A DNA stretch of 60,969 nucleotides, counting the filler, from Sphacelaria rigidula (lineage: Eukaryota): the NCBI GenBank assembly GCA_964200075.2. It is 9 parts of 9 records of this genome, joined end to end, with 100 filler letters (N's around TTAATTAATTAA, not from the genome) between each part and the next. Parts side by side here need not be neighbours in the genome. Positions count along the whole stretch, not along the records: positions 40,715 to 47,399 come from CAXNAA020018639.1; 8 more parts are not named here. One strand, written 5' to 3'. Under the pieces are notes generated by a model that was not told the origin of the DNA, did no database searches, and saw only the letters and a program-made list of their open reading frames with translations. Both the position numbers and the translations under genes were made by a program. Below, piece after piece: positions 1 to 60,969 of the stretch (the stretch's first letter is position 1; each line of letters begins with the position of its first letter).

Positions 1-69
1 CTGGTCTTCATTGGGACCAGAATCCCGCCAGCCGCGAACATGTCGGGGGGGAGGTGGTTGGGTTGATTC

Positions 70-245
70 TACGAAAGACCTAACTACTAGCGGTGCGTTT
101 GTATTCGGGTGAAAACGGTGTCAAAAGGTATGACTGAGTGTATCTCATTGGTAACAAGCACGTTCGAACAAGCGTTGCTGCTTTCAACGACGCTTTGAGA
201 AGGAATTTCGTGGGAAAAATGGCTCACAATACCCCCCCCTCCCCC
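70..245 (+). repeat. Dispersed repeat fragment, second copy at ~47645-47830 (-)
   Basis: Shares GCTGCTTTCAACGACG, GGAATTT and a terminal AATA/CCCCCCC tract with the reverse complement of 47645-47830. Confidence 0.6.
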
Positions 246-2310
246 TTAGACACCCATGAGGCAGTGTTTAAGCTGTGGCTGTCTCTGGAAGTGGCGATAC
301 CAGAAAATAAGCAAGTCATTGTTGGTTGTCATCCAAGTGCAAGATGATCGGTAGGCTTCGAGCCGAACAATCTTTGCAGGATGCAGCTCACCCTTCATGC
401 AACTCGCCGAACACACCACGGCGCTTGGCGCTTGGTGATTGAGTGCAAGCTTGGTCCGGCAAAAACCCGGCGTGCTCCGTCCCGGCTTTGTAGGGATACG
501 CATCGGATTACCCGCCTTGGATCTATCTCCTACGGTTGTGTGTTATTCGTTGACGCTTCGTGGGACGATACGGGCACCTTTTCAACTTGATGGGCCGCCC
601 TTCATCGTCACGTTGGTGCATCATGTTGCCTCGCGGCTGCATGTTGCTTTTGGTTTCCGGTGTCTTTCGCTCAGCGATTTTCTTTTCCCGCTTGAGCATT
701 CAACACCGTCGCGCTCTACTGATAAACGAAGTGTACGATCGTTTGTACTTCCCCGGTACTGTGAAACGCCTTGGCGGGCTGCTTAACAAACTCTGACAGC
801 GGAACTGGACGTATATTGAGACATGACTTCCCCTTCGCATGATAACAGTCAAGCTTTATATCAAGGTTTTGTAGCGGATGGATTACCGGCTTGTTTTTTC
901 GCTGCTTGAGTTTTTTTTGTTTTTATGGGGGATTTGTCCTGGATTCCCGGATATTTCGTAGCTTCTGGCGCTATTTTTCCGAGGGTTGTCGGTTCTTGCG
1001 TTTTTCACACTATTCGGATATTTTTTTCATATATTGTGTCGCCCTCTAAGTCCCCGTCACAGTACTCCCCCCTTAACGTGTCTCACATTTCCTTTTTATT
1101 ATGGTCTGTTGTTTTGCTTTTATTTTTTTTCTGTGGTGTGGGGGAATGGAATGTGTGGGTAAAGCAACCTCGTTTCACTGCGTTCTCCTGCGATTACTTT
1201 ACCCATTGGAGGCTAGTGTGATATGATGTGACTGCAGGACGTCGCCATGATCTTGGGCAAAGGCGACATTGAATGATAAACATTTTCATGTTGAATTAGC
1301 GGAGACTTCGCTGCCCCTTGAGGTTGACGTTCTACGAAGAGCATGTCTTTGAATTCGAAAAAAAGGTGGTGACCCAACCATGACATGAGTTGAGGAGCAC
1401 GGCTTGTGGATATATGGTATGACCTCAGCTTATGTTGACTTAGGGGGCGGCAAAACACGTTAGAAATAGCAGCCCCTACGACCCCACTCTCTTTTCATTC
1501 TCGGTTTTGGCTGCGACCCAACAGTTCCTCATTAGAGTATCTACAAACCGCGAGAAAGTGAGTCCTAGAGATAAGAGCAGTAGTCGGGCTGCTGTTTAGT
1601 CTGGTGTGTTTTATTGATTTCGGTTTTGGCTTATTTCGATTTGTGTTGTATCTCCCTGTTCTGTAGATGAATTTGGATACAATCAATTGCGTGATAAAAG
1701 TGCTATTCTGGTCTGTATTATGTGCTTGTTGTCTCCTTGTGTGAAAGCAACACGAGAGCGACTGTGGTCAGCCTGCGCTGCTGAGCTGAGTAAACAAACA
1801 ACGTACACAGAGGTCTGAACCTTGGAACAATCTTGGTGAACACCATTACACCCTTCTCAAGGTACCTTCACCCTTTATTACATCACACTATGGCATCCAT
1901 GATCATGCGTACACCCCCTCTCCCCCGCGTGTGCACCATAGCATCACTCTCTACCTATTCATTTTACCTCGATTCGTCACCAGCCGCCGTAGTAACGGCA
2001 AATGTGAATTCCTCGGAGAGGCGCGCTTTCAAGAACCCACTCCACCGGATTCCAACGGAACCTCCGGTCGATCCTAACCTCGCAACTCCGTTAGGTACAC
2101 CAGCTCCCCAGTCCAATCCGATAGAGGGATCGGTCTTAAATATTGCGACAAGGACAAGGGTAGCGGACAGTCCAGGGTCAAAGTTGTGGTTTGGGGTTGG
2201 GTTCGGGTACTATCGGGGTCCTGTGTCTAGAAGAAACGCCGACAAGCAAAGTGGTCTTAGCAGGTGAGACGTTTCAAGTGGACGTTCACGTCCCATTTTC
2301 TTGCTCGTTT

Positions 2311-2548
2311 GGGACATCCTGGATCCAGATGGACATCCTAAATTGATGCCCGCGACCCAATTGGACGTCCCAGATGGAGGTCTCAGATGGATATCTATTC
2401 CCCGAATGGATACCCTGGATGGATATCCCAGATAGATCGTGGGATATCCCAGGTAGACATCCCAGGTAGACATCCCAGATGGACATCTTTATCCCAGATG
2501 GGCATCCCAGGTTTAATTTCAACTCCTGCATGGGTATCCACATCCCAA
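2311..2548. repeat. Degenerate 13-bp minisatellite (ACATCCCAGRTRG), resumes after 2826
   Basis: acatcccaggtag-acatcccaggtag-acatcccagatgg plus many degenerate units, interrupted by the MITE at 2549. Confidence 0.8.
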
Positions 2549-2825
2549 GAGCGATGCTACGGTCGGGGTCGCACTTTTTGTTTCCGGGGCTCTCCCTCTT
2601 GTAGGAGCCCAGATATATGAGGCTTACTGTGCAACCCACATATCCGGAGACCAGACTCCCAGGAGCATGGTGCTTGCACGCAGAGGCCTTCCTGTGAATC
2701 GACATCATTTTCAGTCTTTTTCAGATAAAAGTGGTGCTGATTCACAAAATGACCCGTCCAACACGGCGAGCAGCCCCGAGAAACGTTTTCGCTGAAAAAG
2801 TGCAAACCCTACCGTAGCATCACTT
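2549..2825. mobile_element. MITE with GAGTGATGCTAC-type TIRs (subfamily A), 4-bp TSD CCAA
   Basis: Left end GAGCGATGCTACGGTCGGGGTCGCACTTTT, right end AAAAGTGCAAACCCTACCGTAGCATCACTT, CCAA on both flanks. Homologous copy at 41529-41782. Confidence 0.85.
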
Positions 2826-4229
2826 CCAAGTGGATGCCCATATCCCATGTGGATATCCGATATGAACATCTGATTGATTGATTGATTGTCGCACTTTAAC
2901 TGACCCCCCAGGGGTCCAGCCGTGGTCTCATGATAGACGTACGTACCCAACAAAAACGAAATTCAAACACGCTCTGAGGAAAGAAAAAAAAAAGGACAGA
3001 AAAAAAGAGGGGTCGAGCAGAACGACATAGCAGACTAAGTCGTGACGAAAAAAAAGTAATAAAAATTCAGCACAAGCAAAGCACAGAAATAAATGGCCGA
3101 CCTAAAGCAAGTAAAGGGAAAACAAGAGGAAAGTACAAAGCAAATAAAGAAATACAATGAAACGATGGGAAAAAAGAAGAAAAAAAAGAAGACAAAAAAA
3201 AGGCCTAAGGGATTCATGGCAGCAGAGTAGATACAGATACACACCACTTGGCACCGCGGAGTCACCGACTAAGGACATACTCAACAACCGATATGAGAGG
3301 ATCTGCATCCCTGATTAATCTTCCGGATGCATGTTTATATCCCAGACAGAGCTTGGTCAGCAATGCAGGGATATCCCTCTATATGACCAATAAACACAAT
3401 ATGCTTCCACTACTGACACGCAAGGGACATACCGGAACACACTTTGCACGGAGCTCCCTGCTCACCACCGTGACTTGCAGGGTACGTCGTGCAGTGAACG
3501 CGGTATAGGTGATCCGATGTCTTTCGCTCTTCTAGGATTCGACACCCAACCACACTAGAACAAGAAATCAGCTAACAGTGGTAACCGATTTTGAGCAGGG
3601 AATCATTGTTGATCACCGGCGTCACAGCAGCGCTGTCTTCAGTGAAGCAAGAAACTGAGTATGGCATCACTCCATACTTCGGGATGAAGTCGAATAATCT
3701 CGTGAATACACTCAACCGACAGAAAACCGACATGAAGCCCTGAACGCGCCAGCACTAAGAGAAAGCACAACGCACCCGTGTCACCAAGGGCTCGCCCAGG
3801 AAGCGAGTGTTCGCGAAGTATTCTGACGTCAAACCTCCACTCCCAACTGGTTGGTTTACCCCTGCTCCCGGAACCACGGAGTCTGCCCTTCCCAATAGCC
3901 ACACCCGGACTTCATACTCCCCCGCGACATCTGGAGTATTTCCGGGAGCATTACGTGGGGAAGGAGTGGAGGGAAAAGGCATGAAGGACAATTAACAGGA
4001 TAGACCGAATGTCCAGGAAGATCCATTGGAAGCCTACTTTTTGTATATTAATATATAACTTTACAGTTGGATTTCCGGACTTTGAAACGCCAATCAAAAC
4101 TGAACGTCGGAGCTTCAATCAATACGTAGGCCGGAAAGTCATATCTGAAAGTTAGCGTTGGGCGCACGACAATCATGAGTCGTGCGAACGCCGAGGAAGC
4201 GAGCATTCATGGCAAGGCATGGGACACTT

Positions 4230-4538
4230 GCCGCGCCCCAGCGGCCTAATGCCCCAGCTGACACCATTAGCGTGGAAAGGACGCGGGTTTTATTCCCGCC
4301 AGCCGCCTTTGAAGTTTTCCATGGTTGAAACCGTCAGGTTGTGAGTAGGCAAAAGAGTATGACTCGCTTTTTTCGACGAGAGTTGAAGCGGTGCGGGAGT
4401 GCTGATAGTCATGACCCATTCCACGAGACCAAAATACAAGGCATGTATCGGAGAGAGATGGGTTGATCCCTTGGAGACCACGGACTCGTCGCGAGGAAGG
4501 AGAAGGGTTGGAAGTTCGACAAATAAAAAAGAAGAAGC
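4230..4538 (+). mobile_element. SINE-like retroposon (family shared with 9322-9636, 10285-10560, 15064-15250)
   Basis: Shared head GCCGCGCCCC, core GCGGTGCGGGAGTGCTGA, tail GAGACCACGGACTCGTC.CGAGGAAGG..AGGGTT followed by an A-rich end. Confidence 0.7.
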
Positions 4539-4699
4539 GGTAACAAACGCGGACCTGTACTACAACTTTCACAAGTCGATGTGGCTTCCATGGGAGCAGT
4601 TGTTCCGAAATATACCTCGTCATCCGTTCTGTGGATGATTGGCCGGCGAAGAGACACAGAAACGCTTGTTCATATCTCCATATCGAGTGGTCTTGCAAA

Positions 4700-4915
4700 T
4701 ACTTTAAAAGTGCTTTGAACAGAGCACGATACTCTGGGTACTCAGTATTTCCATTGTTTTTTTCAGTACTTCATACTCCCGAGTACCTCGAGTATCGACT
4801 GCTGATAATACTAAGTAGTTTCGAGTACCTAGAGGATCGACTCCTCGAATTACTCGTACTCGTACTGTACCCTATCCCAAGCACCTCTCAAGTACTTGCA
4901 CTCGGTTCAAACTGT
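4700..4915. repeat. TACTCGAGTA/GTACTC-rich degenerate repeat
   Basis: Dense gagtac/tactc motifs. No coding signature. Confidence 0.5.
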
Positions 4916-5195
4916 ACGTGATGACCGTATGTGATTTCTGTGCGTTTTGTCACCCATTAATATTCATTCAGACGCAGCCCAACCCGCAAGGTAAATAGAT
5001 CGCACAATCAGTTCACAATTCGAGCTTTGGTTTCGTCAACACTCGCGTACCAGTTTCAGTGTTTATATGGTGTGGTAGATTACAACCAACAACAACCGAC
5101 AGGTCGCATCGCATCTTTGTAGGAGGAACACATCTTCGCCTTTCGTCGCAAGTACCCACCGTCATAAGGCGTGCGAATCACCATCAATACCTATC

Positions 5196-5415
5196 TACGA
5201 CGAGGGAAGGGGACGGCTGAACCCCTCTCACGGTAAAAGCATAAAGGCAAGCACCACAGACAGAAGGTGGAGAACTAAAACAAACGAAAAAGAAAAAAAT
5301 CCTGTGTTGGCCCTCCTCCTGTGTGACCCCGGCTGGTGTGCGCCCACATATACCCAAAGTTGTAGACCGGCGTCCAGAATAGATGGCACGACAACACACA
5401 CACACACACACACAC
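5196..5415 (+). mobile_element. 5'-truncated retroposon 3' end with (CA)n tail
   Basis: CCTGTGTTG.CC..CTGTGTGACCC.GGCTGG..GGCGTCCAGAATAGATGG..(CA)n. Homologues at 15251-15516 and 21385-21623. Confidence 0.75.
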
Positions 5416-6394
5416 CTACCTACCTGGCTGTATCGACAGCTTATACGTCCCATTCCCCGCGTCAGAAATCACGGGGTACGATACCCCAGACCCTCCTTCC
5501 TCTTGCTCCCCGGTAATGGTAGCGTACCACTCTTCTCCTTCCGTATCCAGGTTGTTGTCAAATGCATCTCTGAGGTGCATCAAAGACACAGAAGATAAAG
5601 GGGGATCAGGTGGGATGGGATATGATGCGAAAACGGGTTATGGCACAGGTCAGCGGAGGATAGAGGGTGGTTCAAGTCGATCAGACGGGGGGTGGCTTTA
5701 AACCAAGTCCGTATTTTCCTGGTCATTTAGAAGCGTGTGTACCCGGAAACCTGACACATTGATAATGATGCGTGGTTTTACATTTGGGGGTATAGCAAAG
5801 TCTACGAACAGGTGGCGTCATTGGGCAATCTTTGGAAAGGGCACATGTCTGGAGGACAGGCACACTGATATCAGTGTGTCATCAATTCGGTATAACACGA
5901 AGCCATTGAGTATATTACACCACTTAGTATATATATAATGAAAACCATAAATCAATGTTTTTGCGTATTTTACCCAATATTAGAAGGTGAGGCTCTTTTG
6001 TTTTTCACTATTTCCGCCACTGGAAGGGCACTAGGTGGATGTGGGCGAGGGGAACACATCCATCTGTGTTTTAGTTGAAGTCAGAGGTCGGTGATATGAT
6101 GAGCTTATGCCTCCAATGGCAATAGTCGATCAAGGCTCATCTCACATTATTGACCTTAACCAAGGAAATAGATAGCCTGGATCTGAGTTTCAGAGAGCCC
6201 CTAAGCGAGTTATCTTGTAATGCTGATACCGCCCATGGGAGTCCTTTCATTGTAAATTAATCAAACAGTAGTTGTCGCGATGCAAACACTCGAGCGTGCA
6301 TGGATACTTCCGATAGCTAAAATTTTGAAAACAAATGATCATACCGTGAAAGATTTTAGTCAGTATCCTTTCGGTGAACCGCGCTCTGTATACC

Positions 6395-6590
6395 CAACAG
6401 TACGGTGCGATGCGTGATTTGTTTTTCGGTGGTTGCGCGACACAACGTGTTCGTTTTCGTCCGCTCGCGGTGCGGTACGAGACGGTACGATACGGTATAG
6501 TGCTGTGCGGTGCGATACCATACGATACCGTACAGTACGATACGGTACGATCAGGTGAGGTAGCGCTTTCACGGTATTGCGTGGTACACT
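6395..6590. repeat. Degenerate pentanucleotide satellite (TACGR)n
   Basis: cggtacgagacggtacgatacggtatag...tacgatacggtacgat. Confidence 0.75.
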
Positions 6591-6686
6591 ATCCGATTTT
6601 TTCATAATTCGATACCCAAGGACATGGTGCACCCAACAGTGTTTTCGTGAGATTGAGAGTAGATGATACGATTGAGAGTAAAAAGC

Positions 6687-6786
6687 NNNNNNNNNNNNNN
6701 NNNNNNNNNNNNNNNNNNNNNNNNNNNNNNTTAATTAATTAANNNNNNNNNNNNNNNNNNNNNNNNNNNNNNNNNNNNNNNNNNNN
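6687..6786. other. Artificial contig linker N44-TTAATTAATTAA-N44 (also at 13473-13572, 20259-20358, 27045-27144, 33830-33929, 40615-40714, 47400-47499, 54185-54284)
   Basis: Eight identical 100-nt spacers carrying a six-frame stop 12-mer. The segments between them are 6686 bp (x4) then 6685 bp (x5). Confidence 0.98.
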
Positions 6787-6952
6787 GATATGCCACTTCA
6801 GCCCCATATTTTGTATGAACCCCAAAATATAAAATCGGCTGTTAATAGGAGGCGCTTCATGCAGCCTGAATCCGAGCATCAGGCGCTGTATGGCCATTTT
6901 TTTCGGGACACTTCTAGCTGGTTTTGGGGGGGGGGCTATCGTAGAAAGTGTC
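6787..6952 (-). mobile_element. Partial GACACTTTCTACGATAG-TIR MITE cut by the contig start
   Basis: Ends in GGGGCTATCGTAGAAAGTGTC. Internal GGCGCTTCATGCAGCCTGAA is shared with the other copies. Confidence 0.8.
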
Positions 6953-7029
6953 CGAATCAAATTTCGAAAATCTTTGAGAAACTAACTTATAAACTACGAA
7001 TTCTACATACTTCTGACGCTGAGTACTGT

Positions 7030-7790
7030 GCTACCCAGCAGTCCCTTTCCTCCTCGTCGACTGTTAAGTCGATTTTGTGTACCCTCGACGTAGTCGCTCT
7101 CCACTGCTGGACATGGTATGAGGAAATAATCCTAGATTGCTCCGAGATTTTAACCCATGATCCAACCGTCCGAAGGTTTCGAGGTTACCAAGTGAGCCAC
7201 CGGGGCGACCGGCCAACTATTTCTGTCCTAAATAACGAATTGAAATTGAAGCAAGTGTGTTTCTTTTCCGATAGCGGATCTGAGCATCATGATTGATTAT
7301 TCTATGTGGCCGTGGTGAGAAACGATAACACGAGAAGCAGTTCTACGCAAATGGATTCCACAATACACACGAGAAGGAATCACAGAACGTCTGATCTGGT
7401 GTCAGAATCTGAACACCATTCTCATGTTCCTCAGGGTGCTAATTTCGAGAGCGGCGAGACGCTGTGCGAAGCATATGGCAATAAGAAATGATGTATCGTC
7501 ACAACCCATGGACGCTGTAGATCTTTTTGCCCGGCGTAATTTTGGTCCATGTGTTTCCACGTCGAGCGACGTGTACCCAGCCCGCGCATGCATCCACGGC
7601 GTATGAACGTGAACCATTGCCTTTGTCTCTTGAATGTGAATGGTGAGAGCCGCCTCGCGTGCCTGTGCCAGCACAATGTTTGCATTTCGAACGCCAGTCT
7701 CGCGCAGGGGTTGCCAAGGGAACATTAGTCTGCGCTTGTGTTGGCGGCAGTGTAATTTATCTGGCACACATCAACAACACTTGAAGCGTT
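7030..7790 (-). mobile_element. Decayed LINE remnant, probably the parent family of the (CA)n-tailed repeats
   Basis: Reverse complement of 7030-7115 (CATGTCCAGCAGTGGAGAGCGA...GTCGACGAGG) aligns with 15251-15330. The upstream peptide LAQAREAALTIHIQETKAM resembles the post-YADD 'gL.in..KTk.m' stretch of non-LTR RTs. Confidence 0.5.
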
Positions 7791-9321
7791 CATTTTCAGC
7801 AGTAAAGCACGTCTGCCGAGCATAAGTTGAGGCGGCTACTCGTCAGGAGTTCCTTGCTGGCAACAGGCGAAGGCAGCAAAAAGCTTCGCACGCCGTCCCA
7901 GCGCCTGGCACTTTCACAGTATCCATCGATCATTTGGCGTTGAGGAAAATCAAATACGAACATCCCGTTAGCGGCGGGACAAAGAGGCGTGGTGAAGGCA
8001 ATTCAGAACATTTTATTTTACCCTCATCCATTGCACAACCAAACAGCAACGCAACGGAACATCAGCACCGAGGGCTCGAATATCGAATACCACCAAAAGG
8101 AGCAGGATAGGCGCTTGCTAAAGACATAGGTACAGATAGCAATCCAATTGCAGGGACTATCATCATGACTGGGCCTGATTGGCCGCGGCGGCGCTATGAG
8201 CTCATGGTCAAGAAGGGCACGACGCCCTTGGGTCTAAAACTTCACGCAACTAAGACACGCAAAGGTCAGTGTTTGTATGGGCGTCGGTGATATTCTGTGT
8301 GGTCTCTGGTTTGACGGGCACGTAAAGGTATTTGTTCCGTCCGTGAGAAAACGAGATCACCATCGCACAGACAGTGCAGTACAGCAGAGAGCAGTTTAGA
8401 GTTATTGTTTGTCTATGCGTACCTCGAAGAGATTCTCGCAGCTAGGTTTGTTGCAAATCATGAGCTAAGGTAACATGCACTACAGACAGGGCGGGACAGC
8501 AGATAACACTTTAGTCTGTCACGTCGGAGCTTCCAACTTTCGAATTGCTTTTTGCCTGTGAATGTTCCACAACAATGAACATGGCACTTTTTGAAGAAAC
8601 GTGATGTGCCGTTCCGTTGACCATAATTTCCCCTCAAGAAAAGTGAGCAGCATAGCTCTTTTCCGCTGCAGCATCTCGCTTGATGAGCGAATAGGCGTTG
8701 TTGGTGTGACAATACTTGGGCAGGGTCGGTTTTGTGGGCTATCTCTCGTTTGCCATAGAAGTGCAGTCAGCAAGCAGGCTACAGGGAGAGAGGTGGGATC
8801 TACAAGTTGATACCGCTTGAAGCCAGCACACACTCATAATACACAGCTGTGCAGAGGGCCAACCTGTCTGAACTACGTCTAATATTTGATCTGCAGCCCT
8901 CTGCTAGCCTGTCGCTTATTGCCCGACCTATCCGAGTAGCTCACCGCTACTGAAACGTGGAAGCGGGTCATGTTATGCCGTACAGAAGTTAGACCTGCAT
9001 GAACTCGATACAATCTGGAAAGCAGCTTGCATGTTGACCTCGCAAAGAGTAGTGCATTCATGACCTCGGTTGAAAGGAGTTCGATTGGTAGAATTGCGTT
9101 TGTTCGCCGGGCATTGGGCCAGCTAGCACAGCAGCAGTACTCGTAGCACGGCGGCAACACAGTGCGGTGGTCTGCTGCACAGAAAATACTGTACAGTACA
9201 GATGGTAGTACGCAAGCCCGCACGAGTTGAATCTGTGCACGTCATCCTTTGATGTGGCCTCTACGTGCTAACACAAGAGTGGATCTTGGCTTGTGTAGGG
9301 CACCGCACGGTGGGGTGCAGT

Positions 9322-9636
9322 TTTTTTTGTTCTGAATCCTAAACCCTCCCTTCCTCGAGACATGCCCGTGGTCTCGACGTATCAAAAACCCATCTCCACC
9401 CTGGCACACGGCTTATTTTCTGGCGTCCCGGATCGGATCAGTACTCCTGCACCGCATCGACTGCCGTCCAAGGTATCCAAGCAGACTATCTCTGCTAATC
9501 ATGTCGTAACGTTTTCCAACATCGAAGATCAGATACTTTTAGAAGAAAGTCAAAACTCAAGCTCAGCTCGTGAGAATCGTTCGTTTTCCCCCACACTGAT
9601 TGTTTCGGCTGTAGCATTGGACCACCGGGGCGCGGC
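9322..9636 (-). mobile_element. SINE-like retroposon copy
   Basis: Reverse complement has GCCGCGCCCCGGTGGTCCAATG (A-box-like), GCGGTGCAGGAGTACTGA, GAGACCACGGG..CTCGAGGAAGGG and poly(A). Confidence 0.7.
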
Positions 9637-10284
9637 AGCGATGATTCCAGTAAACACTTAGATGGACATCCCGACCCCTAAACCAAGGGATACGGAGAGA
9701 TCTCGATCAAGTGGGGCGCAGGAGGTGATGAAAAAAGTGTGCACTGGAAGACCTCAGTGAAGGCCCTGATTTGGACGAGCGCTCATCCCGAGCATACTGG
9801 TTGGGATGGAGCCGTAGAAAGATCCGAATAAGGCGATTCGTGCCACAAGCTCCACGGCAGAGAAAAATACCCAAAAACCCGGCATGCATGTGTCGCTCAG
9901 GGGATTTTCCCGCTGAAGGACGGGGCAGTATACGACTGGACCTCACGAGAATTTTGAAAAATGGGAGTAGGGTCGTGCTTCCGTTTTTGTTGTAAAAATG
10001 GTTGACAGAAGGTTCTCGTGATATTGGGAATGATATGCCGAAACGGGTTGGGAGCTGCACGGTTAGGTCGTGTCTCTTCAAGACCAAAAAAGAGGCGCGA
10101 AAGGCAACAAGCGTCTAAAGTAGCATGTTGATTGATCCCTGAACGGGTTTATCGTCGCGGCGACTAATCAACATGCAGCTCTTGGACCCTTGTTCCGCTT
10201 GCATGCTTATATTTTTGGTCTGGGTAAGACACGGCCTTCCTGTTTCCGTTCCCCCCAAAAAATAATGGGCAACCACAGTAGTAG

Positions 10285-10560
10285 TTTCTTCTTCAGTCGC
10301 ACCTTGAACCCTGCTCCTTCCTCGGGACGAGTCCGAGGTCTCCATGGCGTATAAAGCATTTCTGCCCGGTACACGCCTTGGATTTTGATCTCGCCGGCCG
10401 GGTCAGCACTCCCGCACCGCGTCAACATTCATCACACTAACCCGTCAACTGGTCTTTATTTTCTCACTTGCTCACGCTTTCGCCAGTGGAAATCAGATAC
10501 TTCGAAAAAAAGGAGTAAACGCATCGCGAATCGAACCCACGGGCTCTCCACTTGTACGAT
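10285..10560 (-). mobile_element. SINE-like retroposon copy with B box
   Basis: Reverse complement has GGTTCGATTCG, GCGGTGCGGGAGTGCTGA, GAGACCTCGGACTCGTCCCGAGGAAGG and a (GAA)n tail. Confidence 0.7.
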
Positions 10561-11143
10561 GCAGTACAGTGTGCTCGAGTTGGGTAGCAGAGTCCTGCTA
10601 CGAGTAAATTTGAGGTGCTCTCGGCAAGCTTGACTCAAGAAAAGTGTCTCCGACCAAATATAGCACAAAGTCACACGAGAGGATTTAACTGAAACGGTAT
10701 GGCCAACCAACCTGGAGTGCGCCATTACTCTTGGACACGGAATACGGCCTGGTGGCGGGACCCGTCAGGGGTGGTTTGTTTGCAAAAATGAAAATACTCT
10801 CACTCGATTGCCCTGAAAACTGGTGGGCATGTAGCTGCCTTGAAGGCAAGAATAATACCCTGTACCTTTGTTGACCCATAACTCGTCTCCGTTCTCAGGT
10901 TATACCCGAAAGAGATGGGGGAAATATTTACGACGGTGTATATGATTCACGCCCTTGAGAAGCTACACATCTTTTGCCGTGCAATATTATTGTTCACTCC
11001 ATCTTTAAGAGAGATCTTGGAAGTTTGAGAGAGATTTAACTCATCAACCATTCCAAGGGCATCACCAGCAGTGAAACAGGGTCCTCATGTCCCGAAATTC
11101 TCTTGATTTTAACCAGCTCTTGTTTTGTCCGAAACACCGCTTA

Positions 11144-11973
11144 GACCCACTTTTATGGCAGGCACTCTCGATTTTTTCAAAATCGGGGGGACAAAAAATC
11201 GGAGAACACACTTCATGGACACGGATTTGGACCAAATCGGGAACGACAAAATCGGGGGGTCACGATCTCGGAACGTTTTCCCCCGATTTTTTTGAGGTGA
11301 CGTACGTGCATTGACGTATATTGCTAGAGTACGAGGCGTTTGATATTTTTGCAACGGCAGCAGAAGACAGTCTTGTGACAGCACAGGGCGTGCGTACTGC
11401 CGCCCCCAGCTGCTGAAGCAACTTCGCATGGGGTTTGACAAGCGGATAATAAGTGCTGACGCCATACCCTACGGTGATAGTAATATTTTGTACTGCGCTN
11501 NNNNNNNNNCCATACCCTACGGCGATAGTAATATTTTATGCTGCGCTGCGCTGCCATATGTATCACTATAGCGAACGCTACTGTACTCTCCTAGCTCGTG
11601 TCGCTGTGCTTGAGGGGTGATGTGCGGCACTGCACTATTGAGCTCTGCCCACGCACTGTTTGCTCTCTGTTCTCGCAATACCGACTGTTCCATCATGTAC
11701 TACCACAAGGCATCATCATGTACTGTACTGATGGAGTGCGGTTACCCCAGGGTATCAAGGTACGGCACTGTACTCGAAGGATTATTTACCGCCTGCCTAC
11801 TCTTCGGCTTGATGCCCGAGTACGCAGTACCACACATGCAAAAAATGACCGTCTGTGTACAGAACCGTTTCACAAATCTGTGATACTGTACCGTCTGTGC
11901 CATAAAACTGTCCCCCCGATTTTTCAGAATCGGGATCCAAAAAAATCGAGATTCGTTTTCCATAAAGTGAGTC
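11144..11973. mobile_element. Non-autonomous TIR element with TTA TSD (PIF/Harbinger-like by TSD only)
   Basis: TTA|GACCCACTTTTATGG ... CCATAAAGTGAGTC|TTA, with inverted subterminal AAAATCGGGGGGACA motifs. Confidence 0.6.
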
Positions 11974-11992
11974 TTAATCCTTGGACGACGAG

Positions 11993-12310
11993 CGTCGCCT
12001 CGGAGCAGTTGTACAGGCTGACAGTCCCGAGACATCCGGGGGTTTCCAGGACTCGGGGGGGGTGGTTTTTGAGAGGAGGGGGTGTCTCTCCGCGGAGCAT
12101 CGGAGAAGCTCACGGAGTCAACCATGTGTGTTTGGAAGTTTCTCACGGAGAATTATGAGCCGTGCACGAGGCCCGAGTGGCGCGGGATGACCATTCTGAC
12201 CGATCACGGTCGTCAAAATGAGCACTTTTGTTCCGGTAGAGGTAGACACCTGCTAGACACATTCGCCGTCTACCCTCATTTCATTTGATGATTCCAAATC
12301 AACCATAGGA
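11993..12310 (+). repeat. Dispersed repeat, second copy at 25218-25550
   Basis: Both carry TCGCCTCGGA..ACAGGCTGACAG..GAGACAT.CGGGGGTTTCCAG and ATGACCATTCTGACC.ATCACGGTCGTCAAAATGAGCA. Confidence 0.85.
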
Positions 12311-12517
12311 ACATCTTGAGCATCTTCGGTAAACTGTGTCTGTCTGTTCAGTACTGCCTTAGCATCCTACCAGCTCCACACCTCCATCTGGTATAAAACG
12401 TCATGGCGCAACACGCGAGAGGCGGCCACGAGTATCCTACGCACGTAGATGTAGACAAGTACTTCGACGGCGAGGCGACCGCTATCGCCGAGCAATTGCT
12501 CTACGGTAGTCAGGCCG

Positions 12518-13350
12518 AATGTTGTATGTTATGGCAACAGATCTTTGGCCCACAGATTTTTGAATTCTGGTGAAAAAAATCCGCGGCCAATTTGGTTTCG
12601 GGAACGATATTATGGCAGCACACAGATTTTCATACCATACTGTTCTGTTTTGCATACCTCCACCAGGGTTTCGAGTTTTATGTTTGGCGTGTTTCAACAG
12701 CTCACAGTCCCGTAGGTGTCTCGTGTGTTGTGGCGTGCTGTAGTGATGTAGCGTCACTGCCGCAGAGAGGTCATCACCACCTCACTAACACCAGTGCCGG
12801 TTCTTTCAAGCACATAAGTAAGCGACCATGTCCCCCCTCGTTGCTGCTAAAGTTGAATCCTTCATCGAAGGATCGCAGAACTATCCGCCAGACAGCGACA
12901 GTCCGCATCACATGTCTACTCTCTCAACGTCTTTGCAATGCTTTTACCAGGAGACCGACGAACAAGGCGTGTCGTTTTTTGTCTCGTACGCGCGAAGCGG
13001 GCTCCATGGCGCATCGGCTGCGGCATGTGGTTGCTTCGTGTGTTGTTGGTTGTTGTCGACAGCATCACTCACAAAGGCGCAGCCAGCACGCCGGCACATC
13101 CAAGAAAAACGCGGCGTGNNNNNNNNNNCCCCATTATGACGGTCTGCCCGCCAAAACGCAAAAATCCGTGTGCAAAAATCTGTGCTTGCCAACCCCCGCC
13201 AGTTTGCCCAAAAATCTGTAGGACTCGGGCCCAGAATCTTGGCCACGGATTTTTTCACCCAAAAATCGATAAATCTGTACCCATAACATGGGTGTCACAC
13301 GAATTTTGAAGATACGGGGCCGAAGATCTGTTGCCATTACATCCGACCTC
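12518..13350. mobile_element. Non-autonomous TIR element
   Basis: Left GTTGTATGTTATGGCAACAGATCTTTGGCCC versus right GGGCCGAAGATCTGTTGCCATTACATCCGAC. Inverted AAAATCTGTG subterminal motifs. No clear TSD. Confidence 0.7.
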
Positions 13351-13744
13351 AGGGGCGTTCGCGGCGGTAGTAATGGTGCGATATCCAAACGCACGGTGCG
13401 CACACTCGGCACGTTCAACACTGTAAGATCCAGTACGCTGCAGACTGCACAGCAAAAATATGAGGCGTAATANNNNNNNNNNNNNNNNNNNNNNNNNNNN
13501 NNNNNNNNNNNNNNNNTTAATTAATTAANNNNNNNNNNNNNNNNNNNNNNNNNNNNNNNNNNNNNNNNNNNNCCTGCACCTGAAAATAGATTGGATGAAA
13601 CTTTCGGTCTTCCTCCTAACCCTGCGGTTACATACGCGGATTTTCAGTAACATGCAACTGTTTCGTGCAGACGTCAGACACGTTATTCCTGACCAGCCTC
13701 ATTGGTCGTTCTGGGGGCCCGGTCCCAAAGGGGTTGGTTTGTTT

Positions 13745-13895
13745 TACAACGAGCAATGACTCGAGTGCTCGCCCTATTAGTTTGTTTCCACGACAAGCAA
13801 TGACTCGAGTGCTCGCCCTATTCATTTCTTCCACAACGAGCAATGACTCGAGTGCGAGTACCACGAGTCACACTCGTGCTCGTCCGACGTATGAA
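13745..13895. repeat. 43-44-bp tandem repeat (~2.5 units), related sequence inverted at 32350-32470
   Basis: GCAATGACTCGAGTGC at 13753, 13797 and 13840. Confidence 0.8.
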
Positions 13896-14094
13896 TGATG
13901 AATCATCCAAGTCCGAGATTACCTGGGTTCCCATCCGTCCACCGGACCGTCTTGATGGCAATTCAGCTTCAGGGCTGAGTTTGAAGCGACGGCAAGGTGG
14001 AGTGCACTCGAAAGCCCCGTACGAAACTAGAAATATCGAAGAGCAAGGTGAAGGTTCCTACCTGTTTCTTGGGGAGGAAAACTTATCTATCCAT

Positions 14095-14315
14095 ATATTC
14101 CGAATGAAGATGGTGTTGACCCTCTTCCCGCCAGGGTTGGTCATATCGCTTCTTACAGTCGTATTCCAAGCGAAAATGGTGTTGACCGTGTGATCGCCAG
14201 GGTTGGCTATCTAGTTTCATGGTCATATTCCAAGGATATGGTATTGACCCCGTGATCGCCAGGATTGGTCATCTGTCTCTTCACGTCCCAAAACGAAAAC
14301 GATGTTGACCCTTCG
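14095..14315. repeat. ~65-bp tandem repeat (~3.3 units)
   Basis: Recurrent TATTCC..ATGGTRTTGACC..CGCCAGGRTTGG. Confidence 0.8.
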
Positions 14316-14918
14316 AAACAATACGCAACATGCATGTGAAGGGCTGATGAGTGCTGTATAGTCACTTTGTGTGTTGTAGTCCACGTTTTCCATACGGTGG
14401 TATCTATAGGAGTACCGTGTTGAGTACAACAAAACACATGCGATTTTACAAATCGAGGATGGTTTTGTTTTTGAGGATGAAGCTCAGGAACCTTTTCAAG
14501 CACCGAAATATATTCGAAATAATAGTGCAAATGCTCTCCCCGATCGTGATGTATGGCCTCGCTCATTCTCGAAAAAAATCCACCCGTATTTTCTAAAATC
14601 CAGTGGTCATACCTAACAATTTTGATCTCCGTTCAATCCCGTACAAAAATTTGTTCTTATTTTCCAGAATCCCGTATCAACACGGGATGTTACAAACTGG
14701 GGGATATTCTTTTTTCAGGATGAACGAGGGCACATACCACGGGCGGATAGTGCATTTGCGTTTTTCAATTTCTTGTTTTCGAGAATATTCCGATGTTTAT
14801 AAAGGTTCCCAACGCTCGTTCTAAAGAAAAAAACGCCCTTAATCAATAAAATCCCGTGTTGAAACACAAATTTACCGTTGCTGTGCTGTGTTGTTCTGTG
14901 CTGTGCCATGCGTGACAG

Positions 14919-15026
14919 ACCGGAGAAATATATGGCCGAGGAATTTGTCTTCGTAGTGACAGACTCAGCCGGAGAAAAGGCCTACGGATTTTGCAGACGA
15001 GTGCTCCCGCGTGGGCCTGGAGGAAG
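14919..15026 (+). CDS. Internal exon of a DENN-domain protein (uDENN motif, putative Rab GEF)
   Basis: Acceptor ...gtgacAG and donor AG|GTGAGT bound a 108-nt phase-2/phase-2 exon. It translates to PEKYMAEEFVFVVTDSAGEKAYGFCRRVLPRGPGG, matching the uDENN consensus F.FvLT...G.r.yGfCrr.lp. Confidence 0.85.
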
Positions 15027-15063
15027 GTGAGTTTGTTTGAGATATTCCTTCTACTAGTAATAT

Positions 15064-15250
15064 CGCTTTGGTGGCTCAGTTGGTACCCTCAAAACCTTCT
15101 GACGGTCGGGACGTGGGTTCGAATCCCGGCGGAGCCACACGATCTAGGAATTTTCTCACATCCTATACCGGGAAATATGGGTTGATCCCTCGAGACCACA
15201 GACTCATCCCGAGGGAGGGGAAGGGTTCAAAGTGCGAGGGAAAAAAAAAA
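15064..15250 (+). mobile_element. tRNA-derived SINE
   Basis: A box TGGCTCAGTTGG (15072), B box GGTTCGAATCC (15116), residual acceptor stem, disrupted anticodon arm, family tail and poly(A). Confidence 0.8.
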
Positions 15251-15516
15251 TCATGTCCAACAGTGGAGAGCGATTATATCGTGGGTACACAGAAGTCGAC
15301 TTCGCGGTCGACGAGTGAAAGAGACTGCTGGACCCTTCTCGGGATAAGAATATAAACGAAAGTACCGCAGAAGGAAGGTGCAGAGCTAGAGGACAATGAG
15401 AAAGGAAAAAGTCCTGTGTTGACCTTGCTTGTGTGTGACCCTGGCTGGTACGTGCACATATACTGAGAGGTGTAGACTGGCGTCCAGAATAGATGGGGTG
15501 ACAATACACACAACAC
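15251..15516 (+). mobile_element. 5'-truncated (CA)n-tailed retroposon
   Basis: Homologous to 5196-5415 and 21385-21623. Confidence 0.75.
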
Positions 15517-15842
15517 AGTCATGCGAAGACCACAGGTTACAGGTGATATGTCATTTCCCGCTGTCCTGGGCCATAAGCCATTTTCCAAGCAGCTCACAAG
15601 TAGGGAATCATGACGAGGAAATTGATGCGCATGACCACTGTACACAACAACCATATATATAGTGGACTATTGAGCCCTGCCTACAGTAGCCCGAGTGGTC
15701 GCCTACAGCACCGGAACTTATGAGATTGACAGTATTTTTTCTTCTTTTTTCTTCCTTTATTTTTTTAGCTCGTGTTTCTCTTTTTGTATCGCGTCTGGGT
15801 GGATTTTTCCGGGCCCGATTTTCTCGTTTTAAATTTCCTCAG

Positions 15843-16286
15843 GCCGCTCCTTATACCAAACGCAAACAGAGTCCTGTAAAAATGCCTTTTTGGTCCTTCT
15901 TCGTCGTTTTACGCCCTAGAAAGATCTAGGCGGAGTTTGACATCTTGGAATGACTCGCTCTACTCGTTTAAGCGGTTCCAGGACATCTTCGCGTTTTCCG
16001 GTGGCCGCAGTTTTTTTTTCGGTCCAAGTTGAATTTTTGTCCAAGAACGATCAAGAACGGTCAAAATAGGAAGAGGCCATTTTCCTCTGGACTTGACCGT
16101 CTCTGGACAAAAATTCAAGTGCGGCCACCGGAAAACGCGAAGATGTCCTGGATCCGCCTCAAGGAGTAGGGCAAATCATTCCAGGGTGCCAAACTTCGCC
16201 TAGCTCTCTTTTACGGCGTAAAACGACGAAGGAGGACCAGAAAAACATTTTTACACGACGTTTTTTCGTTCGCTATGACGAGCGGC
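15843..16286. mobile_element. ~440-bp foldback/MITE (imperfect palindrome)
   Basis: CCAGGACATCTTCGCGTTTTCCGGTGGCCGCA versus TGCGGCCACCGGAAAACGCGAAGATGTCCTGG. The arms extend out to GCCGCTC / GAGCGGC. Confidence 0.85.
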
Positions 16287-16863
16287 ATTATACTCTATAA
16301 CGGGTAGATGGTCTGTGACCACGGAAGGCGTCCCTATCAGATGTCGAGTACAGAGTACTGCGCAGATATCGGAACTGTTTTTTAATATGAAGACAGGAAG
16401 AACAAGAACGGCGATAACAACAACTCTGCACAAATGTACAGATCATTCAAGATATATCCAAAGAAGGACTAAAACACAACAGTGATTACTGTTGTCTCAA
16501 CCCTAGCGGTTGACTTGATTTATCCCATCATAAAAACAGATTGGCATGGGGCGTTTTTTGTTTGCTGCAAATTGGAAGACAATGTAGTGCTACGTGGGTC
16601 TATATATTATTTTTTCTAACCCGGATTGGTAATGTAATTCAACGACGCCTTCCGTCGAAGCTTTTTTTTTTCGAAAGGTGATAAATTACAAGAAAAAAAG
16701 CTGTGTCGCTGACCTTTTTTTGTGACCCGTCTCACCGTAGATGATGATTGAGGTTGGGATCTGTTCCGGGTAGAGTTTGAGGATCTTATCAGCTATTTCA
16801 CGTTTTTTAGTTTTTTCAATATTTTTTTCTGAGAAATCGTTTCGGCCGAAATTGGGTATCTTT

Positions 16864-18985
16864 CACACCCTGGACGATACAATATGTTTCCGATATATAT
16901 TAGTCGATCATATTGGAATTTTGCAATATATTGCCGGTTAAATATATATTGGTACCCGTAGACTGCACATATATTGCGCGCCCAATATAAATTGATGTCG
17001 TGGGACTGCATACATATTGCCCGCCCAATATATATATTGGTACTTTTGGGTTGACACACATTTTCCCATCAATATATATTGGGGCAGCGTGAGCGACAGC
17101 ATATTGCATGACCAATATATATTAGGCTCGCATTGATGAGAACATATTGATTGGTCAATATATATTGGGTCTGCGTGGGTGATGATGTATTGGCCGGTCA
17201 ATATATATATATATATATCTATATTGGATGTTATAAGTATGGTGTATGCTTTAAGAGACATCCAGACGATTGGGAAAAGCTTCGAAGGGATCCGCAGCAG
17301 TTTGCGTGCATTACTACGGAGAGTTGTGAAATGCGTTTGGCATATATTTATCACACCCTGGACAATACAATATATATTTTTAATATATATTAGTCGATCA
17401 TATCGGAATTTTGCGATATATTGCCGGCGTAATATATATTAGTTCCCTTGGACTGCACACGTATTGCGTGCTCAATATATATATTGATGTCTTGGGACTG
17501 CATACATATTGCTCGCTTAATATATATATATATATATTGGTACTGCGGGGTTGAACACATATTGTCCCCATCAATATATGTCGGGGTAGCGCGGGCGACA
17601 GCATATTGCACGACCAATATATATTGGAGTCGCGTTGTTGAGAACATTTTGACCGATCAACATATCCTGGGTCTACGTGGGTGCCAATGTATTGGCCGGT
17701 CAATATATATTGGATGTCACAAGTATGGTTTACGCTTTGAGAAAGATCCAGACGCGATGGGTGCCGGAGAACGTGCAGAATGGGAAAAGCTTCAAAGGGA
17801 GCCGCAGAACTTCGCGTGCATTACTCCGGAAAGTCGTCGAATGCGTTTGATGTACATGCATATGTATACTGGTCAGAAAATATGGTGACAGAAGAGGCGA
17901 CCCGGTATATATGCCTCCTGATACCTATCTGGACACCGGTGCGGGGCCGCCCATTCCTTTTCCAGCATGTAATATGAATATCTTGGCTCAACATCACGAC
18001 GACAGAAAACGCGGGTCGATATGCGCCTTTTGATATCCCTGCGGTCACCAGGGCTGTGTTGCTCATACCCTGGACAACATAATATGTTCCGATATGATAC
18101 CAATACTTTGTATTGGAGCCAGCGCAATTATTGTCCTTACAATATATATTGTGTTGAGATGTCCTCGGAGATATTGAAGCAACAACATATATTGCTCGTG
18201 TCATGATCATGAAGTAATGTATGTCGATATATATATATTGGACATGCATTTGCTCCGAGAATTAAACATTCAATATATATTATGCATGCCGGCCGGGTGT
18301 GTATTGAAGTGTCAATATATATTGAGTCGAGTCGATGCGTAGCATGTTGTTACCATAATATATATTGAACGCAAACCATGCAGAAGTATTGTTTTTCCAA
18401 TATATATTGCGCACGTTGATCGGATAGCTATTGTGCAGTCAATATATATTGAACACCCTTGCGGAGGAATACATTGAGCACTTTCGGCATGCGAAATACG
18501 TCTTTGAATGGCGCCCGCGAACGAAGAACTGTCCACCATACTAATTCCAATACACTTTCCAATATATATGTTGAAAATCAATATATGCTTCTACACCAAC
18601 ATGTATTGTGACCGTCGGTTCCCTCGTGTATTGTCCGCCCAATATATATTGTACGCATTGACGCACGACATATTGGGGCGGCAATATATATTGGCGCTTC
18701 GGGGGTCGAGTATATTGAATCGTCAATATATATTGACCTCGTGTGGCAGCCAATATATTACTCGACAAATATATATTGGTGCCTTGTCGCACCAACATAT
18801 TACTAGGCCGATATGTTTTGAGGTGGCGCGTATCGTGATATATTGTTCGGTCGATATATATTGCATGTTGCGAACCTTGACATATTGATGGCACAATATA
18901 TATTGACCCTCTCTCGTGTCATCATATTGATCGCCCAATATATATTGACCACCCGACGCGTCGATATATTGAGCGGGCAATACAG
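16864..18985. repeat. Phased 42-43-bp array CATATTG-N6-CAATATATATTG-N~17, including a ~488-bp higher-order duplication
   Basis: Core starts at 18640, 18682, 18724, 18767, 18809, 18852, 18894, 18936, 18978 and at 16940, 16983, 17026, 17070, 17113, 17156, 17199. Confidence 0.9.
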
Positions 18986-19021
18986 GCTGGTTCACGCATA
19001 CCACCCAAAAAACACTCATCG

Positions 19022-19312
19022 GCAAAACTTTACGCCGTTTTAAGGAGTTGGACCCTGAAATTTTGTACGAATGTTCTATGAGTCATTACAAAACTTTGCA
19101 TGAATGGAGTTATTTTTTATTTTTTGACTTCTTCACCGTTTTTCGGGGGTCCCCGTTTTTTTGGGGAAACCTTGACCCAATCGGACCCCCGTAAAACGGT
19201 AACAAGAAACAAAATCGAAAAAAAACATTCCTGCAAAGTTGCGTGATGTCCCATAGAACATTCGTACAAAATTTCAGGGTCTAACTCCTTGAAACGGCGT
19301 GAAGTTTTTGGC
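19022..19312. repeat. ~290-bp palindrome, with a degenerate extra right arm at 19560-19705
   Basis: GACCCTGAAATTTTGTACGAATGTTCTATG versus CATAGAACATTCGTACAAAATTTCAGGGTC. Confidence 0.85.
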
Positions 19313-20837
19313 CTTCGTGCGATGAAGTTTGCCGTACCGCGGTGAAACCATAAACTACTTGATTTTAGTACCATAACGGCGTTTTCGGGCCTTCTTTGAC
19401 GTGAACCTGGAAAGTCAAGAATCAGGTGATCGGGTTTTGCGACGAAAATTTGTGGAGCTCATCCTTGGGTTATGCGGAGACAGATAGTTTGCGAAAACAT
19501 GGAAAAAAAAATCGTAGTGCCGTTTTTCTAGGGTCCCAAAATGGAGAAAACTTCGAAAAACGACTTCAATCCCGTCGGACCCCCGAAAAACGGTAAAAAA
19601 CTCAAGAAGTACAAAAAACGTCGTTCGTAGAAAGTTGCGTAATGATGCACGCATCTTTATGCGAAGTTTCAGCATCTAACTCCTCATAAAAGCGTCAAAG
19701 TTTGCGCGGTTGTGGACGACGTGGGCTTGAAACGTGCAACTTCTAACTACTTGGCTTTAGCATGGAAATGTCTTATGGGGTGAATTTGACGTCAAGGCAA
19801 GAAAAACTGCGTAAGGCTTTCGAGTTTCTCCACCAAACTTTGTACATGTGTTCCTTGGACGCTCTCAGGACGCATCATTTCATCATTTTTCTTTGAGGGC
19901 ATTCTGTACCGCCTTCCGGGGGTCTTCATGTTGGGACCCGCGGAAGCCGCTTGAGAACGGAGAAAACATGATATATTGCCAAGAATACAATGTTTTCATT
20001 TTGAGCATCAATACCTACGGAACTGCCGAGTTTGAGGGCGATCTGAGCTTTTCTACAACAGATATAGGGGAAACCGCCACGAGGCTCCCTGGGTCTTTCG
20101 TGCGTATCATACGTGGGAATTAGATGACGCCAACACCCGACATCACCGAAACATCACGGTTTCGGGTATAATTCGACCCCCGTAGTAACCGTTTAAAGAA
20201 TATGATTTTCTCGTTAGATTCCCGTGTCGATGACGGTTACTACGATCTAAAGCATGTANNNNNNNNNNNNNNNNNNNNNNNNNNNNNNNNNNNNNNNNNN
20301 NNTTAATTAATTAANNNNNNNNNNNNNNNNNNNNNNNNNNNNNNNNNNNNNNNNNNNNGGTTTTAGTGTGGGGGTTCACTAGTATACTGTTTTTAGTACG
20401 CGGGGCGCGTCATGGGTCGTTGAGTAGAGGGGGGGGGGCTAGGTTTGGGGTCAGGGATAATTCTTGTGTTTTTCCTCTTGTTTTTGTCAGTGCCCCGCCC
20501 TGGAGGGGGGCAAAATACCTGCAAAATACGGCCTTTTTCAGGCCGACTGGTTTTTCCTCGGCCGCTCATGCACGCGGGGTGGTTAAAAAAACGGACTTCA
20601 ACAAAAAAAACTCCAAAGATTTCAAAAAAATGGTCGCCGGCGGCATCGGACACCGCTAAAGGTCTGTGTAAACATAAGGACCTTTACTTATGGCACAGAG
20701 GAAGTGTATGAAGTCGATATAGCTGAGCGGAACAATCATACACTAACTGCAATGCTTTTAGATCAAAGAAAACGGTTCATCAAGTCAGTGTCAACAGTAC
20801 CAAATAATACCACTGCAATCCTGCCTTCCCCACTCTA

Positions 20838-21292
20838 AGTTCAAGTAACTTGCCTCATCAACCAGATATCAAGTGTTTGATCAGGTGGCTTGGTTCACCG
20901 GTGCTCGGCTCGAGAAACTTGCCTCCCTGACTCTGAGGTCAAGTGACTTACCTGAGTTCGTGTAACAGGAAGTGATTTGGTTAACTTACGCTCAGTTCAA
21001 GTAAATGTTCTCAGCTAATCCAACATGAAGTGATGTGGTCTTCTCACCCTTGAGTTCACGTAACTTGCCTTCCCCGATCTAAGATCAAGCAACTCGTTTC
21101 GTATAACTTGCCTCAAGTGTCAAAGGCAAGGTCAAGTGACCTACCTGCCCAAGCTCTAATATGAAGTAATTTGTTTAAGCTTTACATAGTTCAAGTTACT
21201 TGCTTCGGTCGATATAAGCTCAAGTGATTTGGTTCACACACTCTAACTCCAAGTATCTTTCCTCCACCACTCCGTGATCAATGAACGTGCTT
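20838..21292. repeat. Phased 29-bp array with palindromic core CAAGTNACTTG
   Basis: Cores at 20882, 20911, 20940, 20969, 20998, 21027, 21057, 21086 and at 21133, 21163, 21192, 21221, 21250, 21279. Confidence 0.8.
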
Positions 21293-21384
21293 TAGTTATG
21301 ATTCAGTGTAACCTCACCCCCCCTCGAGCGCCGACACTGAAAACAGTCGTGTCGGGGTCTGGAGCTTTTTTTTCTACTGCTCAT

Positions 21385-21623
21385 TTGTCGTGGGTAATCT
21401 CGACTTGACGGTCGACGAGGGAAAGGGACCGCTGAACGCTTCTCGTGATAAAGCATATGACAAGCACCGGAGAAGGGAGGTGGAATGCTGAAATCAAATA
21501 AAAATATACAAGTCTTTTGTTGACCTTGATCCTGTGTGACCGGCTGATACGCCCACATATAACGAAAGGTGAGGACTGGCGTTCACAATAAATGGGATGA
21601 CCACACACACACACGCACGCACA
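21385..21623 (+). mobile_element. 5'-truncated (CA)n-tailed retroposon
   Basis: GGTCGACGAGGGAAAGGGAC..CCTGTGTGACCGGCTG..CACACACAC. Homologous to the copies at 5196 and 15251. Confidence 0.75.
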
Positions 21624-23050
21624 ACATGGACCCCTGGAAACTTGATGGACAAATGGTAAACACTGTAAAAAATAAAGTTGTAGTTTTTGTGCAGAAGTTG
21701 CCTACATACATTTCACAACTTTACATAAGATCACCACTGTAAATACGATACCGTCTCGACATTTAGAGAAATACATAACTGTTGCCGTCGAAAAACAGGG
21801 AGCGTACACGTGTACTCGAAGGTGTTGCAATCCGAACATCATTTCACGGTCAGACCTCTTTGAAGGCTATTGAACTGTTGGCATCATTCCGCTATCTCGG
21901 CACTGAGCCCGGCAAGTGCGCCGAATCCAAGCTTAAAGCCTCAAAACGTTCGGCGGCCCCTTGAACCGAGTTCGGCGGCAAACCACCGATCAACGAAGCA
22001 TTTCCTGGCGCTGCGCGGCGACATGGCTTGAAAGTCGGCGCTCGGCCGCAGCGCTGCACCTCGTTTCATTCAGGCCCTGATGTAAGTTGTACTTTTGTTG
22101 TCGTCTTCACCCCATATAAGTTTACTCGTACAGACAGTAAGTAGGATGAAGAAATCACCGTCGGAGTTTCAGGAACTTCTGTCGGTTTGATTTTCTTCCG
22201 ACTTCTGTAAAACAAATTACCGAAATGTCCCTCTTCCAAAAGTACGTATAACGAAACACGTGAAGCCGGTCAAATGAGATAATAGGTGATTTTGGTAGCC
22301 AAATAGAATTTCATCAACACATTATAAAACCATTCGGTTGCCACCTGAAACTACAGAATCAGATTTGCTGGGTACTCTGCAGTTGTGGCGGAGGCAGACT
22401 GAAGGAAAGCCGACAAACTGAAGATGTACCACGACATAATTAAATAAACTAAATTAGCGGACGAACGCCCACAGCACAAGCCAGACCTCCAACACAGACG
22501 GGGATATCTCAACGTGAATTGGATTATGGCCGAGCGTTCGAACTCGGCACCCGCGCAAAAGTGGGGACCTGATCAAAATCAGGCGAGAGGACTAAAACTT
22601 TAGACGTGTTCGATTCGCCACGCCCCCTCCAATCTACCAAAGCTGTCACTGTACTGTGGGCGTGACCATTGCGAACACGGTTTGGATTGCCTGAGAGCTG
22701 CGATATTATCTTCCCCTTGTCCAAAAACTTTAATCGCCCTCTCATCTCAATTCATACACATCCCAACCGATCCATTTTTACTCATCTTCTGTTGTTGTGT
22801 TCGTCTCTGTAGAAGATAAGGTCAGCCGGCACGCAGTGCCGTCTGCACACTGTCGAAAACTTCATGGTGTGTTAGCTGTTTTGTTTCCGTAAAGCGAACA
22901 GGGCGCTGCCCGCTGCTGCGCACTCTGTGTGGCTGGTGCTGTGCGTCGAGGCAACGTAATACTGTATTTTATCGCACTGCATTCGAACATGTGAGTGCCG
23001 GCATGAGTGCTCGTGAGATTACACCGCACGAACGATAGGCTTCAGACCAT

Positions 23051-24274
23051 GGGCTGGACCAGCTGACAGTGATTTTTTACTCAATCCTGGCGATGCGATT
23101 GGTTTTTCGAAGAGTTGGGCGCTGAAATTTTGACATGACATCTTCATCATCAACCCGCGCAATATTATTGGGGGTGCAGGGGAAAGAAAAAGACAGGACG
23201 TTCGGGTGAGTTGAAGTTTCGGCATAGACAGGAAAAATGCTGTAACTCCGTGAAAAACTAACGAATACGGCTGCACCTCCGATAATGTTGTGGGCACTCG
23301 CGTCCAGGACATACTGGTGAAGTTTCGGCCAGAAATACCTCAAATTGGGCGTCGCATTCTATTTTTCGTGTGACACGACTGCGCCCTGCTGGTCAAAGTG
23401 ATACAACAGTCTTCAATTACACATGTCACGAGTTCAAACCCCGACACGACATTTTACTTTTATGCATGATCTAATCGTGCATAATTTTTCATACCTCCGG
23501 GTTGCAAAGGGTCTCGATATTTTGGTGACAGTCTTGCTTCTAGGGGGGAGGGGGGGGGGGGGGGTACGGCGCAGTTTCAAGTAGTACTTCTCCCTCGTAC
23601 GGTGATATACGACAGTCGACTCGGAGATCCTCTCCCACGATGACGCTGTTGACGGGCTACATGCAATCTTGCAGCACTACGAGCTGGGCCAGCAGTAAAT
23701 CCCACATTTGCATGTCACGCCATACCTTATCAAGTTTACCAAATCGGCCCGGTTTGAGTATATCGGTATGACCTGCAGACAAGCTTGGTAACGCATGGCA
23801 CCGCCGCTGAACGGAGAAAAAGTTGAAAATAAATGTACTGCATAACGTATGACCTTACCGACGGAATGAAAACAAAAGGAATCCGTCGGGATTCGAACTC
23901 GTGACCTCCATAATTGTTTCCTACATCACGTGGATAAAAGGGGCGAATCGGTGTCACACAAAACGTGACCTGCTGCGCCCAATTTGAGGTGTTTTTGGCC
24001 GAAATTGCACCAGGATCTCCTGCACGTATACGCACAAGAACACGGGGGATGCCGACGCATTTCTTCATTTTCATGGATTGAAGCATTTTTCCAGTTTTTG
24101 CAGAAACTTCAAATTGCTGTAACTTTCTGTGTCTTCTTCTTTTCGTTGCATTCCCTGTAATGTTGTGCGTATTTATGATGAAAATATCGTGTCGAAATTT
24201 CCGCGCCCAACTTCTCGAATCACCCACAGCCGAGCCCGGAAACTTTTAAAAGTCACTGTCAGCTGGTCCAGCTC
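23051..24274. mobile_element. 1.2-kb non-autonomous element with ~400-bp diverged TIRs
   Basis: Termini G(G/A)GCTGGACCAGCTGACAGTGA are inverted. The arms align through CCTCAAATTGGGCG to GTCACGAGTTC(A/G)AA. Its interior 23682-23812 matches 54039-54170. Confidence 0.85.
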
Positions 24275-24597
24275 GTAACAGTCAGTGTGCTTTTGCCTGC
24301 GCAACTCTCAATCGCAATCCCACTGCAGTTGGTGAAACGAAACGTCTTCTGACACGCTGTCACGCAACGAGATGAGACGTACCCGGTACTCAATGCAGTA
24401 CAAAAACATCATGGCCAATACCCCGCTTGTCGACCAGCGGCGGTGCCGTGTGTTAGCAAGTTGTTGTGCAGTTCACGGCGATATAATCAAGTCGCGTTGA
24501 TTTGGGAAACTTGAGAAGTTGTGGTGTGGAAAACGAATGCGGGATTTACTGCTGGCCCAGCTCGTTCTCTCCTCGTGATTCCCGAGTGAAATAGAGC

Positions 24598-24695
24598 GAT
24601 CTGATTGGTAGTTACCAAGTAAATTCTGTCCCACCGCATTTCAGTCTGCCGAAAAGACAGCACAATTTTTACTTGGTGACTCCCAATCAGATTCC
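24598..24695. repeat. Short inverted repeat/hairpin
   Basis: ATCTGATTGGTAGTTACCAAGTAAA versus TTTACTTGGTGACTCCCAATCAGAT. Confidence 0.65.
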
Positions 24696-25217
24696 TCCAC
24701 TTTACTTTGGAAGAACGTAGACAATAGTCTATAACCCGGTGTTCATGCGGTCTAACCTCGAAAGCCAATCACTCACAAGCCCATCACGCTCACACTTGTA
24801 TGTTTCAACACAATACAGGCAGTACAGTCAATGCCCCCAACGCATAGCATCAGCTAAACATAGTGAGTGCCGCAGCAGCGGACAGCGCCTTGTTCGTTTT
24901 ACGGAAGACGAAACAGCCAACACACCCTAAAATTTTCAACAGCTAGTGTGTGGAAGACAGCACTGCGTGCCGACCAATATTTTTCTCTACAGAGACGAAC
25001 ACAACAGCAATATCGCAGCTCAGGCAATCCCACCGGAGACCAAACCGCCCTCGTAGTGTCTGAACACACCACAGTACAGTGAAGCAGGACACGTCTCATT
25101 TTAGAAATAGTCCTTCGCCTGATTTTGAACAGGTCCTGAATTTTGGCCGGGTGCCGATTCTAAACGCTCGGCCATAATCACTCTTCGCCTTCAAATCTTC
25201 AACCCTCAGACAGCAGG

Positions 25218-25550
25218 CATCGCCTCGGAACAATTTCACAGGCTGACAGCCCGGAGACATTCGGGGGTTTCCAGTGGCCGGGGGGTGGGGGGGGGGGCTG
25301 GGGGGGGTAGTTTGTGACGGGGAGAGTGTCTATCCGCAGAGTAGCCGAAAAGCTCTCCAAGTCAACCATGTGTCTGTGGAAGTTCCCGCGGAAGATTCTA
25401 AGCCAGGAACGAGGTCCGAGAGGCGCGGAATGACCATTCTGACCAATCACGGTCGTCAAAATGAGCATGTAGTTCGCCCGCAGGTGAACTACTTCGCTGA
25501 ATACTGGCATATTTCATTTCGGTCACGGCAGTTCAACCGTAGATTACATG
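25218..25550 (+). repeat. Dispersed repeat, copy of 11993-12310
   Basis: Direct similarity to 11993-12310 as described there. Confidence 0.85.
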
Positions 25551-26991
25551 GGTACGAATAACTTGACAATGTTCTGTAGTCTGCTGTCACTCGAGGTCTG
25601 TGCCGCCTGTCTGACGCCTCATCTGTTGCCAGCACAGCTTCACATTGTCCGTAGTGTTGTTGTGGGACACCAAGCAAAGGCATCAGCAGCATGTAGTAAA
25701 AAGTGTTCAGTCGAGAGCGATTGCGCACCTATACCGTCTCTCGCCGTTGTATCCAGCGAAGACATACAACACACATACTGACTGCCCGCACTTGACAGCA
25801 GGGTCGAAACTGGTCAGGGGCTCTCCGGGACTATTTCCTATACAGATGTCAAATATTCACATGCTCATGAAGAAGGCGTTTTGCGTTGCGAGAGAAAAGC
25901 TGATTCGAACCCTAAGTAAGCGTGGCTCAGTTCAACTTAGTCCACCTGCAGGGGGGTCGCTGTTTGAGGGTTGAAGTCATATTTCGGCACCCATACCTGT
26001 AGGAGGTATGCCTTTCGTTGCGGTTTTCGCCCGCAAAATTAATTAACAAAACTCTGTCCTGGTACATTGAAAAATTATCGCATTTATTTTTTGTCTTCAG
26101 AATTTTACTGAGAAGGCGTCTCACCTCGTTCAACTTGATGGTGATGCTCACCAGCTCTGGTGTCGTCCACATCGTCTTGCGTGCGACATAGTGGTGCAAG
26201 GCATTGTCCTGTACTGTAGTCTTTAAATGAGTCATCCATACAATCCCCATTGCATCGTACTGTGTTGGTGCCCACTTCGTCCCGTGTGTGGCGAGAATCG
26301 GTGCTAGGCAATATCTTGTACTGCCTTCAGTCCATAAATTAGTCATGAATCCACTCTGCATTGTGTACTTTTGTCCCCTTCGTCCATGGGTCCACCCCGC
26401 AAAATACCAGACACTAGGTACCCCCCCCCCCTCCGGCGCTCGTAGGAGTTTTCTTTCACATTACGAAACATTTAATAACTAGCACTTTTGGGGCGACGTG
26501 GGTGAGGTACTGTAGCACCTTTGATGGTTGGCCTTACCTGCGACCACAAGATGCGAGGCACAGTGGACGCAAATTGGCGGTGCAAATGGATGCGTTTAGC
26601 TTGATTCAGCAAAGCATTGCAGAGCATTGTGGTGTTTGCCTGGTCTTGTTTTTGTCGTGGAAGTGTGATGTGCATTGTATTGCCGACCCATAAACAAACT
26701 TGGGCTCACTTGGCTTCGAGGATGTCCGAAGAATTAAAGCTTCATTATTAACACAAATTTCAATGAACGAACATCATGCGTCAATGCCAGATATGTACTG
26801 AGCGACAAAGGCACACCGACTTACATCGACATCGACGTCATGTTTGGTAGATCGGCACCTGAATTACCGAGGAGCCAACAGCGACGTGGAACAAAGCTGA
26901 ATACTGTTTCTTTCATGAACTTTTTTTTTTCAACAAATGCAGCTTTACAGCTGCGTTTGTATGGGATTTAGTACCCCCCCCCTCCCTCCCT

Positions 26992-27044
26992 TGCTCCGTC
27001 TCGAAAGGGATGCGTGGTCAATGGTCAAACGACTAAGGCAAGCA
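26992..27044 (+). mobile_element. Mini-copy of the C-tract-associated LINE 3' end, cut by the contig end
   Basis: A C-run followed by TGCTCCGTCTCGAAAGGGATGCGTGGTCAATGGTCAAACGACTAAGGCAAGCA. Confidence 0.85.
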
Positions 27045-30000
27045 NNNNNNNNNNNNNNNNNNNNNNNNNNNNNNNNNNNNNNNNNNNNTTAATTAATTAA
27101 NNNNNNNNNNNNNNNNNNNNNNNNNNNNNNNNNNNNNNNNNNNNCAGAATGCGCACGCGGCGGGATGTGGTCAATCAGGCGGCTGCATGAGTAGCTTTTC
27201 TGAGGGGGGGTGTGAGCTATACCGGATGTTGGCGAAAATACCGTCGGTATACCGGTTTTTGGCGATTGCCCAAAGGTATGTGTCCGGTTGGTCCATGGAT
27301 TACCATATGGATTTATTCAGGAGCGAGTTTCCTCAGGAGAAACAAGAGCACGTTATCGTTCGAGGGGCAATCGAGATTTCAGCCTTCGCCGGAGGCGCCG
27401 TGAGTACGGTTCGTGTCTAACAGTCCTCCAAACCTCGGAGCTGTAGACACCAACCACCTCACTAGCCAAGGATATTCGGCAACTTTGGACCTTTTCCGTG
27501 CTGTCAAGCCAAGCGCGCTTGGTGACGACTCGACAGGAAGGTTGTCTGGTAGGAGCGAACTAACAGCATCGAATGAGATGTGGAAAAGCCCTGGAGTGGC
27601 GTGGGAGGTAGATGCTACGCTGCAGTGGCTGCTGCATCCAACGGAGGACGTAAGCTCAGAAAGTTTCGCTAGCAAGCTTGTCCCGGGCTACGTGCGATCG
27701 ACGCTAGCATGGGCAGCCGCCTGTGTCACGGTTCGAAAGAAGGACGGGTGGTAGTTTACGACCAGATCAAGATTATCGTGGACTGAACCAACTTCTGGAG
27801 TCATGCAGCGGCAGTTTGAGGGATATGCAGACCATGTATAGTGGGCTCGCAGAATCCAAGTACCCTACGAGTGTTGATTTAGCGAATGGATTTTTTCAGT
27901 TGGAGGTGGATGAAGTATTTTGGCAGTCAAAGAGTTCGTGGAAGTGATACGCTGATGCGGACTGGAAGGCGTTGGATTGTGTTGGAGTAAACCAGATTGA
28001 AAAGGGGATCAGGCTGGTACGTACGAGTCCGGGGCGCGGTTCTTTTCACAACCTTGTGGAAGAAGTGCAACCAGAAGTCTTGGTGAGGGATACAAGTCGG
28101 GTTGCACCAATTGAATGGGCCGAGCCGGAGTTTGCATTAACCAGCGTCGCCGCAGAGTTGGCCAAGTCATTCCTCTCGTCAACCTCTGCGACAACGCTGA
28201 TCTTAGAGAGTACTGCTGCGATGGTGCGCTCTCCTGGTGGGAACGAGCTCGTTGCCCCGTGTTGAGCGGAGCTGGGTGTCTCACTGAGCAGGCCTCAGTC
28301 TCAGCCGTGCAAGTGGGCGCACCGTATCGGAAGAGACGGACATATGTGGTCGCCCTGAAAGCTGATCGTCGGAGGGAAGGACAACTGCGAGCGTGGGAGC
28401 AGCGAGTGGAAGCGTACACCGTTGCCTGCCCCACGTTGGGTTGGCTGTTAGGGCGGACAGGTATTTATTTTTCTGGTGCCGACAGGACAGGGCAAGGCGA
28501 TTCACACTTCCAAGAATCCAATACCCAGATTATCTCGTTCTCAGCTGACGAAAGGTAAACCAAAGCGCGAGGAATTCAGACCCCATGGGGCGGACGCAGG
28601 TAGATAGGAAGAAGCAGTCGAACTGAAAGCAGACTAGTTCGTGAGGGTTGCGATTACTCTCGACTGCTACGAGACACCACCCCGGTAAATCACGACCCCA
28701 TGCCATAAATTTTGGCTAATTTCGTCCACCCGTGGATGATGAAGGTGGTTCTATCAAGTGAAAGCGAAAGATTTGTTTAGCCTGACTCATATCCAGGGTG
28801 AGGATGAGGTTTTAAGCAGGCTCGCTACGATGTCACCTCGTGACGAAGTAGAGTTACCAGAGGCTTGGGGAGCCGCTGTAACTCGTTCATCGGTTCAAGA
28901 GGCAGAGCGGAAGTCAGACCAAGACCCTGGTGGGGGGGAGGCCCCAACGGAGGAGCCACGGATACCAGGTAAAGGTATCCCTCAGACCATTCTCGAGCAG
29001 GCGAGAGCGATTCGGATGAGCAAGCCGCGACTAGTTTTGCTGCAAGAGCGGGCCTCCCGGCTTGGGCCCATCAGGGATAGGTTAATGTGCAATAGGAGAA
29101 TAAGGACGAAGGAACAGGTAAGAGGCAGGAAGCATACGTTCCAAAATGATGATGATCTTCTACGGTATACCTCACCTAGGGCGCCAGGTAAGTTAGCTGT
29201 TCCACGCAGTCTAGTGCCTGGCTTGCTCGCGTTGGTGCATACTACGCATGGGCACGCCGGAGTGATGAAAACGACTGTGGCGGTCAACGCACGCTATGAG
29301 TGACCCGGTCTTTTCGCCGATACTCATAAATACGTGCTGTCTTGTGGATGTTTCCGACGCAGACGTACTAATAGTCACACCATCACGATGCGACCCGCCC
29401 GTTTCTTGCAGTTCTGGGAGATGATGTAGATGGACATTGCGGACATGAAGCAAATTTCTACTTCTGGTAATAGGTTCTTGTTGGTTGTTATGGATCGAGC
29501 GATCAATTTCCCTTTGTTCTTCCACTAGCAGCCAAAGTTACTGAGCACGTAGTTAAGGGTCTGCTGAAACTGTTCCTGACGGTCGAAACGCCCTATTTCC
29601 TTTGAAGTGACGCTGGGGGGGGGTTCACTTCGGAAGTAGTAAACCATGCATGTCATATGGATGAAGGTGAAACTAGATCATGGTCCCGCAGATCACCCTC
29701 GCGATCAGGGCGAGGTGGAAAGATACGGAGAGTGGTTGCATGGCGTTTTAACCGAGCTATGTAAGCAGGGGCTGGAATGATGGAACGAGTGTGTGGATCC
29801 TGCTGTATGGATTCATCATACTACTTCCGGCCAGTCACTGCCGCATAACCCAACGCGATTAATGCTGATTTTGAGCGCGAGCCTCCCACCCAAGTCAACT
29901 CTGTGTCACCTGAAGCAGAATCCGTACCGTTCAATAACACGGTAGAGCAACAGCGACAAAATTGAACGACGTTCATGAGCCGTTAACCCAACGCCACCGG

Positions 30001-30619
30001 CGTAGGGAAGAGGTGAGACTAGTTAGAAATGCCGAGATGATTCGTCAGTCGGCAGGATCGCGAGCTAAGGTATAAGATATGATACTAGTCAAAGAGTCTG
30101 ACAGCTCCCTTCTGAAGGAAGATGTACCGACCAAATTAGCACGCGACTTGTGGACTGGGCCAGGGACGGTGCAGCAGGTGGTGATACCAGGTCTCAATCT
30201 TGAGGTCAAAATGCAGGTGCGCAAAGTACAAGAGCAAACGGTGTTCGCGGCCGGCGTGAAGAAATTTCATGTGCCCCCAGAACAGCTGCAGCACTCATTT
30301 CCAGGCGAGGTTTTTAGCTAGCTTGGGGGGGCAGATTTAGGGTTGGCTGAGGACATCACGTCCACACCTCTACTTTATACTCTAACGAATTGAAAAGCAG
30401 TGCTGGGCCCAGGATCATCGTGAGTGTGGGAACACCAACGGTTGTTTCACGACGGATCGGAGCCACACTGGCTTTCAGAGGAGAGGATTTGGACAGTTTG
30501 AGTTACAGTTGGACGTATTTAATGCCTTGTGGGAATTATATCAACCGCAGACAAGGCCACGTCCATCTGATACACAATCTCAAGCAGAAAGGGGCTCAAT
30601 TACGCGGCAGATTTTCCGA

Positions 30620-31110
30620 GGTACCAAGATCCTTAAATGGTTTACGGACAGTCCAGAGCGGTCAACATAATCAAGGACTTCTCCGGACGGGATGGGATCG
30701 TTTCTCTACGGTGTTTAAATTCCCTGCGTGGTCTAACCCGGCGGAGCGGTCAACAAGATCAAGAACGTCTCCAGACTGGATGGGATCGTTTCTCTACGGT
30801 GTTCAAATTCCCTGCGTGGTCTAACCTGGCAGAGCGGTCAACAAGATCAAAGACTTCTCCGGACTGGATGGGATCGTTTCTCTACGGTGTTTCAATTCCC
30901 TACGTGGTCTAACCCGGCAGAGCGGTCAAGAAGATCAAGGACTTCTCCGGACTGGATGGGATCGTTTCTCTACGGTGTTTCAATTCCCTACGTGGTCTAA
31001 CCCAGCAGAGAGATCTACAAGAGCGGGAGTTGCCGAGATTGTTCGAGATTGTTCTGCACGGTGTCTAAATTCCCTACGTGGTCTAACTCGGCAGAACGGT
31101 TACCAAGATC
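30620..31110 (+). repeat. 88-bp tandem repeat (~5.5 units) in the Gypsy 3' non-coding region
   Basis: GATGGGATCG at 30691, 30779, 30867 and 30955. Confidence 0.95.
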
Positions 31111-31226
31111 GACGGCTACACGAAAACAACGTCGAATACTCGACGACGAGGAATATGGTAACGCGGTGATCCATCGTCGAACCACGTTCAGCCCCAGGGT
31201 TTGTCAACCCTAGGTCTGCGGGGGGG

Positions 31227-31763
31227 TGTTAAGGATCGCGGCATATATGGAGGAAGGGCAGTACAATGATGGACCCATCTATGTGATGGAAAGTCCCGGG
31301 GGGCTGACTGCGGGAACTAGCAATGTGCCGTAGTCAGGGTTGAGGATGTTTGAGCCCGTACGAAAACGGTTACATAAGCATGCCTCTTTACATCCGACTC
31401 AAACCCCGATTCTTCTAGAATCGAGGACAGCCGGCCCCCTGGTTTTAAATCCTCTGGAACGAAAACGTGAAACGAGTTAAAGACCACCACTTCAAAAGAG
31501 AAACTGAATCGACCCTGAAGCTTTGATCAAGATACCCTGACATGCTGGATAAGCTGTTCCGCGTTAAAGTGATCATCCCTTGTGCTGGAAAACCGTTTTG
31601 CCCTGCGATGATGGTGAGCAAGTACGTACAAATCAGTGCATACTGTACTGTACATGGATAAATATGCCGCATGTATGGTTGAAGTAGGAAATTTCACTTT
31701 ATGCTCCGTCTCATGAAGATCCGTCACCACAGTGCTTGAGCAGCGATCATGATAACCATAACA
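31227..31763 (+). repeat. Putative 3' LTR (~537 bp) preceded by a G-run polypurine tract
   Basis: GCGGGGGGG|TGTTAAGG ... CCATAACA, a 7/8 inverted terminus with TG...CA. Confidence 0.65.
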
Positions 31764-32673
31764 ATTGAGACAGTAGTAAAAACGAACTAGTGCACGGACA
31801 AGCCAGAGAGGCTACTAAACAGACTATCCGTATCAATAACACTGGCGTGTGCTTACAGCTACACGTGGATACCCCACCCTTTGATATCAAGGGCTCCAGT
31901 GTCAAGCCACTACAGAAAGCGTATCGAGCCTCGCTCAGGGGTGTTTCGGAGTTGAAACGATTCGTTCATCAATTTGACCGCGCCTTACTCTCAATCGTAT
32001 TGTCCACAATCAATCTCACGAAAACATCGTCTGCAGTGCTTAACAGCGCAGACCACTGCACTACAGTGCACCGCACTGGACCGTGCGTAACATTTTGCAG
32101 TACATCATGTCGAGTATACTAAAATCGAGTACAGTACGCAACAGCATGGGGCAGCACCCAACAGCGTGCTTTGTGTTGTCATCGCACCCGACCCCGTACT
32201 GGACCGCAGCACACACCCAGCAGTGAAAGATAGTACAATGATAGGATACACGGGTCCAGACATGACGATACATTATATTGCACTCGGGTGCAGTTCATAA
32301 CGGCACAGGGCAGCACGTAACAATGCGATAGATAGAAATAGGTAATGTATCACACGTCGGACAAGTCAATACTCGTCGAAACGAGTGCACTCGTGGATGT
32401 TCTTTGAAAACACTACGAGCATGGCTCGTGTGCTCGAGTCATTACTTCATCTTACACGAGCAAAACACGAGATCTTACAAATTGGGGATGGATCTTATAT
32501 TGGGGATGAGAAACCCGGAGGATTAAAATCTTGGTATCCACGCAGCAGTCGGGATGGGAACCTCGGTAGAAGAAACGTGCGTACGACGACCACGCGACCG
32601 CCGCGTGCGCGTCGGCTCATCGGGCGCAAGAGAATGCGTGAATCGCTCGTTAGGCGGGCGTTGAAAACCCACC

Positions 32674-33069
32674 ATGGGCGCCGTACGCGAATTGAGGAAT
32701 CGCCGCCGCGCTGCCGCTGCCGTTGCCGACATTCGGATGCCGGCCATGCCTCACTTCCCCGTTGGTCCGGACAGCGATTCCGTCGACGGTGTTCAGCCAC
32801 CCTGCCGCGCTTCCGCTCTCTCTCCGATGTTCCGTAAAGGTCCTGGTTCTCCAAACGACGGCTCCGGCAACCTACCGCTACTGGCACACCCTTCTTGCAC
32901 CAAGCCTAGCTGTGACAAGGCTGGCTCTATCAGCATGGTTCCGTGTGACGGGAACTGCGACAACTTACTGCACCCTACTTGCGGGTTCTACGTTTCTATG
33001 GACGACTCCGGCCGGTCGTGTTCATCGTGTTCTGGCACCACCCTTGGCAAGCGTCGTAGCCGTTCGTAG
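32674..33069 (+). pseudogene. ORF fragment ending in a PHD-like C4HC3 zinc finger (possible transposase C-terminus or last exon)
   Basis: CTKPSC..CDGNCDNLLHPTC..CSSC followed by a basic KRRSRS and a stop, then a ~650-nt pyrimidine-rich tract. Confidence 0.5.
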
Positions 33070-35854
33070 CTACTTCTCCTTTCCTATTCATTTCTCCGAT
33101 TGCTTCTCATGACTTATTCCTTTACTGCTGCATTCGTTATTTTTTTCTGGGGTTCCTGTCCTTCGTACGAATTGATTATTTTTTCTGTTTGTCATCGGAG
33201 GTCTGTTCTCCGTTTCAATGTAGATTCTCGTGCGCGTTCCGGGAGGGGTGTTGTTTTCATCATCTTCCGCCAGGGAACTTTACTTCTTGCTTCCCTTCTA
33301 GGCACCTTTTTCTTCCGTGTTTTTTTGCTCATCTATTCCCTCTACGGGAAGTTTCGGCTTCGTCTCTCTTCTTCCGTTTCTTCTCTCCTACCCTGCCGGG
33401 GGAATGGGGTTGTCGTATCACGTCATTAGTTTCGTTTTGTATACGACTCTGCCTCGTCTCATCGCATTTCTGTCCTCACCTCTCTTCCTTTCGTACTTTT
33501 TCGTATTATTTTTCCCCTGTCACTGTGTTGTTTAGTTTGTTTCTCCGTCTCCCTTTGCCCCTTTTATGCCGCATGTTAGCGGTGTCATCCCTCGTGTTTC
33601 CGATTGTTGACTTTCCCGTTTTAGTGTTGTTTCCCTTTCAGTAGCCGTTTTTCCTTCGATTGCCATGGTTCCTTCTCGCCTTTCCATCCGTCTTATCTTT
33701 CCAGATAAAATAAATCAAACTCTAAAGCTTTCACAGATGTTGCGAGTTCCGTGTTGTTATCGTGACGACCTTTGAGCAGCCGAGAGGACGCGTGGTAAAG
33801 GAAGGAAAGGTAGCAATGATCCCGTTTGCNNNNNNNNNNNNNNNNNNNNNNNNNNNNNNNNNNNNNNNNNNNNTTAATTAATTAANNNNNNNNNNNNNNN
33901 NNNNNNNNNNNNNNNNNNNNNNNNNNNNNGAGTTGAACCTCATTTTTTTTTTCAACCCCATTTTCGAGAATTGGCTGTTACCTCTTGCTGTCGTGACGTG
34001 CCTCTCGTAACGAGCGACTGCGTGTCTGTGTACTGCAACGCGTGCACAACAACACCAAGCCAGTTTCGCCGAAATCGTACTGCATTGACGGGTTCACAGA
34101 CATTAAAGTATTCGGTGGTGTGTCTGGCTGCGCGTAACCGGGCTAAAACCAAATTACAATCACAACAGCAACATGTCACTTTCACGGCATCGTACTGTTG
34201 TAGTGTGTACCGTTTTGTAGGGGTTCGCGGGGTAAGTATCTAGTTGTGCACCTGCCTGAGTGCGTACGGAGCACTACAATGCATAACAGCAACTGTCCAC
34301 GGTCGCCTGCATCTTACTATTATACTGTTATACTGACTGTTCCTATGGCTTTATGGTGCAAGTCCCCACGGATTTATGATGCAAGTGGTGATGAGTCTGT
34401 CTGGGCTCGTGCGGAGCAATTAACCACAATGCTTTCATTAATAAATCCTGGATCTCTGGTGCACAAGTCGTCATAACGGACGGGAAAACTCGCAGCACAC
34501 CGGGAAGATTTCGTACGGCAACGGACTGAGCGAGTGCCGTGCAGATATGCAGCCCAGCAGGTTACATACAAGGGCAAATGGTCAACGATGTAAGCCTTGC
34601 AATTTGCGTCCCACACACATGAAAGTGGGGTGCCGTAGTTTGTGTACCGTTGTACTGGGTTGTCTGTCGTACCACACCTACAGGCATGCGGTTCACGCTT
34701 GATCCTGTAACATACCGCATCGAAGTCAAGTTGAAGTCGGCGAAATGACTCGAAACTGCTCAGACTCACCAACTATCCCGGTTCACGATGTTCGAGGAGA
34801 GACCACGAACGAGGTTTCTCTGGCTGCTTCCCTTTCTGGTGGATCGTGACCTATATCGTCACATGCATCGCCTCGTGCGCATACCGCACTGGAGGTCACT
34901 TACATCGCCTGTCATATGTCATGACTATCACAATTGTTTGCGGGGGTGCCCACAGTGAGATGATCTCCGGAGAAAAGCGGTGTCAATCAATCATCATCAT
35001 CATCATGCTGTATCCAAAGCGGTTGAGCGCAAGCAACCTTTGCTTGAGCGCGTTGCTATCTCCTCGATGTTCGCCTCTATATCTTTACCTTACATTTTCT
35101 ATACTGCCCTCCGAGACCCCATCGCGGATTTCTTTCGCTGCACGTGAATCGGCGAGATGCCTTTGCGCATGCAAGTAGCACCAGCTGACAGCCGTTGTTT
35201 TGAGATCACAACAGTAGTTGTACTCATACAGATAACCTCAGCAATAGCAGCATTAGCGAAATTCTTGCGGGTCATGCTTTCAACTCCATCTCTGATTATG
35301 AGTTCAGGGCAAGGGTATATCACAGTAGAACTCGTGGCATTGGTACCTTTACGTCTTAGCTGCTCACTATTCACTGGAAGTTGAACTGCCTCAGTTGGCG
35401 GCGTCTGGGTGTAGAGATATCCTCAAGTATGCGCACGTGTTCGAACGTTTAAGATGCGGTCGAAACAATGATGGAAAACAACATAAGAAACGAACCGACA
35501 TCGCCGCAAGCGGCTAGTTTTGGTGAATCCGAGTTCTCCGGATCTCGTGCTGCCCCTATAACGTACAGCTTGCTGTATGTTGTACTTAATGAAGGTTTCA
35601 CATCATGGAAATACTTGTTTGGACTTTACGCTCTGTCGGCCAGTTATTCCCTCGCGTTGGAAAGCCAGCACAACGCCGTACGGTCAGTTTGGATACGGGA
35701 TGTGTACTTGAGCCAAGTCAAGCAACCTCTGATGTCCCCGTGTTTGCAAGCTTGTCTGACTTCTGTACCGTTGTTTAGCTCACGTCATGTATGCAATCCC
35801 GTCGAACCGTTTGCGATGGATTCCTCGTGGTCTATGTTCACATACGTATAAGAG

Positions 35855-36110
35855 TGGTGCCAAGATACACCCCCACACACACCCCACCCCCCCAACCAGC
35901 CCCAAAACTGTCACAAAGAAAACGGTCATACAGCTCATAATGGCTAGTCTCAGACTACATGAAACACCTCACGTGGGTGACATTGGCGAAGATCATCCCA
36001 AGCGTGAGAGCTCCCAGCTGCTCGGTCGGTGTGCTCGGCCTCTGTCATTTTGAGTTACATGTCGATTTTGCTTCCTCAAACCAGCCACTTCCCTGGGGGA
36101 GCTATTATTG
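35855..36110 (+). mobile_element. Diverged GACACTTTCTACGATAG-family MITE
   Basis: Internal ACCAGCCCCAAAACTGTCACAAAGAAAACGGTCATACAGC..CCCAAGCGTGAGAGCTCCCAGCTGCTCG aligns with 47127-47355. Confidence 0.65.
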
Positions 36111-36463
36111 CGGCATCGCTCATATTCGTAGCGCAGGATACTCTTGCTTTTACTGTCAGCACAACGATATCCATAACGACTTTGCCTAGCCACGATTCAC
36201 ATCAGAGTAAAGCCAAACAAGGGTCGGAATCGAGTGTTACGACACGTGTCATAACTATATACAGCCGATCCTAATTTCTGGGGTTGAACACTATAATGGG
36301 GTTCAAGCGGCATACATATTGTTGCAGGAATGGCGCGAGACAGTTACACCAAGGCAAACCACCTTCCCCACCCCAAAATCTGCAGCAGCAGTTGAGCAGT
36401 TGTGGCTATTATAGGTGCACCGAACGAATGCGGTGTACACGCGTGTCGGTGACGATACCATCG

Positions 36464-36841
36464 TGTTTGTAGGATGGCCTGGGGTGGTCAGTATGATACA
36501 CCTTGTCAGGATAAGGTGCAATAGTCTCGTGACATACCTGCTTGACTTCCGGGTACTACGCGGGATAACTTTATAGTGTGATGTTAGTGACTAGACATAC
36601 GTGAGTGGTGCTTGTCGCATCTTGATACCTTGGCCCCCACTGGGACCACTCCCCTTCCTCCCTTCTCCATCAACAAAGCTTTATGTACATTTTTACCTCA
36701 TCTTGATCGGCAGACAGCCGTGTCCATTGATCGACGATCGCAGCCGTGTCCATTGATCGACTATCGCAGTCGTGTCCATTGATCGACTATCTGAGTCGAG
36801 TCTGCACCCCACCCTCTCACGGGGTCACGAAGCTACAAACA
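36464..36841 (+). repeat. Putative 5' LTR (378 bp) of a Copia element, containing three 26-bp repeats (36715-36791)
   Basis: Perfect 9-bp inverted termini TGTTTGTAG...CTACAAACA, ending 47 nt before the gag ATG. Confidence 0.7.
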
Positions 36842-36888
36842 CTCTAGAGCCCCTACCCAAGTTGGGAGCTTTGTGGCCGAAGTAAACT

Positions 36889-38181
36889 ATGGCAGACTGG
36901 AGCACCACAGAGGGACACTCGGCTGTCGTGGGAGACACATCATCTCCAACGGAAATGCGGGAGGCCAAGGAAAATGTAGCCAGTTTGCAAAACTCGATGG
37001 CGGATATCACCGAGCAGCTGGCGGAGCTGAAGACGATGATGGTGTCTCAGTTAGTGCGCGGGACATCGTCCACTGGCCCCGGAGCGGCAGCGGACGGGGA
37101 GGGGGAGGCAGGCGACGGGAGACACACCGTCGCCGGTGCCGGAGGGAGGGTCCAGTCACCACGCGGTGTAGGGACTATATCAGGTCCTCTCCGAGGATTC
37201 ACGGGCGATGGATCCGCCCAAGTAAGTATGAACGAGGAGTCCCCAGCTTACTACCCCCGTCTAGGCGTGAAGAATTATTTTCGTGTTGATGAAAAGTTTG
37301 ATGACCAAGAGAGAAATTGGCCGTTGTTTTGTGATGATTTCTTGACACAAGTCAGCGCAGCAGGTTTTATGAGCGCCGTACGAGACACACGAAATATTCA
37401 GGTTCACGATGCGAGTAACGAGGATTTGGTTAATCAGGGATTAGCACCGAAAGAAATACAGATGTACAGACTCTTGTGGGCGGGACTGGTGAGCTCTATA
37501 AAGGATAAGCATGTAAAGCAAACCGTATACTCCTGTAAGGGACCGTCAGTGGCGTGGCGAGCGTTGGAAGAGTATTATGCGCCGTTGACTGGTGGTGAAC
37601 AGATCTTGTTGGTTGGGAAGTTTTTCCATATGACACAGGAAACCGGCCAGGACCCCCGCGAATACTGGCAAGAATATCATAACGTTATTGTGTCACTGGA
37701 AACGGCTCTCGAACAACCGATACCAAAGAAGTTAGTATTCGCGCGTTTTCTGGATGAACTCACAGCTGATTACGACCACCAGAAACAACACCTCCTCTCA
37801 CAGAAAGGCTTGTATGTAGAAGATCTGTTGGCGACGTTGAGAACTAGGTTCGGGATGACAAGAGACAACAAGAGAAAGGATAGCCAAGCCTCGATGTTAG
37901 TTGGAAAGAACAGTGGCAAAGGAAGCCGGGAGAAAAAATTACAAGGGACCTCGGGAAGTACGGGTGATTCAAAAACAGACGGGCGTGAAAATGGTTCTGC
38001 GAAGGAGAGGCGATGTTGGATTCGCCGGAAACAAACAACACACTTCGCGCGTGACTGTCCGGAACGACACTGTATGAGATGCGGAAAAAAGGGACACTCG
38101 TTTCAGGATTGTAATACAGGAGAAGACGAAGATACAGCGATGGCAGTAGGGTCGTCGGGTAGTAGCGATTCTTCAGTATGA
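36889..38181 (+). CDS. gag: Ty1/Copia Gag polyprotein, 430 aa, uninterrupted
   Basis: KFDDQERNWPLF, GPSVAWRALEEYY, RFLDELTADYD (Retrotran_gag_2/UBN2-like). Knuckles CWIRRKQTTHFARDC (degenerate) and CMRCGKKGHSFQDC (CCHC). Confidence 0.9.
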   Translation: MADWSTTEGHSAVVGDTSSPTEMREAKENVASLQNSMADITEQLAELKTMMVSQLVRGTSSTGPGAAADGEGEAGDGRHTVAGAGGRVQSPRGVGTISGPLRGFTGDGSAQVSMNEESPAYYPRLGVKNYFRVDEKFDDQERNWPLFCDDFLTQVSAAGFMSAVRDTRNIQVHDASNEDLVNQGLAPKEIQMYRLLWAGLVSSIKDKHVKQTVYSCKGPSVAWRALEEYYAPLTGGEQILLVGKFFHMTQETGQDPREYWQEYHNVIVSLETALEQPIPKKLVFARFLDELTADYDHQKQHLLSQKGLYVEDLLATLRTRFGMTRDNKRKDSQASMLVGKNSGKGSREKKLQGTSGSTGDSKTDGRENGSAKERRCWIRRKQTTHFARDCPERHCMRCGKKGHSFQDCNTGEDEDTAMAVGSSGSSDSSV

Positions 38182-39520
38182 TTGGAAGCGGATGCAGAAG
38201 CCTTTTGAAAATGATGGCATGAAACCTATGCATGACTCAAATACCCCTTTGATATTGTCATGTTTTGAGTGTTCGTGGCCATCATGCAGATAGCGATTCA
38301 TGTACCCAAGGAAAGGTTGTTGCCCAGGTGGATCGAGATGTTGGATATCTCTGGACAATGCTGAGACAATATTTTTTATATGCAGACCGAAACTCAGTGT
38401 TGATGTTTGACGAATATTTCTGTCTAGATGAGTGCAGACTTGCTTTGCGCGCTTGTTTGACTCGATTGATGAGTAGAAGATCGTCTCCCGTTTTTGTGAG
38501 TGTGAGAAGAGCGGGGCACCGCGTCTTAACTTGACTGTGGAACGGTGTCGGTGAAAATGCACAGAATAGAGGTGCGTGAAGAGTGTTGAGGACATGTTTT
38601 GACATGGATGCCGAAACTCAACGCTCATGTGTAACATTGTTGCCACCCCGATGAGCTCAGGACTGTGGGGCACCACACCCTTACTCGATCGGCTGAGGTG
38701 GAACCTGGTTCGTCGCCTTGGTGAGTACAGGCACGTGGGGCACCATGGTCTGGCTAGACGAGAGGGTGATGTCGGTAAAACTTTCCGCAGAGGGATATGC
38801 GGATGAACGATTGTTGAGACCACAAAAATTGAGGTGGATCCCGAACCTCGACATCTTAGTGAAAAAGTTGTTATCATTCCGAGAGGTGCAGGATTCGCGA
38901 GGCATCGGTTTCTTGACTGGATTGGTTGATAAGACTTCGTTGTTATGGTGGGAGCAAGGACTGATTAGCGCAATACTAGCCGCTTCACCTGGTCATGCTA
39001 ATTTCGGAAGAGTGGCTGTGGGCACAAAATGAAATTCCTGTGCTACAGGTCAGCAAAACGCATGTGACCCACATTTGATGGCTGATAGATAGAGTTGATG
39101 TCATGTGCGAGATGCGGTGCATGTGCACAGCATGCTAAAAGAAAAGCGCATTGTATCACCCATATGGGAGCTGGTCGTTGCTCGGTTTGCTGGCCAGGCG
39201 AATTCCATACAGGTTTACACATGTTGGCACGGCATGTAAAAGGCAAAGTGTACTGTTTCATGCAACCAGGATGCTAGCGGCCGACCTGCCGTTTGATCCA
39301 TGTGTAGCATGTGAACGAGAAGTGAAGAGTTGAAATAATTGTGCTGGATTCGGGTATGATATGTGGGTGCACGTTCGTGATTGCCGTAACGCGACACCAC
39401 GGTACGGTACGTGTTGAAAGTATGTTCGTCGTTTGGTGATTGACGCGCCTGAGTAACATGGATATTAATACGTTTCCTTCTTTCAACGGCTATGGGACCA
39501 GCCAAGAACAAAATACATCG
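38182..39520 (+). pseudogene. Heavily decayed pol-like region downstream of the Copia gag
   Basis: Only ghost motifs remain: ADSDSCTQ (protease-like position), GHANFGR and CGACAQHAK (pre-integrase/zinc-finger-like). No long ORF. Confidence 0.4.
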
Positions 39521-39989
39521 GTATTCTTCTTTTCACACCAAGCCAAAAAAAACAGGGATACATGAGCTGTGTGTTCACCACTCACTCTGTAGCTCCTGAT
39601 GGTCAATCCACGCAAAACGCAAGTCAAATTCTGCAACTGTACTAGCCCATGCTCATACAATAGCGTGAGTGGTCGTACTTAGCATTCGAGTAACCTACAC
39701 TACGCATGCGAGACCAAGCTCCTAGATAATATATGAACCCACACAACACAGTACAGTGGACAACTTTCGAAACTCGGATCACATGTTACAAAATCCACTT
39801 CACAGTCAATCAGTTGCCTACAGTAAAATAATCAAATTTCAAAATTGAAGTTCAGCAATCCATACTACAGTAGTGCCTACGTCGTCAAACGAAACTAGAT
39901 ACTCACTACATCTACTTTACACCTTATGCCCCCTCGGCGACCGGCGGAGTAAAGCAGCTCAACGCCTCCAGACAAAACACATGACCAGC

Positions 39990-40480
39990 GACACTTTCTA
40001 CGATAGCCCCCCCGTAAACCAGCAAAAAGCGTGACGAAAAAATGGCCAAATAGCGCCTGATATTCGGGTTCAGGCTGCATGAAGCGCCTCATATTGGCGA
40101 TATTGGTCATAATCAACCCAAGCGTGGGAATTCCCAGAGTGATGCTGCGATAGGGTCTGCACTTTTGGGGCCAAAACCGGCCTGATTCAGGGGTTCCTAA
40201 AATTAGAAGCGACATAAGGATATGGGTCAGGATATCCCCGTTTGCAAATTCATTCGGGATATCCCTAGAAAATTGGAAGGAAAACCCTGGCGTACTCTCA
40301 CCTATTTCGAAAGTCGTGTTTTGGATGAGATAAAGGGTTCCTAACAATTCTACTCTCAAGCCGTAAAAGTGCTGACCCTATCGCAGCATCACTCCCCAGC
40401 TTCTTGCGCTCGGCTTTTCCCATTTCGATTTACGTGAAGATTTTTCCTCCCAAAGAGTCATCCTACGATAGGGGGGGGGG
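39990..40480 (+). mobile_element. GACACTTTCTACGATAG-family MITE interrupted by a GAG-TIR MITE
   Basis: Starts GACACTTTCTACGATAGCCCCCCC. Homology to 47127-47355 resumes after 40398. Confidence 0.85.
40137..40394. mobile_element. 258-bp MITE with 30-bp TIRs (1 mismatch) and 4-bp TSD CCCA (subfamily B)
   Basis: CCCA|GAGTGATGCTGCGATAGGGTCTGCACTTTT...AAAAGTGCTGACCCTATCGCAGCATCACTC|CCCA. Confidence 0.95.
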
Positions 40481-40521
40481 TATTTTGGGGCATTTGTTGC
40501 TCGAAATTTCGAGTCAGATCG

Positions 40522-40614
40522 GAGAGATGCTACGGTAGGGGTGCAGAAATATTTTCTGAGGTTAGAGTTGTTAGGAGCCCTTCATCTCATGCAAAATGCG
40601 ACCTATGAAAATAT
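40522..40614 (-). mobile_element. Partial subfamily B MITE cut by the contig end
   Basis: GAGAGATGCTACGGTAGGGGTGCAG terminus. Interior matches the reverse complement of 40300-40394. Confidence 0.75.
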
Positions 40615-41528
40615 NNNNNNNNNNNNNNNNNNNNNNNNNNNNNNNNNNNNNNNNNNNNTTAATTAATTAANNNNNNNNNNNNNNNNNNNNNNNNNNNNNN
40701 NNNNNNNNNNNNNNTTTGGGTACAGAGTAACATGTTCTTACTAGCTGTGCAAACGGAAGCCAGTAGAGTAGAGCAACGAAAGCTCCAGATTGCAGCTGAC
40801 GCACCCCTCTGCACCACGCTAGCAACAGTTGGGTTACCACCATAGGTATCGTTTCTCACTCCGCATGTCAAGAAGATCTCTACAAGTTTTTGATCTCTCT
40901 CACACACACACCCCAACTGGCCTGTGGCAAGCTCTTGTGCTCATGTCGGGGAAAATCAACGACGAATATCACCCCCCAAGTTCAAACTGGATCATCTCTT
41001 ACTTTTGCCGCGCAGCGCACCGCCCTTGCTGGCATGTGTGTGACACAGAACAGTAGTAGCGGTGACGGGAACATTGCCTAGTTTCTCAGCGCACAGAAGC
41101 GCGTCCTGTCCGAAAAGAGAGGCAGAGGAAAATCGATCTTCGCATTGGTGACCTCCACAGACACAGAGACGAAGTCTCTCCTCAACTCGATGTGCTTTGG
41201 GGATACCTACAGGCACATGAGAAATTCGGAACGTGCTGGTAACATGCATGATGCCAGTCTCTTTGGTAATCGCCCAGCGAGGGCACACAAAGGGCACGGG
41301 CGACGAGCTTCCTCTCTGCCGTTGCTTCTCTCTCTGGTGATATCGTCATCGACACGCGTGTGCACCGCAGTCATTCGGTGTATTTAGCCACAACTGATGA
41401 TTCACAGTTGCGGAGGTTCTGAGGGGAAAGATGGTTTCGCTCTGTGTTACTGTTACGCGTCGTCCCTGCGAAAAAAATATGCCACTTGAACCTTATTTTT
41501 GAGATGAGCCTCATTTTTCAGGATCCGC

Positions 41529-41782
41529 TGTTAATGGTACGATAGGACTTGCACTTTTCGTTTCTGGGTCTCTTTTTTGCAGGGGCCCAGATCTATGGGG
41601 CTTACTGTGCAACCCAAATGTCCGGGGGCCGGACATGGAGATGTACGCAGGAGCTTCTTCGTGAATCGGCATCATTTTCGGTCTTTTTCAAGTAATGCCG
41701 GCGCAAATGCTCAAACCGATCCGTCCAACACCCCGAGAAACATGTTCGCTGAAAACGGGCAACCCCTACCGTAGCATCACTC
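41529..41782. mobile_element. Subfamily A MITE (copy of 2549-2825)
   Basis: Shared GGCTTACTGTGCAACCCA, GTGAATCG.CATCATTTTC, CCGTCCAACAC and the right TIR CCTACCGTAGCATCACTC. Confidence 0.85.
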
Positions 41783-42067
41783 TTCAACCCTTGCTATATA
41801 TCGCTTACCCTACTATTCGTTCTTAGGGGCATTAAAAGTTCGCTATGAGGAAGTCCATCGTTCTCTCCTCTCCTGGTACTTTTATCCATACTCCCTGGTC
41901 GAATATCGTGTCTTGGATCACTTTCATACTGTCGCACAGGTATTCCTTGACCAAGAATCCTCCCCCCCCCGCTCCTCTGCTCTTCTTGGGGTTGTGCCTC
42001 TCCCGCCTCTTCCCTATCCATGCGTACTCTTCGATTTCGCATTATATTCCCGCATGCTCTTCCTCAT

Positions 42068-42324
42068 GAGCAATGCTACGATAGGAGTGCACGTTTTGCG
42101 CGATTTCTTGTCTGGCTCAGGGGCTCCCAAATATTCTAGATGCACAAGAAAATGGGTCAGGCCACCTCCGTTTGCAAGTTCATTTGGGATGCCCCCTGGC
42201 ACATTGAAATAGTAATCCTGGCATACTCTCATATATTTCATAAATCGTGTTTCGGATGAGATAAAGAGCTCCCAACAATTCTTACTTCAAGAACAAATTC
42301 TGCAACCCCACCGTAACATCCCTC
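42068..42324. mobile_element. Subfamily B MITE (copy of 40137-40394)
   Basis: GAGCAATGCTACGATAGG...CCACCGTAACATCCCTC, with shared ATGGGTCAGG, CCGTTTGCAA and GGATGAGATAAAG. Confidence 0.85.
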
Positions 42325-43359
42325 TCCCCTGACTCCTTGATTCCCACTATATCTAGGTCGCATTCATTCATTTGTTCGGCCATCTCTGTTTTTTTGCGCC
42401 CGTCTGATGCGACTCTACATACGTTCCCTCCGACCCTATTGTCAACTTCCTTTCAGACTCCTCGTCTCCTCTCCGTCTCTCTACTCTTCTCCCTCCGTTG
42501 TTTTCATTTCCATTTTCGTTCGCTCGATATTTTTTCCCGCTCCCGGTTTTGCCGTGTCCATTGATTCGGGCCGCAACGCTCCTTCCCCTTCCCCTTCCCC
42601 TTCCGGGCACTTACTTGGTCTTGCCTGTCTTTCCTCCGTTCACCCGCGGACTACGTCTGAGGTTTGTTGGTCCACTAGCTATGCATAGTCTACATCCTGC
42701 CTTTCTAACCCATACCGACACTTTGCTTGTCTGTGTCCTTTCCCAATTCTTGCTTGCGCTCTGTTTTGGCGTATCTCGGGAGTGTTCTCCCCGCAATTCT
42801 ATTTTTCCTAGTGTCAAACAGTATGGCCCAACTCCATGGCGTATCCATTTATGAACTCTACTCTCGTCATATCGCTACGGACCCCGAATACCCGCACTAC
42901 TAGTTGTTTTCCGGTCCACGCTTCACTCCTCCATCCGCCCTTCCTCACCGCCTCTCTCTCGATCTCTTGTGAGAGTGTCTCCAGCTTAATCATTTCAAGG
43001 GTTGTGGTGCGATGTAATCAACGTACTGGGACACCCCAATCCTCGTACTTGTTGGGGTCTGGTGCCTTTCACATCATCCTTTGCTGGCTCACCGACACGA
43101 AATAGTGCCCCAAACACGGGCTCGTAGCCTGAAGCCAACTTCAACACCTTTGACATTACCCCTCGTCTGTGCCAGGCAATCTTCATGGTAAACCATCCAG
43201 GCGTCCCACGATCATATCTTCTATCTTCTTGCCCCGCTACTGTACTGGTGACCTTCCTCCACGAAGGTTATTTTCACCGTGTAGGGTTCAAGGACGGCTT
43301 GCACAGTACAAGATCTTACTCACACATCGGCATTTCTCGTTCATCTCTTCGTGCAAAAG

Positions 43360-44160
43360 AGACGGTTAGCTTCGGTATTCCATACCCATGTCCGTTAGAG
43401 AAACTAAATTGCTGGCTTCTTTATTTCAGGTCTGTGTCCGCGCTGTGTTGTGGACGGTTGCAAAAAGGAGGACGATTAGTTCCTTCATTCTATCCCCATG
43501 CCTGGGCTGTGCTATGGAAAGGTGAAGAAAAATGTTGTCAGCTTTATTAGCACATGTTTATGTCTGGGCTGTGTTATGGCAGGTTAGAGAAAAATGATGG
43601 TAATCTTCGTTATTTCATGTCTAACTCCGGGCTGTGTTGTGATAGGTAAGAGAAAAAGGATGGTTATAACTTCTTCATTCCGTGTCTGTGTCCGGGCTGT
43701 GTCATGCCAGGGTCGATAAAACGGATGGTCGGCTTCGTTATTTCATGTCCATGTCCGGGCTATGTAATTGTAGGCTGCGGGAGAAGGATGGCTAGCTCCG
43801 TTATTTCATGTCTGTGTCCGGGCTGTGTAAGGGTAGGCTGCGGGGAAAAGATGGCTAGTTTCGTTATTTCATGTCTGTGTCCGTCCGGGCTGTGTTATGG
43901 CAGGTTACAGAAAAAAAGGGTCACTGGCTTCTGTTTTTCATATCTATGTCGGGGTTGTGTTATGCCAGAGTCGAGAAGAGAGGTGGTCAGCTTCGTTGTT
44001 TCATGTCGATGCCCGGCCTGTGTTGTTGTAGGCTGCAAGAAAAGGGTGGTTGACTTCGTTGTTCCATGTCTGTGTCCGGGCTGTGTTATGCCAGGATCCA
44101 GAAAAAAAGAGCTCAGCTGTGTCATTCCATGTCCGTGTCCAGACTGGGTTATGGTAGGTC
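43360..44160. repeat. 63-bp minisatellite (~13 units)
   Basis: The TTTCATGTCTGTGTCCGGGCTGTG motif recurs at 43741, 43804, 43867 and at 43936, 43999, 44062, 44125. Confidence 0.95.
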
Positions 44161-44164
44161 AATC

Positions 44165-45560
44165 CTTAGCCGGCGAACCATCCGCAGGGGGACTGAGTTG
44201 GACTATACGCTACATTCGGGGTTCAGAAGAGCTCTTTTCCCCCTGCACAAAACGCCTTTATCATGAACATGCGAATATTTGGCATGCGCCGGGCAAGGAG
44301 GTTCTGTTCAGGCACCTCGCGCCGCCGCGGCGGATGATGTCGCCACGTCGGCGGCGCGGCATGGCGGGGCGGGTTTGGTGGGCACCGCGAACAGGTTTGG
44401 TGGTGGCACGCCACAACGGGAACACGGGGGCGCAGTTGAACGGGGATTGGCGATGTTCCGTGCCAGCGGCAAGAGCACACGGATCGACGCCGCGAGAGAA
44501 GGCGCTGCGCAGGAAGATGAGGAGGAGGAAGAGGCAGGTTAGGAGGCTGAACATGATCTCGCAAAATCTCGTCAAGACTGTTTTGGGCCGGGGATCAAGA
44601 GCAACGCACGACTTCCATCAAGCACAGGGGTTCAAAACGCACGGCACACCCCTGGCTGTCATCGCGTACATTATCGCTCACGGATTCTGCAAGCGAGAGT
44701 TGATGCGGTACAAGCGGGAGCAGTTCCATGTGAAGTGGAGGCTGGACGAACATCTCATGGCCCTTACATTGAGGGCTCTTACGATTCCTTGGGACAAGTG
44801 CAATTTTCGGCCGACGACGCGGGTTGCGGGGGCTGGCGCACATGTGAGTACCTGTGTGGCTGTGGAAACTCAGCCTGAGCATCTGCCGCTCATGCACGCG
44901 CACCGCCGGCGAGGTGAGCTGGTGGCCGCGGATATCACGACGGGGCCCCTCTGGCCCCGGGACGGCGAGCAATTGGAGCGTTACCTCGCCGTCTTCGACG
45001 ATGCAGCATTCCGTTGGGTGGTGTCAAGGAGCGTAGGTGATGGTGGCCACATCGACACGTGCTTGGAGATCGAACTCAGACAGGTGAGCAGAGTTGTCAA
45101 TTTCTGGGTGTTTTTTGTCTGAACGTGCACGCAAACGTTTCGAAGCTTCTCTCTCTCTCCCTCTCAAACTTCGATCGGGATATTTGTGTCAAAATTTGGC
45201 AAGATGACGCGCTTGTGCATGCGGCGCAGCGTTGCGTCTGGCATGAGAATATTTTGACATTGGAGCTGAGCTTGCATGAACTTGAGCTTGTTTGCACTTG
45301 GGCGCCGCGCCCGGATAATCCAACTGGATTTACTCGTGCCAAGTAGTTCGGGAAGCTCAAATTACCCCCTCTAGGCGGTGCCGATGTAAAAGAGGGAGCC
45401 GCAGGTGTTCAAGTACCTCTCCATGCAACTGGACCCCGCGAAGAGTTGGTCCGACTCGAAGGCCGCCATCGACCGTCTTGCTGATATACGCAACGTAGAT
45501 GAGAGGGGTGCGGCGGCATGCATGGTTGCCAGAGGGCGGGTCGACGTATTCAGCCGGAAT
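44165..45560 (+). pseudogene. GC-rich coding-like remnant of unknown family
   Basis: About 950 nt of non-repetitive open frame (to 45122), with a CAG|GTGAG donor near 45082 and further protein-like segments with stops. I recognise no domain. Confidence 0.3.
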
Positions 45561-46064
45561 CTGGATTTATATATTCAGATTCCGAGTGCAGCGGCTGGGA
45601 GAGAGGGGATCCGGCATCGGAAGCTGGCAAAGACCACGACGATAACTCCGCGTTTTGGTTGAACCTGTGGAAAGAGGTGGAAACATATTTCATGCAAATG
45701 AGTCGCGGAGGTATATATGTAACCCTGGCGATTGTATTTTGCAGAAATAATTTATAACCCGTGCGTTGGGCTGATGGAGACGTTGTGCAGTGCTTGGTTT
45801 GGTGCGCCCTTGGGTGCAAACGTCTGCGGCGGGAAGTCCGCCGACGCCGTCGGGCGAACCGCGGGTTGTACCTGAAGATAAAGACTAGCAGTCATGGAAC
45901 GAATCATAATCACACAAATCCGGAGACAACCACGGTCTTGCAGTGAACCGTGTGGGACACTGTGCAACACGACCACCGCACGCGCATCGGCTCCAGTCGT
46001 GAGGCGGCGTCCATAGCGATCTGCACGGCCGGCAAACCACCACGAATATTTGGTATGATCGACA

Positions 46065-46240
46065 ACAACCGATCATCAAAATTTAGGATAAAGTTTTTCA
46101 TCGAGGATGATGATCCGGATAATGAAAATACGCATGCCCACACCAATTTCTCGATATGTGGCTCAATTTCTTCACGCTGTTGACAACTATTGCACGCCAT
46201 ACAACTTCGGAGCCAGAGAACAGAAATTTGGGGTTCCGGA
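46065..46240 (+). repeat. Single arm of the foldback family at 50410-50852, truncated at the G-tract/LINE
   Basis: AACAACCGATCATCAAAATTTAGGAT..GAGGATGA..CCGGA..CACGCCATACAA aligns with 50410-50570. Confidence 0.75.
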
Positions 46241-46267
46241 GGGGCGGTGGGGGGGGGGGCGGGGGGG

Positions 46268-47125
46268 CGTACTCATTTGTTGCTTGCCTGAGTCGTTTGA
46301 CCATTGACTGCGTCTTCCTTTCGAGACGGAGCACCGTTCCTACTCCTAATAGAGACACCTTCAACATTCCGGCGCTCATCACGATTCTTCCATACATTAT
46401 ACAAGAACCTCTTACATATCTTATCGCCGTCCTGTTTTGCCATCTCTGGCGACCATCTATCTCCTAGTGTGGCCATCGTTTTGTCCCTACTGTCTAATGC
46501 ATCAAACGATTTCATGCTACATTCGTTCACGTCCCGCATTTCCCCCTCTAGCAAGTCCCGTTCCTCCGCGTATAGTTCCCATTCTGCCACTCTATGACTT
46601 CTGCTCTCTATTCCTTTGCCACAGAGGCACCTTTGTCCATCTACTTCCTCCTCCTTACGACGACTGGTATATCTCTTATTTCTTTCTAGCAGGTCCAGGT
46701 TCCCCACCCGAAATCGCAGTTTCATACTTTTCGCAGCGTCCATTGAGCCATGCAAATATGCTTTCATTCCGATCCCCTCTCTCAACCACCCGTATATCTC
46801 TAGGTGTTCTTCCTCGTCTACCTTGCGCCTGAGCGCTCCAATTCTCCTTGTTTCTATCATATCTCCGACGTTTGCCTTGCACCCCGCGTCTTTCCAGACG
46901 GACCGTATTTCGTCTTGGTTTCCTCCTATCTCCTTCCACATGTTCTCGACTTCTGTATCCCACCTTATAGCGCGCCCTTCCGTACTTTTCTTCCATACAG
47001 CCCTATCAACTATAGCTGACAATCTCTTTCTCTGCATGTTCTTTTCGCTGTATTGCCATCGAAATTCCCTCATCTCTCTGTTTGTTTCAAGTCAGTGCAT
47101 TCCCAACTCTGCTCCCAAAACGGTG
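46268..47125 (-). mobile_element. Non-LTR retrotransposon (LINE) 3' part: ORF2 C-terminus, 266 aa at 46273-47073
   Basis: MKLRFRVGNLDL..RCLCGKGIESRSHRVAEW matches the C-terminal CCHC-type motif of LINE ORF2 proteins (last Cys degenerate). Its 3' end is reiterated as truncated copies elsewhere in the window. Confidence 0.85.
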
Positions 47126-47126
47126 G

Positions 47127-47355
47127 CACTTTTTACGATAGCTCCCCCCAAAAAACCAGTCCAAAAGTGTCACGAAAAATACGGCCATACAGCGTCTGAT
47201 GTTTGGGTTCAGGCTGCATGAAGCGCCTCGTATTGGCAACATTGACGAGAACGAGCCCAAGCGTGGGATTCTCAGCTGCTCGTTGTGCTCGGCTTTTCCC
47301 ATTTCGATTTGCGTGAAGATTTTGTCTCCCAGAACCATGCACTTTTGGGGGGGGG
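47127..47355 (+). mobile_element. GACACTTTCTACGATAG-family MITE abutting the LINE 5' breakpoint
   Basis: GCACTTTTTACGATAGCTCCCCCC...TTCAGGCTGCATGAAGCGCCTC...GGCTTTTCCCATTTCGATTTGCGTGAAG. Confidence 0.85.
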
Positions 47356-47563
47356 GGTGTACTCATGATCATGCTTGCCATATTCGTAAGACCATTGACN
47401 NNNNNNNNNNNNNNNNNNNNNNNNNNNNNNNNNNNNNNNNNNNTTAATTAATTAANNNNNNNNNNNNNNNNNNNNNNNNNNNNNNNNNNNNNNNNNNNNC
47501 AATAATGAGCAGTGCGGCGACGCGCAGAGGCATGCGGTGGGTAGGGGGGGGGGACGGGGGGAG

Positions 47564-47633
47564 GCGTACTCATTCGTTGCTTGCCTTAGTCGTTTGACCA
47601 TTGACCACGCATCCCTTCCGAGACGGAGCACCG
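47564..47633 (-). mobile_element. Mini-copy of the LINE 3' end between G-runs
   Basis: Reverse complement is CGGTGCTCCGTCTCGGAAGGGATG...AATGAGTACG followed by a C-rich tract. Confidence 0.85.
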
Positions 47634-47869
47634 CACCCTACGATGTGGGGGGGGGGGATTTTGGGCCACGTTTTGCACAAAATTCCAGTCAAATCGTCGT
47701 TGAAAGCAGCCACGGTTGCTCGAATGAGTCTGTTATAGATAAGTTACGTGCATTCATACTGATCGACATCGTTCCGAACCAAATTCAGGAGCACCGCGAG
47801 CGTGGCAGGTCGATTGACACACTTATGAGCCTCTTTTATCGTGCAATCAAATACACCCTCCCCGTATCG

Positions 47870-49595
47870 TAGGATGACTCGTAAGTCGGGTGCGTATGTG
47901 ACCTTCTCAAGCTTTACTTTTGCTCTTCCAGCCCTGTCGGGGAAAACTACAGTCAGCGACCCATAACACTCAACGTCGATGAGGGTATTATTACCGACCT
48001 TAACTTCGTCCTCAGATGTTTGCACGTCACGGAGAAATGTAGCTGATTCAGTCATACGAAATGTTACTCCACTATCAGCTATCCACCTTTCGATACCATC
48101 ATAACTGCTACTACGCACTGCCACCGCATCCTTCTTACTTTGTTGCATGTCAATCGATAAACACCCTATGATTTCCCCAGAGCCACTATGTGAAACCTGC
48201 GGGACTGGGATGACGTGTGCGGTAAAGTCGAACCATCGATATCGTGGGTCTAAGCAACGGTAGCACTTGTTCCGTATGTCGTCGTACGTCTTGATTGCGT
48301 TTTTCTTGCTGCTATCTATTCTGGTCGTTCTTGTCCGCTACATTATCACCGGAAAAATCCCCACAACCTTTGGCGCCATCTCGGACACTTTCTACGGTAG
48401 CCCCCTACCATGAAAAAGTGCCTGGTTTGGGGAGGCAGAATCCTCACGTAAATCGAAATGGAAAGCCGAGCAGAACGACCAGCTGAGAATCCCCACGCTT
48501 GGGTTCGTTCTCGCAAATGTCACACATATGAGGCGGTTCATGCAGCCCGAACCCAAATATCGGGTACTGTATGACCATTTTTTTCGTGACACTTTTGGGC
48601 TGGTTCTGGGGGTGACTATCGTAGAAAGTGTCCTTGATTGCGATTTCGGCGGGTGCGCTTACTAGCAACGAGAGCTTGCCCTACGTTACGGCCCTTTGTA
48701 CCATTCCTAGACATGAGCGTGTACCTCTGTCTTACACTAATCTATATCTCTGCTCAGGTTATATTGCCTTTGTACGACATAGTACGCTGTTCGCACTCGT
48801 AGTCGCTTGTGAGTACCTCAACTATCTTAAGGTTCACATCCGCTTCAGGCGCATGTACCCCTAGCGATACTAGTACACCCACAATGTTATCCACGAGCGC
48901 GACGAAGTTCATCGGATCTTCCTTCTTCTCCATCTGCAACTCGTGGAAAAGGCGTTTCGACTTCGATTTTTTCAAGGGGGTTTTCGGGAGGAACCAATTA
49001 CATAAAAAGCGCCAACCTGCACTCGGGCCATTTATGTCAAACACCAAACTTAATAATTCATGGTCTGTGATACTCTCTGTCGGACACGTCCAAGCAATAC
49101 GTGCTCGTCTCATGCTTGTCTCACTAAAACCTTGGTCAACAAAAAACTGTGAGCTAACTGAGGGGTTACCTACGGACATGTCAATAGCTGTAGTAAAAGT
49201 ATGCATGCAATCGTTAGATAAGGCAAAACCCTCGAAGCGTCTTTTCGGTAGAGGAAATCAACACCATTACCTAGCTTGGGGACAGCAGTTTTGATGCTAC
49301 TTATTCCCCCAGGACTTATTGCGAAAGTGCCACTTCCTGCAATCCCAACCTCAACGAGAGCTGGCAGCAGGCTATCGGTGATGTCTCCACCTCTACGACC
49401 GGAAGCAGACATTGCATGCTCCACGCCCGTAGCATCATTGAGATACGATGGTTGATTTCCACTGACGGACCTCTCTATTCGCCCGCCTCTGCTTTCCTGG
49501 GCGGCCTCGACGCGTGGCAGCCTTTCTACGGGAGTCCTTTTCTGCGCCTCGAGCAGCACCCTCAATTCTTCCACCGCATTGTCTTGATCCGCCAT
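47870..49595 (-). mobile_element. gag-pol: Decayed Ty1/Copia gag-protease
   Basis: Gag GPSAGWRFLCNWF..EDPMNFVALVDNIV..LTSDYE, knuckle remnant KCYRCLDPRYRWFD, protease WIADSGVTFRMT..VKVGNN..GSLTV..LEKVTYAPDL. Frameshifts and stops present. Confidence 0.9.
48384..48632. mobile_element. Complete ~250-bp MITE inserted in the Copia gag
   Basis: GACACTTTCTACGGTAG ... CTATCGTAGAAAGTGTC. Confidence 0.92.
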
Positions 49596-50409
49596 CTCAA
49601 AACAACTCCCCAAGTTCGAGCTATAAACGTTAACGTATTATAATGATCGTGTTAATCAGATTACCTTGCAGTAACGACAGCTTTTTGCTGTGTACTCAAA
49701 CAAATTGCTGCCCTCTTGCAGTAACTGGGGAGATGACGATGTGTTGTAAGTCTTCGATATTTCTATCCACACGTAGGAAATTGGGTGACGAGAGGTGAGG
49801 AAGACGAGTGAGAGAGTAGGGCGTAGAGCACTACCCCGTCACGTCTGCCTCCGATCCGAAATCTACAGTCGGCGCACGATCCGCAACAGATATGCTCACA
49901 GTTCCCGAAATATAGTAACTCGGAATCATTGCCTTTGTTCAACAATAAGGAACGTTATCAGTAACTATTCAAAAGTACTCGAATACCCCGCAATTTGCCC
50001 GTTGATGCTTCTGGCTTCTGTTCGTGGATCAGCTACATTGAATATTTTCCAGAATCAAAACGGCGCGGAGTATGACCTTGCTGATATGCTGGCGCTGTCA
50101 ACAAACGAACGAAACGGCTACATTCGGAGCATACCATTCTCAAAAATCTATACCGATCTCCAAAATTCATTCGGCCTCTGCATTTCTCCTCTATTTATCA
50201 GCGTCGACTCTATCGTCGTGCTCTATGCCAGTTCATCTGCTCTCCCGTATTCACACGCCATTCTAGTACCCCCCTGCTCTCTTGCCTCTCTACACTCGAT
50301 CGCACCGGAATGCATCCGCACCCCCCTGCTTCATTCGCCCGGCACCGACGACGCCACGCGGAAGAAGGTGTTGCCGACAGAGATGGCGGTAGCGGCAGCG
50401 TCGGCTGTT

Positions 50410-50852
50410 AACAGCCGATCATCGAAATTGATGATGGAGCTTTTCATTGAGGATGACAACCCGGAAAGTTAAAATCCTCTCATCCACGCCAATTCTTCGG
50501 TATAATTCCCATTCCTCGATGTGCTGGTGGCTATCGACAAGTGCTACACGCCATACAAATTCGGATTCCGATTACCGATATTTGGAGATCCTAGGTGAAA
50601 ACAACAATTCTTGGGAATTCAGGTTCCGGCCGGATCACTTGAATTCCCAAAATTTCCTTTTTCACCTAGGACCCCCAAATTCCGTTAATCGGAACTTTGT
50701 TTTTTAATGGCGTGTAGTAGATGTCAATATCTAACAGCAGATGAGGGAATGAAACCATATCTCGAAGAATTGATGTGGATGCGAAGATCTCTATTTTCCG
50801 GGTTATCATCCTCGACGAAAAGCTGCATCCTCAATTTCGATGATCGGATGTT
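50410..50852. mobile_element. ~440-bp foldback element
   Basis: AACAGCCGATCATCGAAATTGA versus TCAATTTCGATGATCGGATGTT, with inner CTACACGCCAT / ATGGCGTGTAG. Confidence 0.85.
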
Positions 50853-50859
50853 TATTGTG

Positions 50860-52150
50860 CTGTTGGCGGATGTTGCTGACAGAGTCGGCGGCAATGGTAT
50901 CGGCCGCGGAATCGCCGACGGTGGTATTGATGAAGGCGACGGCGGCGCCGGCGCCGGCGGCGCCGGCTCGAATTTCGCCCGGTTCTTTGTTGGCAGCGGC
51001 GACGTTGTCGGCGGAGTGGACGGTGGAGGCAGCGGCTGCGGTGTTGTCGGCGCAGTAGGCAGTAACGGCAGCGGCTGGCGCTTTGTCGGCGTAGTACGCG
51101 GCAGCGGCTGTGGTTTTGTCAGCGTCATATGCGCGGCCAACACGGAATTTTACAAATTGGGGATGGTTTTCGGGGGGGGGGATGAGAATCCGGAGAATTC
51201 AAAACTTCGTGTCCACACCGAATCTTTGAAATATGGTTTCATTTCTTCTCTTTCTGGTAGCTTTTGACAACTATTACACGCCATACAAATTTGGATTCTG
51301 ATGGCTGAAATGTTGGTGTCCCAGGTGAAAATCCAATTTTCGGGTGCGATCGGATCACTTACATTCCCCAAACTTGGTTTTTCACCTACGATCCCAACAT
51401 TTCGGTTATCGAAGTCAAAATTTGTATTGCGTGTAGTCGTTGTCAACAACTACCAGTAAGTGAAGAAATGGAACCATATTTCGAAGATTTGGTGTGGATA
51501 CGAAGATTTTACGTCTCCGGGTTCTCATTCTCAATAAAAGTCCATCGCCAATTTGTAAAATCCCGTGTTGGCTGCGGTGTTGCTGGCGCAGTCGGTTGCT
51601 GTGGCAGCGGCTGACGTGTTTTCGGTGAAGTGGGCGACAGCGGCTGTGGTGGTTTCGGCGCAGTAGGCGATCAAGTGGTTGTCGACGGTGGCGTTGCCGG
51701 AGTTGCCGGCAACGGCATCAGATTCGGAGTTGCCGGTGACGATATCGATGGAGATAGCGGCAACGGTAGTGGCTGTGGCGCAACCGGCAGAATCGACGGT
51801 AGCGGCAGCGGCCACGAGAGCCTGGTACCATCGCATCTTTTGTTGCCGACGACGGTGGCGGTATCGGCACAGTCGGCGGTAGCGACAGCCGCAGCGGCAG
51901 CAGGGGCTCGGTCATCACCGCATCATGTGTTGACGGCGACGGCGGCGGTATCGGCAAAGTTGACGGTAGCGGCGGCGTCGGTGGCGACTCGCATTTTGCC
52001 GCGTGATTCCGCGGCTGTGAGGATGCCCGCGGGTGGGCGACGGCAATACCTTCATCCGCTCCCCTACCGGCGAGCGGCATCGTCGGCGGTTGCATTAGCT
52101 GCACACGCGGGCGAGTCGACGCGAAAGATGCACCGCTTGCCGAGGAGGCT
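50860..52150. repeat. GC-rich low-complexity (GGC/GCA/GTT) tracts flanking the second foldback
   Basis: Recurrent ggcagcggctg and gttgtcggcg. They give Gly/Ala/Pro-rich pseudo-ORFs in several frames. Confidence 0.7.
51136..51572. mobile_element. ~437-bp foldback element related to 50410-50852
   Basis: GCCAACACGGAATTTTACAAATTGG versus CCAATTTGTAAAATCCCGTGTTGGC. Shares ACACGCCATACAAATT and CGGATCACTT. Confidence 0.85.
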
Positions 52151-52384
52151 GGGTACTAGTACCTGCGGGGACAAGTAAAACACGTTTTTGTGAAGCGGAC
52201 TGGACACCAACTCCGTGGGGGGAGGTACAACACCCCCGGGGGAGATATACTGTAAGTCAACACTGGGCGGACAGTACAAAACAGAGGTCTCGACGCTGAG
52301 GCTGTGTCGACACTTTGAAACTCCGCAATCGGATAAGATTCAACCCCGTTCGTAGTGGAAGGAGACTACAGCAGCAGTAAAACA

Positions 52385-52612
52385 ATAAGCTCCTCTACTC
52401 GATGTGTGGGTGTCGAGCGAAGAACGAGGCACTACAGAGACAGACGAATCACCTCTACAACTCGGTTTGGGGGTAGCCTCGACAGGCTTAGAACGCAAAG
52501 AACAGGGCTCTACAGAGGCAGACAACTCAACTCTGCTACTCGATGTGGGAGTAGCTCCGACAGAGGGAGAACGCAAAGAGCGATGCTCTATAGAGGCAGA
52601 CGAATCCTCAAC
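52385..52612. repeat. 78-bp tandem repeat (~3 units)
   Basis: TAYAGAGRCAGAC at 52433, 52511 and 52589. Confidence 0.8.
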
Positions 52613-52779
52613 GACATTTTCTGAAGTAAGATTAGAAGTGGACTTGTCAGCACCACCCGCGCCCGCAGCCAAACTGACTGGCGGGGGGGATCATGGGATC
52701 ATGAATGTAGGCGCCTCAATACGGCGATGTATTTGGGAAAAGCGTTTGCGGGTGCCTGATTGCAATGAAGATCGCGAGT

Positions 52780-53130
52780 GCGATCAAAGCGTGGGTTGCC
52801 AAAATATATACATGTAACCCAGTCATATTTTGGGCTCTATCATGTTTCTTTTGCGTGCAGTGGGAAGCGAGTTATCTGGATACCTTCGTGTATGTATACA
52901 TCGATCAACTGGATACAAAAGAGCTGTGGAGGAAGCAGACAACACTGTAGACAATCGCATGTGGAATCTCAATTTCAGACTACCTACTGCCTTCACCGGG
53001 AATATGGTTCCGGCGCCTAAAATTATGTTTGAGAATCGTACAGTGGGGAGTCGTGAATCGAAAACATTTTGCATGCTACCGGTAATGTGGTGTGCAGCGC
53101 CCGTGTCCGCCATCCATTATTCTACTATAT
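52780..53130 (-). mobile_element. Copia protease remnant
   Basis: MADTGAAHHITGSMQNVFD..GAGTIFPVKAVGSLKLRF, then frameshifted LIDVYIHEGIQ (the l.dVlyvpgl motif). Confidence 0.8.
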
Positions 53131-53703
53131 ACCGTTACCCATAGCGAGAAGGGTCTGCTCATGTGATAACGCATATCCACGCAATTTAACACTACCAAGC
53201 CGAAACCTGGACTCACAATTCGACACAGAACGAACGCACCATGCAGAGCTGGATATGCTCCCAGGATAAAAGCATCAGTAGGCGGCGACGATGTAGCAGG
53301 GGGGGTTGTATGTTGATGGTGTTGCTGTTGAGGATCAAAACAATACGGTGGGTGGGGAGGGTAGGCTGGGGTTGGTTGAGGATGGAAAGGGTAGTTTGTG
53401 TTGAGGTGGGTATTGATAGTTTCTATATCAAGATGAGTAGTGGAGGCTCGGTGATGGGAGTTGGGTCTGTTGTTGGCATGCCGGCGACTGTTGAGATCGA
53501 TGTGTTGGAGACGATCCCTGAACGCAGTGGACGAAACCCGTCCCGTCAAAAGCATGAGCGTCGGTGGAGAGGGAGTCACTCCCGTTGGTGTAGCTTTCGT
53601 ATTGTTGCGTTGAGTTGACATGAGAGCGGGAGTGGCCAGAAAAAGACCACGAGAGGGGATTGTCTCCCCCGTGATGTGCCGTGGGTTAATCCCCCGCGGT
53701 GTA

Positions 53704-54034
53704 GACACTATCTACGATAACCCCACCCCCACAACCTGCTCCGTCTCGAAAAGGATATGTGGTCAATGGTTGAACGACTAAGGCAAGCAACAAATGAGTA
53801 CGCCCCCACAACCAGCCCAAACGTGTCACGAAAACAATGGACATACAGCGCCTGATGTTTGGGCTCAGGCTGCATGAAATGCCTCATATGTGCGATATTG
53901 GCGGTAAAGCACCCAAGCATGAAAATTTCCAGATGCTCACTGTGCTCGGCTTTTCCCACTTCGATTTACGTGGAGATTTTCTATCCCCAAACCAGGCACT
54001 TTGGGGGGGGTGGGGGGCTATCACAGAAGGTGTC
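53704..54034. mobile_element. GACAC-TIR MITE carrying a nested LINE mini-copy
   Basis: GACACTATCTACGATAACCCC ... GGGGCTATCACAGAAGGTGTC. Confidence 0.85.
53737..53802 (+). mobile_element. 66-bp LINE 3'-end insertion with 11-bp TSD CCCCCACAACC
   Basis: TSD at 53726-53736 and 53803-53813. The insert ends AAATGAGTACG with no poly(A). Confidence 0.92.
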
Positions 54035-54284
54035 TACAGGCTGGGCCAGCAAAGAGTGCCGCATTTGCTTCTCCAACCATAACTCGTCAAGTTTACCAAA
54101 TCAGCTCGACTTGAGCATATCGCTGTGAACTACAGACCAACCTGATAATGCAAGGCACCGCCGCTGATCGATTGGCGAAGTTTTNNNNNNNNNNNNNNNN
54201 NNNNNNNNNNNNNNNNNNNNNNNNNNNNTTAATTAATTAANNNNNNNNNNNNNNNNNNNNNNNNNNNNNNNNNNNNNNNNNNNN

Positions 54285-54326
54285 GGTCAATGGTCAAACC
54301 ACTAAGGCAAGCAAAAAATGAGTACG
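54285..54326 (+). mobile_element. LINE 3' end followed by a C-run, cut by the contig start
   Basis: GGTCAATGGTCAAACCACTAAGGCAAGCAAAAAATGAGTACG-CCCCCCCCCCCC. Confidence 0.85.
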
Positions 54327-54344
54327 CCCCCCCCCCCCTCCCAC

Positions 54345-57300
54345 CGCGCCCCCCAAGACCGCAACTTTTGCTGCCCCGGCCCCGGCTCCCGCTGCCGCCA
54401 CTGTTGCCGCCACTGACGCCGATAGTGGTACCCATACTGGCTTTGGGGCCCCTTGTGCACTCGCATCCGCATCAACCCCGCCTGCAACTACTGTCGCGCC
54501 GTCCAATCCTGCGCCTTCGTCGCAGCAGGACCGCCCACAGTTGGGTCCGGAGCACTGTCCACTCGAGCTCCTCCCGCGTATTTTCATAGACCATGGCCGC
54601 ACTGCCCAAGAACAACTCATCCATGAGTATGCTGCCCACGCGCCAGCCATGATGAATGACTTCGTCAACCGGCAACGCAATACAGATGCAGCGGCATCTA
54701 CACTTTCCACCGAGGAGTATCACGCTCCCCTTCGCGAACTACAGGAGGAGCGCTCACGCGCCTCTCACGCCGTAGCCGCTCCTCGCTCCCATCGCACGCC
54801 ATCCCCACCCCCCTAGTACGACCGCCCGCCCCGACATCAGTGCCGAACCGCGCCGCTTCTCCATCCACTGCGATGACACCCCTTGGTTCACGCTCTCTGT
54901 GCAGACTCTTTCGGCCAAGTACACCCTCTCGAATCCTTTGCAAAGCTGTCGCGACATTTGGCTAGCGCTCGCTCGACCGCTCCAAAGCGCAGTAGCTTCC
55001 CATCTAGACCATGACGGGGTCTGTCCTTCCGATGGTCCCCTTTCGATTACCATTGCCCAATTAGTCCACCACATCGAACAAACCACCACCTTTACGAACT
55101 GTCCATTGTCGAGCTCTTCGACTCATTGCGTGCCGCCTCCAAATCCGCCACAGCCCAAGTTGACGACGGCTGGATCTCGGTGACTCCTCGTCGCCGACGC
55201 CACAGACGTGATGTTGTCGACCATGAGCGCAATCGCAGCGGTGATTCTCGCAACCACCACGGAGGTTCAAGCTCCTCCTCTGGGAGGACCCAACCACACC
55301 GTGTGACCCGTCCCACCACCGGTTTGAACAAGACACACCAGAGTAGCGGCTCGTCGATCTCTTCTTCCACCAAGCCCAGGATTCGGTCTGCCACGAACTC
55401 GCCCGCGTCGACTTCTGCCGACCTAAGTCGCGCTACACCGCGTCTAGCAGATGTTTTGCGCCAGAGTTTAGGCCTTTCGGACGACAACTCGGATAAACCG
55501 GTATCTTTCACTTCGGCTCGCACTCTGGCTGCCGCTGCCGCCGAACGAGAGCAAGCCGCAGCTAGTGCAGCAGCAGCCGCCGATCGAGCGGAATCCACCC
55601 GCGCCCGCGCCATCCAGAGAGAATACATCCAATTGGACGTGAAAAAACCTTGGCATGTGAAACCCGTGCCTGTAGCAGACAACGACGACTCGGGACAATT
55701 CACTTCTGCTCTCATCACATCTATACGTCGTACTCGAAACATCCTTAGCAGACTCTACGGGTGCTCAACGTTTCGAAAATTCCAATTGGGTTGATGGATG
55801 GCAGGCCCCTCTTCACAAAGCTCTGCACCGCGCCATCAACCGTCGCTCGCCCGACTCTACCGCTGCTTTGACACAAGTCCTTGATGGTTTCATGGCCGCT
55901 ATGGATGCGGACCACGCCCAGGGAAGTCAGGCCCGGATTTACTCCGTGATCTGGAGCGCCGCTTGACCGGCTACTTCGATCGCAGCACTCAACGGAGTGC
56001 AATACAACGACTCAGTTCTTTTGGTGTCGCAACAGATGTCCCCTTCGCGGACTACCTCCGAGAATTCAAGCTTCTCGTTTCCAGTGCTATGGGAGTAGGT
56101 CGCCAGACGGACCCATCAGACGCAATGTGTCAATCATATGTGAGGAATAGTGTGCCTGAGCAGTTCCCGACACTAACGCCGTCGTTGTTTCCAGGTGTTT
56201 TAGCCCACCGCGAAGTGCCTCATCCCTCTGTAGATGCGATGTGGAGTGCGTTTGTTCATCAAGAAAATAATTTGACGCCAGCAATTCGCGGCGACAAGTA
56301 TGCTTCAGCTCATTCACAGTCTGCTTCTGCGCCTTCTTCGACCCTTTCAGGGTTCCGTAGCCGGTCTCACACTTCGCTTCGTTCCTCGTGGGTGCCTGCC
56401 TCAGTGGCCGACTCCGTCATGAGCGTTGCAAACAAAAGAGACCCGTTCCGGGCCAGTTCGGACGGATAGCCATACTCCGCCGAGACTTGAGATGATCTTT
56501 ACACTGTATCTACCTATGTGTACACACAGATGATCCACACTTGTCGAAATCCCTCCTCTCGTCTGCTGCTAGACATAAGGCCTCCAGCCGCCACGCAAGT
56601 AGTTGTATCAATAGTAACACCCAAGGGCACAGTATGCGCGGTTGTACTCGCCCTTGTATCAACTCTTTCGACCTCATAAATTCTGAGCTGCAGGACAATG
56701 AGCCAGCATGGCGCTGATGACAGAAGTGCATGCATGAATATCGCACACCCAACCGTAATTATCGCCGCCCTTCTAACAACCGCGACAACACTCGCTCGAA
56801 TCGCGACCGTTGCCCCAACAACTGCGACAACTCCGGCTCCCGGCGAAGAGAGAGTTTTTCTCAGCGTCACCAGAATTCCGCTAATAGACACCAGCGTGTG
56901 GGGCCGAATCACAATCACTCGAACCCCAACGCCAGAAAGCCTGGTTCCTTTATGACTGATCGTACCGATCCCTGACATGCCGACGCCGGCGTTTTTACGT
57001 CTTCGGCGCCGCCGACAGCACACACGAAGACTTTCTCGACACCAACCGCGGAACGAGTGACACAACTTTCTCGCTCAACCTCCCCGGCATCATGCCGGAG
57101 TACTAATGGCGGCCGCTCATATCGACCCCCGTCTTCATCTCTTCGCACACAGGGTAACAGTTGCATTGACTCACAACTTAGCTCTGCACTCGGCTCTGGA
57201 CTTGGTCCTTCAGAACTGAGCATAGGTCTGAGGTGTGGGAACACCAACCACTCGTCTCTGAGGCAATGGCTTCCCTCAGCGACCGCACGCACAGGCAGTA

Positions 57301-60300
57301 ATTCACTCGACTGGTTCAAGTGTCGCTGGTCTGAATTTGACCACTTCGGACCATGTAACACCCACCCAGGTCGAACGCGTTCATTCCTCGCGTTCATTGC
57401 ACCATGCAAAGCTACCCCTGAATGGTTCTCACATAAACCATCCTACTATACCTTCGGCAATGACCCCTCAGCCAAGCTTACCAGCAGACAGCCCAAAAGC
57501 TTCGCCCGAGCATGCCCCGATGCTGACACGATCCACTCAACTGGACGCAGTTGGGCTTTCCCCAAACACTTCGGAAGTTCCCCGCCTTTTGTCACGGCAA
57601 GAGAGGAAGCCCCGTGAACATGCCTCCACTAAAAGCGCGCATCAACACGTACACCTCCCTCGAGTGGAGAATCTCGACCTCACTCTCGCCACAGTGCGAC
57701 GAATTTGCGCCCGAGTAATCTATTAAGTGTCCCAGAAGAATCCAAATCAGATCTTTCGGATATTTCTACCTCTTTTGCGAAGTACACTGAACAGCATGGA
57801 TATATTTTAGACATTGATCCCTGCCTTCCCAACACCGTCATATATGAAATTGCTATTAACCAGCCGAGCTGTGCTCACTCTGGGGATCACACATCATCCA
57901 CCAAACTTTCTGGTGAGAAAGTTGACCCCCCGGCGGATCACCCGCCGGCCGTTTTCGCCGTCAGCACGACTGATTCCGATCAATTTACCTTGGCTGAACA
58001 TGGTCCGGATCTTATCAGCGGTAAAGTGTCTGTTGATCCTGCCACTTTTACTACTCGCATAGCGCTCCATTGTGAGCCATACGCAACCACGCCTGCCGAA
58101 TGTGTCTCTTTGTTAGATAGCTGCAGGCCACAAATGTTTATTTGTGAATCAATGTGGGAACATATGGAACAGATTGGCGCTGCTTCATCAGCTTGCGAAA
58201 TCACCACTCAACCTCGAGTATGGGGCGGTTTTGACTCCACCGCATCTTTGACCACACGAATATCAGTTCGTCTCAGTGTGCAATTCTTCCACAACACAAC
58301 TCGTTCTGCCAGCCTTGCAGTCTGGGCATACGTTGTCCCCGACAGCACCATGGCTCACGCCTTACTCATGGGCCAAGATAGTTACATGCGGTTTGATCAA
58401 CGCACCTACCGCACGCTACCACCCTTATCGCCACCGTCTGCGCCTCGTGGAGAACTCAACCTTGAACATTTCGGTACCCTTCACGGCGCCTTGGCCTACC
58501 AAAAAAATGGTCAGGCTACCGGAGCTGCTTACCACCTACGGTACGATGGTAGTGCTGGTGTTACCCTCTCCGATGATCCTCAACTGCTGGAAGTTGCCCG
58601 CGTTCGCCGAAATGGTATGCCTGCCCTTACGGGACATTACGTTGCCGAAATGCTCCCTCGGGTTGGTGCACCTGCCGGCACAGAGCACTTTGTCTCTGCA
58701 GGGAAACAAGTTTTACCCCTCTCGGGTCATGCTAACTTGGAGCCCGGTGATGTTTTGGGTATCGCTGCTGCTCCTTTTATGCACATTCCACTTGAGACAT
58801 GAGCCCCTGAACCCTCGACGCCCATTTCGGCGTCTCCGACAGACTGTTCTGTCAATTGCGTCGATGAGCCACGTATCCACACCGTGAACCCTGCACCGTC
58901 AACGTCCGACCCTCCTGCTAAAGTGCTCCCACGCCCATCACCAGAATCTCGGAAAAGTTGCTTGCACATGCGGAATCAACTTCCATCCCATTTACGCGAC
59001 ATCACTTTTGACCTACATGGACCCGGTTGGGAACCCGCTGTAATCAAATAATTGAGCAATGTTTTATTGGAGTACCAAGACCGATTTTCTCGATCCAAAA
59101 CGGATCTGGTTCATTGCAAAACGCTATCCTTTGAAATCACACTTTAACCTGGCGTTTCGCCAATATCTTCTCGACCGTATCGGACGAACCCCATCCTTAC
59201 CAAAAACGTTAATGCCATTTTAGACGCGTACTTCGGTGGCGGATTAATCCAACACTCCTCTTCTTCATGGGCCTCACCCCTAGTGGTAGTCCCTAAAAAG
59301 ATGGAGACATACGCATCACCGTGAATTATTAACAGATAAATCGCGTTACTGTGGTGGGGAAACTTCGCATTCCTCGCATAGATGAAATCTTCGACTCTCT
59401 AGGCGGCGGCAAAAATTTCAGTACCTTCGATCTCGCTTCTGGGTTTTTCCAGAATGCCATCCACCCTGACACAGTCCGATTGACAGCGTTCTGTACATCT
59501 TCTGGGCTCTACGAATGGCTCCGTACGCCACAAGGTGCCGCCACTGCACCAGGTTGTTTCCGACGTTTAATGCAGCGCGTTACAGAGAATCTCGAACATG
59601 TCATCATGTACTTCGACGACGCTATCGCATTCGATGCCTCCCCTCTTGCGCATGTGCGCACCTTACGAGAGTTTCTTTCTCCACCGCGGAAGCACGATTT
59701 GAAACTGTCTCCATCCAAAGCTCGTCTTGGCGCACTTTCACCGGCGGGTCTACAACCGGAAACCAAAAAGTCAGGGCAATGACTGACTTGCCGATGCCCA
59801 AGAACATTACTCAGCTCCGCTCATTATTGGGTGGACTGTCCTACTATCGCAAATTTCTGCCTAAGCTATCCAAACGGATTCACCCCATTACGGACTTGCT
59901 TACAAAAGGCGCCGCGCTTGTCTTCACCAAAGACATGGAAGCTATCCTTCGCGACTTGCTGAAAACGCTAACGGCAAAACCGGTCCTTTGTTTCCCAGAT
60001 TGGGATGCCGTACAAAACGGTTCTCGCCTCTTTCAACTACAAACAGACGCCAGCACCGACGGGTTCGGCGCGGTCCTGAATCAGCCTCAACTCAATGGCT
60101 CTATTCGATCCATCCTCTATATCAGTCGCGCCATCCTGCCCAACGAGGCCAACTGGAGTCCCCTGGAGCTGGAAGGCGGATCATCACTTGGGCCAGACAG
60201 CACTTTTGACAATATTTGTTCCATGTGCCTTTCCAAATCTACACGGATCACGGAGCACTTGAACAGCTCGCCAAAGCTGGTGAACATAATCCGCGTGTGC

Positions 60301-60750
60301 AACGCTGGTTGGAGTTCCTGACAGCTTGTCAGTATACTGTCAAACATCGCCCTGGCAAAAACAATGGGAATGCTGATCTTCTCTCCCGCCTGCCCCTTCC
60401 TCCCACGGCTGCAGATTTCACCCCAGCTCATCGGCTAGCTGAACCCGATGAACCAGGCGTGTACCCTATCCGGCCTTTAACAACGCCCATCTACGCCCTT
60501 GACCTTCATTGCCCAGAGACGGGTATGCACATGGGCGGCCCTCGCCCCCTACCGTATAATGCACCTTTGGATGGGCTAAAACCCACAGACGCCGATTTCG
60601 CGATTTCCGTACTATCGGTCCTCGCGCAAATATTTCAGTTTCGCCACCTCCAGTTGCCCACCTCATTTCCGACAGTACGCGCTCTCGGTCTGCCGCCCGC
60701 GCCAACTCTCTCCGCGTCCCGCCGCCACCGACAACACCTACTGAGAGAGG
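54345..60750 (+). mobile_element. gag-pol: Decayed Ty3/Gypsy retrotransposon: gag, protease, RT, RNase H (truncated before integrase)
   Basis: Gag FADYLREFKLLV and knuckle CINSNTQGHSMRGC (~56605). Protease SLLDSC..LLMGQD (57705-58802). RT WASPLVVVPKK, IPRIDEIFDSL, FDLASGFFQ, TAFCT, YFDD. RNase H LQTDASTDGFGAVL, YTDHGAL, RVQRWLEFL, HRPGKNNGNADLLSR. Confidence 0.96.
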
Positions 60751-60969
60751 ATTCTATAAAATGAGGTTCATTAATGAAATGAGGTTCGAGCCCAAAACAG
60801 TACTTTCTTCACACTTTCAGCGATGGTGCCCAATGACGTTTTAGTCTGCCTAATGGTCCTTGATCGTGTAGATACTCTTTCAGCGCATTTTACCGACTCT
60901 GTGAGCTTACAGCGCTGCCCGAAACTGCTTTTTTCCCTGATATCACCCCCCCCCCTAGAAAAAAGTAAA

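Follow-up and report, generated by a model that had tools for sequence, protein, structure and literature searches.

A brown-algal LINE inserted at C/G runs, probably the Sphacelaria counterpart of Ectocarpus RTE-X elements

Elements of the L1 clade have a poly(A) tail, a T-rich target and a separate ORF1, and mammalian L1 is nicked into place at TTTT/AA. The closest described relatives of the elements considered here are the RTE-X LINEs of Ectocarpus, for which the supplement of the curators' annotation gives 'single EN-RT ORF; (C)n 3'', a 'C-rich' TSD and a length of 5,867 bp for RTEX-1a_Ec32, '(C)n termini/TSD' for RTEX-2_Ec32, and thousands of copies and a span of 5.5–5.9 kb for RTEX-1/2_Ec32 (PMC12477816). 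The same annotation contains RTEX-N1, which is non-autonomous, has its 3' 60 bp in common with the LINE and bears a head weakly like the 5' end of RTEX-2, as well as the Ectocarpus RTEs (RTE-1/2_Ec32), which are 4.0–4.6 kb long and have (CAA)n 3' ends; the term 'C-rich' has no match in its main text, and a mechanism, a truncation hot spot and a 3' RNA fold are absent from the sections examined (PMC12477816). Mean lengths are given elsewhere as 4.9 kb for RTE-X and 3.6 kb for RTE-BovB (PMC10294476), and Chlamys Penelope-like elements are recorded as inserting at (C)n repeats (PMC8557442). In RTE-clade LINEs and SINEs the first TSD base agrees with the repeated base of the tail, and LINE and SINE 3' ends are held in common (PMC6007223); tail–target pairing, described in section 18 of that source for RTE elements too, is established for other LINEs. 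A mechanistic study of a C-tailed LINE was not found in a literature search whose scope lay outside Repbase, Dfam and most subscription journals.

The window, a stretch of 60,969 nucleotides from Sphacelaria rigidula, consists of nine contigs with linkers between them, and the assembly searched is a eukaryotic one of 244 Mb (GCA_964200075.2). The main LINE copy of the window (46268..47118, minus strand) is 851 nt long, 5'-truncated and decayed, with 88.9 per cent identity to the family pile-up and the same end as loci L001–L030; no TSD is evident in its flanks. It contains the C-terminal 272 aa of a single EN-RT ORF (46276..47091, minus strand), including a CCHC-type knuckle in which the last Cys is replaced here by Trp. 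As had been described, this frame (47091-46276, minus strand) runs without stops over its 272 aa to a C-terminus of ...QASNK and is followed by TGA (46275-46273) and a 5-nt 3' UTR, GTACG (46272-46268), stop and UTR together occupying 46268..46275 on the minus strand; then comes an interrupted C tract (46240..46267, minus strand) that may be tail, target or both. The last 67 nt of the copy (46268..46334, minus strand) make up a terminal module that is predicted to form a closed three-way junction; copies of the family begin most often at its 5' edge.

The preliminary description had counted five copies on four contigs, which agrees with the placing of the linkers, and had stated that all five touch a C-run. 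A 66-nt copy (53737..53802, plus strand) interrupts a C-run belonging to a dispersed host repeat, and the exact 11-bp TSD reported for it, CCCCCACAACC, is present on both sides (53726..53736 on the left and 53803..53813 on the right, plus strand). A 69-nt copy (47565..47633, minus strand) is followed by a C-rich tract at 47544-47564, with C11 further 5', and has no evident TSD, and the 3' end of a copy that is cut by a contig start (54285..54326, plus strand) is followed by C12 (54327-54338). The short copy at 26992..27044 (plus strand) runs off the contig at 27044, which leaves its 3' end unseen and its C-run (26974-26991) at the 5' side only. Overlooked in that description was the 3' end of a second, non-coding family (47358..47399, minus strand), which has the terminal module in common with the LINE and is followed by C11 (47347-47357). 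Contig ends cut off two of the five copies in the window; many matches to the terminal 20-mer and 21-mer of the two families fall within ~100 nt of contig ends in the assembly, and these repeats therefore break it.

A separate, decayed 5' fragment of the same LINE (41780..44162, minus strand) spans 5' UTR, the N-terminus of the ORF and the start of the APE domain, and its 5' UTR holds a 63-bp tandem array of 8.7 copies (43553-44106, minus strand). The dispersed host repeat is non-coding, carries its C-run internally and occurs in the window at 47127-47346, 48384-48632, 53803-54034, 39990-40138 and 6844-6953; as it hosts the insertion at 53737 and apparently also those at L134 and L146, it is a recurrent landing site. 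A tandem array of 88-bp period (30654-31110) and a direct duplication of ~490 bp (16857-17849) are unrelated to the LINE. Decayed frames at 36886-38178 (plus), 47747-49257 (minus), 28743-29300 (plus) and 59470-60761 (plus) are, by eye, presumably LTR-retrotransposon-like (gag, protease, integrase, RT/RNase H).

Walking 5' from terminal copies yielded an element of ~6 kb, with the 63-bp tandem array in its 5' UTR and one ORF composed of a ~160-aa N-terminal extension, APE, RT and a CCHC-type knuckle; none of the copies examined is intact. The pile-up is collinear with P0066 (single ORF, 1,376 aa) from the N-terminus of the latter and is 77.5 per cent identical to it, 66.5 per cent to Ectocarpus CAB1110456.1 and 54.4 per cent to CAB1109165.1, and a C-terminal TKASNK is shared by two relatives. 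Protein matches include Sphacelaria and Ectocarpus, and the Ectocarpus proteins, 54–67 per cent identical to the pile-up, belong to strain CCAP 1310/34, not Ec32. The 272-aa frame of the window is 61 per cent identical to residues 1088-1360 of the intact homologue P0001 and 36 per cent to Ectocarpus CAB1103133.1, and a Pfam scan of it returned no family. A protein labelled as coming from a bacterial metagenome-assembled genome (P0103) has 61 per cent identity to the LINE C-terminus and is probably algal DNA in the bin, and no relatives of P0049 were found in viral and metagenome contigs.

RVT_1 matched a genomic frame (L051) at E 3.8e-12, and the best PDB match for the RT was L1 ORF2p (E 3e-21). 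The decayed genomic APE frame fell below the Pfam cut-off (E 9.5e-5) and had no match in a PDB search. The pile-up carries WNV, QESW, YMP, GDFN, LDYI and TDH, which we take to be APE motifs, and all four intact homologues (1,328–1,376 aa) place both RVT_1 and Exo_endo_phos above the cut-off and lack a GIY-YIG Pfam match; the endonuclease, for which APE and REL had both been considered, is therefore of the APE type. A fixed 3' end, 5' truncation and TSDs of variable length are present, and by its sequence the family is an APE-type non-LTR retrotransposon (LINE) with a single ORF.

The likeness to RTEX-1/2_Ec32 extends to the single EN-RT ORF, the (C)n 3' end, the C-rich TSD and a similar length (~6 kb here, tandem array included), whereas the Sphacelaria family differs in belonging to another brown alga and in having older copies (~83 per cent identical pairwise). 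We infer that the Sphacelaria LINE is the counterpart of RTEX-1/2_Ec32, a match drawn from the architecture, from the ends, from homology to proteins of a different Ectocarpus strain and from elimination, and the RTE-X label would be carried over from Ectocarpus curation, the quick protein tree having been built with references that bear no clade labels. Accepting this, the family can no longer be called undescribed, as it had been, given that the supplement assigns '(C)n 3'' and a 'C-rich' TSD to RTEX-1 and RTEX-2_Ec32 (PMC12477816); it was for the most part already catalogued, and Chlamys Penelope-like elements target (C)n as well (PMC8557442). The C-tail/C-target habit is recorded for Ectocarpus RTE-X in a supplementary table note, and thus the habit itself is not new.

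Three other placements were rejected. The RTE clade of the RTE-1/2_Ec32 type is excluded by 3' ends that are not (CAA)n (AAAA in 0 of 75 sampled copies, C in 85–91 per cent at positions +2 to +6) and by a length of ~6 kb rather than 4.0–4.6 kb, the L1 clade by the lack of poly(A), of a T-rich target and of a separate ORF1, and membership of the Chlamys Penelope-like elements by an APE in place of GIY-YIG. Those elements resemble the LINE in targeting (C)n (PMC8557442), but their GIY-YIG endonuclease and PLE RT indicate no kinship to it. RTE-clade LINEs and SINEs agree with it in the identity of the first TSD base and the repeated tail base and in their common LINE/SINE 3' ends, but their tails are T- or A-based microsatellites (PMC6007223). 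Mammalian L1 is alike in its APE-RT-CCHC layout, in a homopolymer tail that matches a homopolymer target and in its variable TSD, and unlike in that the Sphacelaria LINE uses C/G rather than A/T and has one ORF, a 5-nt 3' UTR and a conserved, putatively structured 3' module.

The C/G-run insertion pattern holds genome-wide. The terminal 20-mer of the family has 4,150 matches in the genome (reversed control, 0), and CCCC lies 0–6 nt from the end in 1,857 of 2,099 forward matches versus a background of 2.4 per cent, a statistic from which the reverse-strand count, being multiply counted, was left out. Seventy-five copies were then sampled from the first listed contigs, flanks not being a selection criterion; CCCC stands at the 3' junction in 65 and GGGG in none, and G is the last element position in 81 per cent. 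The frequency of CCCC is far above chance, and the preliminary description was right that insertion is strand-specific at C/G runs, with TSDs starting with C and without poly(A). Thirteen of the 75 had short or N-containing flanks and were dropped, leaving 62 evaluable copies, among which a TSD was found at a score of at least 14 in 14 (mean of 0.16 in shuffled pairs) and at a score of at least 12 in 19 (shuffled mean 1.2, maximum 5). On the 5' side, 47 of the 62 have CCCC no more than 25 nt from the junction, versus 6.7 per cent of background, full-length copies have their 5' ends behind C-rich flanks, and all three metagenome copies end in GTACG and a C-run. TTAGGG, presumably telomere-like, stands between TSD and element at the 5' junctions of two of the 62 copies (L089 and L091), where it may be 5' end-repair filler or chance.

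A homopolymer that serves as both tail and target obscures the boundary between them, and poly(A) gives the same ambiguity at L1 sites. In 20 of the 62 copies the TSD is fixed by a non-C anchor (shuffled mean 2.4, maximum 8). The 3' Cs of 12 of these anchored insertions are no more numerous than those of the target, one has an intermediate count, and seven, one of them with a weak anchor, have more than two extra Cs; as these seven exceed what the target could give, non-target Cs were added at insertion. The 3' Cs are therefore part target and part added at insertion, and the term 'tail-less' that had been applied to the element does not survive. Slippage after insertion was rejected as the source of the extra Cs, since runs of three rarely expand to 11–14. 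No empty-site joint at L133 was present among the joints listed for contigs from four runs, contigs being unable to show absence.

It might still be argued that 'tail-less' is right for the RNA, which would end near GUACGC(C), and that the extra Cs come from stutter of the RT or from re-priming on the G-run. The 12 insertions with no surplus are consistent with this, as are L089, where GCC alone follows the element, and L118, which has no 3' Cs, and interruptions are frequent in the extra tracts (L104, L107), which repeated priming would be expected to produce. Yet targets of CCC alone came to be followed by C7, C11 and C14 (L115, L131 and L133), and C-runs always come after source copies, so that read-through transcripts would carry Cs. 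The Ectocarpus curators, moreover, modelled a (C)n end (PMC12477816), and an RNA without a true tail is on balance unlikely.

Removal of the three weak anchors left 17 insertions whose empty sites were rebuilt. A G4 motif is found in four of the 17, against a background of 0.4 per cent, and three consist of an isolated CCC; G4 motifs are accordingly enriched at target sites yet not required, and long C-runs alone produce the enrichment. The suggestion that the element is specific for G-quadruplexes draws on those four sites, but with 13 of 17 lacking the motif, the three isolated CCCs among them, it is very improbable.

Taken together, the family is probably a ~6-kb brown-algal APE-RT-CCHC LINE, the counterpart of RTEX-1/2_Ec32, that follows an L1-like scheme with C in place of A. 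The ORF protein would bind the folded ~67-nt module at the 3' end of the RNA, which overlaps the last codons of its own ORF, and the endonuclease, to judge from the TSDs, would nick the G-strand within a G-run or next to one. The RNA may then pair with the freed Gs through a short C tail and so prime reverse transcription. The second nick is staggered and produces a TSD made up of the C-run and 5–16 unique bases, an outcome seen in the copies with a TSD, which by criterion number just 14–20 of the 62. Most copies stop at the 5' edge of the module, a pattern that could reflect either trimming or stalling. Since a C-run remains at every copy, existing copies serve as targets for subsequent insertions, and seven of the 62 sit behind another family 3' end.

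Specificity could in principle reside in the tail, if an endonuclease without preference for G made nicks and annealing of the C tail to any nick that exposes Gs alone selected the site. Base pairing of tail and target has been proposed to select RTE sites (PMC6007223), and as little as CCC serves as a target here. Two insertions (L089 and L118) lie on the margin of a C tract or slightly beyond it and would have allowed little or no C:G pairing at the junction, which hints at recognition by protein, if from two cases, and CCCC is nearby in the 47 targets already mentioned; a choice of site by annealing alone is accordingly rather doubtful.

The short copies define a sharp class, 37 of the 62 being 59–69 nt long, with starts that peak at -67 and -66 (BLAST ends are fuzzy by ~2 nt). 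Genome-wide, 2,540 copies extend to -65, of which only 528 have a match at -73..-69 as well, a figure that exact matching undercounts. In the predicted fold, GUGCUC (-67..-62) pairs with the terminal GAGUAC and encloses two hairpins, with a pair probability of 0.99 in the family-1 consensus. A collinear comparison of the modules of family 1 and family 2 (8 and 9 copies) found a difference at one of the 42 paired positions and at 13 of the 25 unpaired ones (p 2e-6), and all 21 pairs still form in the family-2 module. For the family-2 consensus, where another fold is preferred, the closing stem reaches a probability of 0.24, and the 5' ends of many family-2 copies fall within the module. The z-scores for folding, between +1.2 and -2.3, are weak, and double-sided compensatory changes were not seen in the module. 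Rfam returned a single chance match (E 0.3) on five loci, hence no known ribozyme or tRNA family, and neither the length class nor the structured end was found in the literature searched.

The 59–69-nt copies might be a separate minimal non-autonomous element with source copies of its own rather than truncations. T at -28 occurs in 15 of 50 short and 1 of 60 long sampled copies, and genome-wide 97 of 824 T copies reach -73 versus 431 of 1,716 C copies (p 1e-15), hinting at a short sub-lineage. However, both alleles are present in both classes, most short copies bear the allele of the long ones, no further diagnostic site was found in the sampled copies and no promoter is evident within the 67 nt. 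A separate element is thus improbable, and truncation at the module edge is the likelier account.

The second family, identified by a related 21-mer with 3,249 exact matches in the genome, one of them in the window (47358-47399), was compared at 25 loci, where it is ~74–85 per cent like the last 39–72 nt of the LINE and ends in C-runs, often with TSDs; no protein match was found at these loci beyond nested LINE ends. A whole copy (L023) is ~0.5 kb long and has a head resembling the LINE 5' end. By description, RTEX-N1/N2_Ec32 are similar, being non-coding, ~0.5–0.6 kb long and endowed with a 60–70-nt 3' end shared with a LINE, a weakly LINE-like head and a C-rich TSD (PMC12477816). The second family probably uses the machinery of the LINE. 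A ~97-nt internal repeat at L164 and L170 duplicates part of the terminal module, and a hammerhead reading was rejected, as some copies only have the CTGATGA core. Head-to-tail nests also occur, in which a copy, in some cases full-length, lies within the C tail left by an older copy of either family (L013, L016, L017, L020, L022, L024, L025, L028, L067 and L075).

As a natural exchange of A for C in the L1 scheme, the Sphacelaria LINE makes it testable whether endonuclease or tail–target pairing underlies the target choice of LINEs. The structured 67-nt end predicted here is a modest new lead. A bolder and quite unlikely model would have these last 67 nt form a closed tRNA-like domain (a 6-bp terminal stem, one unpaired base, CC...) that is trimmed or cut at the 5' edge of its stem and C-tailed, so that a ~70-nt RNA from inside the ORF is the main mobile unit, inserted by an APE that reads G-runs; were it true, no portable signal that directs TPRT to G-runs would be smaller than this ~70-nt unit. 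The sharp 66–67-nt length class and the predicted fold point in any case to a compact recognition signal, which may be of use in the annotation of brown-algal genomes and in TPRT-based insertion work.
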